Shown in pieces: positions 1 through 64,000 of a stretch of 64,000 bases of DNA (position 1 is its first letter; each line of letters starts with the position of its first letter). The DNA is from an uncultured virus (IMG/VR IMGVR_UViG_3300043772_000843) (taxonomy: Duplodnaviria > Heunggongvirae > Uroviricota > Caudoviricetes), in the IMG/VR virus record IMGVR_UViG_3300043772_000843. One strand, given 5' to 3'. The translations under genes and the position numbers were made by a program. The notes below the pieces were generated by a model. That model did no database searches. It saw only the letters and a list, made by a program, of their open reading frames with translations, and was not told the DNA's origin.

Positions 1-98
1 GATATCGCGGCGGCTCGCGATAGTGCTCAGCGCATCCTCGCGATCATCAAGCGAAACGCGGCGTGACCGGCAGGGGGCCCGGCCCCCTAGACCCCGAC

Positions 99-161
99 AA
101 CCCCGGCGAAAGTCGGGGTTTTTTTTTGTGCCCGCAGGGTTCGCGCCCTGTGGGCTTTTTT
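99..161 (+). terminator. Two tandem intrinsic terminators
   Basis: AACCCCGGC-GAAA-GTCGGGGTT followed by a T-run, then GCCCGCAGGG-ttcgcg-CCCTGTGGGC followed by a T-run. Confidence 0.7.
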
Positions 162-183
162 GCGTCCGGACCGGGTGTCAGAA

Positions 184-422
184 GCACGCGAGTACGCGAG
201 CGGGCACGCGAGCACGAGGCTGGGTCGGCGGCACGCGAGCGGCACGCGAGCCCAAGCCCCCTCACGCTACCCGAAACCCTATTTACCAGTAAATACCCCA
301 CCGCGCAGGCACCGCACGCCCTGCACGGGGCTGACACCCGATCCCAGTCTGAGCACGCGAGCCCATCGCGCCACGCTACCCGAAACCCTATTTACCAGTA
401 AATACCGCCCTGAGCACGCGAG
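184..422. repeat. GCACGCGAG nonamer cluster plus 35-bp direct repeat
   Basis: GCACGCGAG at 184, 204, 231, 242, 353, 414; CACGCTACCCGAAACCCTATTTACCAGTAAATACC at 263-297 and 372-406. Confidence 0.9.
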
Positions 423-439
423 CAGGCACCTCGCCCAAA

Positions 440-850
440 TGTTCGAACAGCGTTCCGGTTTTTTGCGGTTTTTGGAACGGCGTAAGTCGTTGATTCTCTA
501 AGACTCTTGTACTAATGTTCCGGTTGTTCTGTGTTTTTAAGAAAAATGAATAGGAGGTATAGGTAGGTGGTATCCCTAAGTTATCTATATTTTATGTTTA
601 TACGGGTTTTTGTGTGTTTTTTGGCGTGCGGGTGCCCGAATTCCACTTTTTGTTGTTTACTCTTTTATGTGCCACTCTGTAGACGCTATCTTCATTTTCC
701 CAAAACACAATTTTTTTGGAACAACGCTCACCGACCCCTAGCAAAATCAAGGACATTTTGTGATTATTTTACGTTCCTAAAAACAACAAAATCCGGAACA
801 ACACACAGAACATTGGCCCTTTTTCGGAACATTTTCCGGAACAACACACA
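440..850. promoter_or_regulatory. AT-rich iteron-like region, putative replication origin
   Basis: Non-coding and AT-rich. GTTCC/TGTTC copies at 440-530 and 773; GGAACA(AC/TT) at 718, 795, 826, 838; CCGGAACAACACACA at 793 and 836. Confidence 0.5.
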
Positions 851-1012
851 AATTTGACACTACTCAAAAACGACCGTGATCTATAGCGCTGACGAATTGA
901 TCTCCAAAAGATTTTTACCAGTAAATAGGTCGGTGACGATGTTACAAATAACTCACAGCCCCACCGGCTGTGTTTATAATAGTCGGTCCTCAACCCACCG
1001 GAGCCCCTGCTC

Positions 1013-2056
1013 ATGGACCTCATCTTCCCCTCCTCGCTCCTCAGCCGCGTCTACCTCTCTCCCAAGGGGGTGCCACTCTTCCGGCACAACGCCCACATGC
1101 CCCGCGCCGTGTGGGGAAAGCCCGTGCCTGCCTACGGCCTCGGAGGGACCGGAGGGGATCAAGTCTGGTACTTCGTCAGCTACCAGTACGCCGTCCCTGG
1201 CTTCGCCATTGAGGCGCTGCGTGCCTACGTTGCTGAGGGCAACGCCCTGCCGCCTGCGGACACGCCTGAGCGTGCTGACGTGTTCAACGACATGATCCAC
1301 CTGCCCGTGTTCGAAGTCTTGGGCAACGACCTGCAAGCGATGGGCTCAGGCCCCTACGCCGTCAAGAGCAACGTCCTGTTGGGCATCCGCAAGCGTGCCA
1401 TTCGATCGAGTGCTGAGCGCATGATGGGCAAGTTGGGCTTGCCTGCGGATGCCCCGGTGCCGAAGGAAGCGATAGGCGTGCTTGCCATGATGTACGACGT
1501 GAGTGAGACCGTCATTGTGAAGTCGCTCGGTGCGCCGGAGGTTGCACCGGTACCCAAAGCGCGTACTGACTACAAAGATGATGAGCGGTGGAAGCACGTC
1601 GTGAGGATGACGATGCTGGCGCGTACACACTCCTATCAGTTGTGGTTGCGGTCGCCTGTGGGCACGCCGAAGTTGGCCGGGAAGTTCTCAGCGGCTGACG
1701 CACTCATGCGTTACGAGGGCGAGCTGATCTACCCTGAGCGGTGCCCAGTGACGGGCGAGGTGCTGATCTATGACGCATACGTCAACAAGAAAGACCCACG
1801 CATGGCGAAGGTGGGGCGCATTGACATCCGTTCTCCTGGAGGGGAGACCTTGCCCTACGAGTCGGGCAACGTGATGTTGATGTCAGCGTTGGGGCTGAAG
1901 GTGACTGAAGGGAGGGTGCACGCTTCGAAGCTGACGGAGGGCCAGCATGCACACTGGCTGCGCTGGGCTGAGGCGCACACCACCAACACCAACGTCACCA
2001 ACACCAACGTCGGAAAGGACCCACTTGAGGACGCTATTGACGAACGAAATGCTTGA
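1013..2056 (+). CDS. Hypothetical protein with degenerate HNH/endonuclease-VII-like C-terminal motif
   Basis: 347-aa ORF with GGAG RBS; C-terminus contains CPVTG...GRIDI...YESGNVMLMS. Confidence 0.7.
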   Translation: MDLIFPSSLLSRVYLSPKGVPLFRHNAHMPRAVWGKPVPAYGLGGTGGDQVWYFVSYQYAVPGFAIEALRAYVAEGNALPPADTPERADVFNDMIHLPVFEVLGNDLQAMGSGPYAVKSNVLLGIRKRAIRSSAERMMGKLGLPADAPVPKEAIGVLAMMYDVSETVIVKSLGAPEVAPVPKARTDYKDDERWKHVVRMTMLARTHSYQLWLRSPVGTPKLAGKFSAADALMRYEGELIYPERCPVTGEVLIYDAYVNKKDPRMAKVGRIDIRSPGGETLPYESGNVMLMSALGLKVTEGRVHASKLTEGQHAHWLRWAEAHTTNTNVTNTNVGKDPLEDAIDERNA

Positions 2057-2081
2057 CATAGACGACACATTGTGTTATACT
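2053..2081 (+). promoter_or_regulatory. Strong sigma70-type early promoter
   Basis: TTGACA (2053-2058), 17-bp spacer, TGn-TATACT (2076-2081). Confidence 0.85.
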
Positions 2082-2087
2082 ATGTGT

Positions 2088-2700
2088 TCGGTGGGAGATC
2101 GTATCAAACACCAGCTCTTTAACAATTCATCACCGGGAGGTGCGTCTGACACGCGCACCGTTATCACCGGGGCTTTCTGTATTTACCAGTAAATACAGTG
2201 ACAAGACACTGAACCAGTGCAAAGCACACAAAACGATCCGCCCTATGCTGGAAGGCAGTTACATGTGACTCGGATGGAACGAAGCAACAAGGCCCTCAAA
2301 CGCGACGGTGCACGCACCGTGTAAGGCGTCGGTACGTTGTGGAGTTCGGCAATCACATGACTCTGCCCGGTAGGACATAGGGGGTGCGACAGATGTGCGC
2401 CCGTGTTTTCAGTTTGCGAGCTTGCTCGCTCTCGACGTGACCGACGGTAAGAATCCGCTTGGCGCGTAGGCCGCAGGGGAAAGACCCTGTGCAGGTTGTT
2501 GACGATACCTAAACGTCAACCGACAAACAATTCATTGACAAACCCGGGCGGACTTGTTCGCCTCGGCGGGTGCATGGTGCGGTTCGTCCGCACGGTGCAA
2601 GCCTAGCCGGTAGTACGGGTTCGCAGGGGGCGTGGCCCCCTGCCCAGAGTGCGCCGCAGTGGCGTATTGTGGGCAGCATGTGCTGCGGTAACTTAAAGGC
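2088..2700 (+). ncRNA. Putative large structured ncRNA or 5' leader
   Basis: No credible ORF; many nested complementary segments (see findings). Confidence 0.6.
2114..2127 (+). promoter_or_regulatory. rrn-type boxA antitermination element
   Basis: GCTCTTTAACAATT about 25 nt after the predicted start site; matches the rRNA operon boxA (TGCTCTTTAACA). Confidence 0.7.
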
Positions 2701-2708
2701 GACAGACC

Positions 2709-3050
2709 ATGAACGACAACGTCAAGACAAAGTCCCGCACCGAGCTTGAGGCGCGGTGCCTGGAAGAGATCCGCGCCACCGAGGCGTGGGACCCGCTGCC
2801 CATGCTGCGGGCGGTGTGCCGGGAGATCAGCCTCCCGTCGAACTTCGACGGGGGATACAAGGACGCCATCGCCGACAAGTCGGCGCGGCTCTCGGATCGC
2901 CTGCGCGAGGGCGAGGCGATGAGCAGGACATCCGCCGAGCGGCGGATGTACATCCGCCTGCTGAACGAGGCCAGCAAGCGTGGCCTGCTGAACGGGTACG
3001 ACTGCCCCCGTGCGACGAGCGCAGCGTGGGCCGCGCTGAACGAGGCCTGA
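2709..3050 (+). CDS. Hypothetical early protein
   Basis: 113-aa ATG ORF, first gene after the leader. Confidence 0.7.
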   Translation: MNDNVKTKSRTELEARCLEEIRATEAWDPLPMLRAVCREISLPSNFDGGYKDAIADKSARLSDRLREGEAMSRTSAERRMYIRLLNEASKRGLLNGYDCPRATSAAWAALNEA

Positions 3051-3094
3051 CCCCTACGGGTCAGAGTTTATTAGTAAATATAGGAGTGAGTAAC

Positions 3095-3385
3095 GTGGAC
3101 ATCATCACCAACAACAAGCCACGCCCGCTGGCGTGCCTGCTCGACCTGCCGGACAACGTCCGGGCTGACTTCGACTATGTCGCCAAGGACGGCGACTACA
3201 CCGCACGGTTCGTGCGGTACCTGGGCTGCTGGTACGACGTGTATGACAGTCAGAGCATCACCCGCGAGCTGGGCTTCGATCAGTTCAAAGGCTGGGACGG
3301 GATCGTGTCGGAGACATTCTTTAGTGGCGTGCTGTTCCGCCTCGTCGGCGACGACGAGGTCATCGTCGGACGGTATTTCGCCTGA
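3095..3385 (+). CDS. Hypothetical early protein
   Basis: GTG start after TAGGAG; VDIITNNKPRPL...VIVGRYFA (3' part of track ORF 2756..3385). Confidence 0.75.
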   Translation: MDIITNNKPRPLACLLDLPDNVRADFDYVAKDGDYTARFVRYLGCWYDVYDSQSITRELGFDQFKGWDGIVSETFFSGVLFRLVGDDEVIVGRYFA

Positions 3386-3433
3386 CCCGGTGCCCCCTCG
3401 GGGGCTTGTTTACTGGTAAATATAGGAGTGACA

Positions 3434-3667
3434 ATGGCTAATCGCAACGTAACTCTGTGGATTCTCAACGATGAGGGTCTGTATCGCACGGCTATGGACT
3501 GCATCAAGCAGTATCGCCACTGGTCTTCGTTCACGCGGAGCATGACTCCGAGGGAGCGGGCGGCTCACGCGATGCTCGACCGCCTGCACATGGCGGGGAT
3601 CACGCACACACCGGACGGTGCCAAGTACACCGTGACGGCTATCCGTGCGGCAATGGTGGGGCTGTGA
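3434..3667 (+). CDS. Hypothetical early protein
   Basis: ATG after TAGGAG; contains NVTLWILNDEGLY and TPDGAKY. Confidence 0.75.
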   Translation: MANRNVTLWILNDEGLYRTAMDCIKQYRHWSSFTRSMTPRERAAHAMLDRLHMAGITHTPDGAKYTVTAIRAAMVGL

Positions 3668-3668
3668 C

Positions 3669-3869
3669 ATGCCATCATGGCACCAACTCAAGGCGGGGCT
3701 CCCCAAGCTCAGCCACCCCACGCAGTGGTCGAGCTACAACCCGACCGGGCACCTGTCGGTGATGCGCCACGCATCGCACGACGAGTGCGTCGAGTACTGC
3801 AAGCGCACGGGGGACATCCCCGTGGCACCGGACAACTTCAACCCCGCCCGCAAGGGCGCGAAGGACTGA
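3669..3869 (+). CDS. Hypothetical early protein
   Basis: ATG immediately after the previous stop; tightly packed. Confidence 0.6.
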   Translation: MPSWHQLKAGLPKLSHPTQWSSYNPTGHLSVMRHASHDECVEYCKRTGDIPVAPDNFNPARKGAKD

Positions 3870-3870
3870 C

Positions 3871-4083
3871 ATGACACACAGCATATGCCCCCGGTGCGGG
3901 GACGACATCGACCCCCGGCGTACCGCCCTGGGTTACCGCCTGTGCCTATGGTGCGGGGAAGAGGACGCCAAAGCTGAGCGCAAGAGCTGGACGGTGGTGC
4001 CCATGCACAAATCGAACTACGTCCTGCTGACCGATAAGCGGGACCTGCACGGCATCAACAACAAGGGCGGAATTTACCGGTAA
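3871..4083 (+). CDS. C4 zinc-finger protein, DksA/TraR-like finger
   Basis: CPRCGDDIDPRR...RLCLWCGE. Confidence 0.7.
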   Translation: MTHSICPRCGDDIDPRRTALGYRLCLWCGEEDAKAERKSWTVVPMHKSNYVLLTDKRDLHGINNKGGIYR

Positions 4084-4116
4084 ACAACGCCCCCTGTCGG
4101 GGGCTGGAAGGGTATC

Positions 4117-4347
4117 ATGAACATCAACATCGAAGTCACCGACACGTTCGGACACGAACCCAACTACGGTTGGGCCAAGCGACAAACCCTGGAAGCCCCG
4201 GAGGGGCTGTCGAGGTATTCAATCGTCAGGCGTGCCAAGCACGCCGTAGGTTGGACGGGAAAGCGCACCGTCACCGTCGATCATGGCGACATGATCGAAC
4301 TCCGCCCACACGGGGAGTGCCTCGTGTGTTTCATCACCTTCAACTGA
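4117..4347 (+). CDS. Hypothetical early protein
   Basis: 76-aa ATG ORF containing EVTDTFGHEPNYGW. Confidence 0.7.
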   Translation: MNINIEVTDTFGHEPNYGWAKRQTLEAPEGLSRYSIVRRAKHAVGWTGKRTVTVDHGDMIELRPHGECLVCFITFN

Positions 4348-4390
4348 CAACCCGGGCACCACGGTGCCCACAACCAAGAGGCGATAGACC

Positions 4391-4783
4391 ATGAAAGACA
4401 TTAACATAGGTGACACACTCACCTGTGCCGAGACATGGAAGACGTTCATCGCAGCGCAAGAGGGCTGCACGTTCAACTACGCATACACGCCAGAGGGCGA
4501 AGTCCTCTCCGATGAAGGCGTGGACATCAGGCAACGCCGCGAGCTACTCGACCGCACACTGCCTTTCACGGGCTACCTGTCCAGCGATGGGCGACACCTC
4601 ACGGGGTGGAAGGGCAACGTGCTCGGCACGGTCGTGGACTGGGCCCCCTGTCGGCTGACGCGCCGCTCGTGGACGCACGGCAAGGACTACCGCTCAGTGC
4701 GCGTGCGCGACATCCACGGTGCCATGTGGTACGGGCGAGGCTCGCCCGGCATCGTCATCAACCTGCGCCCGTGCAAGGGCTGA
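4391..4783 (+). CDS. Hypothetical early protein
   Basis: 130-aa ORF with GAGG RBS. Confidence 0.7.
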   Translation: MKDINIGDTLTCAETWKTFIAAQEGCTFNYAYTPEGEVLSDEGVDIRQRRELLDRTLPFTGYLSSDGRHLTGWKGNVLGTVVDWAPCRLTRRSWTHGKDYRSVRVRDIHGAMWYGRGSPGIVINLRPCKG

Positions 4784-4829
4784 CATCAACCCCCGGGGGC
4801 TGTGCCCCCACAACCCGAGAGAGGTAACC

Positions 4830-5762
4830 ATGATCGACATCACCACCGCCGCCATGCTCGGCAGCCTCAACATCAGCGTGTGGGAAGCACGCATTCAAGA
4901 CAAGCGCACCAAGGACGAGGTGCTCGCCAACAAGGGTGCCAAGTCCAAGAAAGCAGCGAGTGTCTCGAAGAACCTGTTCAGCGAGTGTCCCGAGCTGGAG
5001 GCGATCAAGGCCTTGCGCAGCGAGGCCCGTGTCTGGTTCAACTCCCACACCTTGCCGTGGGATGACAACGGAAACAGGCTGATCACCACGAGGCAGTACC
5101 TCGACGTCGTGGGCAAGGCGGCGGAGTACGAAACCAAGTTCGACGGGTTGGTGCGGGCCTTCGTGTCCGCCTATGGCACAGCCATCAGCAAGCAGGCCTT
5201 CGAGATGGGCTCGCTCTTCGATCGTAGTGAGTACCCGCTGGCCGACGAGGTGGCGGCGAAGTTCCGCTTCGGGCTATCCCTCAGCCCACTGCCTTCGTCG
5301 GGGGACTTTCGGGTGGACATCGGCCACGAGGCACAGCGTCAGCTTGCCGAGCAGTACGAGAAGGCCACCGCCGAGCGTGTGGCCGGTGCTGTGCAGGATA
5401 CGTGGAACAGGGTGCGAGACCAAGTCTCTTGGGTGCGGGAGAGGATGACCGCCGTGCTTGAGTACAACCCCGACGAGGTCGAGGAGGTCCCCACGACTGA
5501 CGACACCGGCACGGTGGTGTCGGTGGAGATTAAAAAGCGTCGTCGCCCGAAGCTCTACGACAGCATGTTGGAGCAGGGCCTTGAGCTGTGCAAGATGTTG
5601 AGTGATCTCAACGTCACCAACGACCCGCGCCTTGAGGAAGCGCGGCGTGATCTGGAGCGGGCGCTGACCCGCGTCGACATGGACTCGCTGAAGGAGAGCC
5701 CTGAACTGCAACGGGCCACGAAGCAGGCGATGGACGACATCCTCGACAAGTTCTCGTTGTGA
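4830..5762 (+). CDS. DUF3150-like protein
   Basis: ATG after GAGG; LNISVWEA...K.L...HTLPWDDNGNRL...FDRSEYP...KFRF pattern; adjacent to the AAA+/vWA pair. Confidence 0.65.
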   Translation: MIDITTAAMLGSLNISVWEARIQDKRTKDEVLANKGAKSKKAASVSKNLFSECPELEAIKALRSEARVWFNSHTLPWDDNGNRLITTRQYLDVVGKAAEYETKFDGLVRAFVSAYGTAISKQAFEMGSLFDRSEYPLADEVAAKFRFGLSLSPLPSSGDFRVDIGHEAQRQLAEQYEKATAERVAGAVQDTWNRVRDQVSWVRERMTAVLEYNPDEVEEVPTTDDTGTVVSVEIKKRRRPKLYDSMLEQGLELCKMLSDLNVTNDPRLEEARRDLERALTRVDMDSLKESPELQRATKQAMDDILDKFSL

Positions 5763-5814
5763 CCCCCGGGGCTTCGGCCCCTTTATCAGTAAATCAATCT
5801 CTAGGAAACACATC

Positions 5815-6861
5815 ATGAAACTCAGCATCAACCAATGCGCCGCCGCTATCAACGCCGTCGGCCAGCACACCACCGTGCTCATCGAGGGTCCCTCGGGCTC
5901 GGGCAAGTCTTCGATCCTCGGCATGCTCAACCTGCCGACGCACCGCAAGGTCTACATCGACTGCACCCAGATCGACGTGGGTGACATCCAGATCCCGAGC
6001 GTGAACCACGCCACGGGGACCAGCACCTTCTATCCAAACGAGGTGTTCGGTGTGCATGGCGAGCAGCCCGTCGTCATCTGCCTGGATGAGTTTGGCAAGG
6101 CTCCGAGGTCAGTTCAGAATGCCCTCCTCCCTGTCGTGCTGGATCGCCGTGTCGGTACCCGCCCGCTTCCCGCTGGCTCGGTGGTGTTCGCAACCACCAA
6201 CCTCAGCTCCGAGGGCGTGGGTGACACGCTCCAGCTCCACGTCCGCAACCGCATGTCGGTGATCGCGATGCGCAAGCCCACCGTCGAGGAGTACATCAAC
6301 TACTCGCTGGCAAACGACGGCAACCCTGCCGTGCTGGCGTGGGTGCAGGAGACGCCGCAGACCTTGGCCGACGACGACACCGTGGCCAACCCGGACCAGA
6401 ACCCCTACATCTGGCACCGCAAGGACCCGAGCCGCAAGGCCTTCTGCTCTCCGCGCAGCATGACCGCTGCCGGTCGCGTGCTCAACGACGCCGAGCACCT
6501 CGACGACGACACCATGCGGGGCCTGCTCGCTGGCCTGATCGGCGCTCGCTCCGCCGCTGACCTGCATGTGTTCGTGCAGATGGGCAACAAGCTGCCCTCA
6601 TGGAAGGCCATCGTGACGAGCCCGCTCCAAGCCCCGGTGCCTGACACGCCGACGATGTGCATGATGCTGGTGCACCGTGCGATCACTCGCACCACAGAGG
6701 ACACGCTCGACCCGGTGATGGTGTACATGAAGCGCTTGCCGATGGAGCTGCAAGCAGTGTTCGTCAACCAGTTCCTGCGTATCCCGCAGCGTGCCAAGTT
6801 CGCTGCATTCAACAAGCCATTCACCAACTGGTGCATGGCTAACAACTGGATCATGGGCTGA
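5815..6861 (+). CDS. MoxR/CbbQ-type AAA+ ATPase
   Basis: Walker A GPSGSGKS, Walker B CLDEF, sensor ATTN, SPRS motif. Confidence 0.85.
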   Translation: MKLSINQCAAAINAVGQHTTVLIEGPSGSGKSSILGMLNLPTHRKVYIDCTQIDVGDIQIPSVNHATGTSTFYPNEVFGVHGEQPVVICLDEFGKAPRSVQNALLPVVLDRRVGTRPLPAGSVVFATTNLSSEGVGDTLQLHVRNRMSVIAMRKPTVEEYINYSLANDGNPAVLAWVQETPQTLADDDTVANPDQNPYIWHRKDPSRKAFCSPRSMTAAGRVLNDAEHLDDDTMRGLLAGLIGARSAADLHVFVQMGNKLPSWKAIVTSPLQAPVPDTPTMCMMLVHRAITRTTEDTLDPVMVYMKRLPMELQAVFVNQFLRIPQRAKFAAFNKPFTNWCMANNWIMG

Positions 6862-6909
6862 CAACCCACCACAACCCGCCCCCTCACGGGGGCTCCGAAG
6901 GAGAACCAC

Positions 6910-8127
6910 ATGAATCTGACAGCAGAAGAGCGCATCACCAAGGCCCGTAGCAAGATCATGCGCGACGAGCGCTTCACCGCCATCTCACCGATCCTGATGA
7001 TCGGTTCGTGGCAAGTGGTAGACGACATCCCGACAGCGGCAACCAACGGGCGTGATGTCTTCTATGGCCGGAAGTTCATCAACCAGTGCGACGACAGACT
7101 GCTGCGCTTCGTCGTCTTGCACGAATACTTCCACGTTATGCTCATGCACATGACGACGTGGGCCAAGCTCGACAAGGAAGACGCGCAACTGTCCAACATT
7201 GCCAAGGACATGGTGATCAACAACATGCTCAAGGCGATGGACCCGGGCGGGCAGTTCATCACCATCTGGGAGAACGCGTACTGTGACCCGCAGTACGATG
7301 GGCTCGACACCGGTGAGGTGTACAAGCGGCTCAAACAACAGGCCCAGTCCAAGCCGCAAGGCGGCGGGGGCAAGGAGGACAACGGCCCCAAGGGTCAACA
7401 GTTCGACCAGCACCAGCCTGCGGCGGGCGATGGGGACGGCGAGGGTGACGGCGAGGGTGACGGACCCGCACCCCTGACTCAGGCCGAGGCCGAGGAGGTG
7501 GCCAAGGCGGTCGACAACGCGCTGCGCCAAGGGGCGCTGATCGCAGGCAAGACGGGTGCTGGCATGTCCCGGGACATTGCGTCTCTCCTTGAGCCTGTGG
7601 TGCCTTGGCAGGACGTGCTGCGTGACTGGCTGACCAACACCGCCAAGGGCGGCGACCTGTCGACGTGGGCTCGGCCCGCTCGACGCTGGCTCGGGCAGGA
7701 TCTCTACCTGCCATCACGGTACACAGAAGCGGTCGACCGCATCGTCATCGGCATAGACACCAGCGGCTCCATCGACGACGAGCAACTTCGACGTGCACTG
7801 AGCGAGGTCGCCAGTGCCTGCGAGGCCGTCTCTCCACAGATGGTCGACGTGATCTACTGGGACTGGGCAGTCGCAGCACACGAGTCCTACGAGGGCGAGC
7901 GGGTGCAGGACATCGTCAAGGCGACGAAGCCCAAGGGTGGCGGGGGTACCGACGTGCGGACCCTGTTCAACTTCATCGACCAGCGGGGGCTGAACCCCAA
8001 CGCGGTGATCGTCTTCACCGATGGCTACACGCCGTGGCCTGCGGACCTCAAGCACCCGACGCTGTGGTGCATCAGCACCAAGGGGCTCCGCGCCCCGGTG
8101 GGGGAGACGCTGTATGTCCCAGCCTGA
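6910..8127 (+). CDS. DUF2201-type metallopeptidase plus vWA domain protein
   Basis: TAATNG, HEYFH (HExxH), acidic Gly-rich linker, MIDAS DTSGS, GGGGT, FTDGY. Confidence 0.85.
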   Translation: MNLTAEERITKARSKIMRDERFTAISPILMIGSWQVVDDIPTAATNGRDVFYGRKFINQCDDRLLRFVVLHEYFHVMLMHMTTWAKLDKEDAQLSNIAKDMVINNMLKAMDPGGQFITIWENAYCDPQYDGLDTGEVYKRLKQQAQSKPQGGGGKEDNGPKGQQFDQHQPAAGDGDGEGDGEGDGPAPLTQAEAEEVAKAVDNALRQGALIAGKTGAGMSRDIASLLEPVVPWQDVLRDWLTNTAKGGDLSTWARPARRWLGQDLYLPSRYTEAVDRIVIGIDTSGSIDDEQLRRALSEVASACEAVSPQMVDVIYWDWAVAAHESYEGERVQDIVKATKPKGGGGTDVRTLFNFIDQRGLNPNAVIVFTDGYTPWPADLKHPTLWCISTKGLRAPVGETLYVPA

Positions 8128-8395
8128 TGGGCCCGTCCCCGGGCTCCGCCCCGGGCGGGAGTGGGCGCTCATAAGCCGCGCTCGCCCACGGAAGTACGGG
8201 TTGTTTGAATACCACAAAGCACCGGATGGTATTGAAGAGGGTAAGTGGCTGGCGACGTTGACACACTCTGGCTTTCTCGACGGCTGGTTTGTGTCAGCGT
8301 TCTTGAACGGCGGCGTTCAATGGCAAGTCAGACTCAGAGAGTCTGACGATCCACCCTTTGAGTTAGCGGAGGTACTTTATGACGCAGTGTGTTGA
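8114..8395 (+). CDS. Paralog-array protein A
   Basis: ATG overlaps the vWA gene end; ends PPFELAEVLYDAVC. Confidence 0.7.
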   Translation: MSQPDGPVPGLRPGREWALISRARPRKYGLFEYHKAPDGIEEGKWLATLTHSGFLDGWFVSAFLNGGVQWQVRLRESDDPPFELAEVLYDAVC

Positions 8396-8666
8396 GGTGC
8401 CCAAGCCCCTCGGTGAGGGCCGAAGCTGGCACCCTGTCGAGGACAAGCTCGTTGAAGCCTACAGCCTGTACGTACCCTACACCATGCCGGAGGGATACAG
8501 CACGATCAAACGACGGGCGACGCTGTCACGTATTTGGGGCGAGCCCGGGTGGACTCTCACTACAACACCGCGCTGGCCCTTTGACATGACGTCCCAGATG
8601 AAACTCCCACCAAGCCCCAACCCACCGTTCCAATTAGCGGAGGCACTGTATGACGCTGCTAAGTGA
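8379..8666 (+). CDS. Paralog-array protein B
   Basis: GGAGG RBS inside the previous gene; ends PPFQLAEALYDAAK. Confidence 0.75.
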   Translation: MTQCVEVPKPLGEGRSWHPVEDKLVEAYSLYVPYTMPEGYSTIKRRATLSRIWGEPGWTLTTTPRWPFDMTSQMKLPPSPNPPFQLAEALYDAAK

Positions 8667-8937
8667 CACGATACCAGCGCTCCGATCCAACAGGTATTGG
8701 AGAGAGGACAATGGGGCTTTTACCCTTTACGAGGTAAGGCCCACCATTTGGTCAAGTGAGATACGCAAGGCTCTGGATACACGCTCTTTGCTGGCTATAT
8801 ACAGGTCAGGAGGCCAAGCATGGATAGCAATAAGTTTTCAAAGAGACAGGACTGAAGACCGCTGGTCTATAAAACTTGAATCCATTGACCCGCCCCTAGG
8901 GGCGGCGGAGGCACTGTATGACGCTGCTAAGTGACAC
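8637..8937 (+). repeat. 33-bp exact direct repeat at gene junctions
   Basis: GCGGAGGCACTGTATGACGCTGCTAAGTGACAC at 8637-8669 and 8905-8937; degenerate copies near 8366 and 9143. Confidence 0.95.
8650..8934 (+). CDS. Paralog-array protein C
   Basis: Ends PPLGAAEALYDAAK. Confidence 0.75.
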   Translation: MTLLSDTIPALRSNRYWREDNGAFTLYEVRPTIWSSEIRKALDTRSLLAIYRSGGQAWIAISFQRDRTEDRWSIKLESIDPPLGAAEALYDAAK

Positions 8938-9172
8938 ACTAAGACCCAACAGACTCTGGGTCGACTTCGGAGGTGCAGGCCTGCTGGTCTACGTACTGCG
9001 AGAGTCGGTAGACGGAGGACCCTACAGAATGATTGCCGAGATCAGTAGGAAAGCAAACACACCGTGGAAGGTAGAGGCAATACTACCCAACAACACGTTG
9101 TGGCAAACGACCATCGACGTCGAAGCACCGCCGTTCAAGGTGGTCGAGGCGTTGTATGACGCGGCGCGTTGA
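8918..9172 (+). CDS. Paralog-array protein D
   Basis: Ends PPFKVVEALYDAAR. Confidence 0.75.
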   Translation: MTLLSDTLRPNRLWVDFGGAGLLVYVLRESVDGGPYRMIAEISRKANTPWKVEAILPNNTLWQTTIDVEAPPFKVVEALYDAAR

Positions 9173-9230
9173 CACCGCGAAGCGGTCCCGGCGCGGACCG
9201 GGTGTCGCTCCCCCAACCCTAGGAACTATC

Positions 9231-9533
9231 ATGAGCAAAGCACAGTTCGACAAAGTAATCCTAAGCATCGACCACAACAAGTTCATCGTGCCGAAAGAGG
9301 CAGCGATGGCGATCTTTGAACTCCTCTCTGGACACGATGTTTACAAGATCCAGACGTGGTATTCCAAAGACTACACCAACAACAGGGAGATGGCAATGCC
9401 GCTGACAGATGGCAACATGCCCAGCATCAGCACGCTGGGCCCGGTGCAGTTCGCAACGATGCGGGCCGCCGCCGACGCCAAGGAAGAGCAGGAGCGGGCG
9501 GAACAGAGAGCCAAGAAGGAAGCCAATGCTTGA
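9231..9533 (+). CDS. Hypothetical protein (in-frame alternative start at 9156)
   Basis: AGGA RBS before ATG 9231. Confidence 0.65.
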   Translation: MSKAQFDKVILSIDHNKFIVPKEAAMAIFELLSGHDVYKIQTWYSKDYTNNREMAMPLTDGNMPSISTLGPVQFATMRAAADAKEEQERAEQRAKKEANA

Positions 9534-9804
9534 CCCCAAGCGCAACCCCAAGTCGTCCTACCACATCAACGCCACCCTGAGCCTGCCCCCGGAGTACGTC
9601 AACGTCACGACCTACCCACCGATGCCTGAGGAGGTGCACACCGGTACCTATCGCCGCGATGTGCTGCCCCGGTGGATGCTTGAGGCGATGGCGCTGCTGG
9701 ACGCTGGGCACCCTGAGACAATCTACAACATCGGCGTGCGGGTAGGCGAAAATTCTTACTGGATTGAGCCCATGGGCGTTGACCCGCCGACAAAGAGTTG
9801 GTAG
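9526..9804 (+). CDS. Hypothetical protein
   Basis: AAGGA RBS; LPRWM..AMALL...IGVRVGENSYWI. Confidence 0.7.
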   Translation: MLDPKRNPKSSYHINATLSLPPEYVNVTTYPPMPEEVHTGTYRRDVLPRWMLEAMALLDAGHPETIYNIGVRVGENSYWIEPMGVDPPTKSW

Positions 9805-9807
9805 AGT
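9779..9807 (+). promoter_or_regulatory. Possible sigma70-type promoter
   Basis: TTGACC, 17-bp spacer, TGn-TAGAGT. Confidence 0.45.
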
Positions 9808-9904
9808 CGGACCACCAATCAACGGAGTAGCCGTCAATCAAGCACCGAGCCCGGTGCGCTAACCCTTCGCCCGCTGCTACTCAACGGGCGCATCAGAGGA
9901 CAAC

Positions 9905-10192
9905 ATGTTCCAAGTCGAAGCAGACATCTCCATCCCCAAGGGCACCCGCCCGGGCCGTCGTGGCACCATGTTCCCGTTCGCTGTCATGGGAGTCGGTCAC
10001 TCTTTCCTGATCCCCTTCGACACGGCTGGTGACGAGGGCAAGAAGCTGGTGGACTCGTGGCGTCGCAAGGTGCTGAACGCACGGAACCGGTTCAACGCCG
10101 TGCTCATGACCGACGCTGGGTACGGTGGCAACGAGATTGAGACCCGCACCGCCATCATGTCCGATGGTTTGCGCGTGTGGCGCACCGCCTGA
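9905..10192 (+). CDS. Small phage protein (FPF..M.VG.SF...GLRVWR family)
   Basis: GAGGA RBS; motif shared with 24082..24318. Confidence 0.75.
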   Translation: MFQVEADISIPKGTRPGRRGTMFPFAVMGVGHSFLIPFDTAGDEGKKLVDSWRRKVLNARNRFNAVLMTDAGYGGNEIETRTAIMSDGLRVWRTA

Positions 10193-10214
10193 ACGACAAC
10201 AACGTCCCCCACTC

Positions 10215-10299
10215 AACGCTCTGCAAACGCAGGGCGTTTTTGTTGGCCGAACGCTTTACACCCCGCAGGGGCAGGGCGTTTTTCATGGCTGAACGCTTT
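10215..10299 (+). terminator. Tandem terminator-like hairpins built from a 29-bp near-repeat
   Basis: AACGCTCTGC-AAAC-GCAGGGCGTT plus TTT, then AACGCTTT...AGGGCGTT plus TTT; repeats at 10229-10257 and 10271-10299. Confidence 0.6.
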
Positions 10300-10311
10300 T
10301 GGAGAGCACAA

Positions 10312-10758
10312 ATGACAAACAAGATTGCACACAAAATCAAGAAGCTGGACAGCTTTCGGGGCGAAGCGGAGTTGTTCCGCATGGAGCCCCCGCACGAGGG
10401 CCACGAGTACGTCGTGGTCAGCGCTGTCAAGCCCAAGCCCACGGGCATGCCTGAAATCGACAACATCCCGGGACTCCTTGATCCCGAGACATACATCTTC
10501 GGTGCCGACGCCGCAGGTGTGGTGGTGGACTGGTCGGACCTCCCGGGCAGCTTCAGGGGTGCGATGGACATCCCGCAGGCACTGCGCAACGCAGGGTATG
10601 AGGTGGCCGACGCACGCCTGATTGCCGCAGCCCCCGGTTTACTCCAGTGTCTGGAGGAGCTGCTCGCTGTTATTCACGACAGAGAACGCGACGACGCCAC
10701 TATCGCCGCTGTCAACGCGGCGGAAGGTTTGATCGCACAAGTGCGAGGTGACGAATGA
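10312..10758 (+). CDS. Hypothetical protein with DARLIAAAP motif
   Basis: GGAG RBS; YVVVSAV...ETYIFGAD...DW..LPGSF followed by ARLIAAAP.LL. Confidence 0.75.
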   Translation: MTNKIAHKIKKLDSFRGEAELFRMEPPHEGHEYVVVSAVKPKPTGMPEIDNIPGLLDPETYIFGADAAGVVVDWSDLPGSFRGAMDIPQALRNAGYEVADARLIAAAPGLLQCLEELLAVIHDRERDDATIAAVNAAEGLIAQVRGDE

Positions 10759-10910
10759 ACACCAAAATACTTCGCCGTGCCCGGGCTCTGTGGGCCTCGG
10801 GCGACCGCCGCCTAGATCGGCACAATCAGCGGGCATGGGTCCGCGCCCTCCGTCGGCTGGGTGACAAGTGGCTGCTGGCGCGGCATGTGCCGAGAAAGGA
10901 GTTGGTATGA
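10755..10910 (+). CDS. Small basic protein
   Basis: ATGA overlaps at both ends; MNTKILRRAR...WVRALRRLGDKWLLA (51 aa, not in the ORF track). Confidence 0.65.
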   Translation: MNTKILRRARALWASGDRRLDRHNQRAWVRALRRLGDKWLLARHVPRKELV

Positions 10911-11161
10911 GTGGCGGTTACTTCGACTACGAGCAGTGTCGCATGCAGAACATGGCGGACCGACTTGCGTCCGTTATCGAGACCAACGACGAGTTCAGCA
11001 AGGAGACACTGGCAGAGTTCCACAAGGGACTCGTGCTGCTCATGGTGGCAGCGGTGTACCTAGAGCGTATCGACTTCCTGCTCTCTAGTGACGACAGAGA
11101 AGAGACGTTTCACAAGCGGCTGAAGGAGGACCTACTCCACATCCCCAAGGAGGTATCGTGA
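10907..11161 (+). CDS. Hypothetical protein
   Basis: MSGGYFDYEQ start after AGGAG. Confidence 0.7.
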   Translation: MSGGYFDYEQCRMQNMADRLASVIETNDEFSKETLAEFHKGLVLLMVAAVYLERIDFLLSSDDREETFHKRLKEDLLHIPKEVS

Positions 11162-11382
11162 AATACGAAGACACTGAGTTTTCCGATGGCACCGAGCCGA
11201 CAGTGCGTCGACTCCCCAAAGGTACAGACCAGCAGGGGCGCTATCCCGAGGCGGCGGAAGCCGTCACCGACATCGGACAGGAGAACGAGGACCCGAAGGA
11301 GGACACGATGTGGTTCTGGGTCGTGGTCGTCGCGATTTTCACCGCCGTCGTGGTGGCGGCTGCTTGGGAGGGGATGGCATGA
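11158..11382 (+). CDS. Small membrane protein
   Basis: GGAGG RBS; hydrophobic C-terminal helix. Confidence 0.65.
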   Translation: MKYEDTEFSDGTEPTVRRLPKGTDQQGRYPEAAEAVTDIGQENEDPKEDTMWFWVVVVAIFTAVVVAAAWEGMA

Positions 11383-11813
11383 CAACACTGCGTGAAGCCG
11401 CCCAGCAGGCGCTGGAGGCGCTGGAGGCAACGCATTACGACGTTGGTTCCGCTGAAAAACAGCGATTGCAGGTTATGGACGCCATCACCGCCCTCCGCGC
11501 CGCGCTGGAGCAGCAGGAGCCGGTGGCGTTTGCAGATCGGATCTCGTTCGATCAAGCCATGAAGTCTGGCAAAGGCCACGATGTGTGGCCCGAAGCTGGT
11601 GACTATGAGGCTCGCACCGGACGCAAACTGCGCGTTCTCTACACCCATCCACCTCGCCGCGAGTGGCAGTCGTTGACAACACAGGAGGCAATGACCCTTA
11701 CAGACACAGTCCCGAGAGGCACCTTCTACGGATGCGATGCGGGCATTGGTCTGGGTATCTGGATCGCCGCTGTTGCGGCGGCTGAGCGAGCGCTGAAGGA
11801 GAAAAACACATGA
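11379..11813 (+). CDS. Hypothetical mosaic protein
   Basis: LREAAQQALEALE...EPVA...LYTHPPRREWQSLT...LKEKNT. Confidence 0.7.
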   Translation: MTTLREAAQQALEALEATHYDVGSAEKQRLQVMDAITALRAALEQQEPVAFADRISFDQAMKSGKGHDVWPEAGDYEARTGRKLRVLYTHPPRREWQSLTTQEAMTLTDTVPRGTFYGCDAGIGLGIWIAAVAAAERALKEKNT

Positions 11814-11950
11814 TGTACTTTGAGCGAAACTATCCGCATTGGCTTGTGTGGCCCGCACTCGCGTTTGGTCGAGACGATCTGCATGGTTTTTGGATCGGCA
11901 TCGGTTGGCTAAATATGGAAGTGGGCTGGAAGGAGAAGAATAATGGCTGA
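11810..11950 (+). CDS. Small Trp-rich protein
   Basis: 46-aa ORF filling the gap; AAGGAG RBS. Confidence 0.5.
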   Translation: MMYFERNYPHWLVWPALAFGRDDLHGFWIGIGWLNMEVGWKEKNNG

Positions 11951-12242
11951 AGAAATATCGCCGCTGGAAGACCACGGTTGGTGGATGGAGCGGTTGCGCA
12001 AAGATGCGAAAGCAAATCGGCCCGAAGCCTTGCGTCTGGCTGCGCAACTAGAAGACGCCGAGTCCGCAAGGTTGCATCTGCTGCCCTATGCCGCAGCCGA
12101 ACTGCGCCACCTGCACGCGGTGAATCAGGAACTGCTGGCGGCGCTGATCAGCTTCACAAATTCCGCCTACATCAAGAAACACCACCCCAAGCGGTACGCG
12201 GCAGCAATTGCAGCCATCGCCAAAGCGGAGGAGCAGAAATGA
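11943..12242 (+). CDS. Hypothetical protein
   Basis: PEALRLA..L...AAAELRHLHAVNQELL...AIAKAE. Confidence 0.7.
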   Translation: MAEEISPLEDHGWWMERLRKDAKANRPEALRLAAQLEDAESARLHLLPYAAAELRHLHAVNQELLAALISFTNSAYIKKHHPKRYAAAIAAIAKAEEQK

Positions 12243-12454
12243 CCCGCGAAGACATCATCCGCATGGCGCGGGAGGCTGGGTTGTACGAGGACGGCAAGTT
12301 CTTTGTGCTCCTCCCGCGCGAGCTTATCCACTTCTATACCCTCGCCGCCGCAGCAGAGCGCGAAGCCTGCGCCGACATCTGCGACCAGCACGCCAGCATC
12401 GAGGGCATTGCGCAGCGGTGCGCGGAGCAGATCAGGGCGAGGAGGAAGACATGA
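12239..12454 (+). CDS. Hypothetical protein
   Basis: MTREDIIRMAREAG...EREACADIC. Confidence 0.7.
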   Translation: MTREDIIRMAREAGLYEDGKFFVLLPRELIHFYTLAAAAEREACADICDQHASIEGIAQRCAEQIRARRKT

Positions 12455-12534
12455 AATTCCGCGCCTTCCTGCGCGGTTTCGTCAACGGACTAGCACTGCT
12501 GCCGCTGTGGCGGTGGATAAGGAGGAAGATATGA
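12451..12534 (+). CDS. 27-aa amphipathic peptide
   Basis: GGAGG RBS, ATGA overlaps; MKFRAFLRGFVNGLALLPLWRWIRRKI. Confidence 0.55.
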   Translation: MKFRAFLRGFVNGLALLPLWRWIRRKI

Positions 12535-12797
12535 AAGACACCGGAGGACCGGCGTTTCCGTTTTGGTGTGATTCCAACGGAATGGCTAACTTTCAAGGCA
12601 TGACCCTGCGCGATTACTTCGCGGCGAAGGCGAGCGACGCCGATATCGAGGATCTGCGCGAAAGGACGAAGCGCCAAACAGTGCAAATCAACAGCATGGG
12701 CCGACGCGAAATTTCGCTCGTCGTGCCCCGCGATTGGCGCCAGATCGCACGGTATATACATGCCGACGCCATGCTGGCAGAGAGGAGCAAGACATGA
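12531..12797 (+). CDS. Hypothetical protein (GGPAFP...GMTLRDYFAAKA family)
   Basis: Recognisable common phage motif; GGAGG RBS. Confidence 0.75.
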   Translation: MKDTGGPAFPFWCDSNGMANFQGMTLRDYFAAKASDADIEDLRERTKRQTVQINSMGRREISLVVPRDWRQIARYIHADAMLAERSKT

Positions 12798-12994
12798 AAA
12801 AGATCGACTACTTCTGGCTGCGTGCAGCGGTCCATATCACCGCCATTGTGTTCGCCGTGCAGTGCGTCACTGAGGTCGTGGGCACACGCAAGCCCGAGTA
12901 TGGGTGGGTGTTTTGGGCATCTCTCTGCGCGTTCGCCGCATCTGTGTTGTGCAGCGTTGGCGCGGTGGTTTGGAATGCAAGGAGCAAGACATGA
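12794..12994 (+). CDS. Small two-TM membrane protein
   Basis: AGGAG RBS; two hydrophobic stretches. Confidence 0.6.
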   Translation: MKKIDYFWLRAAVHITAIVFAVQCVTEVVGTRKPEYGWVFWASLCAFAASVLCSVGAVVWNARSKT

Positions 12995-13224
12995 CCCTCC
13001 CCGCCGACGTAGCCCGCTGCCTCGGCACTGACCTGCCAGAGTGCGCAACCTGCCGCCGCCGCACCGACCCGCCGCATGATCGGCAAGTGTGGACAGGCCC
13101 GTGGGAACTCGAAGGCGTTCCCTGTGAAATGAGAATACCCGTATGCACGACCCAGTCAATCACCCTCAACACTACACCGAGCACCCGTCAGGTGTCGAGT
13201 GCATCCAAATCACCGAGCACATGA
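12991..13224 (+). CDS. Cys-rich hypothetical protein
   Basis: MTLPADVARC...CATCRRRT. Confidence 0.55.
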   Translation: MTLPADVARCLGTDLPECATCRRRTDPPHDRQVWTGPWELEGVPCEMRIPVCTTQSITLNTTPSTRQVSSASKSPST

Positions 13225-13355
13225 GCTTTTGTCTCGGCAACGCCGTCAAGTACATCTGGCGTGCAGATCTGAAACACGACGCCATCGAGGATCTCAAGAA
13301 GGCCCGGTGGTATATCGACAGAGAAATTCAGAGGAGAGAAGGTGGCAAGAGCTGA
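13143..13355 (+). CDS. DUF3310 family protein
   Basis: DPVNHPQHY...ECI...FCLGNAVKYIWRA..K...EDLKKARWY. Confidence 0.85.
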   Translation: MHDPVNHPQHYTEHPSGVECIQITEHMSFCLGNAVKYIWRADLKHDAIEDLKKARWYIDREIQRREGGKS

Positions 13356-13566
13356 CAACATCAAGAGGTGGGCGGATATGCTAGCCCTGTGGGTCAAGGC
13401 CCCAAGGACTGTTGACGAACTCGCTTCGCTGACCGGCCTCGACAGAGGAGTCATCTACCGCTGGCGCAAGGCACTAGAGGATGAGGGCCTGATCACAAGG
13501 TGCGGAAAGACAGCGGTCAACGCCACCATATGGGCCTGGAACCCACCAACGAAGGACAACCCATGA
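13342..13566 (+). CDS. Winged HTH protein
   Basis: KAPRTVDELASLTGL...L.DEGLI. Confidence 0.7.
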   Translation: MARADNIKRWADMLALWVKAPRTVDELASLTGLDRGVIYRWRKALEDEGLITRCGKTAVNATIWAWNPPTKDNP

Positions 13567-13627
13567 TCGAACTCATCGCCATTGCCAACCTTGCCGGGGC
13601 TTTCGCCCTGCTGTTGTGGAGAGAGTA

Positions 13628-13762
13628 ATGCACCCATCAGGACTTACCCTCGCCCGCTGGGCGTGGCCCTTCAAGACCGACGCGGAGCGCGTACTGGTCG
13701 CACGGTGGTTCGCTAAGCAGGACCATGCCCAACGCGGACAAGGTGAGGAGGCACTCTTCTGA
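13628..13762 (+). CDS. Small hypothetical protein
   Basis: MHPSGLTLARWAWPFK...EEALF; GGAG RBS. Confidence 0.5.
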   Translation: MHPSGLTLARWAWPFKTDAERVLVARWFAKQDHAQRGQGEEALF

Positions 13763-14010
13763 TGCCATACAACACCGAACACCCACCGAAGATTGCGGAC
13801 CTCATCGCACTCTTGATCAAGGCTCCGCGCACAGGACGTGAGCTTGCAGAACTGACAGGCATGCACCTGGGTACCATCCGTGCCTACCTCTTTGCTTTTC
13901 ACGCCGAGGGCTTCATCCACTACGAAGAGCCTGCACATCCCACAAAACCACGCATTTATGTTTGGGATACCACGGCACTGGAACCGAGAAAACATGGCCA
14001 ACACACCTGA
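13762..14010 (+). CDS. Winged HTH protein, paralog of 13342..13566
   Basis: KAPRTGRELAELTGM...HAEGFI. Confidence 0.7.
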   Translation: MPYNTEHPPKIADLIALLIKAPRTGRELAELTGMHLGTIRAYLFAFHAEGFIHYEEPAHPTKPRIYVWDTTALEPRKHGQHT

Positions 14011-14287
14011 ATCCAAAGTCAAGGCGAAGGCCGTTGAGATCATCAAGAAACACAAGGGGTACTACTTCTACCCCGTCACGGGAGGCTATGGACGTTCAGG
14101 TATCCCCGACATCATCGTGTGTCACCGTGGGAAGTTCTTGGGCGTGGAGTGCAAAGCCGGGTTCAACAAGCCCACCGCACTACAAGACCAAGAGATGACT
14201 AAGATCGAACAGGCGGGCGGTGCCGCGATGGTGGTGCGAGAAGACACCCTTGACCTACTCGACCGCTGGCTCTGGGAGAACACGTAA
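13994..14287 (+). CDS. VRR-NUC nuclease / Holliday junction resolvase
   Basis: TPESKVK...GYGRSGIPD...VECKAG.NKPTALQ. Confidence 0.85.
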   Translation: MANTPESKVKAKAVEIIKKHKGYYFYPVTGGYGRSGIPDIIVCHRGKFLGVECKAGFNKPTALQDQEMTKIEQAGGAAMVVREDTLDLLDRWLWENT

Positions 14288-16152
14288 TGGAGGTAGTCGC
14301 ACTTGACTTTGAAACCTATTATGACCGCGAGTACAGCCTCACCAAACTCACCACCGAAGAGTACATCCGCGACCCGCGTTTTGAAGTCATCATGCTCGGC
14401 GTGCGCTGGCCGGATTCATCGAAGGAGGTTGTCTCTGGCACGCACCTTGAGATCAAGCAGTGGTGTGATGCGGTGCCCTGGGGACAGTACGCGATCCTGT
14501 GTCATAACACAATCTTCGACGGTGCCATCCTGGCATGGAAGTTCGGGGTCAAACCCCGCGCGTGGCTCGATACCCTCAGTATGGCCCGTGCCATGTTCAG
14601 TGCCCGGAACAACTCCTTGGCGTCGCTGGCGAAGCGCTACCACTTGGAGGACAAAGGCACCTATGTCATGAATATGCTGGGGCGTAGGTGCTCCGACATG
14701 TCGCCGGGGGAGTTTCGACAATACTCTGAGTACTGCCTGCACGACGTTGACCTGTGCTATGACTTATGGGGTCTCATGTCTACCGGCTGGTACAACCCGA
14801 CCGAGGCTGACTTCCGAGGGCCGTTCCCCATCGAGGAGTTGATGCTCATCGACCTGCATATTCGCATGTTCACTGAGCCGATGCTCAAGCTGAACCGCGA
14901 CAAGCTGGAGGCGCACCTCGCAGCGGTGCGGGAACGGAAAGCGGAGTTGTTGTCAGCGGCAGGGGTTGAGGTTGACCTGCTCATGAGCAACCAGAAGTTC
15001 GCAGAGGTGCTCAAGGGCTTCGGCGTTGATCCGCCGACAAAGATCAGTGCAACGACAGGCAAGCCCGCCTTTGCCTTCGCCAAGACCGACCCGGGCATGA
15101 AGGCTCTCCTTGAGCATGAAGATGAGCGGGTGCAAGCGGTAGCTGCTGCACGACTCGGCGTCAAGAGCACCTTGGAGGAGACGCGCACCGAGCGCTTCAT
15201 CGGCATCTCGACCCGGGGCGATGCCTTCCCCGTGCCGCTCAAGTACGCCTATGCGCGAACAAAACGGTCATCTGGCGGGGACGGGGTCAACCTCCAGAAC
15301 CTGCCCTCGCGTGGCAACACCGACCTCAAGGCCTGCATCGAGGCACCCCCGGGCTACGTCATCATCGACTGCGACTCCTCGAACATTGAGGCGCGGGTGC
15401 TTGCGTGGCTGGCGGGGCAGGAAGATCTGGTCAACGACTTCGCCAACGGCGTTGATGTGTATTGCAAGCTGGCAACCAAGATCTACGGTAAGACTGTGAC
15501 TAAGGCTGACAAGCTAGAGCGCTTCGTTGGAAAGACGGTGACGCTCGGCTGCGGCTACCAGACCGGCGCAGGCAAGCTCAAGGCGACGCTCAAGGCGGCA
15601 ACACTGTCGGTCGACCTTGACATCGTAGAGTGTGAGAAGATCATCAACACCTACCGTGGCAGTGTGCCGCATATCGTTGACCTGTGGGCACGGGGAGAAG
15701 AGTCTATCCGCTCTATGTACAACGATGAGAGCATGTGGCTGGGGCGTGAAGGTGTGGCGCTGATCGAGGGGAAGAAGGGTATCAAGCTGCCCAGCGGGCT
15801 CTACATCAGCTATCCACAACTCCACCGTGCACAGGGTGAGCGCTTCGTTGAGTGGCGCTACAAAGATGACACTGGTGTGGTGAACATCTACGGTGGGAAG
15901 CTCATCGAGAATCTTACCCAAGCACTGGCACGTATCATCGTCATGAGTCAGATGCTACGCATCTCCCGTAAGTTACCCGTCAAGCTCACTGTGCATGACA
16001 GCGTGATAGCATTGGCTCGCGAGGACGAGCGCCAAGCGGCGAGGGCTTACGTCGAGTCTTGCATGCGCTGGGTGCCTGACTGGGCTCAGGGGTGCCCGCT
16101 CAACTGTGAATCGAAGTGGGGCTACAACTATGGAGAACTGCATGAAGACTGA
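14287..16152 (+). CDS. Family A DNA polymerase with 3'-5' exonuclease domain
   Basis: ExoI LDFET, HNTIFD; NLQNLP; motif A DSSNIEAR; motif B RFVGKTVTLGCGY; motif C VHDS. Confidence 0.95.
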   Translation: MEVVALDFETYYDREYSLTKLTTEEYIRDPRFEVIMLGVRWPDSSKEVVSGTHLEIKQWCDAVPWGQYAILCHNTIFDGAILAWKFGVKPRAWLDTLSMARAMFSARNNSLASLAKRYHLEDKGTYVMNMLGRRCSDMSPGEFRQYSEYCLHDVDLCYDLWGLMSTGWYNPTEADFRGPFPIEELMLIDLHIRMFTEPMLKLNRDKLEAHLAAVRERKAELLSAAGVEVDLLMSNQKFAEVLKGFGVDPPTKISATTGKPAFAFAKTDPGMKALLEHEDERVQAVAAARLGVKSTLEETRTERFIGISTRGDAFPVPLKYAYARTKRSSGGDGVNLQNLPSRGNTDLKACIEAPPGYVIIDCDSSNIEARVLAWLAGQEDLVNDFANGVDVYCKLATKIYGKTVTKADKLERFVGKTVTLGCGYQTGAGKLKATLKAATLSVDLDIVECEKIINTYRGSVPHIVDLWARGEESIRSMYNDESMWLGREGVALIEGKKGIKLPSGLYISYPQLHRAQGERFVEWRYKDDTGVVNIYGGKLIENLTQALARIIVMSQMLRISRKLPVKLTVHDSVIALAREDERQAARAYVESCMRWVPDWAQGCPLNCESKWGYNYGELHED

Positions 16153-16345
16153 CGAGGTCATCGACTACGCTATGCCGATGATGAAGATCCAGCAGATGCT
16201 GCGCAAAGCGCATGACCTGTGCCTTGAGCACCACTACGCCGAGGCCCGTGAAGTGGCCTTGCAGCTTGGGGCAGAAGCGCGTATCCTCCAGCACACGCTA
16301 TCCATCATGGAGGACGGGCCTATGGCCCGCGCTGCCACGTCATGA
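16142..16345 (+). CDS. Hypothetical protein
   Basis: GGAG RBS; IDYAMPMM motif. Confidence 0.65.
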   Translation: MKTDEVIDYAMPMMKIQQMLRKAHDLCLEHHYAEAREVALQLGAEARILQHTLSIMEDGPMARAATS

Positions 16346-17025
16346 GCCTGCCTGGACCTTGGTCGTTCTCGTCTCTCAAGTCGTTCAAGACTTGTCCAAA
16401 AAAGTTTTTTGAGATCAAGGTCGCAAGAAACTACAAGGAGCCTGAGTACACCGAGGCCACGCTGTACGGGTCGAACTTTCACGAGGCAGCGGAGCGGTAC
16501 ATCCGCGACGGGGTGGATCTGCCCGAGGCGTTCAACTACGTCAAGGGCCAGCTTGACACGCTCCGTGCGCTGCCCGGGGAGAAGTTCTGCGAGTACGAGA
16601 TGGGGCTGACGAAGGACTTCGAGCCCTGCGGGTTCAAAGATCCGAACGTCTGGTGCCGGGGCATCGCTGACTTGCTCATCGTCAACCATGAGACCGGTGT
16701 TGCACGGGTCATCGACTACAAGACCGGCAAGTCGGCCAAGTATGCCGACACTGCGCAGCTCGAACTCATGGCCTTGATGGTCTTCAAGCACTTCCCGAAT
16801 ATCAAGAAGGTCAAAGCAGGACTGCTGTTCGTCGTGGCGAACTCGTTCAAGCCAGCGGTGTATGCCTCTGAGCAAGAGAAGATCTACTGGCAGCAGTGGA
16901 TGGCTGACGTCAAGCGTCTTGAGAATGCACACCGCACGGGTGTGTGGAACCCCAATCCTTCGGGACTCTGTAAGAGACACTGTGTGGTGATGTCTTGCCC
17001 GCACAACGGGCTAAATGGAGGTTGA
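16342..17025 (+). CDS. PD-(D/E)xK (RecB/Cas4-like) exonuclease
   Basis: WSFSSLK.F..CP, G..FH...E, RGIAD, IDYKTGK, QL, C-terminal Cys cluster. Confidence 0.9.
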   Translation: MSLPGPWSFSSLKSFKTCPKKFFEIKVARNYKEPEYTEATLYGSNFHEAAERYIRDGVDLPEAFNYVKGQLDTLRALPGEKFCEYEMGLTKDFEPCGFKDPNVWCRGIADLLIVNHETGVARVIDYKTGKSAKYADTAQLELMALMVFKHFPNIKKVKAGLLFVVANSFKPAVYASEQEKIYWQQWMADVKRLENAHRTGVWNPNPSGLCKRHCVVMSCPHNGLNGG

Positions 17026-17026
17026 A

Positions 17027-17293
17027 ATGCCTTACAAGAACAAGGCTGACCGCGACCATAAGAAGGAATACGCCGACTTCTTGGCGGATGGTGGACGTGC
17101 CAAGCAGTCCGAACGTCAGCGGGCGCGACGTGCTTGGGACAAAGAGAACGGCAAGGCGTCACGGAAAGGTAAAGCTCTCGACCACGTTACCCCCATCAAG
17201 GATGGTGGCAAGAGCAAGCCGGGGAACGTGAAGCTCAAGAGCTTCAGCGCAAACAGCGCACGCAATTTCAAGGGACCGAAGTCCGGGGGCTGA
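17027..17293 (+). CDS. Small basic HNH-like protein
   Basis: LDHVTPIKDGG...N......NSARN. Confidence 0.65.
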   Translation: MPYKNKADRDHKKEYADFLADGGRAKQSERQRARRAWDKENGKASRKGKALDHVTPIKDGGKSKPGNVKLKSFSANSARNFKGPKSGG

Positions 17294-17410
17294 CCCCGGG
17301 TTCTCCCTATACCGCCTAGCATCGCAAGGTGCTAGGCTTGTCCGCCCTTCGGGGCTCTGAGCTTGACGGACTTTGTCCCTCAAGCGGTTTCCGTTTGTCT
17401 AGGAGCGCAA

Positions 17411-17941
17411 GTGAAACAACATGTCATGGTAGATATCGAGACCCTTGGTACACGTCCGGGGGACATCATCCTGTCTATTGGCGCTGTGAAATTCAGCGTT
17501 GAAGAGGGGATCAAGGGCGAGTTCTATGTCACGATCAACACGGAGTCGTGTAAGGCGGCAGGCCTACGCGCACAGAAGAGCACCCTTGAGTGGTGGAGCA
17601 AGCAGTCTGATGCAGCGAGAGAGGCCGCGTTCAAAGGAGAGTTCCCGCTTGAGGTTGCTCTGATCAAGCTCGCGGTATGGATGCCCCCGCTGGAGGACGT
17701 AGTTGTGTGGGGCAACGGTGCCAACTTCGACAACGCACTGCTGGCCGCTGCGTACCGGGCTATCAAGCACGATACCCCTTGGCATTTCTGGAATGACAGG
17801 TGTTATCGGACTATGTCCACTATGTTCCTCAAAGATCGCATCGAGCGTATAGGTACCGGACACGTCGCGCTTGATGATGCCAAGACTCAGGCAGTGCGGC
17901 TGATTCACATGGCGAAGAAGAGCAAGATCACTCTGGAGTGA
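17411..17941 (+). CDS. DEDDh 3'-5' exo(ribo)nuclease, Rv2179c-like
   Basis: VMVDIETLG, WGNGANFD, RCYRT, HVALDDA. Confidence 0.85.
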   Translation: MKQHVMVDIETLGTRPGDIILSIGAVKFSVEEGIKGEFYVTINTESCKAAGLRAQKSTLEWWSKQSDAAREAAFKGEFPLEVALIKLAVWMPPLEDVVVWGNGANFDNALLAAAYRAIKHDTPWHFWNDRCYRTMSTMFLKDRIERIGTGHVALDDAKTQAVRLIHMAKKSKITLE

Positions 17942-17943
17942 CG

Positions 17944-19503
17944 ATGCAGATCATTGACGACAAAGCCCTGTTGTTGAAGCTCCGCAATCCACAGCGGGTG
18001 CTGAACACCATTCCGAAAAGCAAGTTGCTCGACGATGGTCATGTGCTTGTCCACTGGGGGCTGGATGAGGCGCGGGTGCTGAAGAACATCGGCATCAAAG
18101 GGGTGCCGTCCCCCATCGAAGGGCGCTACAAATGGCCGGGGCTTTACAAACCCTTCGACCACCAGCGGACGACAGCATCGTTCATGACGCTCCACAAGCG
18201 AGCCTTCTGCTTCAACGATCCGGGCACTGGTAAGACAGCCGCTTTCGCATGGGCTGCGGACTACCTGATGAACAAAGGCTACATCAAGAGAGCCCTCGTC
18301 ATCTGCCCTCTGTCAATCATGTCCTCAGCATGGCAGGCGGATCTGTTCAAGGTGGTCATGCACCGACGCGTTGACGTGGCCTACGGCGACCGGCGCAAGC
18401 GGGCCAAGATCATTCAGTCCGATGCCGAGTTCGTCATCATCAACTTCGACGGCGTGCAGACGGTGCTGGAGGAGCTGAAGGCCGGTGGCTTCGACCTTGT
18501 CATCATCGACGAGGCGAACGCTGTGAAGACCGCGACGACCAACCGGTGGAAGGCGCTCAACGAACTGATCACTTCCGACACATGGCTATGGATGGCAACT
18601 GGCACCCCTGCGTCCCAAGCACCGACCGACGCCTACGGCCTTGCCAAGATGCTGAACCCGGACTCGGTGCCAAGATACTTCTACGCTTTCCGTGACATGG
18701 TCATGTGGAAAGTCACGCAGTTCAAATGGAAGCAGAAGAACAACGCCGCCGAAATTGTCAACCGGGTACTCCAACCCGCCATCCGCTTCACCAAGGAAGA
18801 GTGCCTTGATCTACCAGAGCTTCTATACACCACACGGGAGGTAGAACTGACGCCACAACAACTCAAGTACTACAAGCTCCTGAAAGATCAGTTCATCATG
18901 TCAGCGGGCACCGAGACGGTGACGTCAGTCAACGCCGCAACCAATCTCAACAAGCTCCTGCAAGTCTCATCCGGTGCGGTGTACTCCGACGACGGCAACA
19001 CCGTCGAGTTTGACATCACTAACCGATACAACGTTTTGCTGGAAGCCATCGAGGAGAGCACCCACAAGGTGCTGGTCTTCGTCCCGTACCGGCATGCCAT
19101 CACGGTGTTGAACGAACGGCTCAAGAAGGACAAGATCGCTGTCGAGGTCATCGACGGCAGTGTGCCGGTGGCGCAGCGCACGAGGATTTTCGCCGCGTTC
19201 CAGACCGAGCCTGAGCCGAGGGTGCTGCTCATCCAGCCTGCGGCGGCTTCGCACGGCGTGACCCTGCACGCTGCCAACACGGTGGTGTGGTGGGGCCCTG
19301 TGACGTCAAACGAGATCTACCATCAGGCCAACGCCCGCGTGCACCGTGCGGGCCAGAAGAACCCCTGTCTCGTGGTCAGGCTGTGCGGCAGCGGCGTGGA
19401 GCGCAAGCTGTACGACTCGCTCGACGGCAAGACCGAGGACATGGAGTCCCTGCTCAACTTATATCGCGAGGAGGTGCTTGACACAGTCAAAGTTCAACCG
19501 TAG
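17944..19503 (+). CDS. SNF2-family helicase
   Basis: GTGKT, IIDEAN, TGTP, QANARVHRAGQ. Confidence 0.9.
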   Translation: MQIIDDKALLLKLRNPQRVLNTIPKSKLLDDGHVLVHWGLDEARVLKNIGIKGVPSPIEGRYKWPGLYKPFDHQRTTASFMTLHKRAFCFNDPGTGKTAAFAWAADYLMNKGYIKRALVICPLSIMSSAWQADLFKVVMHRRVDVAYGDRRKRAKIIQSDAEFVIINFDGVQTVLEELKAGGFDLVIIDEANAVKTATTNRWKALNELITSDTWLWMATGTPASQAPTDAYGLAKMLNPDSVPRYFYAFRDMVMWKVTQFKWKQKNNAAEIVNRVLQPAIRFTKEECLDLPELLYTTREVELTPQQLKYYKLLKDQFIMSAGTETVTSVNAATNLNKLLQVSSGAVYSDDGNTVEFDITNRYNVLLEAIEESTHKVLVFVPYRHAITVLNERLKKDKIAVEVIDGSVPVAQRTRIFAAFQTEPEPRVLLIQPAAASHGVTLHAANTVVWWGPVTSNEIYHQANARVHRAGQKNPCLVVRLCGSGVERKLYDSLDGKTEDMESLLNLYREEVLDTVKVQP

Positions 19504-19506
19504 ACT
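19478..19506 (+). promoter_or_regulatory. Sigma70-type promoter for the SSB/primase block
   Basis: TTGACA, 17-bp spacer, TAGACT. Confidence 0.7.
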
Positions 19507-19531
19507 TTCGATCCCAGCCACAGGAGGCCGC

Positions 19532-19942
19532 ATGGAACAGGACATCGAGGCACCTCAGGTGCCCACTGAGAAGCTCGTCAAGGCGTACATCAAGATGCGC
19601 GATGCGCGTGCAGCGCTCGCCAAGAAGTACGAGGATGACGACAAAGTCATCAAGGATCAGATGGAACTGATTGAACACGCCCTCATGGACGTGTGCAAGA
19701 AAGCGGGTGCAGATAGCATCCGCACCGGAGCAGGCACCGTGATTCGCGGTGTCAAGACGTCGTACTGGACTTCCGACTGGGAGTCTATGCACAACTTCAT
19801 CAAGGAGAACCAATCGCTTGATCTACTAGAAAGACGCATTGCTCAACGGGCCATGAAAGATTGGCTCGAAGCGAACCCCGACAAGATGCCCAAGGGACTC
19901 AACACTGAGTCGAAGTACACCGTGACCGTAAGGAGGTCCTAA
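19532..19942 (+). CDS. Conserved phage replication-region protein
   Basis: AGGAGG RBS; coiled N-terminus; YWTSDW...LLERRIAQ. Confidence 0.75.
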   Translation: MEQDIEAPQVPTEKLVKAYIKMRDARAALAKKYEDDDKVIKDQMELIEHALMDVCKKAGADSIRTGAGTVIRGVKTSYWTSDWESMHNFIKENQSLDLLERRIAQRAMKDWLEANPDKMPKGLNTESKYTVTVRRS

Positions 19943-19943
19943 C

Positions 19944-20912
19944 ATGTCTGAACTCACTCTCTTCCAAACCGGCAACCAACTGCCAGCACATCTGCGCCGC
20001 AGCACTGCGGATCTCAGCCCGCTGACCAAGTCGCTCATGGGCGGCGGCAACTCGAAGCGCATCAGCATCGAGAACAACGTCTGGCACATGCTAGTCGGCG
20101 GCAAAGAAGTCGCTGTCAACGAAGACCGGGCGATGAACGTCATCGTCATCCGCAGTGCAGATGCGAATCGCCGCACGTTCTACGGCACCACCTACGAGAA
20201 GGGTGTCAAGGGCCGTCCGCAGTGCTGGTCTGAAGATGGTGCCAAGCCGCACGCGTCGGTGAAGACCCCGCAGAATCGCACCTGTGCAGGGTGCCCACAA
20301 GACATCAAGGGCTCGGGGACCAACGAGTCGAAGGCGTGCCGGTACAGCCGCCCCGTGGCGCTGCTTCTGGAAAACGACATGCAGGGTGACATCTACGCGC
20401 TGAACATCAACGCGTCGAGCCTTTTCGGCCAGGGCGAAGGGCGCAAGATGGGCCTTCAGCAGTACGCTCGGTTCCTTGGCGGGCACGGGGTCGAGATCAA
20501 CGCTGTCGTGACCGAGATGCGCTTCGATGCCACGGCGAACATGAAGCTGGTGTTCAGTGCGGTGCGTCCGCTGACTGAAGAGGAGTACCGGATCGCGGTG
20601 GATCGTCAGAACGATCCTGAGGCGGTCAACGCGGTGACCGTGAGCATCGCTGACATGGACAACGTGCCTGCGGCACCTGAGCCTGCTCCTGCGCCTGCGC
20701 CTGCGCCTGCGCCTGCGCCCGCTCCTGCGGCCAAAGCGTTCACCCCTGCGCCTGCGGCCAAGCCCGCTACGTTCAAGGTCACCAAGGACGTGCCAGCACC
20801 CGCTGAGGCTGCACCTGTGGTACGCGAAGCCAAGGCCGCTACGCCTGTGGTGGCGGACGGCCCGAACGTCAACGCGATCCTCGCCGCATGGGGCGACGAC
20901 GCTGACGACTGA
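19944..20912 (+). CDS. Putative single-stranded DNA-binding/annealing protein
   Basis: PQCWS.DG, CAGCPQ...KACR Cys motif, Pro-Ala linker, acidic tail WGDDADD; position in replication cluster. Confidence 0.6.
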   Translation: MSELTLFQTGNQLPAHLRRSTADLSPLTKSLMGGGNSKRISIENNVWHMLVGGKEVAVNEDRAMNVIVIRSADANRRTFYGTTYEKGVKGRPQCWSEDGAKPHASVKTPQNRTCAGCPQDIKGSGTNESKACRYSRPVALLLENDMQGDIYALNINASSLFGQGEGRKMGLQQYARFLGGHGVEINAVVTEMRFDATANMKLVFSAVRPLTEEEYRIAVDRQNDPEAVNAVTVSIADMDNVPAAPEPAPAPAPAPAPAPAPAAKAFTPAPAAKPATFKVTKDVPAPAEAAPVVREAKAATPVVADGPNVNAILAAWGDDADD

Positions 20913-21012
20913 TTTACGGGGGCGGCGGTAAGCGCCGTGAGCAGTGTCCTTTGCTGAGTGTCTCCCACTGCGATAGCTCCGGGTTGCGCCGGGGCCGCCC
21001 CCACCACACACC

Positions 21013-21243
21013 ATGTACACCACAAAGATCATCCGGCGCAACGCCGACGCTGACCCGAGCCTGCTCGGTGTGCAGCTTGGTCGCCTGTGCATCTACAGGC
21101 ACGTCTCGGTGAACCAAGTGGTCGCAGACCTTGGCGTGACCAAGGCTGCGGTCTACTCATGGTTCTCGGGTCAACGGGATGTTTCCAAGCACTTGCGCTC
21201 CAAGGTCTTGGCGTATTACCGTTCGATCCTCGCCTTGCCCTGA
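21013..21243 (+). CDS. Cro/CI-type HTH regulator
   Basis: SVNQVVADLGVTKAAVYSWFSG. Confidence 0.8.
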   Translation: MYTTKIIRRNADADPSLLGVQLGRLCIYRHVSVNQVVADLGVTKAAVYSWFSGQRDVSKHLRSKVLAYYRSILALP

Positions 21244-21302
21244 CCGGGCACCCATGCACCGTCCGCAACGCTCGCCGCGTTTGTGGCTAACTCCGTGTCA
21301 CC

Positions 21303-24116
21303 ATGTCTCCAAAAGAGTTCCTTGAGAACGTCCTCCCACATGGCACGCGATACTCTCTCAGGCTAGTCAAAAAGATTCCGCTGAAAGACACCCTCGTTTG
21401 GGACCGTCGTTACACCTCCTTTGCCAACATGGCAGAAGCCGTTGAAGAGTTCAACGGTAACGGATGGGACGTGTACTACGCAACCGCTGGGTTCGGTGCG
21501 GAAGAGCACTCGAAGGCTACAAACGCAGTCGCCAAGAGGGAGTTTTACGTCGACGTGGATTGTGGGCCGAAAAAGCCCTATACCGACAAGGCCGCTGGCC
21601 TGTCAGCACTCCGTGAATTTTGCAAGACAGTAGGTCTGCCGAAGCCTACGCTGATTGACTCAGGCAATGGCCTGCACGCACACTGGTATCTCGACAACCC
21701 TATACCGGTGCATGAGTGGAAGGCGACAGCCGAAGCCCTGAAAGCCCGCTGCGTCAAAGAAGAGTTTGAAGTCGACGGTGACTGCACTGCCGACATCGTT
21801 CGGGTACTGCGTGTCCCCGGCACCCTGAACAGGAAGAACGACACGCCGGTCGTTCTGCTCACACCGATCAAGTATCACGCCTTCGAGTCCATCCGCGACG
21901 CAGTGGGTGTGGCCGCTGCTGACATGTTCGCCAAGGCCCGGGCATTGTCGGGCGGGGTCTCTGACGAGACCAAGAAGTTGTACATCGACCCGAACCGGAT
22001 CAGCAAGTTCGAGACGATCTGGATCAAGTCCAACAACGGCGAGGGCTGTGCGCAGATCGCTGAGGCAGCGAAGAACCAAGAGGCCGTGCCCGAGCCCGTG
22101 TGGCGTGCCGTGTTGTCGATCGCTCAGCACTGTGAGGATCGGGACTGGGCCATACATGAGGTATCCAAGAACCACCCGAACTACAGCCCGGACGAAACCG
22201 AGCGCAAGGCAGCACTGACCAAGGGTCCGTACACATGCGAGTCCTTTCAAGGACTGGACAACGCCAAGCTGTGCATTGGGTGTCCGCACATTGGCAAGAT
22301 CAAGTCACCGATTCAGCTTGGCTCCGAGATCAAGCTGGCACCGCCTGAGCCCATACAGGTCAAAGTCGAGAGTGAGACCATCGAGATCCCGCCATATCCA
22401 CGGCCATTCTCTCGGGGTGCTACGGGCGGTATCTATCACGACATCACAAAATCAGATGGAGTAGAACGCGTCAAGATATACGACCACGACATCTATATCT
22501 ACAAGCGGATGCGTGATGGCACTGGTGGTGGCGATACGCTGTGGGCTAGGCACCACCTCCCTCATGGTGACGTGCGAGAGTTCAGCATCCTCCAGAGTGA
22601 GATAGCAGCGGCGGACAAGTTCAAAGAAGCGGTGAACCGCGAAGGTGTCATTGCTTTTGACCCCCGTCAGTTGATGTCTCTACAACAGATGTTCGGTCTG
22701 ATGATCCGCGACTTGCAGTTCCGGGAGAAAGCAGACAACATGAGAACCCGATTTGGCTGGACCCCAGATGACACATTCATCATTGGGAACCGTGAGTACA
22801 CCAAGCGCGGCGTCATCTATACACCGATCGCCAAGCCCATCGAGCACTACGTACCGTGGCTGAGTCCCAAGGGTTCGATCGACGTGTGGAAGCAGGCCGC
22901 TGCGCACTACGACACGCCGGAGATGGACTTCCATGCGGCGGGGGTGCTCGCCGGGTTTGGCAGTGCGCTGATGCACCTATCACCGGAGAACGGCGGGATC
23001 ATCAACTTCTACTCGAAGAAGTCAGGCACCGGCAAGACGACCATCTTGCGCATGGCTAATGCGATATGGGGAGATCCTGTGGCTCTGATGAAGGATGCGC
23101 AGGACAAGACCCTGACCAAGGTGCACCGGCTGGGGGTGATGAACGGGATCGTTGGCGCTCTTGACGAGATGACCAACGCTGAGCCGACTGAGATGTCGGA
23201 GCTGGTCTACAACAACACACAGGGGCGCGGGCGCGACCGTATGGAAGCGGGGCGCAACATGGAGCGAGTCAATAACGTCCGTTGGAAGCAGATATCTATC
23301 TGGTCTAGCAACTCTACGATTGAAGACCGGCTGATGATGATCAAGAGCGATCCGGCTGGGGAGCTGGCCCGTATCCTTGAGATCCACCTCATGACACCCG
23401 TACCCTCTGATGTGCTGGAGACGAAGAAGCTGTTTGACAATTTGTTGATGAACTACGGCCATGCGGGTGACGTGTTCATGCGTTTTGTCATCCCTAACCT
23501 AGACGAGGCTAAGAGGATATGGGAGAACACACGGGACAATATTTACAAAATGGGGGACTGGACTCAGACTGAGCGGTTCAAACTCAACAACGTGATCTGC
23601 ATCATCGCTGCTGGTGCCATCACAAACCAGATCGGGCTGACCAGCTACAACATCAAGAGGATCTTGGATAAGCTCCTTGCGCTGATCAAGCGGGCGACGG
23701 TAGAACAGAGTGTGTCTGCGACTACGGCGGTGTCCACCGTTGCGTCTTATATCAACAAGAACATCCGCAACGTGCTGATTGTGAACAGGAAGCCTGCGGC
23801 GGTGGGCATCAATGACAGGCCCGCACTGGAGCCTATGGGTGAGTTGTTGGTACGGTATGAACCTGATACTGACACGCTGTGGATTACCAAGAAGGAGTTC
23901 ACCAAGTGGTGTGCACAGGCTTACATCAACGTGAAGGAGCTGTACTCCTCCTATACCCGTGAGACGGGTGGCACCATGACTCTGACGAAGAAGCGGATGG
24001 GTGCAGGCTGGCGCAGTGACTTCGGCCCGGTGGACGCGATCGAGTTCCCGCAGGCCAAGAAGGCTTTGAACCTTGACCTCGATGTCTCAGCGAACCAAGC
24101 AGCTACGTCTGGTTGA
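21303..24116 (+). CDS. Primase-helicase (RepB'-like primase plus DUF927-type ATPase)
   Basis: VDVD, SGNGLHAHW, RVLRVPGT.N.K, Cys cluster, GW motif, SGTGKT, LDEMT. Confidence 0.85.
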   Translation: MSPKEFLENVLPHGTRYSLRLVKKIPLKDTLVWDRRYTSFANMAEAVEEFNGNGWDVYYATAGFGAEEHSKATNAVAKREFYVDVDCGPKKPYTDKAAGLSALREFCKTVGLPKPTLIDSGNGLHAHWYLDNPIPVHEWKATAEALKARCVKEEFEVDGDCTADIVRVLRVPGTLNRKNDTPVVLLTPIKYHAFESIRDAVGVAAADMFAKARALSGGVSDETKKLYIDPNRISKFETIWIKSNNGEGCAQIAEAAKNQEAVPEPVWRAVLSIAQHCEDRDWAIHEVSKNHPNYSPDETERKAALTKGPYTCESFQGLDNAKLCIGCPHIGKIKSPIQLGSEIKLAPPEPIQVKVESETIEIPPYPRPFSRGATGGIYHDITKSDGVERVKIYDHDIYIYKRMRDGTGGGDTLWARHHLPHGDVREFSILQSEIAAADKFKEAVNREGVIAFDPRQLMSLQQMFGLMIRDLQFREKADNMRTRFGWTPDDTFIIGNREYTKRGVIYTPIAKPIEHYVPWLSPKGSIDVWKQAAAHYDTPEMDFHAAGVLAGFGSALMHLSPENGGIINFYSKKSGTGKTTILRMANAIWGDPVALMKDAQDKTLTKVHRLGVMNGIVGALDEMTNAEPTEMSELVYNNTQGRGRDRMEAGRNMERVNNVRWKQISIWSSNSTIEDRLMMIKSDPAGELARILEIHLMTPVPSDVLETKKLFDNLLMNYGHAGDVFMRFVIPNLDEAKRIWENTRDNIYKMGDWTQTERFKLNNVICIIAAGAITNQIGLTSYNIKRILDKLLALIKRATVEQSVSATTAVSTVASYINKNIRNVLIVNRKPAAVGINDRPALEPMGELLVRYEPDTDTLWITKKEFTKWCAQAYINVKELYSSYTRETGGTMTLTKKRMGAGWRSDFGPVDAIEFPQAKKALNLDLDVSANQAATSG

Positions 24117-24318
24117 CGGCAGGCTAGTGCACCGTGAGGCTGAGTACCAGCTCCCTGAGTGGCTGGAGATCGGGCAGAGCTTCTTCCTGCCCACACTCAA
24201 GAGCGATGAGCTGATCACCAAAGTCAAAGCACGTTACGCGGCGCGGGGCATTCAGGTGGTGCACGAGACGCGCATCGAGGCTGACCACCTTGGCATCAGG
24301 GTCTGGAGGGTGCTATAG
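24082..24318 (+). CDS. Small phage protein, paralog of 9905..10192
   Basis: IGQSFFLP...GIRVWRVL. Confidence 0.7.
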   Translation: MSQRTKQLRLVDGRLVHREAEYQLPEWLEIGQSFFLPTLKSDELITKVKARYAARGIQVVHETRIEADHLGIRVWRVL

Positions 24319-24366
24319 TCCCGCCCGTCAATGGCTCACACCGTTTGACTGTGCGTCTCCTAGTTA

Positions 24367-24401
24367 GCCCCGGGTTGAGCTTGCTCCTCGGGGCACTTTT
24401 T
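24367..24401 (+). terminator. Intrinsic terminator ending the + arm
   Basis: GCCCCGGG...CTCGGGGC followed by ACTTTTT. Confidence 0.7.
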
Positions 24402-27400
24402 ATCTCGACGCGTCCATCGTCCGCTGCTCCTCGGTCACCTGACGACGCAGTCGGTACACATCCCGAGCCAGATCGTTCTGTTGAGCGCGTAGGTCGTTGA
24501 TGATCACGCGCCGTTCTTCAGGTGACAGGTCCGTCATCTTGTCGATGGCCCGGGCCTGAGCGTTCAAAGCGCGGATTGCCTCCATCGTGCTACGCACCTC
24601 ACTACGCACCACGTACAAGCCGAAGTTGTCCTTGAGGAACTTCTCTGCGTCGTCAGGGTTGTTCTCCAGCTTGCGCCTGTACGAGTTGTAGACCTGCTCG
24701 ACAGACCTGTCGAGGTTGTAGATCTCGTCGAGGTAGCGCATGCCGACCGGGTCCTTCATCACAGCCGAGGCACCTGTGAGCTGAGCCGCAATCGTCTGGT
24801 GCAGGGGGCGGTCAGTCCGCGTGGGGTTCACCATGACATCAGCAACGCTCAAGGCGATACCTGCGGACATACCGAACATGCCGCGCACCAAGTTCTCCAG
24901 CATGATCGGAGAGACCTTCAGAGCCTCAACCCCTGTCGACGTGGCGATGTCAGTCAAGGTTCTGGACGCAGCCTTCATGGCTTCTGAAGTGCCGGTACCG
25001 TAGCGCTCGGACGGGTCGAGGGCCAACTGCGCCTGAGACTCCAGTGGGCGTCCAAGGAAGAACGAGTAGTTGGCGAGGTTCTCAAGGATAGGCTTCAGGA
25101 CCTGCGGGGTGATGTTCGGTGCCGAGAAGATGTCGACACCGTTGAGCATCAGTTCCTTCAGCACCCGCATCGCGTCGCGCTCCTCGGGAGTACCTTGGAG
25201 CTTGAAGTACTGCACCACCCGTTCAGGGATAGCCTTGAAGAAGAACGACAGTTCCGCAGGCAGCGGGACAGCGGGCACGAAGCCAAGCTCCTTGCCACCC
25301 GGGATGACCCAGTTCCGGTCGCGGACGTAGTCGGGTAGGTTCTGGTACTCCTCGTCGTCCGACATCATCAGCGCGTAGCCGAAGCCCATCGCCGTGAGCA
25401 CCCCCATCCGCTTGTAGAACAGGTTGCGTGCGTAGCCCGTCGTCGCGCCGATGCTGCGCTGGGCGCTCGGGTTGCCTGCCGCTGCGAGTAGGAGCTTGTC
25501 CATCGAGCGGGCGTAGGCGTTGAAGAACGGGATGGTGCGGATGAGGTAGTCAGCGGTCTTCGACACACCTCTGCGGCTGAAGTTGATGATCTCCCGGGCG
25601 CGTAGTTCAGCCAGTGCCCGGTCACCGGTCTCCTTCAGCGTCTGGTTGTAGATCGCCTCACGCACGGCGACGTCCGAGGCCTTGGCACCGGCCTCCATGA
25701 TGCGCAGGATGGCCTTGCCGACGGAGCGCGGCGCGAGCCCCGTCTCCTCCAAGATGTTCTTCACATTGCCACCGATGATGGTGTCATAGGCAGGCACCAC
25801 ACCTGACTTGGCGAGTTCCCTGACACCGGCGGACTGTGTCCCCTTGATCTCGTTCCACCAATTTCGAGGGAAGTTCAGCAAGATGCGGGGGAGCATCGCA
25901 GTGGGGTTCTTGACTCCCGAGTGCACATACGCCCGGGTGATGTCATCAAAGACCTGTTTTACAGCGAAGGGCGGTGTAGCGGTCACGCCGATACGCAAGA
26001 ACTGCGAGAACTTCTGTGCCCCTCGGATAAACGCGGGTACATCTGTTGTCGGTGCACCAATGAACGCTGCGAGATTGGCAGGGTCCGGGACGTAGAAGAC
26101 TTTCTTCTGTCCGTTGACGTAGGTGTCAACGAGCGCACCCTGCTTATTGTTGTCGATAGCGTCACGGTTAGGGACAAACTGCGCGTAGCCAAGCAGCTCC
26201 ATCTCAGGCAGCGCACGACCAACTGCATCTGCCTTCATCGACTCATTGACCATCCAGTCCATGAGCTTCGAGAAGTTCTCAACAGGGTTTTGTGTCTGAC
26301 GGTCTTGAGAGCCTTTGTACTTCGCAATCTCCTTGAACGCAGCCAGCTTCGCGTTGGAGCCTCCACCCTGCGGAAGTGCCAGATTGTCGAAGTCATCAAT
26401 CCGGGAGAACGGGACGTAACCTATCGCATCCTTCCACACTTGGGCTTTGGCTGGCGTGATGCGGCCAGCCTCAACCATTGCGTCGATCATAGCGAAGCGG
26501 ATCTGGTCCAGCTTCTCACTCACTCCCTTGATGAACGCGTCAGACTGGAAAGTTTGCTCTGCTGTTGCAGCCTCTTGGGGAGTCAAGAAGAAGTCGAGCC
26601 CAGCGGCCTGCGGAGAGTTCATCAACTCGTATTCGCGATGCGAAGCCAGTGATTCCCCAACTTGATTCTTGAACGTTTCAGGTGCGATACCCCGTGTCTT
26701 AGCCTCAGCAGCGATGTCTTTGAGCACCTGCTTATAGCTGATGTCCTCACCCTTATAGTTCAGCGTCTCGACACTGAGCAGTCCGGTGGGGTCACGGCGC
26801 ATAGTGCCGTACTCTTTCACCTCGCTGGCAAAACGCGGCGCATCCAGTGCCCGAGACATGAGGAACACCGGGTTGTAGTCCCCTCGGTTGTCACGGATGC
26901 GGTTGCCGTAGGCCTTGGTGAAGATGTAGTCGACGCCCGCCAGCAGGTCCATCGCCTGTGCACGGAAGCCGATGGCTTTGTTGCCACCGAACTTGGCGTC
27001 GAGTTTGTTCTTCAGCGTGCGCTCTTCCTTCTCTCCGACGAGATCTGGTGTAGTCTCAGGAGAGAGATCGAAGTACTCCGTTTCAGGTGCAGTAGGTGTA
27101 GTACTTGCAGGGGCGGGGGACTTACTTGCCGCGTCAGCGGCGTCCTTCAACTTCTTGAGTTCTTCTGCTGTGAAAAGATTGCCAGTATAACCGCGAATGT
27201 CTAAGCCGGTATATCTTGAGTCTTTCACACCGAGATAGATAGGGTTACCCTTTGAGTTGCGGCCTTCAATCAAGCCTATATTGCTTGATGGTCCGTCAAT
27301 CCAAACCGGTTTCATCCCAAAACGAAGTATCCATGACGGGAAACCAGTCGTGTTCGCCTGCCTACCAAACGACTGGTACTTCTTGTTCGCCTCTTCAATG

Positions 27401-30400
27401 TGGCCTACGAGGGACTCATCAAGTACGTTTTCGGAGATGGTCATCAACTCGGCAAGTGCCGAAGTTTCTTTCCCTTTCAGCTTGAGTACTTCAGATATAA
27501 GTTTGAAGAACCTGCCAAGGAAAGTGCCACCAGTTGGGCTGGGTGTAGATGCAAGCCAATTCTGGAAATCAGCGTTGACCAATCCGTAGGTTATCAACTC
27601 TTTTGAGTTTTCTAGCGCGGCGGCGAACAGACGTTTTTGCCCCAACTCGAAGAGACCGTTTTTGTCCTGTTCTTTGAACTTAGAGACAAGTTCTTTATGG
27701 AGCGCGTTCAGTTTTATTGCCGCAGAACTTTGCGGCGCGTAGTTGATCTGTGCAACAGTAACCGCGTGAATCAGCTCATGTACAAGCGTTTCTTGTCTAA
27801 GAGTGTTCTCCGCAAAAGAGGTGTACCCGTTAATGGTGACTTCTACTTTTGTAGATTCTCCAAGACCACCAACACGCGTAGTCGCTACACCACGTGCACC
27901 CTTGAGCACCGCCCCGGGGTCAGTCAAGCGGAACGAGAACTCGACGCCCATGTTCGTCAGTTCTTCAACACGGCGCTTTACCTTGACCATGACTGCACGG
28001 TCAAGAACATCACGTGCGTTCAGAATGGCGTAGTCGACAACTTCATCAAACGTTGCGCCACGTAGAGCGGCATCCATCTCCTTCGAGTTACGCAGGTCTG
28101 CCTGTTCAAATCGTGTTTGCGTGTACTGGGGCCTTGGCAGTGTTCTGGACGCGGGAGCCGGAGCAGGCGCAGGTGGCTTAGGAGCCGGAGCAGGCGCAGG
28201 TGGCTTAGGAGCCGGAGCAGGCGCAGGTGGCTTAGGAGCCGGAGCAGGCGCAGGTGGCTTAGGAGCCGGAGCAACACGAGTCATCTCCGCCCATTGCGCT
28301 TTTTTAGCTTCGATTTGTCGCCCTAGCTCATCCCACTTTTTGCGTGCAGGTGACTTAGCCGCAGGTGCACGTCCAGCCTTAGTCAGCAGTGCCTGCTGTT
28401 GTCTCTTTAACTCTCGAATCTCATCCATCAAAGCGTCAGATTCAGGGGTATTCCTCCCACTGACAGACGGTGTAGGAGCCGCAGGGGGCGGAGCAGGTGT
28501 AGGAGCCGCAGGAGGCGGAGCAGGTGTAGGAGCCGCAGGGGCTGGCGTCTCTACCTTAGCGTACTTGGCAAGCAGATCAAGTGCAGCTTGAATGCTCTTG
28601 GTTGCGCTCTTGACCCGGTTCCCATCTGGTTCGGTATGTTGCGCGTAGAACGCGTCGTACTCGTCCTGGGGGATGCTCCCAGACACTTGCTCAATCTGCT
28701 CGATCAGATCTGCACGTTCAGCCGGAGTGCGCTTGGCAGGTTTGGGCGTCGGTGCTACTGCAACGGGCTCGCCTGTTTCTCCGCCAGCAGGCTGTCCAGC
28801 ATCCTCGACAGGAGGAACCAATCCGCTTGGCTCAGGGGCTCCAGCCCCTTCGGTGGGGGTGACGGCAGCGGGTCCGCCAGCCACTGGAGCGCCTGCTCCA
28901 CTTGGTTGTTCGACAGGTTCGACAGCACTTGGAGTCTCCGGTTCGGGCACCGCAGGTGCCGGGGTGGGCACCGCAGGTGCCGGGGTAGGTTCAGCCGCCA
29001 CGGGCGGCGCGGCGGGTTCGACGGCGGGTGCCGTAGGTACCGCAGGCTCAGGCAACCGCGCCAAGAAGGCGTCGATCTTGGCTTCAGTCTTCGGGTTCAG
29101 CGTCCCCTCTTGTCGCTTGGCGTCGAGGTACGTCTGCAAGACGTCACGGACTTCGGGGTCAGCCGGTGCCTTACCGACCAGCATGTTGTGGATCGAACCG
29201 CGAGTGAACCCGATCTTGGCAACCGTCGCGCTGTCAAGCACGTCAGGCAGGGGCGCAGGGGCACCCACCTTGCGGACTTTGGGCTCTTCGACAGGCGGGG
29301 CTTCCGTTGTGGGTGCCGTAGGCGGCGTCCACCGACCTCCACCGACCTCGACCAGACGGGCATCAAGCTCATCGAACTTCCGACGCGCAGGGCTCTTCGG
29401 TGCCGGGGGCTTGCCATTGACCAGCATGTCCTCACGCTGCTGACGCAGGCGAGCAATCTCTTCGCGACGTGCTTGGGTAGGATCGAACTCCTCGCGGGGC
29501 GTCACAGCCGCTACGGCTGCTTCATCAGCAGGAAGGAACCTGTCCGCACCCCGCTTGTTGGCTACACGTTGCTCGACATCTTCGCGCTGCCTGCGTGCAC
29601 GCTCGGCTTCCAAAGCCTTGAGCGCCTCGTTGCGCTGGTTGGTAGGGCGCTCCTGTTTCAGCGTCTCAATCGCCTGCGTCAGCTTTGGGTAAGCCTCGTT
29701 GATGGGCAACCCCAGCGTCTCGTCAATCGTGGATTGGGCAGTGTTGGCCGGTGCCGCTTTCGCCGCCTCCGCCGCCTGACGCTCGGCCTCTCGCTTGGCC
29801 TTGACCACGTCGATCTCGGTCTGGCCTTCGGGCGGCACCGGTTCACCAGTACCCGCACCCCGGGCTCGACGACCCAAAGCGAGGTCAAAGAGACCCTGTG
29901 CCAGACCACCCACGGCACCGCCGTAAGCCGCCTGCTCACCAAGGCCCTCGATGAGTTCCTGCTCGGGCTTGTAGACGCCCCGGGCAATCATGTTCTGGGC
30001 AAGGCCTGACGCGGCCTCCTGAGCGGCTTCCTCGCCGCTTGCGATGGCGATCCGCTTGATGCGGTCGACCGCCGTCAGAACCTCACCTTCCGGCACGCGC
30101 TTGAGAATGCGGAACGGCGCGAAGACCTCCAAGGCCCCCGGCAAGGTGCCCAGCGCGGTCGCTGTGGAACGCTGCTCTTCAGTGGCACCCTCGGTCTCGG
30201 CTCGCGTCCGCGCCTCGCCTGCACCGGCTCCAACGCCAAGACCTACGGCAGCGGTCCTACCCGCAAGGCCCAAGGGGCCAAGGCCCAAGAACGGTACCGT
30301 TGAGCCAACCGCTTCACCGAACTTGCGCCCAACCGTGCCCTCATACCCCGGAGCCGGGGCGAAGGGTGCCTTGGCAGCGCCAGCCACCTGGGCGATAGTC

Positions 30401-30657
30401 TCTCGGGCAGCGCGTTCTTGCTCCTCCGGCAGGAGGGCTGAGGCACCGATGGCAGCTTGCTCTACGAGCCCAACCGCACCGGGAATGACACCCTTGAAGG
30501 CTTCGCCTACTTGGCCTAAAAAACTCGTCTCAGGGGCCTGCCCTGCTTCAGGCGATTGCGCCAGCACCGCCTGAATGACTTGTTCCTGTGTCGCACCCGG
30601 TGGCCCCTCGATCTCATAAGTCTTACCGTTGGGGGCCGAGATGCGATAGGTCGTCAT
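24400..30657 (-). CDS. Large internal virion/ejection polyvalent protein (HExxH peptidase module, LPD38-like C-terminus)
   Basis: ~2085 aa; Pro-rich linkers; HELIH; INFSRRG...IPFFNA...DDEEYQNLPDYVRDRNW; last gene of the virion arm. Confidence 0.75.
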   Translation of the reverse strand: MTTYRISAPNGKTYEIEGPPGATQEQVIQAVLAQSPEAGQAPETSFLGQVGEAFKGVIPGAVGLVEQAAIGASALLPEEQERAARETIAQVAGAAKAPFAPAPGYEGTVGRKFGEAVGSTVPFLGLGPLGLAGRTAAVGLGVGAGAGEARTRAETEGATEEQRSTATALGTLPGALEVFAPFRILKRVPEGEVLTAVDRIKRIAIASGEEAAQEAASGLAQNMIARGVYKPEQELIEGLGEQAAYGGAVGGLAQGLFDLALGRRARGAGTGEPVPPEGQTEIDVVKAKREAERQAAEAAKAAPANTAQSTIDETLGLPINEAYPKLTQAIETLKQERPTNQRNEALKALEAERARRQREDVEQRVANKRGADRFLPADEAAVAAVTPREEFDPTQARREEIARLRQQREDMLVNGKPPAPKSPARRKFDELDARLVEVGGGRWTPPTAPTTEAPPVEEPKVRKVGAPAPLPDVLDSATVAKIGFTRGSIHNMLVGKAPADPEVRDVLQTYLDAKRQEGTLNPKTEAKIDAFLARLPEPAVPTAPAVEPAAPPVAAEPTPAPAVPTPAPAVPEPETPSAVEPVEQPSGAGAPVAGGPAAVTPTEGAGAPEPSGLVPPVEDAGQPAGGETGEPVAVAPTPKPAKRTPAERADLIEQIEQVSGSIPQDEYDAFYAQHTEPDGNRVKSATKSIQAALDLLAKYAKVETPAPAAPTPAPPPAAPTPAPPPAAPTPSVSGRNTPESDALMDEIRELKRQQQALLTKAGRAPAAKSPARKKWDELGRQIEAKKAQWAEMTRVAPAPKPPAPAPAPKPPAPAPAPKPPAPAPAPKPPAPAPAPASRTLPRPQYTQTRFEQADLRNSKEMDAALRGATFDEVVDYAILNARDVLDRAVMVKVKRRVEELTNMGVEFSFRLTDPGAVLKGARGVATTRVGGLGESTKVEVTINGYTSFAENTLRQETLVHELIHAVTVAQINYAPQSSAAIKLNALHKELVSKFKEQDKNGLFELGQKRLFAAALENSKELITYGLVNADFQNWLASTPSPTGGTFLGRFFKLISEVLKLKGKETSALAELMTISENVLDESLVGHIEEANKKYQSFGRQANTTGFPSWILRFGMKPVWIDGPSSNIGLIEGRNSKGNPIYLGVKDSRYTGLDIRGYTGNLFTAEELKKLKDAADAASKSPAPASTTPTAPETEYFDLSPETTPDLVGEKEERTLKNKLDAKFGGNKAIGFRAQAMDLLAGVDYIFTKAYGNRIRDNRGDYNPVFLMSRALDAPRFASEVKEYGTMRRDPTGLLSVETLNYKGEDISYKQVLKDIAAEAKTRGIAPETFKNQVGESLASHREYELMNSPQAAGLDFFLTPQEAATAEQTFQSDAFIKGVSEKLDQIRFAMIDAMVEAGRITPAKAQVWKDAIGYVPFSRIDDFDNLALPQGGGSNAKLAAFKEIAKYKGSQDRQTQNPVENFSKLMDWMVNESMKADAVGRALPEMELLGYAQFVPNRDAIDNNKQGALVDTYVNGQKKVFYVPDPANLAAFIGAPTTDVPAFIRGAQKFSQFLRIGVTATPPFAVKQVFDDITRAYVHSGVKNPTAMLPRILLNFPRNWWNEIKGTQSAGVRELAKSGVVPAYDTIIGGNVKNILEETGLAPRSVGKAILRIMEAGAKASDVAVREAIYNQTLKETGDRALAELRAREIINFSRRGVSKTADYLIRTIPFFNAYARSMDKLLLAAAGNPSAQRSIGATTGYARNLFYKRMGVLTAMGFGYALMMSDDEEYQNLPDYVRDRNWVIPGGKELGFVPAVPLPAELSFFFKAIPERVVQYFKLQGTPEERDAMRVLKELMLNGVDIFSAPNITPQVLKPILENLANYSFFLGRPLESQAQLALDPSERYGTGTSEAMKAASRTLTDIATSTGVEALKVSPIMLENLVRGMFGMSAGIALSVADVMVNPTRTDRPLHQTIAAQLTGASAVMKDPVGMRYLDEIYNLDRSVEQVYNSYRRKLENNPDDAEKFLKDNFGLYVVRSEVRSTMEAIRALNAQARAIDKMTDLSPEERRVIINDLRAQQNDLARDVYRLRRQVTEEQRTMDASR
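28154..28273. repeat. 27-bp perfect tandem repeat, about 4.4 copies, encoding PKPPAPAPA
   Basis: GGAGCCGGAGCAGGCGCAGGTGGCTTA units start at 28154, 28181, 28208, 28235. Confidence 0.95.
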
Positions 30658-32072
30658 GGGTTCACTACTGTTGCTTGACCCCACCCTGCGGTGGTAGCGC
30701 CCGGGGCCGCACTGGCTTGACCGGAGGTTGAGAAGTATCCTACCACCTGTTCTCGCGTAACGCCAAGAGGGGCGACTTGCGTAGCGACTGCGTCGATCTG
30801 CTGATCAATCAAACGCTGCCTTGCAGAGCCCTTAAGACTCGAAGGTATAGGATTCTTACTCTGTACATCCGCGATAGCTCTGCGAACTAAGCTATCTTTT
30901 TGGAAGTCTGATCTCCCAGCGGTAGCTTCACCCCTGTTAGCCGCAGCAGTAGCTGCCGCGTTGGCGGTGGTTTGTTTGATCTCCAACTCAGTATACTTCT
31001 CGTTCATAGCAGCGCGAATTTCCGCCGCCTTGAGCTTCGCCCGTTGTTCACCCTCGGTGTCCTTCTCCGCACGTGCCAGACGTGCTTCAGCTTCTGCTCT
31101 GGCGAGTTCCTGACGGAGTTTGACGAGGTTGGCTTGCGCTTCCCTACGCCCCTTCTGCTGACCTGCACGGGCTTTGACCAAACCAGTGGCAGCGCCCATC
31201 AGCGTGTCACCAAGTCGATCTGTACCTCTCATGCCCTCAAGGATTGCAGCCATGAGTTCGGGGTTCTCAAAAGCGTTCTGCTCTTGTTGCGCTTCAAGTT
31301 CCCGCATCTGCTGTTCCGCAGGGTCCATCGACGCTTTCAGCATCGCGTCATAGGCTTGGCGTGCTTCAAGGACTCGGGGGTCTACCGCTGCGGTACCCTC
31401 AACGCCCTTTGCCAACTGCTCGGACATCCGAAGGTATTCCGCCAGACCACCCCTCTGCGGTGCGGCAGCATCACCAGCACCACCAACACCGGCACCGGTA
31501 CCAGCAGTGCGGGCGGCAGGAGGACGAGCAGGGGGGCGAGCCACAGGAGCCGCAGCGGCAGCGGCGGCAGCGGCAAGGCCAGCGGGAGCCGCGAAAGTAG
31601 GCGGACGGTTAGAGTCTCGATAGGCCCGCTCCAATGCCGCTGCTTCCCTTGAAGCTGCACGTTCTTGCGCTCCGGGACGTTCACGAGATTGCGGGACGTT
31701 ACCTCCGAAAAACTCTACGATGTAGTCAGCAAGGGGCCTGTCAAACAGCCCTTCCGCCACGAGGTCTTCATCAAGACCTTCAAGGTCAGCTTCCGCCAGA
31801 CCACCCTTATCGAACGCCACCATCCCACCACTGGCCATCCCTGGCACCGGCTGTTGTGCCTGTGCCTGCTGAAGTGCCATCTTCAACTGGTCATAGATGG
31901 TAGGCGACATCTGCTGCGCCTGCGACATCGCCTGCTGACCCTGAGCAGCGCGTTCGAGGTTCGCTGTCTTGACAGCCTCATTCAGCGCAAGCAGTTGTTG
32001 GAACGGCTGCGGTTGAGACGCCATCGGATTGGGGTTACGGGGGGCGATAGCCCCAAGTCCAGCGTTCATCAT
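30654..32072 (-). CDS. Putative internal virion/ejection protein
   Basis: Ala/Gln-rich helical ORF; MASGGMVAFDKGG; position. Confidence 0.6.
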   Translation of the reverse strand: MMNAGLGAIAPRNPNPMASQPQPFQQLLALNEAVKTANLERAAQGQQAMSQAQQMSPTIYDQLKMALQQAQAQQPVPGMASGGMVAFDKGGLAEADLEGLDEDLVAEGLFDRPLADYIVEFFGGNVPQSRERPGAQERAASREAAALERAYRDSNRPPTFAAPAGLAAAAAAAAAPVARPPARPPAARTAGTGAGVGGAGDAAAPQRGGLAEYLRMSEQLAKGVEGTAAVDPRVLEARQAYDAMLKASMDPAEQQMRELEAQQEQNAFENPELMAAILEGMRGTDRLGDTLMGAATGLVKARAGQQKGRREAQANLVKLRQELARAEAEARLARAEKDTEGEQRAKLKAAEIRAAMNEKYTELEIKQTTANAAATAAANRGEATAGRSDFQKDSLVRRAIADVQSKNPIPSSLKGSARQRLIDQQIDAVATQVAPLGVTREQVVGYFSTSGQASAAPGATTAGWGQATVVNP

Positions 32073-32074
32073 GG

Positions 32075-32953
32075 TCACTTCCCAGCCCTAGAGAAATAGT
32101 CCATCAGGTTGTACGCACCGAGCCCGCCTTGGAGCCCTGCGGAAATCGCTGACTGTCCTTGCGTACCGGGCTCGTACATGTTGGCCCGCACGGGGAGCCC
32201 TTGCAACAGTGACGACATAAACGTCGCCGCCCCCCGAGGCGCGGCCACCGACTCCTCGAACTGCTTGAAGCCGAAGTCCAACGGCTCCTGTGCGATCCGG
32301 CGCTGCTCCTTGCCTGCGGCCAATTGATCGGCGAGGGACTTGAGTCCGTACTCGGCACCGAACTGCTGCGACTCTTCCCCGTACTTCTGCGCTTTGAGCC
32401 CCATTTCGGATTCTGCGAGCCGCTGCTCCATCGCCCGGTCGTAGGCAGACTGCAAGCCCTTGGAGCGAATGTCCCCGATCTGCGTGCCGAGATTCCTCTG
32501 GCGCTCGGCCTCCATGATGGCTTGCCTGCTGCCGCCGTAAGCCCCGGCACGGGCGAGCCGCCCCTGCTCCGCTTGGCGTGCAATGTCCGCTTCGCGTCGA
32601 GCTTCCCGAGCCTCGATGTCAGTCACCGCCGACATGTACGGCGACATGTAGTCCTGCACGGAGCCAACCTGCCCCAGGCCAGTGTTGAACTGCGTCGGAC
32701 TGTACGGGTTGATCGCACCGAGACCCGCGAAGGCTTGAGACTCCAGAGGCGAGTACCCTGCACCGTACTGACCCGTGGTGGGGTCCATCTGCCCAAACGC
32801 AAAGCGCTGACCGGTGAACGGGGTGAACGGCATGTTCGCCGCTTCGAACCCCTTGCCCAACATGCCGTAGACGAACGGCGCGAAGTTGGGACTCAGTGTC
32901 GACTGGGACGGGTCGATAGCGGGCGGTGGGGTGGTAGTGGTGACGTCAGCCAT
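32075..32953 (-). CDS. Putative DNA transfer (pilot) protein
   Basis: YMSPY...AGAYGGSRQAIMEAE motif; Gly-rich C-terminus. Confidence 0.7.
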   Translation of the reverse strand: MADVTTTTPPPAIDPSQSTLSPNFAPFVYGMLGKGFEAANMPFTPFTGQRFAFGQMDPTTGQYGAGYSPLESQAFAGLGAINPYSPTQFNTGLGQVGSVQDYMSPYMSAVTDIEAREARREADIARQAEQGRLARAGAYGGSRQAIMEAERQRNLGTQIGDIRSKGLQSAYDRAMEQRLAESEMGLKAQKYGEESQQFGAEYGLKSLADQLAAGKEQRRIAQEPLDFGFKQFEESVAAPRGAATFMSSLLQGLPVRANMYEPGTQGQSAISAGLQGGLGAYNLMDYFSRAGK

Positions 32954-33606
32954 CACGCTCTCCTCTCAAGGGCACTCATCAGCCCGTACATGCGTTTGGG
33001 ACCACCAGCCTCCTGCACTGCACGTCGGGGGACGTAGGCTTCGCCGTTTGACACCCGTGCCGGAGTCTGTCCTTTGGACCCAGTGATTGTCGCTGGGATG
33101 CTGTCGCTTGTGCCAGTCCCCGGACCGCGAATCATGCGTGCCTGAGGCAGCGCCGCCGCCAAACCACGCGGCCCGCCAGCTCCCTTGACGGCTCGTTCGG
33201 TCAGAACGAAGCCACCGTCTTCCATGTTGACGTGCCCTCCTTGGGCGTAAGCGTGCATCAGGCCACCGTCGGCTGCATAGCGCACGAGGTCACTGTACTT
33301 GCCGGGGTTCTTCACCTCAACAAGTTGACGTGGTGCCGTCATGCCGTAGGAGACACCGCCCCCGGTGGGTTTGGTTCCGCGCCGACGGTCTTTCGCACTG
33401 GCGAGTGCTGCCAAGATGCTGAGCAGTCCCTTGGGGGTCGACGCAAAGCCCATTGCACCGCGCAGTAGCCTGCTGAGGTCGAAACCGGAGCCGCCATAGT
33501 CACGATCTTCGTTGAAACCAAACATCTCGGGTTCAACTCCCCCCACACCGGAGTCATCCATGTAGGGCTCGGTGTAACTGTCACCGTAAAGCAAGTATGG
33601 GTCCAT
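32953..33606 (-). CDS. Virion protein with GPGTGTSDSIPA motif
   Basis: GPGTGTSDSIPA...ARVSNGEAYVP. Confidence 0.7.
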   Translation of the reverse strand: MDPYLLYGDSYTEPYMDDSGVGGVEPEMFGFNEDRDYGGSGFDLSRLLRGAMGFASTPKGLLSILAALASAKDRRRGTKPTGGGVSYGMTAPRQLVEVKNPGKYSDLVRYAADGGLMHAYAQGGHVNMEDGGFVLTERAVKGAGGPRGLAAALPQARMIRGPGTGTSDSIPATITGSKGQTPARVSNGEAYVPRRAVQEAGGPKRMYGLMSALERRA

Positions 33607-34904
33607 CACGCTTCTCCAAAATCATAGGCCAGCAACGGCCCGTAGGGTCCTTGGGCTGTACCGTACAACAAGCGTCGTGTGGTGGCTTCAGGTGTTGTGG
33701 CAGCGGGGGTTGTTGGGGCGGTTGCCGCAGCGGGGGGTTCGTTCCCGCCAGATTCGTACGGGTTGAAATCAGGCGTAGTGTAGGCACGCGTCGGAGTGGT
33801 CACTCCCGACGTTGCAGGAATGGGCGCTGAAGGAGTCCCGCCGAACAGCCCCATGATGCCTTGTGCACCCCGGTTGATCGCATCAGTGATGGAGCTGACG
33901 AACCTAGTACCCTGTTTAGGCTGCGGTTGAACCGCGTCAGAGACACTCTTTTGGATGGCAGGACCAAGGTTAGTCTCTTTCGCGACGATAGGTGCGAGCG
34001 CACCAAGCCCTGCACGGCCAAGAGCACCGGTTGCCAGCCCAGAGGCTGCACGCCCTGCGGCGGACCCAACACGCCCTTCGAGGAAATCACCGAGCGCCGG
34101 GCCACCACCCGGGATACCGAGCTTGCTCGCCAAAGCATCCAGCCCAACACCCATCAAAGCCTGACCCGGCGTTGTCCGCCCAGAGAGCACATTTGCACCC
34201 GAGCGGATCGCGTTGAACGCCAGTCCCATACCCGGAGGGAGCCCTGCTGTGAACAACGAAGGTCCGTATTCGGTGAGGAAATCGTTGGCACGAAACGAGT
34301 TCAGCAGTTGCTGCGCAGTCTGGTCAGGGTTGTTGGGATTGAGTCCTTCTAAACCGCCATATCCCATACCGACAAGCGCACGTACTGCTTCGCGCTCGTT
34401 CATCCCACTTCGGCCATAGACTGGTGCATCCAGCCTAGGCCCTGTTGGTTGGGTGGCAGTTGGTTGGGTGGCGGGAGCAGCATACGACGGTCGAGCCCCA
34501 CCAAGGAGGCCCGCTTCTTCAAGCATTCCGAATGATGGAGTCTGGCCTGTCGGAAAGTCTTCCATTCCATAGGCATAACTTTCCCTACCTCCAACACGAT
34601 TAGCAGAGATACGGTCACTCAGCTCTTTGTAGTATTGTTCGTTTATTATTTCTTGGATAGCCGGGAGAGTTGTGCTCTCCCGTATAAGCATTCCGGGGCT
34701 TGTAGAGAAATCAGTACCGTAGTCACGATCCGCCCCACCCCTACCCGGAGCGGCCCCCGAAAAGTAAGACTCTGTAACTGGGTCAAAATACGAGAACGGA
34801 TCGTTTACCGTTGTCGGGTCAGACCCAGTACTCGCGTTGCTCGCAGAAGCCGCGTCTATCCCACTGAACTGCGTACCCGGATCATCTCTATCGGCACCTA
34901 TCAT
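33606..34904 (-). CDS. Hypothetical virion protein
   Basis: 432-aa Gly/Ala/Thr-rich ORF; GAGG RBS. Confidence 0.65.
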   Translation of the reverse strand: MIGADRDDPGTQFSGIDAASASNASTGSDPTTVNDPFSYFDPVTESYFSGAAPGRGGADRDYGTDFSTSPGMLIRESTTLPAIQEIINEQYYKELSDRISANRVGGRESYAYGMEDFPTGQTPSFGMLEEAGLLGGARPSYAAPATQPTATQPTGPRLDAPVYGRSGMNEREAVRALVGMGYGGLEGLNPNNPDQTAQQLLNSFRANDFLTEYGPSLFTAGLPPGMGLAFNAIRSGANVLSGRTTPGQALMGVGLDALASKLGIPGGGPALGDFLEGRVGSAAGRAASGLATGALGRAGLGALAPIVAKETNLGPAIQKSVSDAVQPQPKQGTRFVSSITDAINRGAQGIMGLFGGTPSAPIPATSGVTTPTRAYTTPDFNPYESGGNEPPAAATAPTTPAATTPEATTRRLLYGTAQGPYGPLLAYDFGEA

Positions 34905-34913
34905 GGTGTTACC

Positions 34914-35579
34914 TCACGGAAGAATCGGCCTCGGCTCAGGGAGCGGGGCGATGAAGTTTACAGACATCACTGACGATGCGCCAGCGGGGTATGGTGTGGT
35001 GGCGGGCGGTGCTTCGAGCTGGATCTGGGCGAAGTCCGTGTTCACGGACATCTTCAACTCGATGTACTCACCCGCAGCAAGGTCGATGTTGAAGTTCCAC
35101 GTTATTTCACCGTAGTGTCCGTTGTCTTTGACAGTGTGGATACGTGTGGAATAGCTGATGTTGGTGCCGTTGCGTGCAATCCACACCGATACTGACTTGG
35201 CGTTACCGCTGGAACTCAACAACTGGCCGGTGTACTGGAAGTTGTAAACACCGCTGACGAGTACCTGAACCTGCGTTGTACTGGCCGTGTTTGTTACGGG
35301 GTCCCACAGACGCACCGCGTTGCTCAGATACGTCTGGTCAAACTCGATCGGCTCCGCCGTGTTGTTCGCAGGGAACGGTTGGTCTTGGGTGTTGAAGAAC
35401 AGCCCATTGGGGCAGTCGATGAACTGCCCACCGTTGCGGCCCAGCACCTTGTCGAAGACGTTCTGGATCTGGTTGAAGAACAACCGCAGCACATTGTTGT
35501 GCGAGTCCAAGTACTGGCGTGAGTAGTCCGGCGTCGGCAGGGGCAGCGCCGGGTTGGTGGGCTTGCTGAGGAAGCTCAA
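34914..35579 (-). CDS. Tail-associated structural protein
   Basis: PALP...NNVLRLFFNQI followed by a beta-rich domain (GVYNFQY). Confidence 0.7.
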   Translation of the reverse strand: MSFLSKPTNPALPLPTPDYSRQYLDSHNNVLRLFFNQIQNVFDKVLGRNGGQFIDCPNGLFFNTQDQPFPANNTAEPIEFDQTYLSNAVRLWDPVTNTASTTQVQVLVSGVYNFQYTGQLLSSSGNAKSVSVWIARNGTNISYSTRIHTVKDNGHYGEITWNFNIDLAAGEYIELKMSVNTDFAQIQLEAPPATTPYPAGASSVMSVNFIAPLPEPRPILP

Positions 35580-37570
35580 CTCTTGCGCCCGCTAGGCCGC
35601 ACGTCCATGCGCGGCGTACCCAACTGCCACTGCACACCCAGTCCGGTCGAAGCAACGCGCAGCGACATCTGCCTGCCGCGCACGCGGATGTACAGGTTGC
35701 CGTCGTACGGCGTGACTGTTCCCGAGAAGCGCTCGATGCCGTTGTCCGCATCACGCTGCACGGTTGCCTCGTTGGTCAGCGCCACCGACATGTTGGCCGC
35801 AGGGCTGACGTTGTCCACACCCCGCGTGTAACCCGAGCCCGAGTTCTGGAGCGGCAGCAGCGCCATCGTGATGGACTGATTTTCAACCGTCGCCGTCGAA
35901 CCCGTGAACGTCACGTCGGGCAGCATCCGGCGCACGAACCCGAAGTTGTGCCCGTCGTCGATGTCGAATTGGGACGAGGTGATGTAGGCCTCGATGGGCG
36001 CAGCCTCTGGTGTAGACGCGTCATCGCACCCTGTCTCGTGGTTGAGCAGGCGGCGGTTGTAGTCCGCAGCGATGGGCAGGTTGGAGAGGACGCTGGCGTC
36101 GAGCCACGCGGTGCGCCCCAAGGAGCCGTAGTACCAGATCCTCTCGGCGTAGTTGAAGACCGCGTAGCGGTCGACCACCGTGTTGGGATTGGCAGGCGTG
36201 CCCGTGCCGTCCGGGCCAGTGATGGAGCAGTAGAACCACCACACCTCGCTGAACTGCTCCACGGTAGAGGCGAAGACCTGAAGGTTCTGGTTCGCGTTGA
36301 AGTCGTCGAAGATGAACTTGCGGATGTCGCAGTTGAGCGTCTGCACCCGCCCGTCAAAGACGTAGAACTTCTCGTCGCCCATCCAGTAGGTGACGCCTGC
36401 CGCCACTGCCCATGCACGGTCGCTGACGATGGTGATGTTGTCCGCGAGGATCTGCGAGCCCCACACGATGGGCGGGCCGAGGTACTGGAGTGAGTACAGC
36501 GCGATGTCTGTCCAGATGAGGATCTCTTGCCGGGTCTGCGCCACGGCGCGGATATCGGAGCCCCGGGACAGTGTCAAGTCGCCCGCCTGCGTGGTGGCCG
36601 ACGGCGTCCAGTTGAGGTAGTCCTCCTGATCCGACCAACGGATCAGCATCGGGTTGAGGTCTGACGGACTTGTCGCGCCGATAGGCGTGGTGCCAAAACA
36701 CAGCACGATGCGCGACGCATCGGACACCATGCGGTAGTTGGCTGCGAGCGGCGCGTCTGAAGCGCCGGGGTCGTCCGCGATGTTGGTGCCGCGTGCGGTA
36801 AACCCTGCCGAAGCGTCCCAGTAGTACACCCCGCCGCCCTTGGGTCCGTAGATCAAATCCTCGCCGAAGTTGTACGCGTTCCACAGGTTGATCTGCGTAG
36901 GTACGAAAGGCGTCAAGCTGCCGCCCCAGACGCCGCTACCCCAAGTGCCGCCGCCCCAGCCCGTAAGAATACCCGGAGGTGGGTACTGAATCGGCGTGCC
37001 GATGTTGGGCTGATACTGCGCCGTGACGGAGCCGCCACCGGGAGAGCCCGGTGATTGGTCTGTAGCATTCGCCAGCACGGGCGCCCCCGTGCTCGGATCT
37101 CGTGCGTTGAACCTGTAGCTGTTGGCGTTGACGACCTCGGTTACCTGATACTCCAGCTCAAGCACAGCCTGCGTCATGTTGCCGCCAAGGCCTGTGACGT
37201 TGTCGAACTGAACGTAGTCCCCGACAAGCCGACCGTGACTGGTGTGCGCCACGGTAATGACGGCGGAGCCGTCAACCGCACTGAACGGGTTGGTCAGCGC
37301 ATAGGTGTCAATTGGCGTGATGTCGTAGTACGCGCCGTAGTAGACGTAGTACTTAACCTCGGTGCCCAGACCGAGGTAGACATCCCAAGGCCAGAGCGCC
37401 CGTGCAAAACCAAGGAACTGGTCGTTGTTGACCTGCTGCCAGCCGCCAATCTTCTCAGGTTGCCCCGAGCGGAAGCGCACCTTGTCGCACTCGTACCATC
37501 CGCCTTCACCCGTATACCGGGTGGCTTCTCTAAAAATTCCGGGTTTGAGCCGTAAGGCTTTAAGGGGCAT
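35576..37570 (-). CDS. Tail nozzle/stabilisation protein (P22 gp10-like position)
   Basis: KVRFRSGQPEKIGGW, IRWSDQED, EVWWFY, RVRGRQ, WQLG.PR.D. Confidence 0.75.
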   Translation of the reverse strand: MPLKALRLKPGIFREATRYTGEGGWYECDKVRFRSGQPEKIGGWQQVNNDQFLGFARALWPWDVYLGLGTEVKYYVYYGAYYDITPIDTYALTNPFSAVDGSAVITVAHTSHGRLVGDYVQFDNVTGLGGNMTQAVLELEYQVTEVVNANSYRFNARDPSTGAPVLANATDQSPGSPGGGSVTAQYQPNIGTPIQYPPPGILTGWGGGTWGSGVWGGSLTPFVPTQINLWNAYNFGEDLIYGPKGGGVYYWDASAGFTARGTNIADDPGASDAPLAANYRMVSDASRIVLCFGTTPIGATSPSDLNPMLIRWSDQEDYLNWTPSATTQAGDLTLSRGSDIRAVAQTRQEILIWTDIALYSLQYLGPPIVWGSQILADNITIVSDRAWAVAAGVTYWMGDEKFYVFDGRVQTLNCDIRKFIFDDFNANQNLQVFASTVEQFSEVWWFYCSITGPDGTGTPANPNTVVDRYAVFNYAERIWYYGSLGRTAWLDASVLSNLPIAADYNRRLLNHETGCDDASTPEAAPIEAYITSSQFDIDDGHNFGFVRRMLPDVTFTGSTATVENQSITMALLPLQNSGSGYTRGVDNVSPAANMSVALTNEATVQRDADNGIERFSGTVTPYDGNLYIRVRGRQMSLRVASTGLGVQWQLGTPRMDVRPSGRKS

Positions 37571-38282
37571 CGCTGGCTCCTTTTTTCTTAGCCCAATAGG
37601 CTTTTTTAGCCTCGCTAAGTTTTTTTCTTGTGTCGTCAGAGACAGTCGCTTTTGCTTCTTTGAGCTTGGCTACGGTCTCCACAGTGTGCTTTTTACCGGT
37701 ACTGGCCTGACGTAGCTTATCTTTATGCGCCTCTGTTAGCGGCCCACGCTTACTACCGAGCTGACGGGCTGTAATAGCAAGACCAAACTCTGGCGGGTTC
37801 ACCCGTTTTTTCATACCCGCCGCAATTCGTGCTTTCCACTCTTCGCTAAACGGAGCCCGTTTAACGCCTAGCTTTTTTTGGCGTATTTTGTCTTTCGTTT
37901 CTTGAGAAGCTGGAGAACGCTTGTTTGCATTCCATTCACGTATAGCAGCCCTGTGCGCTTCTGAAATAGTTTTATTTTTATGGGTACGGCTTATTTTTTT
38001 TCTGATTTCTTCGGTATATCGGATCGCGCCAGCTACGTTTAGATTGTAGCAAGAGACATTCTGCGCAAACATCGCCCGGATGATTGCGGCTTCAAAAGTA
38101 CGGCATACATCGTACGTGTTGACTGTCAAAATTTCACGTGAAAAATCACTAGGACGAGCTTCGTATGCTTTAAGCATATGCCTAGAAGAACACACATAGC
38201 CATCGTCTGTACGGCCCTTGTGCAGCCCTACATACAACTTGGCTGTTGCGCGGTCTGTCCAGCAGTAAACGAAGCTGTCCAT
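37560..38282 (-). mobile_element. Free-standing GIY-YIG-type homing endonuclease with NUMOD3 repeats
   Basis: FVYCWTD...LYVG.HKG, repeated (H/S)xEE(T)KxK(I/L)S motifs; AT-richer than flanks. Confidence 0.8.
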
Positions 38283-38314
38283 AATTAGTTTTTCAGCGGC
38301 ATGGCAGACTCAGC

Positions 38315-38479
38315 TCAGCGACGCTTGTCCCACACCGACCAGCCGATACCCGCAAGGGTAGCCACAGAGCCGACCACGGCGTTGACGGCATCGCCGTCCA
38401 GGCCCCAAGAGACGAAGAAACCGCCGCCGACAGCGGTCAGAATGTGTCGCACAAGCGACGCGACGATGGTTGCGTTCAT
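38315..38479 (-). CDS. Putative holin (Pam3 gp28-like)
   Basis: 54 aa: LVRHILTAVGG...GIGWSVWDKRR; near the lysin. Confidence 0.75.
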   Translation of the reverse strand: MNATIVASLVRHILTAVGGGFFVSWGLDGDAVNAVVGSVATLAGIGWSVWDKRR

Positions 38480-38736
38480 AGAACCTCCGGTTTACGGAAC
38501 ACACGCGCTGGCACTCTGGTGAAATCACCGTCCAGCCACGCGATTTGAACAGAGTCTCCCGTCAGAAGCCAGCACCCCGGCACACGCACCGGGCCTTGGA
38601 GAAACACCGCCCACCGGGCGCTCCCCACGCAAGGACCCGCCTCGGCGTACAACTCAACCCGCGCACCACCCTCACGATACTCGGCCACAGGGGCCGGGGC
38701 TGCGGCAAGCAGCAACGCGACGGCGAGAGCAGTCAT
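38476..38736 (-). CDS. Small secreted protein in the lysis cassette
   Basis: Signal-peptide-like N-terminus; two Cys; GCW motif. Confidence 0.6.
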   Translation of the reverse strand: MTALAVALLLAAAPAPVAEYREGGARVELYAEAGPCVGSARWAVFLQGPVRVPGCWLLTGDSVQIAWLDGDFTRVPARVFRKPEVL

Positions 38737-38743
38737 AGCGGCC

Positions 38744-39220
38744 TCACATGGTCAGGATGTCGCAGCAGCGGCGGGTCCACCCGCGACCGAAATCGTCAAA
38801 GGTGCCGAGGTTGGTCATGAAGCGCAGGCGCTGGGCCACGAGGCGGGCGCGGAGCGCGTCGGGGTTGGCTTGGTTGGCCGCAGACATGGTCTGGGGGCCG
38901 ATGACACCGTCGTCCGTCACGCCAAGGGCCCGCTGTAGCCAGCGCACCGACTGCGCAGGGCCTGAGTTCACCGCAGCGTCGAAGACGGCGTAGCGGACCG
39001 CAGGGGGCAGTTGCTCAGCACGGACAGCGTTCCAGTAGTCCTCACGGTAGATGCGCTTGGCCAGATCAAGCGGCAGCTCGCGCATGTCGCCCCGGTAGCC
39101 CACCCTGCGTGCCACAGCCTCGGTGATGCCGTAGCGGGTCTTGCCGCCCGGGTCAGCGGCGTGGTTGACGAACCCGCCCTCATGCTTGAGGAGAACGTCG
39201 AATGCTGCGTCGAAGTTCAT
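38744..39220 (-). CDS. Endolysin, glycoside hydrolase family 108
   Basis: HEGGFVNH..DPGG.T.YGIT, FDAAVNSG, DGVIGPQT, FGRGW. Confidence 0.92.
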   Translation of the reverse strand: MNFDAAFDVLLKHEGGFVNHAADPGGKTRYGITEAVARRVGYRGDMRELPLDLAKRIYREDYWNAVRAEQLPPAVRYAVFDAAVNSGPAQSVRWLQRALGVTDDGVIGPQTMSAANQANPDALRARLVAQRLRFMTNLGTFDDFGRGWTRRCCDILTM

Positions 39221-39223
39221 GGG

Positions 39224-40531
39224 TTACTCGTAGAGGATGTTGATGGAGCCCGCGTCGAAGGTGTCGCCCCCTGCGGAGATACGCAGACGGTCAAGCGTCC
39301 CTGAGAGTGCTTTTTGGCCTGCACTAAAACACATCGCGGCAAGGCCGGAGTCAACACCGTGTACACCAGACCCCACCCACAAGTTTGTCGCAGAGTTGAG
39401 CAAAGTCAAAACAAAATGGCCTGAAAGAGTGTACACAGTACCGTTGTAACGAAGCTCAAACGCGTCACCGCTATAGTTATTACCCCCAGTACCACCACCT
39501 ATGATGTTTGTCTGAGCGCCGGTATACCCTGTAGTTTCTATACCCCCAGAATCACCGATTTGGATGTCAATAAAATTGCTTCCGTTGGTGCTTACACCCG
39601 CAAACATCACGGTAATTCGCTTGACCCAGGCGGGTATTCCCGTGAAATCAATTTGTGTACCGCTAGTGCTTGCTTGAACGGTATCCAACACCAACGCACC
39701 CTTGCGCAGCGCATCGGGCGTGATCGCCCGCGTGGTGTCGGTGCCAGTCCGCACCTCGGCGTCGGTGGCGAGTTCGACAAGGCCTTCAGCCGACGTCGTC
39801 GCGGAGGCGAGCGTGCCGCTCACCCAGTTCCCCGCACCATCCGAGCGCAGCACGTTGCCCGCAGTGCCCGGAGCCGAAAGCCCAGTGCCGCCGTTGGCGG
39901 CGGGCAGAATGCCCGTCACGTCCGTCGTCAAGGCGACCTTGCCCCAAGCAGGCGCGGTACCCACACCCCCGGCACGCAACACGTTGCCCGTGGCGACACT
40001 GGCGAGCTTGGCCAGCGTCGTGGTTGTGCCCGCGTACAGCAGATCACCCACAGCGTAGCTGCTCTGCCCAGTGCCCCCAGAGGTCGCGGCAAGAGCGGTT
40101 CCAAGGGTCAGCGACGCCACGTGCGTCATCGCCTCTTCCACCCCTGCGGTGGTGACCTTGAGCATCATCGATCTGCCGTTGGGCACGCTGACGCTGGTGC
40201 CGCCAGACGTCGTTACCGTGACGGCATCTCCTGCGCTGTTCTTGATGAAGTACAGCTTGGAGCTTGTCGCACCCGGCGCAGCGGGGACGGTGAGGGTGGC
40301 AGGTCCCGACAAGGTGCCCGTGAGGACGATGAATTGATTCCGCGCATCGGATGAAGCGCCACTGGCAATCGCACTAAGCGTGTTCGGTCCTGCGGTGGTC
40401 ACCGCTACGCTGATTGCACCCGCAACAGCCTGCTCAACAAGCGCGGTCACACCGCTGTTGACCGTGGTGCCCCAGCCCGTAGCGCCCAGATCCGGCTGCG
40501 TCAGTTTGAGCAGTGCGGTGTAACTTGCCAT
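39224..40531 (-). CDS. Tail fibre protein
   Basis: WGTTVN N-terminus, GGTG repeats, GLVELATDAE..TGTD..RAITP fibre motif. Confidence 0.8.
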   Translation of the reverse strand: MASYTALLKLTQPDLGATGWGTTVNSGVTALVEQAVAGAISVAVTTAGPNTLSAIASGASSDARNQFIVLTGTLSGPATLTVPAAPGATSSKLYFIKNSAGDAVTVTTSGGTSVSVPNGRSMMLKVTTAGVEEAMTHVASLTLGTALAATSGGTGQSSYAVGDLLYAGTTTTLAKLASVATGNVLRAGGVGTAPAWGKVALTTDVTGILPAANGGTGLSAPGTAGNVLRSDGAGNWVSGTLASATTSAEGLVELATDAEVRTGTDTTRAITPDALRKGALVLDTVQASTSGTQIDFTGIPAWVKRITVMFAGVSTNGSNFIDIQIGDSGGIETTGYTGAQTNIIGGGTGGNNYSGDAFELRYNGTVYTLSGHFVLTLLNSATNLWVGSGVHGVDSGLAAMCFSAGQKALSGTLDRLRISAGGDTFDAGSINILYE

Positions 40532-40538
40532 GATGACC

Positions 40539-43500
40539 TCAAGTTTGGATCTCGACCCAGTTCGGGCCCTGCGCGTCGTTGATCTGCACCCATCCCGGGG
40601 ACTGCGCCGTTATCACATTCTGCCAGTTTGCGCTCTGGGTGTCATCTATCGGATTCCAGAGGTAGCCTCCAACGACGACGTCGGTGATCGCGCCTGTCTC
40701 GCTCAACGAGACGCTGAAGGTCGAACCGGCCACGGCAGGGGTGTCCTGCCCAATCGCTGAGGCGCTGAAGCTCGCGTTGAAGGTCGACGCAGCGACGGCA
40801 GGGGCGTCAAGCCCCGAGGCCGTGTCGGAGAAGAACACGTTGAGCGTTGCGGCAGCGGAGACTGCGTCCGCACCTGTGGCTGCGTCCGAGAACTCGACGC
40901 CGAGCGTGGCAATCGTGGAGACCGCGTCTGCCCCCGTGGCAGTGTCGGAGAAGGCTGCGCTGAAGGAGAGCCCGGCCAGCAGGCTGTCCGCGCCCGTGGC
41001 GGTGTCGGAGAAGGCTGCGCTGAACGCGGCAGTGGCGCTGAAGGCATCCACCCCTGTGGCAGTGTCGGAGAAGGCTGCACCGAAGGTCGAGGCTGCGACG
41101 GCAACGGTGTCAGCACTCGTAGCGGTATCGCTCACCGAGACATTGAAAGTCCCCGTGGAGGAGACTGCGTCGGCACCCGTGGCCGTGTCGGAGATGGCCG
41201 CGCCGAAGGTCGAGGCTGCGACGGCAACGGTGTCAGCACCCGTGGCCGTGTCGGAGAAGGAGACGTTGAACGCAGGGCCTGCGGAAACGGTGTCAGCACC
41301 CGTGGCCGTGTCGGAGAAGGACGCGTTGAAGGCGAACGAGGCGGAGACTGCGTCCGAGCCCGTGGCGGTGTCGGAGAAGGAGACGTTGAACGTCGTACCG
41401 CCCGAAGCCTCGAACAGCCAGCCCAGCGAGCCGTTGTTGGTCGAGTTGGCCCCGGCGTACCACGTGGTGTTCAGATCGTAGGCGCGGATGCCGGTGATCG
41501 TCAGGTAGTCAGGCGCGGTCACCGTGCCCGAGGTCAGCACCAGCGTCGCGGGGGAGGAAGCAGAAGTCCCCGTCAGCGTCAACACTCTACCGGCTTCACC
41601 CGTGGCAGTGAAGCTGCCCACCCGCTGTGTCGTTGTGCCGAAGTTGATGGCGGTGGCACCAGTGGCTTTGTAGGTGTTGGTGATGTTGGCGAAGGTGTTG
41701 TTGCCGCTGATGGTCAGTGTGCCTGCGCCGCCTTGGTTGAGGGTGATGCCGGAGTAGTCTTTGCCGCCGCCTGCGAAGGTCTTGGCAGATGCGGAGGTGA
41801 GGCTGATGGTGCCGGTGCCGGTGACGGTGAGATTGGTGGAGGTTGTTGCATTCCAAACCGTCCCAGAACTGCCAAGAGTCCATGTTCCTGACCCCACGGC
41901 AATAGTTCTTGTAGTTGTCACAGATGTTTCGATAGTGGCTGTCGAGACGGTAACATTATACCCGTTTGCGTCAAAAATACCGCTATTAACTGCGATGCCT
42001 CTTACACCGACAAAAGCGTCTTGTAGTGTAACTGACCCGCCAATACTGATGACACTACACGCAAACGCATACGCAACGCCTGCGCTAGTTATTGTTTGGT
42101 TACCGCGACCGCGGAAAAAAATAGTACCAACACCGGAGAGCGTTGTCCCTGTTCCGTTAAGCCAGTTGCCGTATAAATCAGGAACTAACGAACAGGCTAG
42201 CGTCATCGTATTCGTCGTCCTAGCCGACATGTCGATGGTGCCGATGTTGTAGCTCTGGTTGATGGTGATGGTGGCGCCGCTGTTCAACCCCGTAGCTTCA
42301 AAGAAGCAGGTGTCTTGGGCAAGCGGGAAGTCGTTGATGTTTGGCGTGCCGCCGCTGCCTGTAGCCCATCCAATAGCACCGCCCCAGTTGCCGCCAGCAG
42401 CAAGGTTCCAATACTTGTTCGCCGCAGCCGTGAACGTAATGCCGCTGTTGCCTTTGCAATCTCCGATGCGCGTGCCTGTTGCTGGCGCTGCTACACCGGC
42501 TATGGTGATGTCTCTGAAGTCAACGTCAGTGAGGGAAACGGCAGCGCAGGTGAGCGTGCGTGCGGTGCCGATGGTGTCAGAGCGAACGAAGTGACGCATC
42601 GTGGCGTTGGTGCCTGCTGAGCAGGTGAAGGTACCTGTGATGGTCTGGTTGGCTGTGACGCTGATGATCTTTAGACCAGCAGAGGTGATGCCGGTGAAGG
42701 ATAGGTTGTTGAAGGTGTTGGCTCCGTTGATGGTGACGGTGCCTGCGGATGTGCTGGTGAAGGCGACGTTGTAGAAGGTTTTGCCGTTGCCTGAGAAGGT
42801 GGGGGAAGAAGCAGAGCAGTTAATTTGTGCTGTGCCCGCTGTGACGGTCAGGTTTGCGGCGTTTGTTTCTGTTGTACCAAAGGTAAGTGGCGTGCTGCCG
42901 AGTATTGTGATTGTGCCTGAGCCAAAATCAATGGTTCTAGAATTTCCGTTGTCGCTAGAAACATTAGCCGTCAGATTGTAGGTGTCGCAGTCAAATAACC
43001 CGTTGGTTACAATAAAGGAGTTATTGCCTGTATTTAACTCACTACCCAACGCCCATTCACACCCAACACCATTAACAATAATTCCTGATGCCAACGTCAC
43101 GCCATTGGTGGTTATAGTTTTCCCTGACGTAGACCCAGATAAATATAAGGCACCTGTAAACGTCCGCGTCAAACCTGTAGCCGGTAGCGTCACATCGTCG
43201 TGAATGATGAGCGAAAATGAGCCTGCCAGCGTCACGTTGCCCGAGGTGGGGCCAGCAATGGTCAGCTTGTTGCAGCGGATGTTGGCGTTTACCGTTGAGG
43301 TGTAGGCTGTGGCGTTGGAGGCAGCATCAAACACCACATCGTCCAAGCTGGTCGGGATGGCCGCTCCACCACCGCCGCCCGAAGACGTATCCCACCGAGC
43401 CGTGTCACTCCAGTTCCCCGTGCCGCCCACCCAGTAGAGCGTGCGTGCAGCAGGGGGCGCTGTGCGGTAGACAGGCGCTGCAGCCGTGCCTGTGCTATTA

Positions 43501-46484
43501 GCCCCTGCGTAGAACTCACCTAGGCTTGTAACGGCTGAGAAACCAATTGAGCCCATCGCAAGGTAGTCGATGCCCGAGGTAGCAGAGCCAGCGATGACAT
43601 GGCTGGTGCCTGTGCCGGTGAGCGTGACGACGTTGCCTGCTGTGCCCGTCACCGTCCATTTGCCGAAGGTCTGCGTTGTGGTGCCAAGGGCAATGGTGTG
43701 AGCTACGGTTTTGGTGCTGGCAAGTTCTGTGAATTGGTTGTTGCCGTTGATGGTGAGGGTAGATGTGCCGGTGGTGCCGCCGATGGTGAGTTTGTTGTAT
43801 GAGAGGCCGCCACCCTCGAAGGTGCGGGCAGAAGTGCTGGTGTTGGATAGGACGATGTCAGCGGTGCCTTTGTAGAAATTCACACTGGTACTACCGGACC
43901 AAACAACAGAAGTTCCCGCTAGCGTCCATGTGCCAGAGCCCATTCTAAGACGCGTACCGGCCGAAGCTGTAAAACTTGCGGCAGTCACGTTGTACGTAAC
44001 GGCATCGAACTCACCTGTATTTAGATTAAAAGAACGTGTAGCTAAAGCTATTGCCGCCGCAAGTTGCAGTTTTGATTCCGGTGATTTGTTTATTTGTATC
44101 GCGCCACCGCCCCAAGAAGCGCCATTTAAATTAATAGTCTGTGTTTTATTACCGGAAAAAGAGGAGAACGCACCGCCCGTAGTAATTGTTACAGAGGAAG
44201 AAAAAGTAAGATCGCCATAAAACTTATGATCGTCAGTTATGCCAGTGCTAAACGTCATCGCACTAGTCCGTGCCGACGCATCAAACGTTCCGATGTTCCA
44301 AACAGTATTGATCGTCACCGTCCCTGCACTACCTGTGTCATCAAACACCGCCGTGTCTTGCGCCAACGGGAAGTTGTTGATGTCAGGACTGCCTCCAGAG
44401 CTTGGTGCCCAAGCGGTAGCGCTCCAGCTCTGCGCCCCTGCAAGGTTCCAATAGACGGTCTTGGCCGCAGGGAAGGTGATGCCGCTGTTGCCGCCACAGT
44501 CGCCTGCACGGGTCGGAGAAGAGCCTGCTGCGGTGCCTGCAATGGTGATGTCGCGGAAGTCGCAGTCTGTGGCGGCTAGGGTTCCTACGGTGAGTGTGCG
44601 TGTGGTGCCGAGGGTGTCAGAGCGGACGAAGATGCGGCGGACGGCTGTGGCACCGGCGACGGTGAGGGTGCCGGTGATGGTTTGATTAGCATTAAACGAG
44701 ACTTGAACAATACTGCCCGCTGCCGCTCCAGCAGGCACCGTCAAATTGTTAAATGTATTCGCACCTAATACACTTCTGCTGTTTGCCGAAGTATCTCCTA
44801 ATGTTACGTTATAAAACGCAACCCCTGCTCCACCATTGATACTAGCAATGCTAGACGTAAAATTAAACGACGATGTGCCAGCGTTAAACGTAAGGTTTGT
44901 TGAAGTAGCAAAATTTATTGGCGTAGTACCAGCCGATGTTATCGTACTCGACCCCAATGTTATCGTTCTGACATTGCTGTTGCTGGACGACAGAGAGCCT
45001 GCGGTGACGTTGTAGTTCTTGGTGTCTAAGGTGCCGTTGGTGATGGTGAGGGTGTTACCACCGATGTTTAGCGCGTCAGCGAGTTCAACGGTGCCGCCGT
45101 AGGTGTCGACTGTGATGCCACCGGCAAATGTTTTGCCTGCGCTAGTGATGGTCTGCGTGTTTCGGCCAGAGAACGTTAGAGTAACAAAGCCTGTAACGGA
45201 AGTGCCCGAACCGTTTGTCCAGTTACCGTAACACGTTGTCCCAACGTTCATTGTAATAGTCATCGCGTTTGTTCGCGTTGACATGTTTACGCTGGATATG
45301 TGCGTTGCCAAAGCAGAATCAATCTGCACCGTAGCCGACGTATTCAACCCCGTGTTCTCGATGACAGCCGTATCCTGCGCCAACGGGAAGTTGTTTGTGC
45401 TGACACCCGCACCAGAGCTTGCAGCCCAAGCATTGGCAGACCAGTTGCCGCCAGCAGCCAAGTTCCAATACACCGTCTTCGGCGTGTCGAAGGTGATGCC
45501 TCTGCACCCACGTAGGTCGCCAACACGCGTGCCGCTGATGGGCGCGGCTGTGCCGATGACGTAGATGTCTCGGAAGTCTGCGTCGGTCAGGCTTGGGGCT
45601 GAGTTGATGGTGAGGGTTTGGGCGATGCCGTAGGTGTTTGAACGAAACCAGACTCTGCGGTTGCCTGCGGTGCCGGTGGTGGAGAGGGTGCCGTTTACGA
45701 CAACTTGCGGAGCATTAATATTTAACTGGACCACACCAGCCGTTGCCGGTCCAGCAACAGATATATTGTTGAACGTTGAACCAGATTCCGCAGAAAAAAT
45801 GCTTCTTGTATTTGCGGTCGTATTAGTATACGAAAGATTGTAAAAGGTTTGACCTCCTGAACGTACCTCAGCAGTTGTACCGCTCACATTGATTTGTGAA
45901 GTCCCGGCGTTGAACGTTAGATTTGTCGGCGTCAAAAAATCAACAGGTTGATTTGCACTAAGAGTAAGTGTAGATGAACCAAGAGTAATAGTGCGAATAT
46001 TGTTATTAGTGGAAGAAAGAGCAAATGCTGTGATGCTATAGTTTGCCGTATTAAAAGTGCCCTGAGTTACAGTAAGTGCATTACCGCCAATATTCAGCGC
46101 ATCCCCCAACGTCACAGTGATGCCTGACCCGTTGATCGTCACTGGCCCCAGCGTCTTCCCTGCCGTCGTCAACGTCCCTGTACCGTTCAACGTCAGCGTA
46201 CCGCTGTACGTCACCGTCATCCCTGCCACGAGCGTGACGCTGCCAGATACGGTGATGGCTGCACTACCCGCCAACGTCCCCGTAAACCCTGTGCAGTTGA
46301 TGGACTTGGCACCAGTGTTGCCGCTGGAGATGGTGCAGGTGCCGGTGGACAGATTCGTGAAGAACACATCATCAGCGCTGGTAGGAACGCTTGCCCCGCC
46401 GCCGCCGCCAGACGTAGTTGACCACTTGGTTCCGGCAGTGCCGTCCCAAGCTGCTGTACCACCAACCCAAAAACGATCTGCGAT
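40539..46484 (-). CDS. Giant Thr/Gly/Ser-rich repeat fibre/adhesin (~1980 aa), apparent ATC start
   Basis: Open frame extends to ATC-GCA-GAT-CGT-TTT-TGG at 46484 after AAGGAG; five ~340-aa units; C-terminal 20-21-aa repeats. Confidence 0.8.
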   Translation of the reverse strand: MADRFWVGGTAAWDGTAGTKWSTTSGGGGGASVPTSADDVFFTNLSTGTCTISSGNTGAKSINCTGFTGTLAGSAAITVSGSVTLVAGMTVTYSGTLTLNGTGTLTTAGKTLGPVTINGSGITVTLGDALNIGGNALTVTQGTFNTANYSITAFALSSTNNNIRTITLGSSTLTLSANQPVDFLTPTNLTFNAGTSQINVSGTTAEVRSGGQTFYNLSYTNTTANTRSIFSAESGSTFNNISVAGPATAGVVQLNINAPQVVVNGTLSTTGTAGNRRVWFRSNTYGIAQTLTINSAPSLTDADFRDIYVIGTAAPISGTRVGDLRGCRGITFDTPKTVYWNLAAGGNWSANAWAASSGAGVSTNNFPLAQDTAVIENTGLNTSATVQIDSALATHISSVNMSTRTNAMTITMNVGTTCYGNWTNGSGTSVTGFVTLTFSGRNTQTITSAGKTFAGGITVDTYGGTVELADALNIGGNTLTITNGTLDTKNYNVTAGSLSSSNSNVRTITLGSSTITSAGTTPINFATSTNLTFNAGTSSFNFTSSIASINGGAGVAFYNVTLGDTSANSRSVLGANTFNNLTVPAGAAAGSIVQVSFNANQTITGTLTVAGATAVRRIFVRSDTLGTTRTLTVGTLAATDCDFRDITIAGTAAGSSPTRAGDCGGNSGITFPAAKTVYWNLAGAQSWSATAWAPSSGGSPDINNFPLAQDTAVFDDTGSAGTVTINTVWNIGTFDASARTSAMTFSTGITDDHKFYGDLTFSSSVTITTGGAFSSFSGNKTQTINLNGASWGGGAIQINKSPESKLQLAAAIALATRSFNLNTGEFDAVTYNVTAASFTASAGTRLRMGSGTWTLAGTSVVWSGSTSVNFYKGTADIVLSNTSTSARTFEGGGLSYNKLTIGGTTGTSTLTINGNNQFTELASTKTVAHTIALGTTTQTFGKWTVTGTAGNVVTLTGTGTSHVIAGSATSGIDYLAMGSIGFSAVTSLGEFYAGANSTGTAAAPVYRTAPPAARTLYWVGGTGNWSDTARWDTSSGGGGGAAIPTSLDDVVFDAASNATAYTSTVNANIRCNKLTIAGPTSGNVTLAGSFSLIIHDDVTLPATGLTRTFTGALYLSGSTSGKTITTNGVTLASGIIVNGVGCEWALGSELNTGNNSFIVTNGLFDCDTYNLTANVSSDNGNSRTIDFGSGTITILGSTPLTFGTTETNAANLTVTAGTAQINCSASSPTFSGNGKTFYNVAFTSTSAGTVTINGANTFNNLSFTGITSAGLKIISVTANQTITGTFTCSAGTNATMRHFVRSDTIGTARTLTCAAVSLTDVDFRDITIAGVAAPATGTRIGDCKGNSGITFTAAANKYWNLAAGGNWGGAIGWATGSGGTPNINDFPLAQDTCFFEATGLNSGATITINQSYNIGTIDMSARTTNTMTLACSLVPDLYGNWLNGTGTTLSGVGTIFFRGRGNQTITSAGVAYAFACSVISIGGSVTLQDAFVGVRGIAVNSGIFDANGYNVTVSTATIETSVTTTRTIAVGSGTWTLGSSGTVWNATTSTNLTVTGTGTISLTSASAKTFAGGGKDYSGITLNQGGAGTLTISGNNTFANITNTYKATGATAINFGTTTQRVGSFTATGEAGRVLTLTGTSASSPATLVLTSGTVTAPDYLTITGIRAYDLNTTWYAGANSTNNGSLGWLFEASGGTTFNVSFSDTATGSDAVSASFAFNASFSDTATGADTVSAGPAFNVSFSDTATGADTVAVAASTFGAAISDTATGADAVSSTGTFNVSVSDTATSADTVAVAASTFGAAFSDTATGVDAFSATAAFSAAFSDTATGADSLLAGLSFSAAFSDTATGADAVSTIATLGVEFSDAATGADAVSAAATLNVFFSDTASGLDAPAVAASTFNASFSASAIGQDTPAVAGSTFSVSLSETGAITDVVVGGYLWNPIDDTQSANWQNVITAQSPGWVQINDAQGPNWVEIQT
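40690..41395 (-). repeat. About 11-12 tandem 60/63-bp repeats encoding FSDTATGAD(A/T)V units
   Basis: Recurring CCCGTGGC(C/G/A)GTGTCGGAGA. Confidence 0.9.
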
Positions 46485-46485
46485 T

Positions 46486-47013
46486 TTAGCTCTCCTTAAA
46501 TTTCAACGCCTTGTGCCCGTGCGTGTCTAATTGCATATGACATGGTCTGCACACAGTTCTACCATTGTCAACGGCATACCGCAACTCCGGAAAAGAGCAC
46601 CATGGTTTAATGTGGTCAGCTTCCAGATATCCACCACGAACGCTACAGATTTGACAGGTCCAGTTGTCTCTTGTAAAAACAGCTTTTCTCCAATCTCGAT
46701 ACGGAAACTGAGACATAGCTTGTTTACGCTCTGATCGCTTACCTCCACGCCAATTTGGGTGCTCCGGACCGCATACCTGATTTTTTCGCTGAATTTCTGA
46801 GATTTTTTGGCAAGTTTCGTCAGTATGTCCTCTTTTTTCTGTGGGTACCAAGTCAGGATGTCCTTTTGTAAACAACCCTTTTAGTTCTCTACCCGCAAAA
46901 AAGCAGGGCTTACTGCAAAACTTTTTCCGGCCTTTGGCAGCCCACGGCTGAACTTCAAACACCTTTTCACAGTGTTTGCAAGTCAAAGTAACTTTGGGCT
47001 TTGCCGCAGGCAT
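46486..47013 (-). mobile_element. Free-standing HNH homing endonuclease
   Basis: CKHC..FCS..C, WRKAVFTRDNWTCQIC...ADHIKPW...NGRTVC..CH; AT-richer. Confidence 0.85.
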
Positions 47014-47016
47014 CTC

Positions 47017-47292
47017 TTACACCTTGTAGTACCAGACGCCGTCGATCTCAACCAGCTTGGCTCCCGCAGGCGGAACGACCTCTAGTTTCTGATACACCTC
47101 GCCAGCAACCTCTTTGGTCGTCTCAGGCTCAGCCTCAACAGGCGGCGCAGTCACCACAGCAATCCAGTTATCTCGGCGCTGCTCCTTCATCGCCTGGATT
47201 TCAGCCTCTGTGAAGCCGTGATCATCAGGCAGATGAAGAGCATCGGCAAACTTGCCGTGAGGAGTGTCGAAGGAGAAATCGATTTTGATCAT
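47017..47292 (-). CDS. Putative fibre chaperone/accessory protein
   Basis: IDFSFDT.HG.FADAL.LPDDH...MKEQR.DNW; precedes the fibre gene. Confidence 0.6.
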   Translation of the reverse strand: MIKIDFSFDTPHGKFADALHLPDDHGFTEAEIQAMKEQRRDNWIAVVTAPPVEAEPETTKEVAGEVYQKLEVVPPAGAKLVEIDGVWYYKV

Positions 47293-47297
47293 GGCTT

Positions 47298-47326
47298 AAA
47301 AGCAAAACACCCGCCTAGACGGGTGC
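47298..47326 (-). terminator. Intrinsic terminator upstream of the fibre module
   Basis: Minus strand GCACCCG-TCTAGG-CGGGTGT followed by TTTGCTTTT. Confidence 0.6.
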
Positions 47327-47346
47327 CTTTTCAGAGTTGTTGAAGA

Positions 47347-47847
47347 TCAGGCTTCAAGGCTAAAGGTGTACTCAACATTTAGTTGATCGCCATTAGCCAC
47401 CGTTCGGTTTCCGGGAGACGAAAAATTCGAAGCAGAAAACAGTGTCGGAGTACCTGTAGCCGCCGCGCACAAGAAAGCGCCCACAACATCACCAGAGGAT
47501 GTGATTGCAAACTGCGCTTTAGATGCGGTGTTGTTGATTACCGACGGGTCTGCCGTCGTAGCAGTACCAAAGACCGCGGCTTTACGGTTGCCCGTGTAAC
47601 TAGTAAACTCAGTCCACGCTTTACTGGCTAGCGTGTCTGTTGCGGTAATTGTTGCAGGAGTAGGTCCTGTGATCAAACCAACAAACCATGCCGCAGAGTA
47701 CCCACTGCCAGTGAAGTACTTGGTATTCATGTCCTGCAACCCCTGGTTTACAACGAGGTTGTGAGACTGCGTCTCCCACTTCAGGTTGCCTTGAGGGTCG
47801 TGGCAAGTGATCTTGAAGACACCGCCCGCTCTGGATTTGTCGAACAT
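47347..47847 (-). CDS. Structural protein
   Basis: GNLKWE...NLVVNQGLQDMN..YF.GS.Y. Confidence 0.75.
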   Translation of the reverse strand: MFDKSRAGGVFKITCHDPQGNLKWETQSHNLVVNQGLQDMNTKYFTGSGYSAAWFVGLITGPTPATITATDTLASKAWTEFTSYTGNRKAAVFGTATTADPSVINNTASKAQFAITSSGDVVGAFLCAAATGTPTLFSASNFSSPGNRTVANGDQLNVEYTFSLEA

Positions 47848-47856
47848 GATGGTTTC

Positions 47857-48273
47857 CTATGCAAAGCGCAACAGCGCAGAAGCGGCTGTTGCCGCAGGGA
47901 GTTGAATGGTGAAAGTACCTGACGCCGTCTTATCCGCACCAAAGTCCAGCACCGCGATGGCGCGGTTGGCCTTGGTCTCGTTGTAGATCAGCCCGCCCCG
48001 GCAGACGAATGAGGCGTTGGTGAACACCGGGTTGTCGAAGGTGACGTAGGCCGTCGTACCGGAGAGGAGGACTTGGACATTGACGAGGGGGATACCACCC
48101 GCGATGTACCCCGCACCAGACACTTCCCCCGTGGCAGTGTAAACCGTCGTGGCTTGGCTCAGGTTTGCCGCAGCGGTGTAGAGCGCGAGCTTCAGCGTGT
48201 CAGTGTCGAGGTCATGAATACCAAGCCAAGACTCCTGCTTGAACGACGAACACATGCCTTGGAGGATTGGCAT
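47857..48273 (-). CDS. Structural protein
   Basis: MCSSFKQE...LKLALYT...GY.AGG...VLDFGADKT. Confidence 0.75.
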   Translation of the reverse strand: MPILQGMCSSFKQESWLGIHDLDTDTLKLALYTAAANLSQATTVYTATGEVSGAGYIAGGIPLVNVQVLLSGTTAYVTFDNPVFTNASFVCRGGLIYNETKANRAIAVLDFGADKTASGTFTIQLPAATAASALLRFA

Positions 48274-48908
48274 CACGCAACTCCCTCTACGAGACTGTTA
48301 CCTTTGCGTATGTTATCAATCCAAGGGATAACCTGCAAATTTTCTGGGACGTGCAGGCCCGAAACAAGCGCACCTTGCAACGGTATGATGTGGTCAACGT
48401 GCCACACAAAACCGAACATTTTTGTCCTCAATGCGGCCAGTTTATAAGCCTCTTGGATTACCCAAAGATCGTCACTACTAAGCCATTTTGGTGTCCGCAG
48501 AAGTTTTGCCGCACGCCGCTTAGCTGTATCCGCATTCTTTGCGCCAGGATGTCGTTGGCGGTGCGCAGCAGCATACTCTTTGGCTTTTTCAGGATGCGCA
48601 GTCATCCACTCCTTAACACGCAAACTCATCTTTTCGCGGTTTTGCTTTTGGTATTGACGGTCTAGTTCCCGCTTTTTAACAACAAACTCTGGGTTTTGCC
48701 GTTGTTTTACATACTGTGTTTTTGTCCATTCCCTGAGTTTTTCAGGGTTATTTTTCCTGCACTTAACCAGTGTCTCTTTAGCACACTGCACGCAAGCGCC
48801 GGAAACCCTACGAAGCCCTTCCAATTCAGGATGTTTTTTGCAGGGCGAGCCGTAACAGGTAGGAAGCCCTTTGGCTATCGCATTTTGTCGTGTTAGGCGT
48901 TCGTTCAT
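48273..48908 (-). mobile_element. Free-standing HNH homing endonuclease
   Basis: RRAAKL.RTPKW...HVDHIIPLQG..VSGLHVPENLQ....N..KGN; AT-richer. Confidence 0.85.
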
Positions 48909-49558
48909 TTGACGGGGTTCCGTACCTGACCGTTTCTAAACGTATCCCCTCTATTTTTCCCATCACCAAGGTTCTTGAGCAGCAGGAACGACTCATTGAA
49001 CTGGTTCTGGTACATCGTCATGATGTCCGCCTCTTCCTTCATGAACCGACCCGCTTCAACCATGACCGCGTTGAACAGCACCGACTCAAAGTTGTCGCCA
49101 ATCCATGACGTACCCGCAGTAGCGATGCTCTCGGGGTAGTAGAAGTAGTGCAGCTCCGCCTTGTACCCCGCCACAGGTGTCGGGCCCAGGATGAACGTCA
49201 GCTCGGTCGGCAGGTTGTACACCGGGCCGAAGAGCGCGTAGTAGCGCGGCACGCCCGTCGTCGCCGGGTTCGGGTACGACTCCCGAATGAAGTTGACGTC
49301 CTTGTTCAGCAGGAACGTGTACTCTCCGCCTGCGGCAGGAAACACCGCCATCGAGAAGACCGACAAGAAGTCGTTGGGGGCAGCGAGGTACTGGTTGCCC
49401 GCGCTCAAGTCGCCCGTGACGTTCTTGCGGAGCGCCGGGAGCTGTACGCTGTTGTAGATCTTGTCCTCGGCCAGCCTCGTCAGCGTGGCAAAGTCCGTGT
49501 CCGAGAACGTGTTCTCGACGCTATCCTCAACAGCGGTCTTGAGCTGGGTGTAGTTCAC
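48905..49558 (-). CDS. Head-tail adaptor
   Basis: MNY.QL...LPALRKNVTG...KDVNFIRE.YP...PRYYA...GPTP. Confidence 0.75.
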   Translation of the reverse strand: MNYTQLKTAVEDSVENTFSDTDFATLTRLAEDKIYNSVQLPALRKNVTGDLSAGNQYLAAPNDFLSVFSMAVFPAAGGEYTFLLNKDVNFIRESYPNPATTGVPRYYALFGPVYNLPTELTFILGPTPVAGYKAELHYFYYPESIATAGTSWIGDNFESVLFNAVMVEAGRFMKEEADIMTMYQNQFNESFLLLKNLGDGKNRGDTFRNGQVRNPVK

Positions 49559-49734
49559 GCCATCGGTCCTCGGGCCATGAAGCCCTTGGTCTGAGCCTTG
49601 CCACCCCGGACCTTGATCCCGGAGGTCTTCACCGGCGGGCAGGGGGCGGTCGACTCAGCACCGACAACAAGGCGCAAGGGAGTGCGCTCAGCGACGCCCA
49701 CAACGGGCGTAGGGACCGGCTTGGCCTTCATCAT
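49555..49734 (-). CDS. Small basic protein
   Basis: Ends SGIKVRGG.AQTKG.MARGPMA. Confidence 0.65.
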   Translation of the reverse strand: MMKAKPVPTPVVGVAERTPLRLVVGAESTAPCPPVKTSGIKVRGGKAQTKGFMARGPMA

Positions 49735-49738
49735 GGGT

Positions 49739-49912
49739 TCACCCCTTCTTGCGCCCGACCGGGCCTTGGTTGCGTGCGCGGGCCATGTTGCGGCCCATAT
49801 CCTGCGCCATTTTCGTGGTGACACCGCCCTGGGCGAGCTTCGCGCCGGGGCCGTGCGCCACACCAGCGGGCTTCTTGGCATGCGCCCGGAGGGCCTTCAT
49901 CGCGTCTTTCAT
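49739..49912 (-). CDS. Small basic protein
   Basis: AAGGAG RBS; KLAQGGVT...MGRNMARARNQ (57 aa, not in the ORF track). Confidence 0.65.
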   Translation of the reverse strand: MKDAMKALRAHAKKPAGVAHGPGAKLAQGGVTTKMAQDMGRNMARARNQGPVGRKKG

Positions 49913-49963
49913 CTTGAACTCCTTCGGGCTGCGCCCGCTTGAATGATACCGCTGACCAGCGGT

Positions 49964-51067
49964 TTAGGGAACTGGGAGGTAGTTGATGCGGACTGCTCCG
50001 CCGCCACCGCTACCCGAATTTGCAACAACACCGCCTGCGCCGACAACAACAGGATACGTAGTTCCGGGGGTGACTGTCAGGAATGTCCAGCGAAGTCCAC
50101 CACCGCCGCCACCGCCACCAGCCGACGCTGATAAACCAGAACCGCCACCACCACCGCCGTACAACGCCCCGTTCTGACCTACAGAGGTTTCTCCGCCAGA
50201 ACCCCCTCCGCCGAATCCGCCCCCTGTGCCGTTTGCGCCCTGCCCACTCAGACCTACGCCACCGCCACCAACTCCGTATGAAAGAAACGCGCCGCCGCCG
50301 CCCGCGCCGCCGCCAGTCCCTGCAACTCCGCCAAGACCAAGATAGCTGCCGCCATTTCCACCGTTACCTGCGTACCCGCCCGCCCCGCCACCGCCGCCAG
50401 AAAAAATACTTACCCTGTTACTGCCTGCACCGCCGTTACCGCCAAAGACAGTTGCGCTTAACGTAGTGCCCGTCCCTCCTGCACCGCCGCCAGTACTTGC
50501 CCCCGCGCCGCCGCCACCCGCAAAAAACGTGTCAAAACTAGACGCAACTCCCGGATTTCCAGTACCCGCAACAGGTCCGCCACTTCCTCCGCCGCCAACA
50601 CACAAGACATACACCTGCGTGACACCTACCGGAGCCGTCCAAGCGTACGTACCGGGCGTGGTAAAGAGTACGGAAGTCCACGGCGCAAAAGTCACCTGAC
50701 CAACCTGTCCTACACCAACAAGCGTATTCGGTGTCAACGGATCAGTGAAGTCTCTCGCACCGCCAATCGGAGCCCAACCCCACTGGATGACCAGCATCCC
50801 TTCGCTGACGTTGTTCAACGCGTTGACACCGGACTGGAACCAAGTGTTGGTGTCCGGACGGGGGTTGCGAATAGCCTGCGGGTCTGCAATCGGGTACATA
50901 CCCAACTGCAACTGCGGCTGATCCGGCGTCCAGCACTGCGGACAAGCTTTGATCTGTGTCTCTTTCGTCTTGACGACGAGGTTCTTCAGTCGCTTCAGGT
51001 CAAAGCGAAAGCCACAGACGTCGCAAAAGCCGAACGCCTTTCTTCCGTTTGCGAAGCGGTTAGACAT
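49964..51067 (-). CDS. Structural protein with N-terminal C4 finger and glycine-rich domain
   Basis: CDVCGF...CPQCW..DQPQL...DPQAIR.PRPD, then GGGG-rich region. Confidence 0.75.
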   Translation of the reverse strand: MSNRFANGRKAFGFCDVCGFRFDLKRLKNLVVKTKETQIKACPQCWTPDQPQLQLGMYPIADPQAIRNPRPDTNTWFQSGVNALNNVSEGMLVIQWGWAPIGGARDFTDPLTPNTLVGVGQVGQVTFAPWTSVLFTTPGTYAWTAPVGVTQVYVLCVGGGGSGGPVAGTGNPGVASSFDTFFAGGGGAGASTGGGAGGTGTTLSATVFGGNGGAGSNRVSIFSGGGGGAGGYAGNGGNGGSYLGLGGVAGTGGGAGGGGAFLSYGVGGGGVGLSGQGANGTGGGFGGGGSGGETSVGQNGALYGGGGGGSGLSASAGGGGGGGGLRWTFLTVTPGTTYPVVVGAGGVVANSGSGGGGAVRINYLPVP

Positions 51068-51073
51068 GACAAC

Positions 51074-51814
51074 TCAGGAAATGAATTGTTGCCTTGGGAC
51101 GAACCGCACTGCTGCCTTCTCGCGGTCCTCTGAACTGGCGCGGTCCCAATCAGCGTCGTACTGCTCCTTAAGGACAGGGAGACGGTCGATAGCACCGGGG
51201 ATCTTGAGGCCCAAGTAGTACGCCAAACCAGAGACCAAACACGGGAGGAAGCGGAAGGGGATGTCCTGCGTGTAACCGCCGCCTGCACCAGCGTCTTGGA
51301 CCCTTCGCAAGTACCAGTAGACGAACTGGTAGACGCCGGTCTGGTCCGGAGTGGGCCACACGGTGATGCTCGGTGAAGCCGTTGCCCCCGGCGAGTAGCT
51401 GCTGCCCGCAGGGTACGTCGCATTGGAGTTCCGGTTCACCAGTACCTGAATGGGCCGCGCCTGCTGGAGCTTGTTGGGGATGGACGAGTAGGTAGAGATC
51501 GAAATGCGCGTGATGGTCAGGTCAGCCTGCGTACTGACGTTGCCTGCACCGGTCCTGATGACGTGTTCGAGGAGGTCGACGGTGTCAGAGGGCAATGGGT
51601 AGGTGTTGACGCCTTGGGTCAGGTTGATGACCGCTTGGTTGAACGTCCACATGTTCACACCACGGTTCGCCCAGTCTGCGAACAGCAGGTTCAGCGATCT
51701 CCGCGCCGTGCGCAAGTCATAACCCGTGCGCAGCTCAGCACCACAGCGCTCGAAGGCTTCCTCGACCGCTTCGTTGAGGTCAAGGTTGAATGTTGTGGTG
51801 CCGGAGGTAGTCAC
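51074..51814 (-). CDS. Head completion/adaptor protein
   Basis: MTTSGT..FNLD..E..EEAFERCG...ARRSLNL...WANRG. Confidence 0.75.
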   Translation of the reverse strand: MTTSGTTTFNLDLNEAVEEAFERCGAELRTGYDLRTARRSLNLLFADWANRGVNMWTFNQAVINLTQGVNTYPLPSDTVDLLEHVIRTGAGNVSTQADLTITRISISTYSSIPNKLQQARPIQVLVNRNSNATYPAGSSYSPGATASPSITVWPTPDQTGVYQFVYWYLRRVQDAGAGGGYTQDIPFRFLPCLVSGLAYYLGLKIPGAIDRLPVLKEQYDADWDRASSEDREKAAVRFVPRQQFIS

Positions 51815-51990
51815 TTCTTGAACCCTTTCAGCGTCTGCGCCAGACGCGCACGCTGACCCATCTTACCGGGAGCCTTGGCGGCTGCGGCGAGTTTCTTGGC
51901 TGGGATGGGCTTGTCGCCCTTGACACCAAGGGATTTGCGCAAAGAACCCGGGGACTTTATGGCTCCTGCGATCCAATTCTTCGCCATCAT
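51811..51990 (-). CDS. Small Lys-rich protein
   Basis: NWIAGAIKSPGSLR..LG...RARLAQTL. Confidence 0.7.
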   Translation of the reverse strand: MMAKNWIAGAIKSPGSLRKSLGVKGDKPIPAKKLAAAAKAPGKMGQRARLAQTLKGFKK

Positions 51991-52223
51991 GCACTCCGTT
52001 TCTTCCCCGAAGGACTCACCGGCCAAGACTGCCTAGCAGGGCCCGTTTTGCGCTGTGCCATCGTCTTGCGCTGGGCAGTGGAGAGCTTGCTCGCGGCTTT
52101 GGCAGGGCGGCATGCGGGATAGGCGCGGGAGGACTTCTCCTCCCCTGAGCGACCGCAGGCCTTGCCCGTCTTCACGTCGACCCACTTCTCGCCAAACCAC
52201 TTGCCGAGTCCGCCCTTAGCCAC
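51987..52223 (-). CDS. Small basic protein
   Basis: LGKWFGEKWVDVKTGKACGR...YPACRP. Confidence 0.7.
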   Translation of the reverse strand: MAKGGLGKWFGEKWVDVKTGKACGRSGEEKSSRAYPACRPAKAASKLSTAQRKTMAQRKTGPARQSWPVSPSGKKRSA

Positions 52224-52470
52224 GCTTCACCCGGTTGTCAGCACCGCCCCAAGACCCACCGCGCTTCTTGTACTCCTTCGCGGCCCACGCGTTGGCGTAG
52301 GCGCTCGGGTACACGTCGAACTTGCTTTTGGCCTCAGACTTGACCTGAGACCACAAAGAGGCATTCTTGGGAGTTGATTTCGTCTCGCCGCCCTTGGCGT
52401 ATCCCGGGGCCGAAGCCCGGGACTTGATCAACTCGGGGCGGATACATCCCATGCCACGGGACGCGCGCAT
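52216..52470 (-). CDS. Small basic protein
   Basis: MRASRGMG...KFDVYPSAYANAW..KEYKKRGG. Confidence 0.7.
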   Translation of the reverse strand: MRASRGMGCIRPELIKSRASAPGYAKGGETKSTPKNASLWSQVKSEAKSKFDVYPSAYANAWAAKEYKKRGGSWGGADNRVKRG

Positions 52471-53183
52471 CAGACGTACCTTGCCTTCTTGCCGCGAGTC
52501 TCGCACCCGCCACCCTTGGTCATGCCGCCCTTCTTGAAGCCCATCTCGGCACCGCGCTCCATGACGTCACGGGCGTAGTCTTCCGTGGCTTTGCGGCCCT
52601 CGCGCATCTGCGCCTGACGCTTGATGATTTCGTCACGGGGCTTCGGTGCCCGAGTCGGTTGGGGAGGCGTCGTCTTGGATGGCTCACGGGTATACCCCGT
52701 GTCCTTCGACGCCTGCCGAGCCTGCGGGCGCGAGAACGCCGCAGCGGCGTCGTCCAGCTTGGTAGTCACCGGACGTCCAACACGCGATTCAACACGAGGA
52801 GCCGCCTTCGACGCTGCGCTCTTGGCTGCGCCCGCCAGCTTGGAGGCTGCACCTACCCCAGGCATTGCGCCCAGCGCGGCCAAAGTACGACCCTTGGCAC
52901 GTTCACGTTCTTCCTCGTTGCTCGCCACGCGCTCACCACGTGCTGCACGATCCTTCATTCGCTCCAGCATAGGAGTAGGGTCCGGCATAGACTTGCGGCG
53001 TGGTCCCGCAGGGGCGGCAGACGCCGGAGCCTTGCCCGTCTTGTCCGCGTTCAACAGATCCCGCAGAGTCTTGTCTGCGCCGTACTTGCGCTTGAAGTCC
53101 GCAAGTTCCTCGCGGCTGACCTTGGCACGCCCTTGGGCGTCTTCGCCACGGTCTTTGACCGGGCCGGTGTAGGTGGTACGCAT
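52470..53183 (-). CDS. Basic low-complexity protein
   Basis: 237 aa; TLRDLLNAD; ends FKKGG...RGKKARYV. Confidence 0.7.
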   Translation of the reverse strand: MRTTYTGPVKDRGEDAQGRAKVSREELADFKRKYGADKTLRDLLNADKTGKAPASAAPAGPRRKSMPDPTPMLERMKDRAARGERVASNEEERERAKGRTLAALGAMPGVGAASKLAGAAKSAASKAAPRVESRVGRPVTTKLDDAAAAFSRPQARQASKDTGYTREPSKTTPPQPTRAPKPRDEIIKRQAQMREGRKATEDYARDVMERGAEMGFKKGGMTKGGGCETRGKKARYV

Positions 53184-53190
53184 CTCTACC

Positions 53191-53322
53191 TCACTTGCAG
53201 CTACCGCCGCCCATCATCTTCTTGGGTTTGGCTTTGCCGTCCTTCTTCATGAAGAACGGAAGTTCCTTCTTGCCTTTCGCCTTGGGGGGCATCTTGGCGG
53301 ACATCGGGGGCTTCTTCATCAT
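53191..53322 (-). CDS. Tiny Lys/Met-rich protein
   Basis: 43 aa, MMKKPPMSAK...KKMMGGGSCK; fills the intergenic gap. Confidence 0.6.
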   Translation of the reverse strand: MMKKPPMSAKMPPKAKGKKELPFFMKKDGKAKPKKMMGGGSCK

Positions 53323-53323
53323 C

Positions 53324-53521
53324 TCACACCTTCCTTCCTCTGGTAGGGCCCTTGGTTATGCAACCGTCGGCCCGAGTCACACCGCCGTTGGTGTACTTCT
53401 TGGGAGCAGGTTTGCGCTTGCTGGGCGGGGGTGGCGCAGGGGGCTGCGGTGGGGTCGGCTTGCCGTCCTTGTAGTCCGGGTCAGGGACCATCTGCCATCC
53501 AGATCCGCTTTTCGTTGCCAT
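53324..53521 (-). CDS. Small basic protein
   Basis: YTNGGVTRADGC..KG.TRG. Confidence 0.65.
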   Translation of the reverse strand: MATKSGSGWQMVPDPDYKDGKPTPPQPPAPPPPSKRKPAPKKYTNGGVTRADGCITKGPTRGRKV

Positions 53522-53539
53522 CTTGAACTCCAGTGAGGG

Positions 53540-53785
53540 TCAGCCCGGGTTGGGGCGGTTCTTGAGATTGTCGATCTTGACTTCGAGCCTGTCAAAGCGT
53601 TCGAGCAACTCTTTCATGTCCTGACGAAACTCTGCGCGGGTGAGATGGTCCCGGGCAACTTCCTCGCGTGTCCTGTTCAACAGGATGCTCAAGCGGTCAA
53701 GTTCACGGAACTTAGCGGCCATGAAGAACGCCACCACGCCCAATAGCACCGTCAGGAGGGTGTTCCATAGGAGCGTCGCATCCAT
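53540..53785 (-). CDS. Small membrane-anchored coiled-coil protein
   Basis: N-terminal TM; LLNRTREEVARD...FDRLE.KID. Confidence 0.7.
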   Translation of the reverse strand: MDATLLWNTLLTVLLGVVAFFMAAKFRELDRLSILLNRTREEVARDHLTRAEFRQDMKELLERFDRLEVKIDNLKNRPNPG

Positions 53786-53786
53786 T

Positions 53787-54041
53787 TCAGCACTTCCATG
53801 CACGCAAGGATTTGTTGATACGGGAGTTTGGGTCTTTTGCCGTTTTGGAGCTTGTCAGCTTCGCCTTCATGCCTTTCATCCGGGCACAAAAGGAGTCACG
53901 ACGAGGCCCGCCTTCAGGCTGCGGGGCCTTCAACCCCGGCTTGCCCGGGTTGGCTGCGTTGTAGCTGGCGCGGCCTTTGGCGTTGAGACCCCCGGCTTCA
54001 GACTTGCCTTCCTTACGCGTCCACGCAGGTGTCTTAGCCAT
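53787..54041 (-). CDS. Small basic protein (DUF6321-like)
   Basis: PAWTRKEGK...GGLNAKGRASYN...RRDSFCARM...SRINKSLRAWKC. Confidence 0.75.
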   Translation of the reverse strand: MAKTPAWTRKEGKSEAGGLNAKGRASYNAANPGKPGLKAPQPEGGPRRDSFCARMKGMKAKLTSSKTAKDPNSRINKSLRAWKC

Positions 54042-54315
54042 AGAAAATGGTGACTTTGGCCGCAGTAGGCAGCGTCACATAAACGCCGTTTTCAAACAGA
54101 ATCCCCTCTCCGGGGATCAAGTTGGCAAAGGGGTTGTTGGTGTTTGCGGGGACATTGAAGCGCAAACGCTCAAGCCCCGTAGCGGTGCCATCGGTGAAGA
54201 TGATGTCACCGGCTGTACCACCAGAAAGGCACTGGTAGCCTTTCAGCCGCACCCGCCCCGAAACAAGGGAGCCCGTAGCTTCTAGGTGCGCTGATTTGAC
54301 GTCAGTCTGCATCAT
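54034..54315 (-). CDS. Structural protein
   Basis: MQTDVKS...IPGEGILF..G.YV...TIFYG. Confidence 0.7.
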   Translation of the reverse strand: MMQTDVKSAHLEATGSLVSGRVRLKGYQCLSGGTAGDIIFTDGTATGLERLRFNVPANTNNPFANLIPGEGILFENGVYVTLPTAAKVTIFYG

Positions 54316-54357
54316 GGTGAACTCCAATAGGAGAACGCCCCCGGAGGGGCGTCAACG

Positions 54358-54858
54358 TCAGTCTTGGAAGGCGGTCGGGTTCACTGAACCATCAGGCTGA
54401 CGCTGGACGTAGCTCACCGTGACGACAATCTGTCCCGACGTGGCGTTGCCCGTCGTCGCCGTGAACGTGGCTTGAAGCATGACATCAGAGGTGCCGATGT
54501 TGTCGCAGTCGTCCACTTGAAGCCCCGCGTCGACCGTAGCCTGAGCCGCACGGCCCTTGGTCGTTGCCAGATTCACCGACTCCAGATACTGGTTGTCGTC
54601 CGACGCATTGCCCACAATCATCGCAACCTGCGAGATGGAGTTGCCCGCCAGCGCCACGGTCTTGTCGGCGATGATCGAGACGATCTTCGACCCCGCAGGC
54701 AGCGTGAACAAATTCTGAGCCGGAGCCGCAGAAGTCAACGCCACACCCGACATGTTGATGGTAGCGGACTGCGTAAGCAGCACCAGACCCGTATTGCGGC
54801 CAGGGTTGTAGCGCTGGGTGCCCGAGCGGAGCGGGCCGGAGAAGGTTGAGAAGCTCAT
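54358..54858 (-). CDS. Capsid-associated structural protein
   Basis: STFSGPLRSG N-terminus; beta-rich; follows the major capsid gene. Confidence 0.7.
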   Translation of the reverse strand: MSFSTFSGPLRSGTQRYNPGRNTGLVLLTQSATINMSGVALTSAAPAQNLFTLPAGSKIVSIIADKTVALAGNSISQVAMIVGNASDDNQYLESVNLATTKGRAAQATVDAGLQVDDCDNIGTSDVMLQATFTATTGNATSGQIVVTVSYVQRQPDGSVNPTAFQD

Positions 54859-54865
54859 GGCTTTT

Positions 54866-54935
54866 CCTCAGTTGTGCCTACCGTCGTGAGGGGCGTCTGC
54901 CGGGACAGTCGATAGGCCGGTCATGGTGCCCGGGG
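54866..54935 (-). ncRNA. Structured RNA downstream of the gpT-like capsid gene (candidate Mu-gpT-DE-type motif)
   Basis: GCCUAUCG/CGGUAGGC stem; loop CCCGG complementary to upstream CCGGG; CCUCA complementary to UGAGG at the RBS. Confidence 0.55.
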
Positions 54936-54974
54936 GCCCTTGCGGGCGTAGCCCGAGCCTAGCACACTTGGCCC

Positions 54975-55002
54975 AAAAAGAAAAGGCCCCCGAAGGGGCC
55001 TT
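54975..55002 (-). terminator. Intrinsic terminator after the major capsid gene
   Basis: AAGGCCCC-TTCG-GGGGCCTT followed by TTCTTTTT. Confidence 0.85.
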
Positions 55003-55020
55003 GGATCACGCCGGAGCCGC

Positions 55021-55932
55021 TCAGCTCGCGCCGGGGGAGCCGTACACGCCCAGCGGGTCAGACCAGCCGAACGAGTAACGCTCGCGGGCCTTGTAGCGGT
55101 TGTTCCCCGTGTCGAAGTCAGCGTCCATCGAGGTGGACATCGGGACGCGCACGAAGTGCTTCAGGCCGTTCGGAACGTCAGTGGTCAGGAACCACGCGTT
55201 CGGGTCGGTCAAGAAGTGGTTGACGGTGTACCCTTCCGGGATCGAGCCGTTGTTCTTCAGCGCGTTGATGTCGTTGTCGGTGGTGCCGACGCGGAGGTTG
55301 GTCTCCAGCAGGCGGGTTGCGACGAACATCAGGGCCGGGGGGATGATCAGCTTCCGGGGCTTGGCAGCGATCAAGAGGCCCTTCTCATCCGTCCACGCAG
55401 CGATCTGGATCACTGCGTTCTCCAACGCGGTCTCGTTCAGGTCCGTAGCCACCGAAGGACGGTTGCTGTTGGTACCCCCGGAGACCAGCGGGTGGGCAGT
55501 GCTGAACAGCGAGACACCATCACCGCCCGGGAAGGCAGCGTTGAAGCCGTTGTTCAGGATGTTCGCGGCCTTGACCTGCTTGCTGTAGGCCATAGCCCGA
55601 GCCAGCGACTTGGTGTAGCGCGTGCTCAGACTGTCGTACAGGTTGTCTTCCATCGCCTCTTCGGTGATGGAGAAGCCCATAGCGATGGTCTCGTGGTTGT
55701 AACGAGCGGTCCAGGCTTCCTGCGCGTTGTCATACGCAATGGCCTGACCTTCGTACTTCACCGGAGCGGCAGAGAAACCAGCGAGCTTGGTCTCCTCTTC
55801 GAACGAGCGGTCGGAGGTCTCCGTTTCGTAGATCTCCTTGTGCTCCTCGGCGTAGCGCTTGTACTCCATGCCGAACAAGGCGTTCAGGCCGGGGAGAAGC
55901 TCCTTGAGGAGCTGTGCACGAGAAATTGCCAT
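55021..55932 (-). CDS. Major capsid protein (Mu gpT-like)
   Basis: MAISRAQLLKELLPGLNALFG...YKARERYSFGWSDP; strong codon bias; terminator follows. Confidence 0.9.
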   Translation of the reverse strand: MAISRAQLLKELLPGLNALFGMEYKRYAEEHKEIYETETSDRSFEEETKLAGFSAAPVKYEGQAIAYDNAQEAWTARYNHETIAMGFSITEEAMEDNLYDSLSTRYTKSLARAMAYSKQVKAANILNNGFNAAFPGGDGVSLFSTAHPLVSGGTNSNRPSVATDLNETALENAVIQIAAWTDEKGLLIAAKPRKLIIPPALMFVATRLLETNLRVGTTDNDINALKNNGSIPEGYTVNHFLTDPNAWFLTTDVPNGLKHFVRVPMSTSMDADFDTGNNRYKARERYSFGWSDPLGVYGSPGAS

Positions 55933-55944
55933 GATTCAGACTCC

Positions 55945-56871
55945 TCAGACGCCAGCGGCGAGCAAGTACGAGTGGTAACCGAAGTTCCAGCCGACGATGA
56001 CTTCGGGGTAGCCGATGAAGCTAACCGAGGTGCCGCTGGAGGCCGTGACGCTGGCGCTGACCGTGATGGTGTTGGTGCTGGTGACCACACCCGTGACCGT
56101 CAGGTTGCTGCCCGGAGAGCCCGCCGTGGTGCCGCTGATGCCGTCGATGACGCACTGCATGCCCGGGACGATGCCCGTGGTCGACGGAACCGTGAAGGTC
56201 GTCGCGCCCGAGGGAGACGAGGACAGCGCAGTAGCCACCGTGACGGCGGTGTCAGGCACCAGTTGGATCACGCGCAGGCAGGGCGAAGTGCCCGCACCGG
56301 TGCCGACCGTCTGGCGGATGTTGCCAGCCACCGACGAAGCCACCGTGGGGTTGCCGCCCGAAACACCAGCCAGCGAGTTGCCAGTTGCCGTCGAGCCGCC
56401 GTTGCCAGCGATCAGGAAGGCGTTGGTGCCAAGGAACGACGGCGACATGTAGCCGATGGTCGTGCCGGTGTTCAGTTGGGTGTTGGCGCTGCCTTGCGGT
56501 TGCGCGATCACTGCTGCCTTGAACAGGGCGTTCGGGTCGTCCAGCACGTAGGCCACCGCGTTGGGGGCGTTGGTGCTTGCCGGGTAGTACTGCTGACGCA
56601 GCTTACCGTAGATCGGGCCCGACCCGGTGCTGTATTCGCAGCCCAGAAAGACGCCGACAATGTCACCAGCCGCAGCGGCGGACTGCGTGTCCGCGTTGTA
56701 GGGGGTGATGATGCTGTTGCCGTTGGATAGACCAACCACATCCCCGTTGAAGATGTTGGTGGCGTAGCCTTGGCCGATGGGGATCATCCGAGTCGAACCT
56801 GCAAACGGAATACCGCCCTTCAGGTTGATCGGCGCAAGCCCGTAGGGCTTGTCAATCGTGGGGAAAGCCAT
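55945..56871 (-). CDS. Capsid decoration/cement protein
   Basis: PYGL.PIN...IFNGD.V...VGVFLGC.Y...DDPNALFK; immediately upstream of the major capsid gene. Confidence 0.65.
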   Translation of the reverse strand: MAFPTIDKPYGLAPINLKGGIPFAGSTRMIPIGQGYATNIFNGDVVGLSNGNSIITPYNADTQSAAAAGDIVGVFLGCEYSTGSGPIYGKLRQQYYPASTNAPNAVAYVLDDPNALFKAAVIAQPQGSANTQLNTGTTIGYMSPSFLGTNAFLIAGNGGSTATGNSLAGVSGGNPTVASSVAGNIRQTVGTGAGTSPCLRVIQLVPDTAVTVATALSSSPSGATTFTVPSTTGIVPGMQCVIDGISGTTAGSPGSNLTVTGVVTSTNTITVSASVTASSGTSVSFIGYPEVIVGWNFGYHSYLLAAGV

Positions 56872-56883
56872 TTATGACTCCTA

Positions 56884-57327
56884 TCAGGAACCGTTACCGA
56901 ACGACCCACGCGACGAGCTGCTTTTCTGTTCAGCAAACAACGGCATGCGAGGGTCACTTTGACTTGTGAACTTGGAATTCACGGAATGCGACTGGCTGTT
57001 GGTCATGTCCGCGTAGTGGGTAACGCGCTGACTCAACATATCGTCGGGCATCTTGCAGAGCATCAGACCGCCGATCTCGATGTTCCCCGTCTTGGTGTTG
57101 GCCTCGAAAGCCAACTCAGGGTGATCTTCTGCCTTGACGGGCTCATAACCCTCACGCAGTCGTTGCGACACATTCGTGGGGTTCGCTTCCCCCAGCAGAT
57201 GCGTCATCACCCACCGAAAACCCACACCGGGCTCCGGGGTCGGATCAGGGAGCGTAGAAGCGGGACGCCAGCGACGCTGCGTCTTCTCGCGAGTCGCGAG
57301 TTCTCGGGGCGTGCGGGTCTCAGCCAT
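56884..57327 (-). CDS. Conserved head-module protein
   Basis: W.P.STLP.P...FRWV...REGYEPV...IGGLMLCKMP. Confidence 0.7.
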   Translation of the reverse strand: MAETRTPRELATREKTQRRWRPASTLPDPTPEPGVGFRWVMTHLLGEANPTNVSQRLREGYEPVKAEDHPELAFEANTKTGNIEIGGLMLCKMPDDMLSQRVTHYADMTNSQSHSVNSKFTSQSDPRMPLFAEQKSSSSRGSFGNGS

Positions 57328-58270
57328 TCTGCTGCTCCAGTTTTGCCACGTTGCGGGCATACTCTTCCAAGGGGACGCCGAGGCGTCGGGCGATTGCTAC
57401 CTGCGATTGCGTCAGCTTGATCTTCTTCGCTGACGTAGCTCTTTGCGTCGGTGCTACGACGGTAGGCGGCCTGCGGGCCGGTTCGGACTTGGGAGTCTCG
57501 AACTTGTCGGGGAAGACTTGGCGTAGCCGAGAGTCGATGGTATCGAAGTACTCTTTCGACCCCGGGTTGTACCCGGATCTGACGAGCTTGTTGTGCACGC
57601 CCATCGCGAGACTCGTCATCTCTTCGTCTTCACCGAACCACGAGTTACGCTGTTTCCAAGCCTCTGTGGCTGGATCGAGTTGAGTAACCGGTGCTTGTTG
57701 CGAGGGCTGTTGAGGAGCAACGTTACCACGTTGTTCTTCAGATTGCAAGGGGGCAGGCTTGAGTGCTTTGGCACGCTGCTGCATGAACACCGCTTCGTTC
57801 AGCTTGGCCTGTGCCTCAACAAACGCCTCGGTATCTCCAGCCTCGTGTGCGGCTTTCAGCGCACTCTTGGCCTTTTCGACTTCGACTTCCGCGAGTCGCT
57901 GCGCTTGAGAGACGAACGCACCGGTACCCTTGTCGATCTGTCCCTTGAGCTTCTTGTTCTCCTCGAACAGTATCTGAGCGGCACGGATGGCCTCTTGGTT
58001 CTGCCGCTCCAGCGCCTCTTTGGCGCGGCGCTCATCGTGACGAGCGTGCGTCAGCTCCTTGATCCGACTGCGAACCTTCTCGCCATACTGCGCCAGTTCG
58101 TCGTCCGTGGGCTCTTCCACGGGCTTTTCCAAGGGTTTGCGGCCCCTGTCCTGGTCGGGGGTGTCATCGACAACCTCGATCTCGGCGTCGTTTTCAACCT
58201 CGAACTCCACCTTATCGGTGGCTTTGTCGTCCTTGGTCTCGATCTCGTCGGGAAATTTGAACTCAGCCAT
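57320..58270 (-). CDS. Putative scaffolding protein
   Basis: Acidic coiled coil; W..RN.WFG; LTQSQVAIARRLGVPLEEYA. Confidence 0.75.
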   Translation of the reverse strand: MAEFKFPDEIETKDDKATDKVEFEVENDAEIEVVDDTPDQDRGRKPLEKPVEEPTDDELAQYGEKVRSRIKELTHARHDERRAKEALERQNQEAIRAAQILFEENKKLKGQIDKGTGAFVSQAQRLAEVEVEKAKSALKAAHEAGDTEAFVEAQAKLNEAVFMQQRAKALKPAPLQSEEQRGNVAPQQPSQQAPVTQLDPATEAWKQRNSWFGEDEEMTSLAMGVHNKLVRSGYNPGSKEYFDTIDSRLRQVFPDKFETPKSEPARRPPTVVAPTQRATSAKKIKLTQSQVAIARRLGVPLEEYARNVAKLEQQNG

Positions 58271-58279
58271 TGGTGCTCC

Positions 58280-58651
58280 TTAAGCGCGAGTGATACCACG
58301 GGGGTCTTGCACCACGGCTTCCACCTGATCGTCATTGATCAGACGGAACTCACGACCGTGGATCTTGAACCGCGTACCCGCGTAGGCGCGGGTGATGACG
58401 AAGTCACCCTCCTTGCACCACGGCCCGCTTGGGAACTTGTCCATGTCGGCGTAGGCTTGGGGTCCAGCCTTGAGCACGAACAGCACCACAGTGCTGTGCT
58501 CTTCGACGCGAAGCGTGGTGTCCGCCTTCAGGATGCCACTCTCGTACTTGTCCTCCACTTCCGGGAGGGCGCACAGCAGCTTGTATCCCGAGGGTTCAGG
58601 CAGTTGGCGGGCCTTTTCGGTGTCGGAGATGTCGTTGATATCGTCACTCAT
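58280..58651 (-). CDS. groES: Co-chaperonin GroES-like protein
   Basis: P.GYKLL...SGIL...GP.AY...WCKEGDFV...YAGTR......RLINDD.V.AVV. Confidence 0.85.
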   Translation of the reverse strand: MSDDINDISDTEKARQLPEPSGYKLLCALPEVEDKYESGILKADTTLRVEEHSTVVLFVLKAGPQAYADMDKFPSGPWCKEGDFVITRAYAGTRFKIHGREFRLINDDQVEAVVQDPRGITRA

Positions 58652-58730
58652 GGTTCACTCTCGCGGGCAGGTTGGCACCGTGGCTTGCCCGAGCACCACG
58701 GCGGGGGTCCGGGCCAGCGGCCCGGGGGGA

Positions 58731-58925
58731 TCAGTTGTCGTTGCGCTTCAGCGCCTCGACCATGTCGAGGAGTTCACGCTCGGCCAGAGCCAAACCGTGG
58801 ATCACGCCGCAGGCGTAACGGTACTCACCGAAGTCCTTGGCGGAACCTCCGGCGATGTTGTCAGTGAGACCGTTGAGTTGGGTTCTGATCTTGGTGCGCA
58901 GCACCATCAGGATCTTCTCGTCCAT
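58731..58925 (-). CDS. Small conserved head-module protein
   Basis: G.AKDF.EYRY.CGVIHGL. Confidence 0.7.
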   Translation of the reverse strand: MDEKILMVLRTKIRTQLNGLTDNIAGGSAKDFGEYRYACGVIHGLALAERELLDMVEALKRNDN

Positions 58926-58928
58926 GTT

Positions 58929-61379
58929 TTAGCCCCGTGGGTTGTTGGGGTTGTTGGCAGGTCGGGGCCGCGAGGCTTGGATCACCTTCACCGCCCTATC
59001 CGCGTCCTTTGACTGCTTGTCCATGACAGTCTTCATGGTGGCCTTACGGTTTTCTGACGCGAGTCGTTCGCGGTCGAGTCGCAGGCGCTCTTGGGCGACG
59101 ATGAAGTCCATCTCGTCGTTCTTGGCCTTCCTCTGGCTGTCGCGCTCCTTGAGCTGCAACTCTGCCTGAGCGATCTGAAGCTCAGGGTTCTGGGCCTGCT
59201 GTTGTGCGGCCTGCTGCGCCGCCATCGCTTGGTTCATCACCAGTGTGCGCTGGGCAGCGGCGGCGACCAGCGGAGCCAGAGCCTTCTCGTCGTCCAGCGT
59301 GATGGGAGCGGTGTCGTCCTCGTCCAGCGCGGGCAGCGGGACCCCGAGGGACATCTCGATCTGTGCCCGGTACGAGAACCCAGCGTGCTCCGCGATGTGG
59401 GCCATAAGCGCAGCCATCATCTGCTGCGCCATCGGGTTCTGACCGATAGCCATCGCGATCTTCGGGTCCTGCATGAACGACTGGTGCACTGCCATGTGCG
59501 CCTCGTGGTCTTGGTACGCGAAGGCCTTGACGGGCTTGCCGCGCAGCACGTTCATGTTCTCGGTGACGGGGTCTTGTGGTTTCTGGTCCTCGGGCAGCGG
59601 CACCAGCTTGTCGGCGTTCTTGATCCCCAGCACCTCCAGCATCTGGCGGTGAAGCTGCGGCAGGTTGTAGATCTGCGGAGCCCCTTGGGCAAGCTGAAGC
59701 GCCGCTTGGTACTGCACCACCCGCTGACTCATGGTCGCCGCGTTCGGGTCGCTGACCGGGATCACCTCGACGAGGGAGTAGTCGCTCTGCCGCGCACGCG
59801 GCACCGCCGTGTCAGGCTCGTAGTCGTAGGACTCCGGGGCGAAGTCAGCGATGATGGCTTTCAGGAGCTTCAGCTCCTGTTTCATCGCGTAGTGCATCCG
59901 CGCCTGCACCGCCGACATGATCTTGAGCTGGCGCTCCAGCAGCGCCAGCATGGTGCCCACCGGGGCCTGCGCGGACATGTCCGAGACCTTCAAGTCTGCT
60001 GTGGCGGCGAACCGCCGCGCCTCGTCCACGATGCTGTTCAGCAGCGTCAGGAGCGTCTGGGACGGCTCCTTGTAGGGCAGGGGCATGATGTTGTCGCGCA
60101 CCGTGCCGGAGGGCACGTCGACGTCCCTGAACTCGCCCGGGGCGATGGGGGTATCGTCCCCTTTGATTCGAAGGCCACGGGCCTTCAGTCCCCCAGGCAG
60201 GTTTGACAGAGTACCGGCGTCGACCAACTGGCGGGTCAGGCTCGTGGCGCTCTTGGCCGCGCCTCCAATGAGGTGAATCAGCCCGAAGCCATACGCACCG
60301 AAGCCCGGGATGTACTGGTAGTGCACGAAGTGCTGACGCGCTTGGTGGGTCAAGTCTCCTTCAAGCCAGTTTCTCCTGATGGAGAGCACTGCACCGGTAT
60401 CTTTAATCACCGTGACGACGTAGGGCCGCTCGATGGCGGTGGGGTTGCCGTCCTTGTCCTTGTGCTCGTCGCCCGGGATGCTCAGCTCGACGTGGATCTC
60501 CAACAACAAAAATCTGTCGTCATGGGTGGCGGCGAAGCCGGTCTCCTCGTCCTTTCTTTTCTGTATCTCATCAATGTTCTTGTTCGGCTCACCAATGTCG
60601 ATGTCGCGGTAGAACCCGGCGTTTTGGAGACGTAGGATCTCGTTCTTGGTCTTCCTCATCCTGTGCGTGACGCGTGGGCACGAGGAGAGTTCTGACGTGC
60701 CGTAAGGCAGGATGATGTCTTCAGCAGGGATGAAGGTCGAGACCTGACGGTCAAGATTGCGGTCGAAGTAGACCTTCTTGAAGGCGGAGCCCGCGATCGG
60801 CAGGTTCCACAAGAGTTTCTCATGCTCCGGGCGATACTCCACCATGACTTCCGTCAACTGGTAGTTCATGTCGTCCTGCACGCGTGCTGCGGCCTCTTCC
60901 TTCTCTCGTGTCTGTTTCCCAATGATCTTGGCCTTGACGGGGCCTGCGGCAGGGAACAGCTCAGTGATGGCTTCACTCTGGAACCGCACCACCGCCTCGG
61001 TGAGGATGGGGGAGAACACACCGCATGCACCGGACCAAGGCTCCGTCCGCTCCTCATACTTGAGGCCCAAGAGCTTCAGTCCATCAGCGTAAGTCTCTTC
61101 CCAGTCTTTCCGGGAGTTGATGTCGTTGTCATAGTCCCCCAACAGCCCCCCGGAAACCTCTTCGAGGATCGCTTCATCAAGGATGTCGGCCAAGTTCGCT
61201 TCAAAGTCGTCGCCCAGGTCATCGTCTCCTGGCACGAGGGTGATCTCAACGCCATCGGTGTCGATGGTGACACTGTCCGGATTTTCAATTTCGATTTCAA
61301 GGGCAGGCTCATCGCCCATTACCTCCGGCAGGGGCGGCACGCCCGTCGAGTACAACGCTTTGTCAATGTTGGTCGCCAT
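58929..61379 (-). CDS. Portal protein (P22-like)
   Basis: 816 aa downstream of TerL; GSAFKKVY, RQLVDAGTLSNLPGG, Gln-rich C-terminus. Confidence 0.9.
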   Translation of the reverse strand: MATNIDKALYSTGVPPLPEVMGDEPALEIEIENPDSVTIDTDGVEITLVPGDDDLGDDFEANLADILDEAILEEVSGGLLGDYDNDINSRKDWEETYADGLKLLGLKYEERTEPWSGACGVFSPILTEAVVRFQSEAITELFPAAGPVKAKIIGKQTREKEEAAARVQDDMNYQLTEVMVEYRPEHEKLLWNLPIAGSAFKKVYFDRNLDRQVSTFIPAEDIILPYGTSELSSCPRVTHRMRKTKNEILRLQNAGFYRDIDIGEPNKNIDEIQKRKDEETGFAATHDDRFLLLEIHVELSIPGDEHKDKDGNPTAIERPYVVTVIKDTGAVLSIRRNWLEGDLTHQARQHFVHYQYIPGFGAYGFGLIHLIGGAAKSATSLTRQLVDAGTLSNLPGGLKARGLRIKGDDTPIAPGEFRDVDVPSGTVRDNIMPLPYKEPSQTLLTLLNSIVDEARRFAATADLKVSDMSAQAPVGTMLALLERQLKIMSAVQARMHYAMKQELKLLKAIIADFAPESYDYEPDTAVPRARQSDYSLVEVIPVSDPNAATMSQRVVQYQAALQLAQGAPQIYNLPQLHRQMLEVLGIKNADKLVPLPEDQKPQDPVTENMNVLRGKPVKAFAYQDHEAHMAVHQSFMQDPKIAMAIGQNPMAQQMMAALMAHIAEHAGFSYRAQIEMSLGVPLPALDEDDTAPITLDDEKALAPLVAAAAQRTLVMNQAMAAQQAAQQQAQNPELQIAQAELQLKERDSQRKAKNDEMDFIVAQERLRLDRERLASENRKATMKTVMDKQSKDADRAVKVIQASRPRPANNPNNPRG

Positions 61380-61412
61380 GAGGGCTCCGAAGGGTGTGGG
61401 GGGGGTGTTGGA

Positions 61413-62960
61413 TCAGTAGTACGCCGCTTTGCGGGCGTGGAAGTGTTGAGGTTCGCGGAAGTCAGATGGCAAGCCAATCAGCCCACCTTGTCTGAAGCGC
61501 GACAGCGCCATCGAGGTGCAGTCCACCATGTCATCATGGGACCCGAAGGGGAATGCCACGCACTGTTCAATCACTTCTTCAGCCCACCGTCGTCCCTCGG
61601 GATACCAGACCATGCCGCTGCGGATAATGTCAGCCACGGCGCTCAGACGAGCCACTTTATCACCGGTGCCACGGTGCGGCGTAAATTCTTGCACCGGGAT
61701 ACCCATACGGCGTAGCTCTTGGTACAGAGGCACCCCGCTGGACTTCTTCTCGACAATGAACGCTTCCGGCTCCCATTCGTTCCACTCGCGAATGGCGAGG
61801 TCTTTCAGTTCCGGGAACTCAACACGCACGTTGATGGCGTTCAGTAGGATGATGTGTGGCTCGCCGTTGGTCAGATTGTCGTCACTAAAAACTCCCCAGG
61901 TGAGAAGGGCGGTGAAGTCGGCACGGTTGTTCTTTTCCGCCGCTGCGTCCAACGTCATGATGACAAAATCACACTTGGGCGGGTCGTCCAACTTCCAAGA
62001 TCGCCACCAATCGCGCTGGATAATCGCACCCTGCTCCCCGGTGGGGTTCTGCATGTACTGTGCGTTCCATTGGAACAGCGGCATGGACGCTTTGGTCCGT
62101 TCCAAGGCTTCGAGATCGAATTTTTCCGGCCAAAGGGCCTTTTCGACAACTTCAACGCCATCTGGGCCTTCCTTTTCGACGGTTAGTATGGCTGGGAACT
62201 CGAAGACTTCGTACTGATCTGCCTTGGGATTGTTGGCACCGTCCTTGATCAGGTGCCCAATGAGGTCATCTTGGTGCCAGCGGGTGTGAACTACCGCTAC
62301 ACGGCCCCCCGACATGAGACGAGTACGTGCACCGAAGGCGAACCACTGGTAGGTTTTCTCCAGTTCATCGAAATTGCCCGTAAGCAGGTCTTGTTCTGAG
62401 TGCGGATCGTCGACTAAAAGAAGGTCAGCACCGCGACCAGCGAGGGCGGCACCGACGCCCGTGGCGAAATATTCCCCTCCGGAGTTGGTTGACCACCGTC
62501 CAGCGCTTTTTGAGTCCTGAGCAAGGGTGATGGCGGGAAATACGGCCTTGTAACGTGCGTCATCAATGAGGTTTCGCACCTTTCGACCGAAATCGACGGC
62601 CAGATCGCCAGTGTGTGACACCATCAGCACCTTTTTATTGGGGAATTTCCCCAAAAACCATGCTGGAAACAGCGTGCTGATCAGGTGCGACTTACCATGC
62701 CGAGGGGGGATGGAGACTGCGATCCGATCTTTGAGCCCGTAAGCGATGTTTGTCAGCAGTTCCGCAAGTCGTTTGTGGTGGGTAGCGATGACATACGATG
62801 GGTCCATATGTTGGCAAAATGCCAACAGGTCATCCTGACACTTCTTGGCGTGCTTTCTCCGCTCCAGCTCCTCCAGCACCGACAGTAGGCGTGTCTGCTC
62901 ATCGGCAGTCAGCCTGTGGATGTTCGCCAAGGCGAATTGGATCTCCTGTTCGGTCAGCAC
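61413..62960 (-). CDS. terL: Terminase large subunit
   Basis: PPRHGKS, GRGADLLLVDD, TRWH.DD, IVEKKSSG, FP...HDD.VD. Confidence 0.93.
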   Translation of the reverse strand: MLTEQEIQFALANIHRLTADEQTRLLSVLEELERRKHAKKCQDDLLAFCQHMDPSYVIATHHKRLAELLTNIAYGLKDRIAVSIPPRHGKSHLISTLFPAWFLGKFPNKKVLMVSHTGDLAVDFGRKVRNLIDDARYKAVFPAITLAQDSKSAGRWSTNSGGEYFATGVGAALAGRGADLLLVDDPHSEQDLLTGNFDELEKTYQWFAFGARTRLMSGGRVAVVHTRWHQDDLIGHLIKDGANNPKADQYEVFEFPAILTVEKEGPDGVEVVEKALWPEKFDLEALERTKASMPLFQWNAQYMQNPTGEQGAIIQRDWWRSWKLDDPPKCDFVIMTLDAAAEKNNRADFTALLTWGVFSDDNLTNGEPHIILLNAINVRVEFPELKDLAIREWNEWEPEAFIVEKKSSGVPLYQELRRMGIPVQEFTPHRGTGDKVARLSAVADIIRSGMVWYPEGRRWAEEVIEQCVAFPFGSHDDMVDCTSMALSRFRQGGLIGLPSDFREPQHFHARKAAYY

Positions 62961-62985
62961 GGGTCGAGTTGGGTTGGGTTGGGGG

Positions 62986-63582
62986 TCAGCTCAACAGCGC
63001 GTCAACGTCGATTGGTTTAGTGGTTGTGATGGGCGGAGCCAGCACCACCGCCTCTTCAGCGTCTTCCGTACCCATGAGCTTGCGCAACTTGTCCTTGAGG
63101 GTGTTCTCAAGGTCGACCGTCGAGCGATTGTTGACGGTGATCTCGGTGCGTTCGGTGAACAGTCCGACGTCGCTGACCTTGCCGAGCATCTCAAGGGCTC
63201 GCATTCTGATGCGGGCGTCGGGGTTTTCCGACTCGATGATCAACCTGTTGGTGACGTAGTGGCGCAGACGCTTGGCATCCCGCACCACCTCCATGTCGTA
63301 CCGGGTCAGGATGGCATTGACGTAGTAGGCACCCTCGGGCGTTTCCAAGGCTCCATTGACCTTCGGTGGCGTCTCACCCTTGCTTGCGGAGCGCAACACG
63401 TTCTCTGCCACGTCGGTCAGCTCACACACGTCAGGTGGCTCGTCCTCGTAGCCCTCAGACAACAAAAGGCCAGCGGTGTTGCACGCGGCCTGTGCACGGG
63501 CCCGCACCTCGTTGTACGAAACCCCCTGCGGGGGCTTGCCTATGGGCAGTGGGACGAAGTCTTCAACCTGCGTTTTGATCAT
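62986..63582 (-). CDS. Putative terminase small subunit
   Basis: Immediately upstream of TerL; RALEMLGK.SDVGLFTER.EIT. Confidence 0.6.
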   Translation of the reverse strand: MIKTQVEDFVPLPIGKPPQGVSYNEVRARAQAACNTAGLLLSEGYEDEPPDVCELTDVAENVLRSASKGETPPKVNGALETPEGAYYVNAILTRYDMEVVRDAKRLRHYVTNRLIIESENPDARIRMRALEMLGKVSDVGLFTERTEITVNNRSTVDLENTLKDKLRKLMGTEDAEEAVVLAPPITTTKPIDVDALLS

Positions 63583-63616
63583 GGTGGCTTCCTGCGCCGC
63601 ACCTGGGCGTAATGCC

Positions 63617-63646
63617 ATGGTACCCCGATTTGCGCCCTCGCGTCAA
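63617..63646 (-). promoter_or_regulatory. Possible sigma70-type promoter for the virion arm
   Basis: Minus strand TTGACG, 18-bp spacer, TACCAT, about 35 nt before the terS-like ATG. Confidence 0.5.
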
Positions 63647-64000
63647 CTCGGTGTTTTGGTTCTATCCCGTGTCACTTTGCTGCCCATTTTGGTACCATAA
63701 ACCGGGGGGTACTTTAGGTACCATTGACGGGGGGTGTTCGCATATTTAAGTACCCCGGGGGTGTACTTGTTAAAGTCCCACATACGGAAATTATTTGTCA
63801 TCGTGGGTGCGGAATACAGCGTAACGCGCGGGCGGGACTCCAAACCCATAGCGGGGGGTGGGGGGACGGTGGGGTCCAATTTACCGGTAAACACGTTGAC
63901 GGGAACCGTGGATATGTTACAGTCCGTTCACTGCATCGATCGATGCGGTCCGACCCGGCGGAACCGGGGTGACACAAACCCGAATGAGGTAATGTCATGG

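What the first reader, a model, noticed from the sequence alone, without database searches (positions are those of the whole stretch)
2053..2708. rRNA-style promoter and boxA driving a ~620-nt ornate non-coding RNA at the head of the early arm
Seen: a consensus TTGACA-17-TATACT promoter, then GCTCTTTAACAATT, then ~600 nt without a credible ORF in an otherwise gene-dense genome. Complementary segments nest in order: ACTGAA 2208/TTCAGT 2408 > GCACA 2224/TGTGC 2394 > CCCTATG 2241/CATAGGG 2376 > GGCAG 2254/CTGCC 2363 > CATGTGA 2262/TCACATG 2353 > GCAAC 2284/GTTGT 2336 > ACGC/GCGT > ACGGTG/CACCGT hairpin. A second domain has GTTGACG/CGTCAAC, AACCCG 2541/CGGGTT 2616 enclosing two arms, GCAGGGGG/CCCCCTGC, and a possible closure TAAG..CCGC 2448/GCGG..CTTA 2695. 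AACAATTCAT occurs twice (2121, 2526). Established: boxA recruits NusB/NusE in rrn and lambda antitermination, and phages carry large ornate RNAs (GOLLD, ROOL) and RNA antiterminators (HK022 put). Inference: either a large phage ncRNA made with host rRNA antitermination/folding factors, or a giant cis-antiterminator for a 22-kb operon that has no phage RNA polymerase. Alternative: part of it is a DNA single-strand priming site for the RepB'-like primase.
Basis: partly seen in the sequence, partly recalled or inferred. Interest (0 to 1): 0.88.

Follow-up and report, generated by a model that had tools for sequence, protein, structure and literature searches.

The report
Modular folded phage leader RNA, boxA
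The gene-free 600 bases ahead of this uncultured phage's early genes are a real, elaborately folded RNA of an uncatalogued family whose core recurs in a second, unrelated phage lineage, and it starts with the signal bacteria use to keep ribosomal-RNA transcription from stopping, so it most likely helps the host's RNA polymerase run through the phage's early genes.

Summary
Observation confirmed. Promoter (2053-2081), an exact E. coli rrn boxA (2114-2125) and nearly all listed helices are present, and most helices covary among relatives. The proposed closing helix and the repeated 10-mer are not conserved. The RNA (about 2088-2688) has no Rfam match. It was found in 21 of 22 contigs of related phages, as 34 leader versions; those measured span about 320-640 nt. 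It is a conserved scaffold (5' hairpin, boxA, domain I, T-loop-like arm, GAAAGA arm, 3' junction) with optional, swappable domains; the window's 96-nt tip is such an insert. The two-hairpin core also occurs in 13 leaders of a second phage lineage with a different terminase; three complete genomes of it lack the window's capsid gene. In the window's lineage no terminator follows, and the ribosome-binding site of a variable first gene comes directly after. Best reading (0.5): a cis-acting, boxA-nucleated, rrn-like antitermination leader for an early arm with no phage RNA polymerase. Main rival (0.3): it is processed into a stable trans-acting RNA. One metatranscriptome contig lies wholly inside it (weak). 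Function, transcript ends and host are untested.

The parts
2053..2081 (+). sigma-70-type promoter, TTGACA-17-TATACT; the -35 overlaps the stop codon of ORF 1013-2056
   Evidence: 17-nt spacer in 31 of 31 lineage-1 leaders that hold a promoter (16-18 allowed)
2088..2113 (+). 5' hairpin before boxA (boxB-like position); start site inferred near 2088
   Evidence: predicted; a GTCGG..CGAC-type hairpin with GGAGAT/GGAAAT loop seen by eye in relatives
2114..2125 (+). boxA, identical to E. coli rrnB boxA
   Evidence: 0 mismatches in 16, 1 in 11, 2 in 3, 3 in 1 of 31; controls 4 or more in 22 of 22
2131..2206 (+). domain I: two hairpins ending in TGACAAGA; the second hairpin tip (2180-2195) is a palindrome repeated 9 times in the window
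   Evidence: end motif in 23 of 34 lineage-1 and 13 of 13 lineage-2 leaders (loose pattern)
2208..2413 (+). domain II: long irregular arm with a conserved purine-rich internal loop (2248-2255 / 2367-2375); optional, replaced by other domains in relatives
   Evidence: loop in 13 of 34; absent from L126
2263..2358 (+). 96-nt insert at the tip of domain II
   Evidence: replaced by a 10-nt hairpin in near-identical L191, L200, L202; covarying copies in L194 and L325
2430..2470 (+). core arm 1 with 7-nt loop TAAGAAT (2448-2454), T-loop-like (5 + 2 bulged)
   Evidence: TAAGA invariant in 23 of 23 across both lineages (part of the search pattern)
2472..2491 (+). core arm 2 with 6-nt loop GAAAGA (2479-2484)
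   Evidence: 5 of 7 pairs with double changes; 4 of 5 across both lineages
2494..2523 (+). optional hairpin with CCT(A/G)AA-type loop
   Evidence: 20 of 34 leaders, stems covary
2541..2621 (+). optional three-way domain closed by AACCCG / CGGGTT
   Evidence: 7 of 34 leaders, two with different inner arms
2623..2688 (+). 3' junction: GCAGGGGG/CCCCCTGC, a variable arm, and the GCAGC..GCTGC hairpin; four GCAG/CTGC repeats allow alternative registers
   Evidence: 9-bp base of the variable arm: 9 of 9 paired in 22 of 31, 8 of 9 in 8; 32 and 31 of 34 (partly the search pattern)
2695..3050 (+). ribosome-binding site (2695-2701) and first early ORF (2709-3050), a variable gene
   Evidence: ORF found in 3 of 44 loci tested; other first genes in relatives

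Best explanation
A cis-acting 5' leader of the early operon that works like the rrn leader, extended by a folded RNA scaffold. Step 1 (inferred from consensus): host sigma-70 polymerase starts near 2088. Step 2 (sequence shown, binding inferred from E. coli): the 5' hairpin and boxA load NusB-S10 with NusA, NusG and SuhB, giving an rrn-type antitermination complex. Step 3 (inferred): this keeps Rho off the 600 untranslated bases, chaperones their folding, and makes the polymerase processive through the 21.6-kb early arm, since the phage has no polymerase of its own. Step 4 (structure shown by covariation, role inferred): the conserved scaffold stays on the transcript and adds an RNA-based contribution, as put or EAR RNAs do, by holding or modifying the elongation complex and shielding the 5' end. 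Optional domains are expansions exchanged between phages of one host group.
For: Same place and orientation in every full leader read: after the early promoter, before the first early gene. boxA within 1 mismatch in 27 of 31. In the last viral scan a boxA-like match lay upstream in 24 of 27 core-bearing loci and 0 of 39 others (pattern tuned by me). No terminator-like site inside any of 34 lineage-1 leaders after the core. The ribosome-binding site follows the last hairpin within about 1-60 nt, most often 6. The first gene varies, so control is operon-wide. No RNA polymerase, N or Q family in 77 ORFs. One candidate intrinsic terminator mid-arm at 10215-10245. Single copy per genome. boxA suffices for rrn complex formation and blocks Rho (PMC13753749, passages).
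Against: No experiment shows read-through. boxA alone would serve for rrn-type antitermination, so the 300-600 nt of conserved structure need another reason. Phage boxA often leads RNA genes: 22 of 57 distinct promoter-boxA loci carry tRNAs within 900 nt. In lineage 2 boxA is weaker (2 or fewer mismatches in 6 of 13; 3 no better than control). Several lineage-2 relatives keep boxA-like sites but lack the core. Terminator-like sites in the arm are few and mostly weak. L365's leader folds only at z -1.6.
Confidence: 0.5

Rival explanations
1. The leader is an RNA gene or a small array of them. boxA only protects and chaperones its synthesis, as for rRNA, tRNA and CRISPR arrays. Host RNases cut it from the early transcript, and the folded RNA acts in trans early in infection as a scaffold or as a decoy for a host RNA-binding or defence protein, in the manner proposed for GOLLD and ROOL.
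For: Motif-level conservation typical of tertiary structure (T-loop-like loop, GAAAGA loop at 29-34 nt in 36 of 36 leaders with both, purine-rich internal loop). Domains swap like the small early genes beside them. One contig of a freshwater metatranscriptome covers 2213-2492 with 10 differences and nothing else in 900-8200 at like identity. boxA precedes tRNA arrays in 22 of 57 loci. The diverged leader L007 can form a long 5'/3' closing helix.
Against: No own terminator, and no conserved closing helix in the window's group. Always single copy and always in leader position. The expression hint is one contig of depth 4 from one study, without strand or ends.
Confidence: 0.3
2. A conformational switch. 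The segment before core arm 1 (2429-2435) and the 3' CCCCCTGC compete for GCAGGGGG (2623-2630), so the core junction forms first and is then opened or kept by a ligand or protein, which gates early expression.
For: The alternative duplex ranks first among about 160-350 other downstream partners in 18 of 29 leaders. The matching ACTGC / GCA(A)GT pairing is seen by eye in lineage 2. Loop sizes 7 and 6 equal those of the T-loop and receptor in FMN and cobalamin riboswitches (10.1101/2022.12.26.521914, passages).
Against: The rival duplex is always weaker than the 3' one and weak in the window (-7.9 against -21.2 kcal/mol). Both partners are C-rich, so the match may come from a duplication. No terminator or anti-RBS helix to act as output. 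The loop sequences miss the riboswitch consensus (YGNRA, U-ANA).
Confidence: 0.1
3. A passive mRNA stabiliser and processing leader: long irregular stems are RNase III sites or 5' shields that set early mRNA levels, with no contact to polymerase beyond boxA.
For: Long irregular stems; a stable hairpin about 6 nt before the ribosome-binding site.
Against: It does not explain invariant loop sequences and spacing across two unrelated phage lineages.
Confidence: 0.07
4. A DNA-level element (priming site for the primase, origin or packaging signal).
For: The region lies about 2.7 kb from the probable genome end and holds one copy of a repeated palindrome.
Against: 62 G-U against 1 C-A cell in the core. 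GNRA/UNCG tetraloops are 29 of 109 on + and 7 of 103 on -. The + strand folds better in 28 of 29. Fixed link to a promoter and boxA. The palindrome is replaced in many relatives.
Confidence: 0.03

Closest known systems
E. coli rrn leader antitermination site (boxB-boxA-boxC; NusA, B, E, G, SuhB, S4)
   Same: Strong sigma-70-type promoter, 5' hairpin, identical boxA 32 nt after the -10, then a long untranslated structured RNA (PMC8632103 and PMC13753749, passages).
   Different: It is on a phage, followed by mRNA rather than rRNA. boxC is not clearly present. The RNA after boxA is a new family with swappable domains.
RNA antiterminators HK022 put and B. subtilis EAR; lambda nut (boxA-boxB) with N
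   Same: Structured cis RNA at the start of a long early operon (PMC8632103, passages).
   Different: put is a double hairpin of about 65 nt; this is 320-640 nt and multi-domain. No N-like gene was found, and the purine-rich loop lies about 365 nt after boxA in the window.
GOLLD and ROOL large ornate phage RNAs; the 800-nt RNA of Vibrio phage ICP1
   Same: Large, covarying, phage-borne, unknown function. GOLLD also has conserved and variable regions (10.1101/2024.12.08.627333; PMC7567579; passages).
   Different: No Rfam match. Not near tRNA genes (none in the window). Sits in leader position with no terminator.
T-loop / 4-nt receptor pair of FMN and class-II cobalamin riboswitches
   Same: A 7-nt terminal loop starting U and with A at position 5, and a 6-nt loop nearby.
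   Different: Loops are UAAGA and GAAA(GA), not YGNRA and U-ANA. No aptamer match, and docking was not tested.
boxA-rich early non-coding region of E. coli phage phiEco32
   Same: Host promoters with boxA before the early genes: 7 boxA-like matches in 1.95 kb.
   Different: No match to the core models. An analogue, not a homologue.

Membership tests
rrn-type antitermination site | boxA consensus near the 5' end of the transcript | tested here: met
   exact in the window; within 1 mismatch in 27 of 31 lineage-1 leaders
rrn-type antitermination site | hairpin (boxB) before boxA | tested here: met
   predicted hairpin 2088-2113 and in relatives; covariation not counted
rrn-type antitermination site | boxC after boxA | tested here: inconclusive
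   CTGTGGGC-like strand of domain I in some relatives, absent in the window
rrn-type antitermination site | NusB-S10 binding and read-through of Rho sites | not testable with these tools
   needs binding and reporter assays
lambda nut / N | boxB hairpin directly after boxA | tested here: not met
   domain I follows, with variable loops
lambda nut / N | phage N-type protein | tested here: inconclusive
   no Pfam hit in 77 ORFs; no clear arginine-rich small early ORF; such proteins diverge fast
HK022 put | double hairpin of about 65 nt | tested here: not met
   multi-domain, 323-637 nt; size from PMC8632103
HK022 put | factor-independent read-through by contact with polymerase | not testable with these tools
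   needs in vitro transcription
GOLLD / ROOL | match to the family covariance model | tested here: not met
   0 hits at gathering score in the window and in the leaders of 10 other loci; best E 5.1 locally
GOLLD / ROOL | discrete, abundant transcript | tested here: inconclusive
   one contig inside the leader in 1 of 2 RNA runs laid; contigs give no ends or level
FMN/cobalamin T-loop-receptor pair | 7-nt and 6-nt terminal loops | tested here: met
FMN/cobalamin T-loop-receptor pair | consensus YGNRA and U-ANA | tested here: not met
   UAAGA and GAAA

The most novel reading that the evidence does not exclude
A mobile class of phage RNA machine: a conserved tertiary core (T-loop-like arm and GAAAGA arm) made under a borrowed rRNA transcription complex, decorated with exchangeable RNA domains that are traded between unrelated phage lineages as early genes are. 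Each domain would act on a host target (polymerase, nuclease or defence sensor), so the leader would be an RNA-only host-takeover cassette and not just an antitermination site.
Probability: 0.25. Interest if true: 0.88.

Novelty: new variant of a known kind. Interest (0 to 1): 0.7.

Why it matters
It adds a large structured RNA family with strong covariation, present in two phage lineages that share neither capsid nor terminase type. It suggests how lytic phages with no polymerase and no N or Q protein could transcribe a 20-kb early arm: by borrowing the host rRNA antitermination complex. It also makes the open question of what large phage RNAs do testable. Natural deletion series exist (323 to 637 nt; near-identical pairs with and without one domain), boxA is the E. 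coli sequence so a reporter in a laboratory strain is feasible, and the short core is a ready target for probing or cryo-EM.

Tried and rejected
Rfam: no match in the window or in the leaders of 10 loci. blastn of two leaders against 50,697 phage records: one 33-nt promoter hit for the window, none for L365. Two pattern scans of the GTDB genomes: 0 hits, so no prophage or host link. Core model on whole records of DSL-LC04, MW202675, Rollin, Caulobacter RW and Pag-Yong1: 0 of 5. On MEP301 and parts of phiEco32 and HTVC023P: none. On 100 other promoter-boxA loci: best E 0.63. Pag-Yong1 has an 800-nt gene-free leader, z -1.5, no Rfam or core match. Most of the 120 metagenome pattern hits were chance; only those with the T-loop motif were kept. 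The second protein-based scan returned the same 22 contigs. The polymerase search in lineage 2 had no positive control and shows nothing. Runs X2 and X3 are probably DNA and X5 does not cover the leader; lack of cover is no evidence. One search used a mis-registered structure string and is void (redone). One search folded a coding stretch by my coordinate error (z -2.5; kept as a control). One search stopped at its last row (29 of 30 done). The loose pattern count for the CCT loop was dropped for the fold-checked count. Hairpins before the first gene in lineage 2 look terminator-like by eye, but my strict scan flagged 1 of 13. ORF 1013-2056 as partner protein: no family, only HNH/HTH-like leads under 0.85, not found by tblastn in the lineage-2 loci. 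Literature searches found no description. The alignment files of PMC10690425 (8,495 short viral RNA candidates) could not be searched, so single modules may be listed there.

Full report
1. Observation. boxA equals the E. coli rrnB sequence fetched. The region folds better than shuffles (z -4.1), but coding stretches of this genome reach -2.6, so homologues were needed. Rfam gives nothing.

2. The phage. The window is almost a whole genome (related contigs reach 61-67 kb). The major capsid protein is 72% identical to that of Pag-Yong1/MinM2/Pra-JY27 and 63% to pelagiphage HTVC023P. The + strand arm 2709-24318 holds small unknown genes, an AAA-vWA pair, DNA polymerase A, a helicase and a primase-like protein. 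No RNA polymerase, sigma, N or Q family appeared among 77 ORFs. A G-rich run near 63,830, a further promoter near 63,897 and a gene ending at window 68 suggest the genome end lies about 2.7 kb upstream of the leader (inference). The host is unknown; a proteobacterium is inferred from the promoter and boxA.

3. Homologues in the window's lineage. A neighbouring 310-aa gene gave 22 contigs; 21 hold the leader, and the 22nd ends 1.4 kb upstream of the gene. Pattern scans added more. I kept 34 versions, some nearly identical, 3 of them fragments without promoter. All 31 with a promoter have a 17-nt spacer; boxA has 0, 1, 2 and 3 mismatches in 16, 11, 3 and 1, while control stretches have 4 or more in 22 of 22. 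The 29 leaders measured span 303-637 nt including fragments, with z from -2.3 to -11.1 (8 shuffles each, rough).

4. Anatomy. The order is fixed: 5' hairpin, optional hairpins, boxA, domain I, a variable domain II, core arm 1 (loop TAAGA plus two), core arm 2 (loop GAAAGA), optional hairpins, 3' junction, ribosome-binding site. Core: 19 sequences, 22 pairs, 99.8% paired, 8 pairs with double changes, slid controls 20-45%. Domain II of the window's type: 13 of 27 pairs with double changes. At least three other domains fill the same slot. The window's 96-nt tip is a 10-nt hairpin in three near-identical relatives and covaries in two others. The base of the variable 3' arm is fully paired in 22 of 31 and 8 of 9 in 8 more. 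The strand is + and the molecule RNA: 62 G-U cells against 1 C-A, and GNRA/UNCG loops 29 of 109 against 7 of 103. The shuffle control does not correct for kinship, so these counts are support, not probabilities.

5. A second lineage. A scan for the two core loops gave 56 loci. The lineage-1 model, given 41 of these, scored 14 outside lineage 1 at E 2e-6 to 2e-3. These leaders lie beside a G-rich run, point away from a terminase gene 35-39% identical to those of EXVC031P, MEP301 and BcepC6B, and precede another first gene. Three complete genomes have one copy each and no match to the window's capsid protein. Across 23 sequences of both lineages 9 core pairs are 97.6% paired, 5 with double changes. 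The loop-to-loop distance is 31-32 nt in lineage 1 and 29-34 in lineage 2 (the pattern allowed a wider range). The two lineages also share one small early gene, which fits exchange in a common host group. Against a fixed unit: boxA is weaker here, 11 of 34 lineage-1 leaders lack the adjacent GAAAGA arm, and 12 of 16 loci found through the lineage-2 first gene have boxA-like sites but no core match. The domain I internal-loop motif also follows boxA in a third group of phages.

6. Mechanism. boxA is established as sufficient to assemble the rrn complex, which blocks Rho and protects rRNA and CRISPR transcripts (PMC13753749, passages) and chaperones folding (PMC8632103, passages). That step is well supported by sequence. 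What the scaffold adds is inferred. Position, single copy, lack of a terminator (this phage's clear terminators are at 99-127 and 130-162) and the adjacent ribosome-binding site of a variable gene favour a cis role for the whole arm (0.5). The amount of conserved structure, the frequent use of boxA before tRNA arrays (22 of 57 distinct loci) and one metatranscriptome contig confined to 2213-2492 (one study, depth 4, no strand) keep a processed trans-acting RNA open (0.3). A switch between alternative duplexes is possible but has no output element (0.1).

7. Known systems. It works like an rrn leader; the boxA and 5' hairpin tests are met and function is untested. It is not a lambda nut, put, GOLLD or ROOL member by the features tested. 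The core loops match the sizes but not the consensus of the FMN/cobalamin T-loop-receptor pair (10.1101/2022.12.26.521914, passages). phiEco32 has an analogous boxA-rich early region without the core. I saw passages only of six papers. Eight searches found no description; the library lacks most subscription papers, and the model files of PMC10690425 could not be searched. Earlier notes of this scan describe similar boxA-led leaders in other phages. They are unchecked, except phiEco32 in part, and suggest the design is recurrent.

8. Verdict. A real, uncatalogued, modular RNA family; a new variant of boxA-led antitermination leaders; interest 0.7.

Noticed in passing
window 282, 391, 914, 2182, 3067, 3409, 4073, 5782, 63880: A palindrome TTTAC(C/T)(A/G)GTAAA-type repeated 9 times, all in or near the early end, beside promoters and ribosome-binding sites; likely the site of a phage regulator. 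Present in 9 of 16 related loci checked, absent in 7.
   Followed up: partly
window 63,820-64,000 and 1-68; L141:3500-4220: G-rich run (probable genome end), a promoter overlapped by the palindrome, a short hairpin leader and an alanine-rich first gene; about 500 bp are missing between the window's end and start.
   Followed up: partly
window 185-430: Repeated GCACGCGAG units and two copies of a 30-nt repeat holding the palindrome, followed by an AT-rich stretch; possible origin or packaging region.
   Followed up: no
window 1013-2056: Fast-evolving 347-aa ORF kept upstream of the leader in lineage 1 (18 loci, 25-100% identity); no family, weak HNH/HTH leads.
   Followed up: partly
L372-L383, about 350 nt before the first gene: Lineage-2 relatives with two boxA-like sites about 105 nt apart, each followed by another folded module, without the core.
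   Followed up: partly
L013, L026, L051, L063, L077, L083, L087, L117: A third phage group with promoter, boxA and the domain I internal-loop motif in a leader of about 200 nt.
   Followed up: partly
L007:1850-2540 (-): Same capsid family as the window (70%); 650-nt boxA-led leader, z -7.0, with a T-loop-like hairpin and a long closing helix made of a repeated palindrome.
   Followed up: partly
L026:4791-4922 (+); L372:1357-1463 (-): Rfam hits Betaproteobacteria-1 RNA and Atu_At1 near the genome ends of these phages.
   Followed up: no
L311:990-1800 (-), Pag-Yong1: About 800 gene-free bases ahead of the first early gene of the nearest cultured relative, with a partial boxA-like run.
   Followed up: partly
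L010, L024, L030, L042, L045, L046, L050, L059: Other phage promoter-boxA loci followed by 300-600 nt without an obvious gene or, in most, a tRNA; candidate further RNA families.
   Followed up: no
window 24400-30684 (-): 2,094-aa protein with an LPD38 domain, probable ejected virion protein.
   Followed up: no
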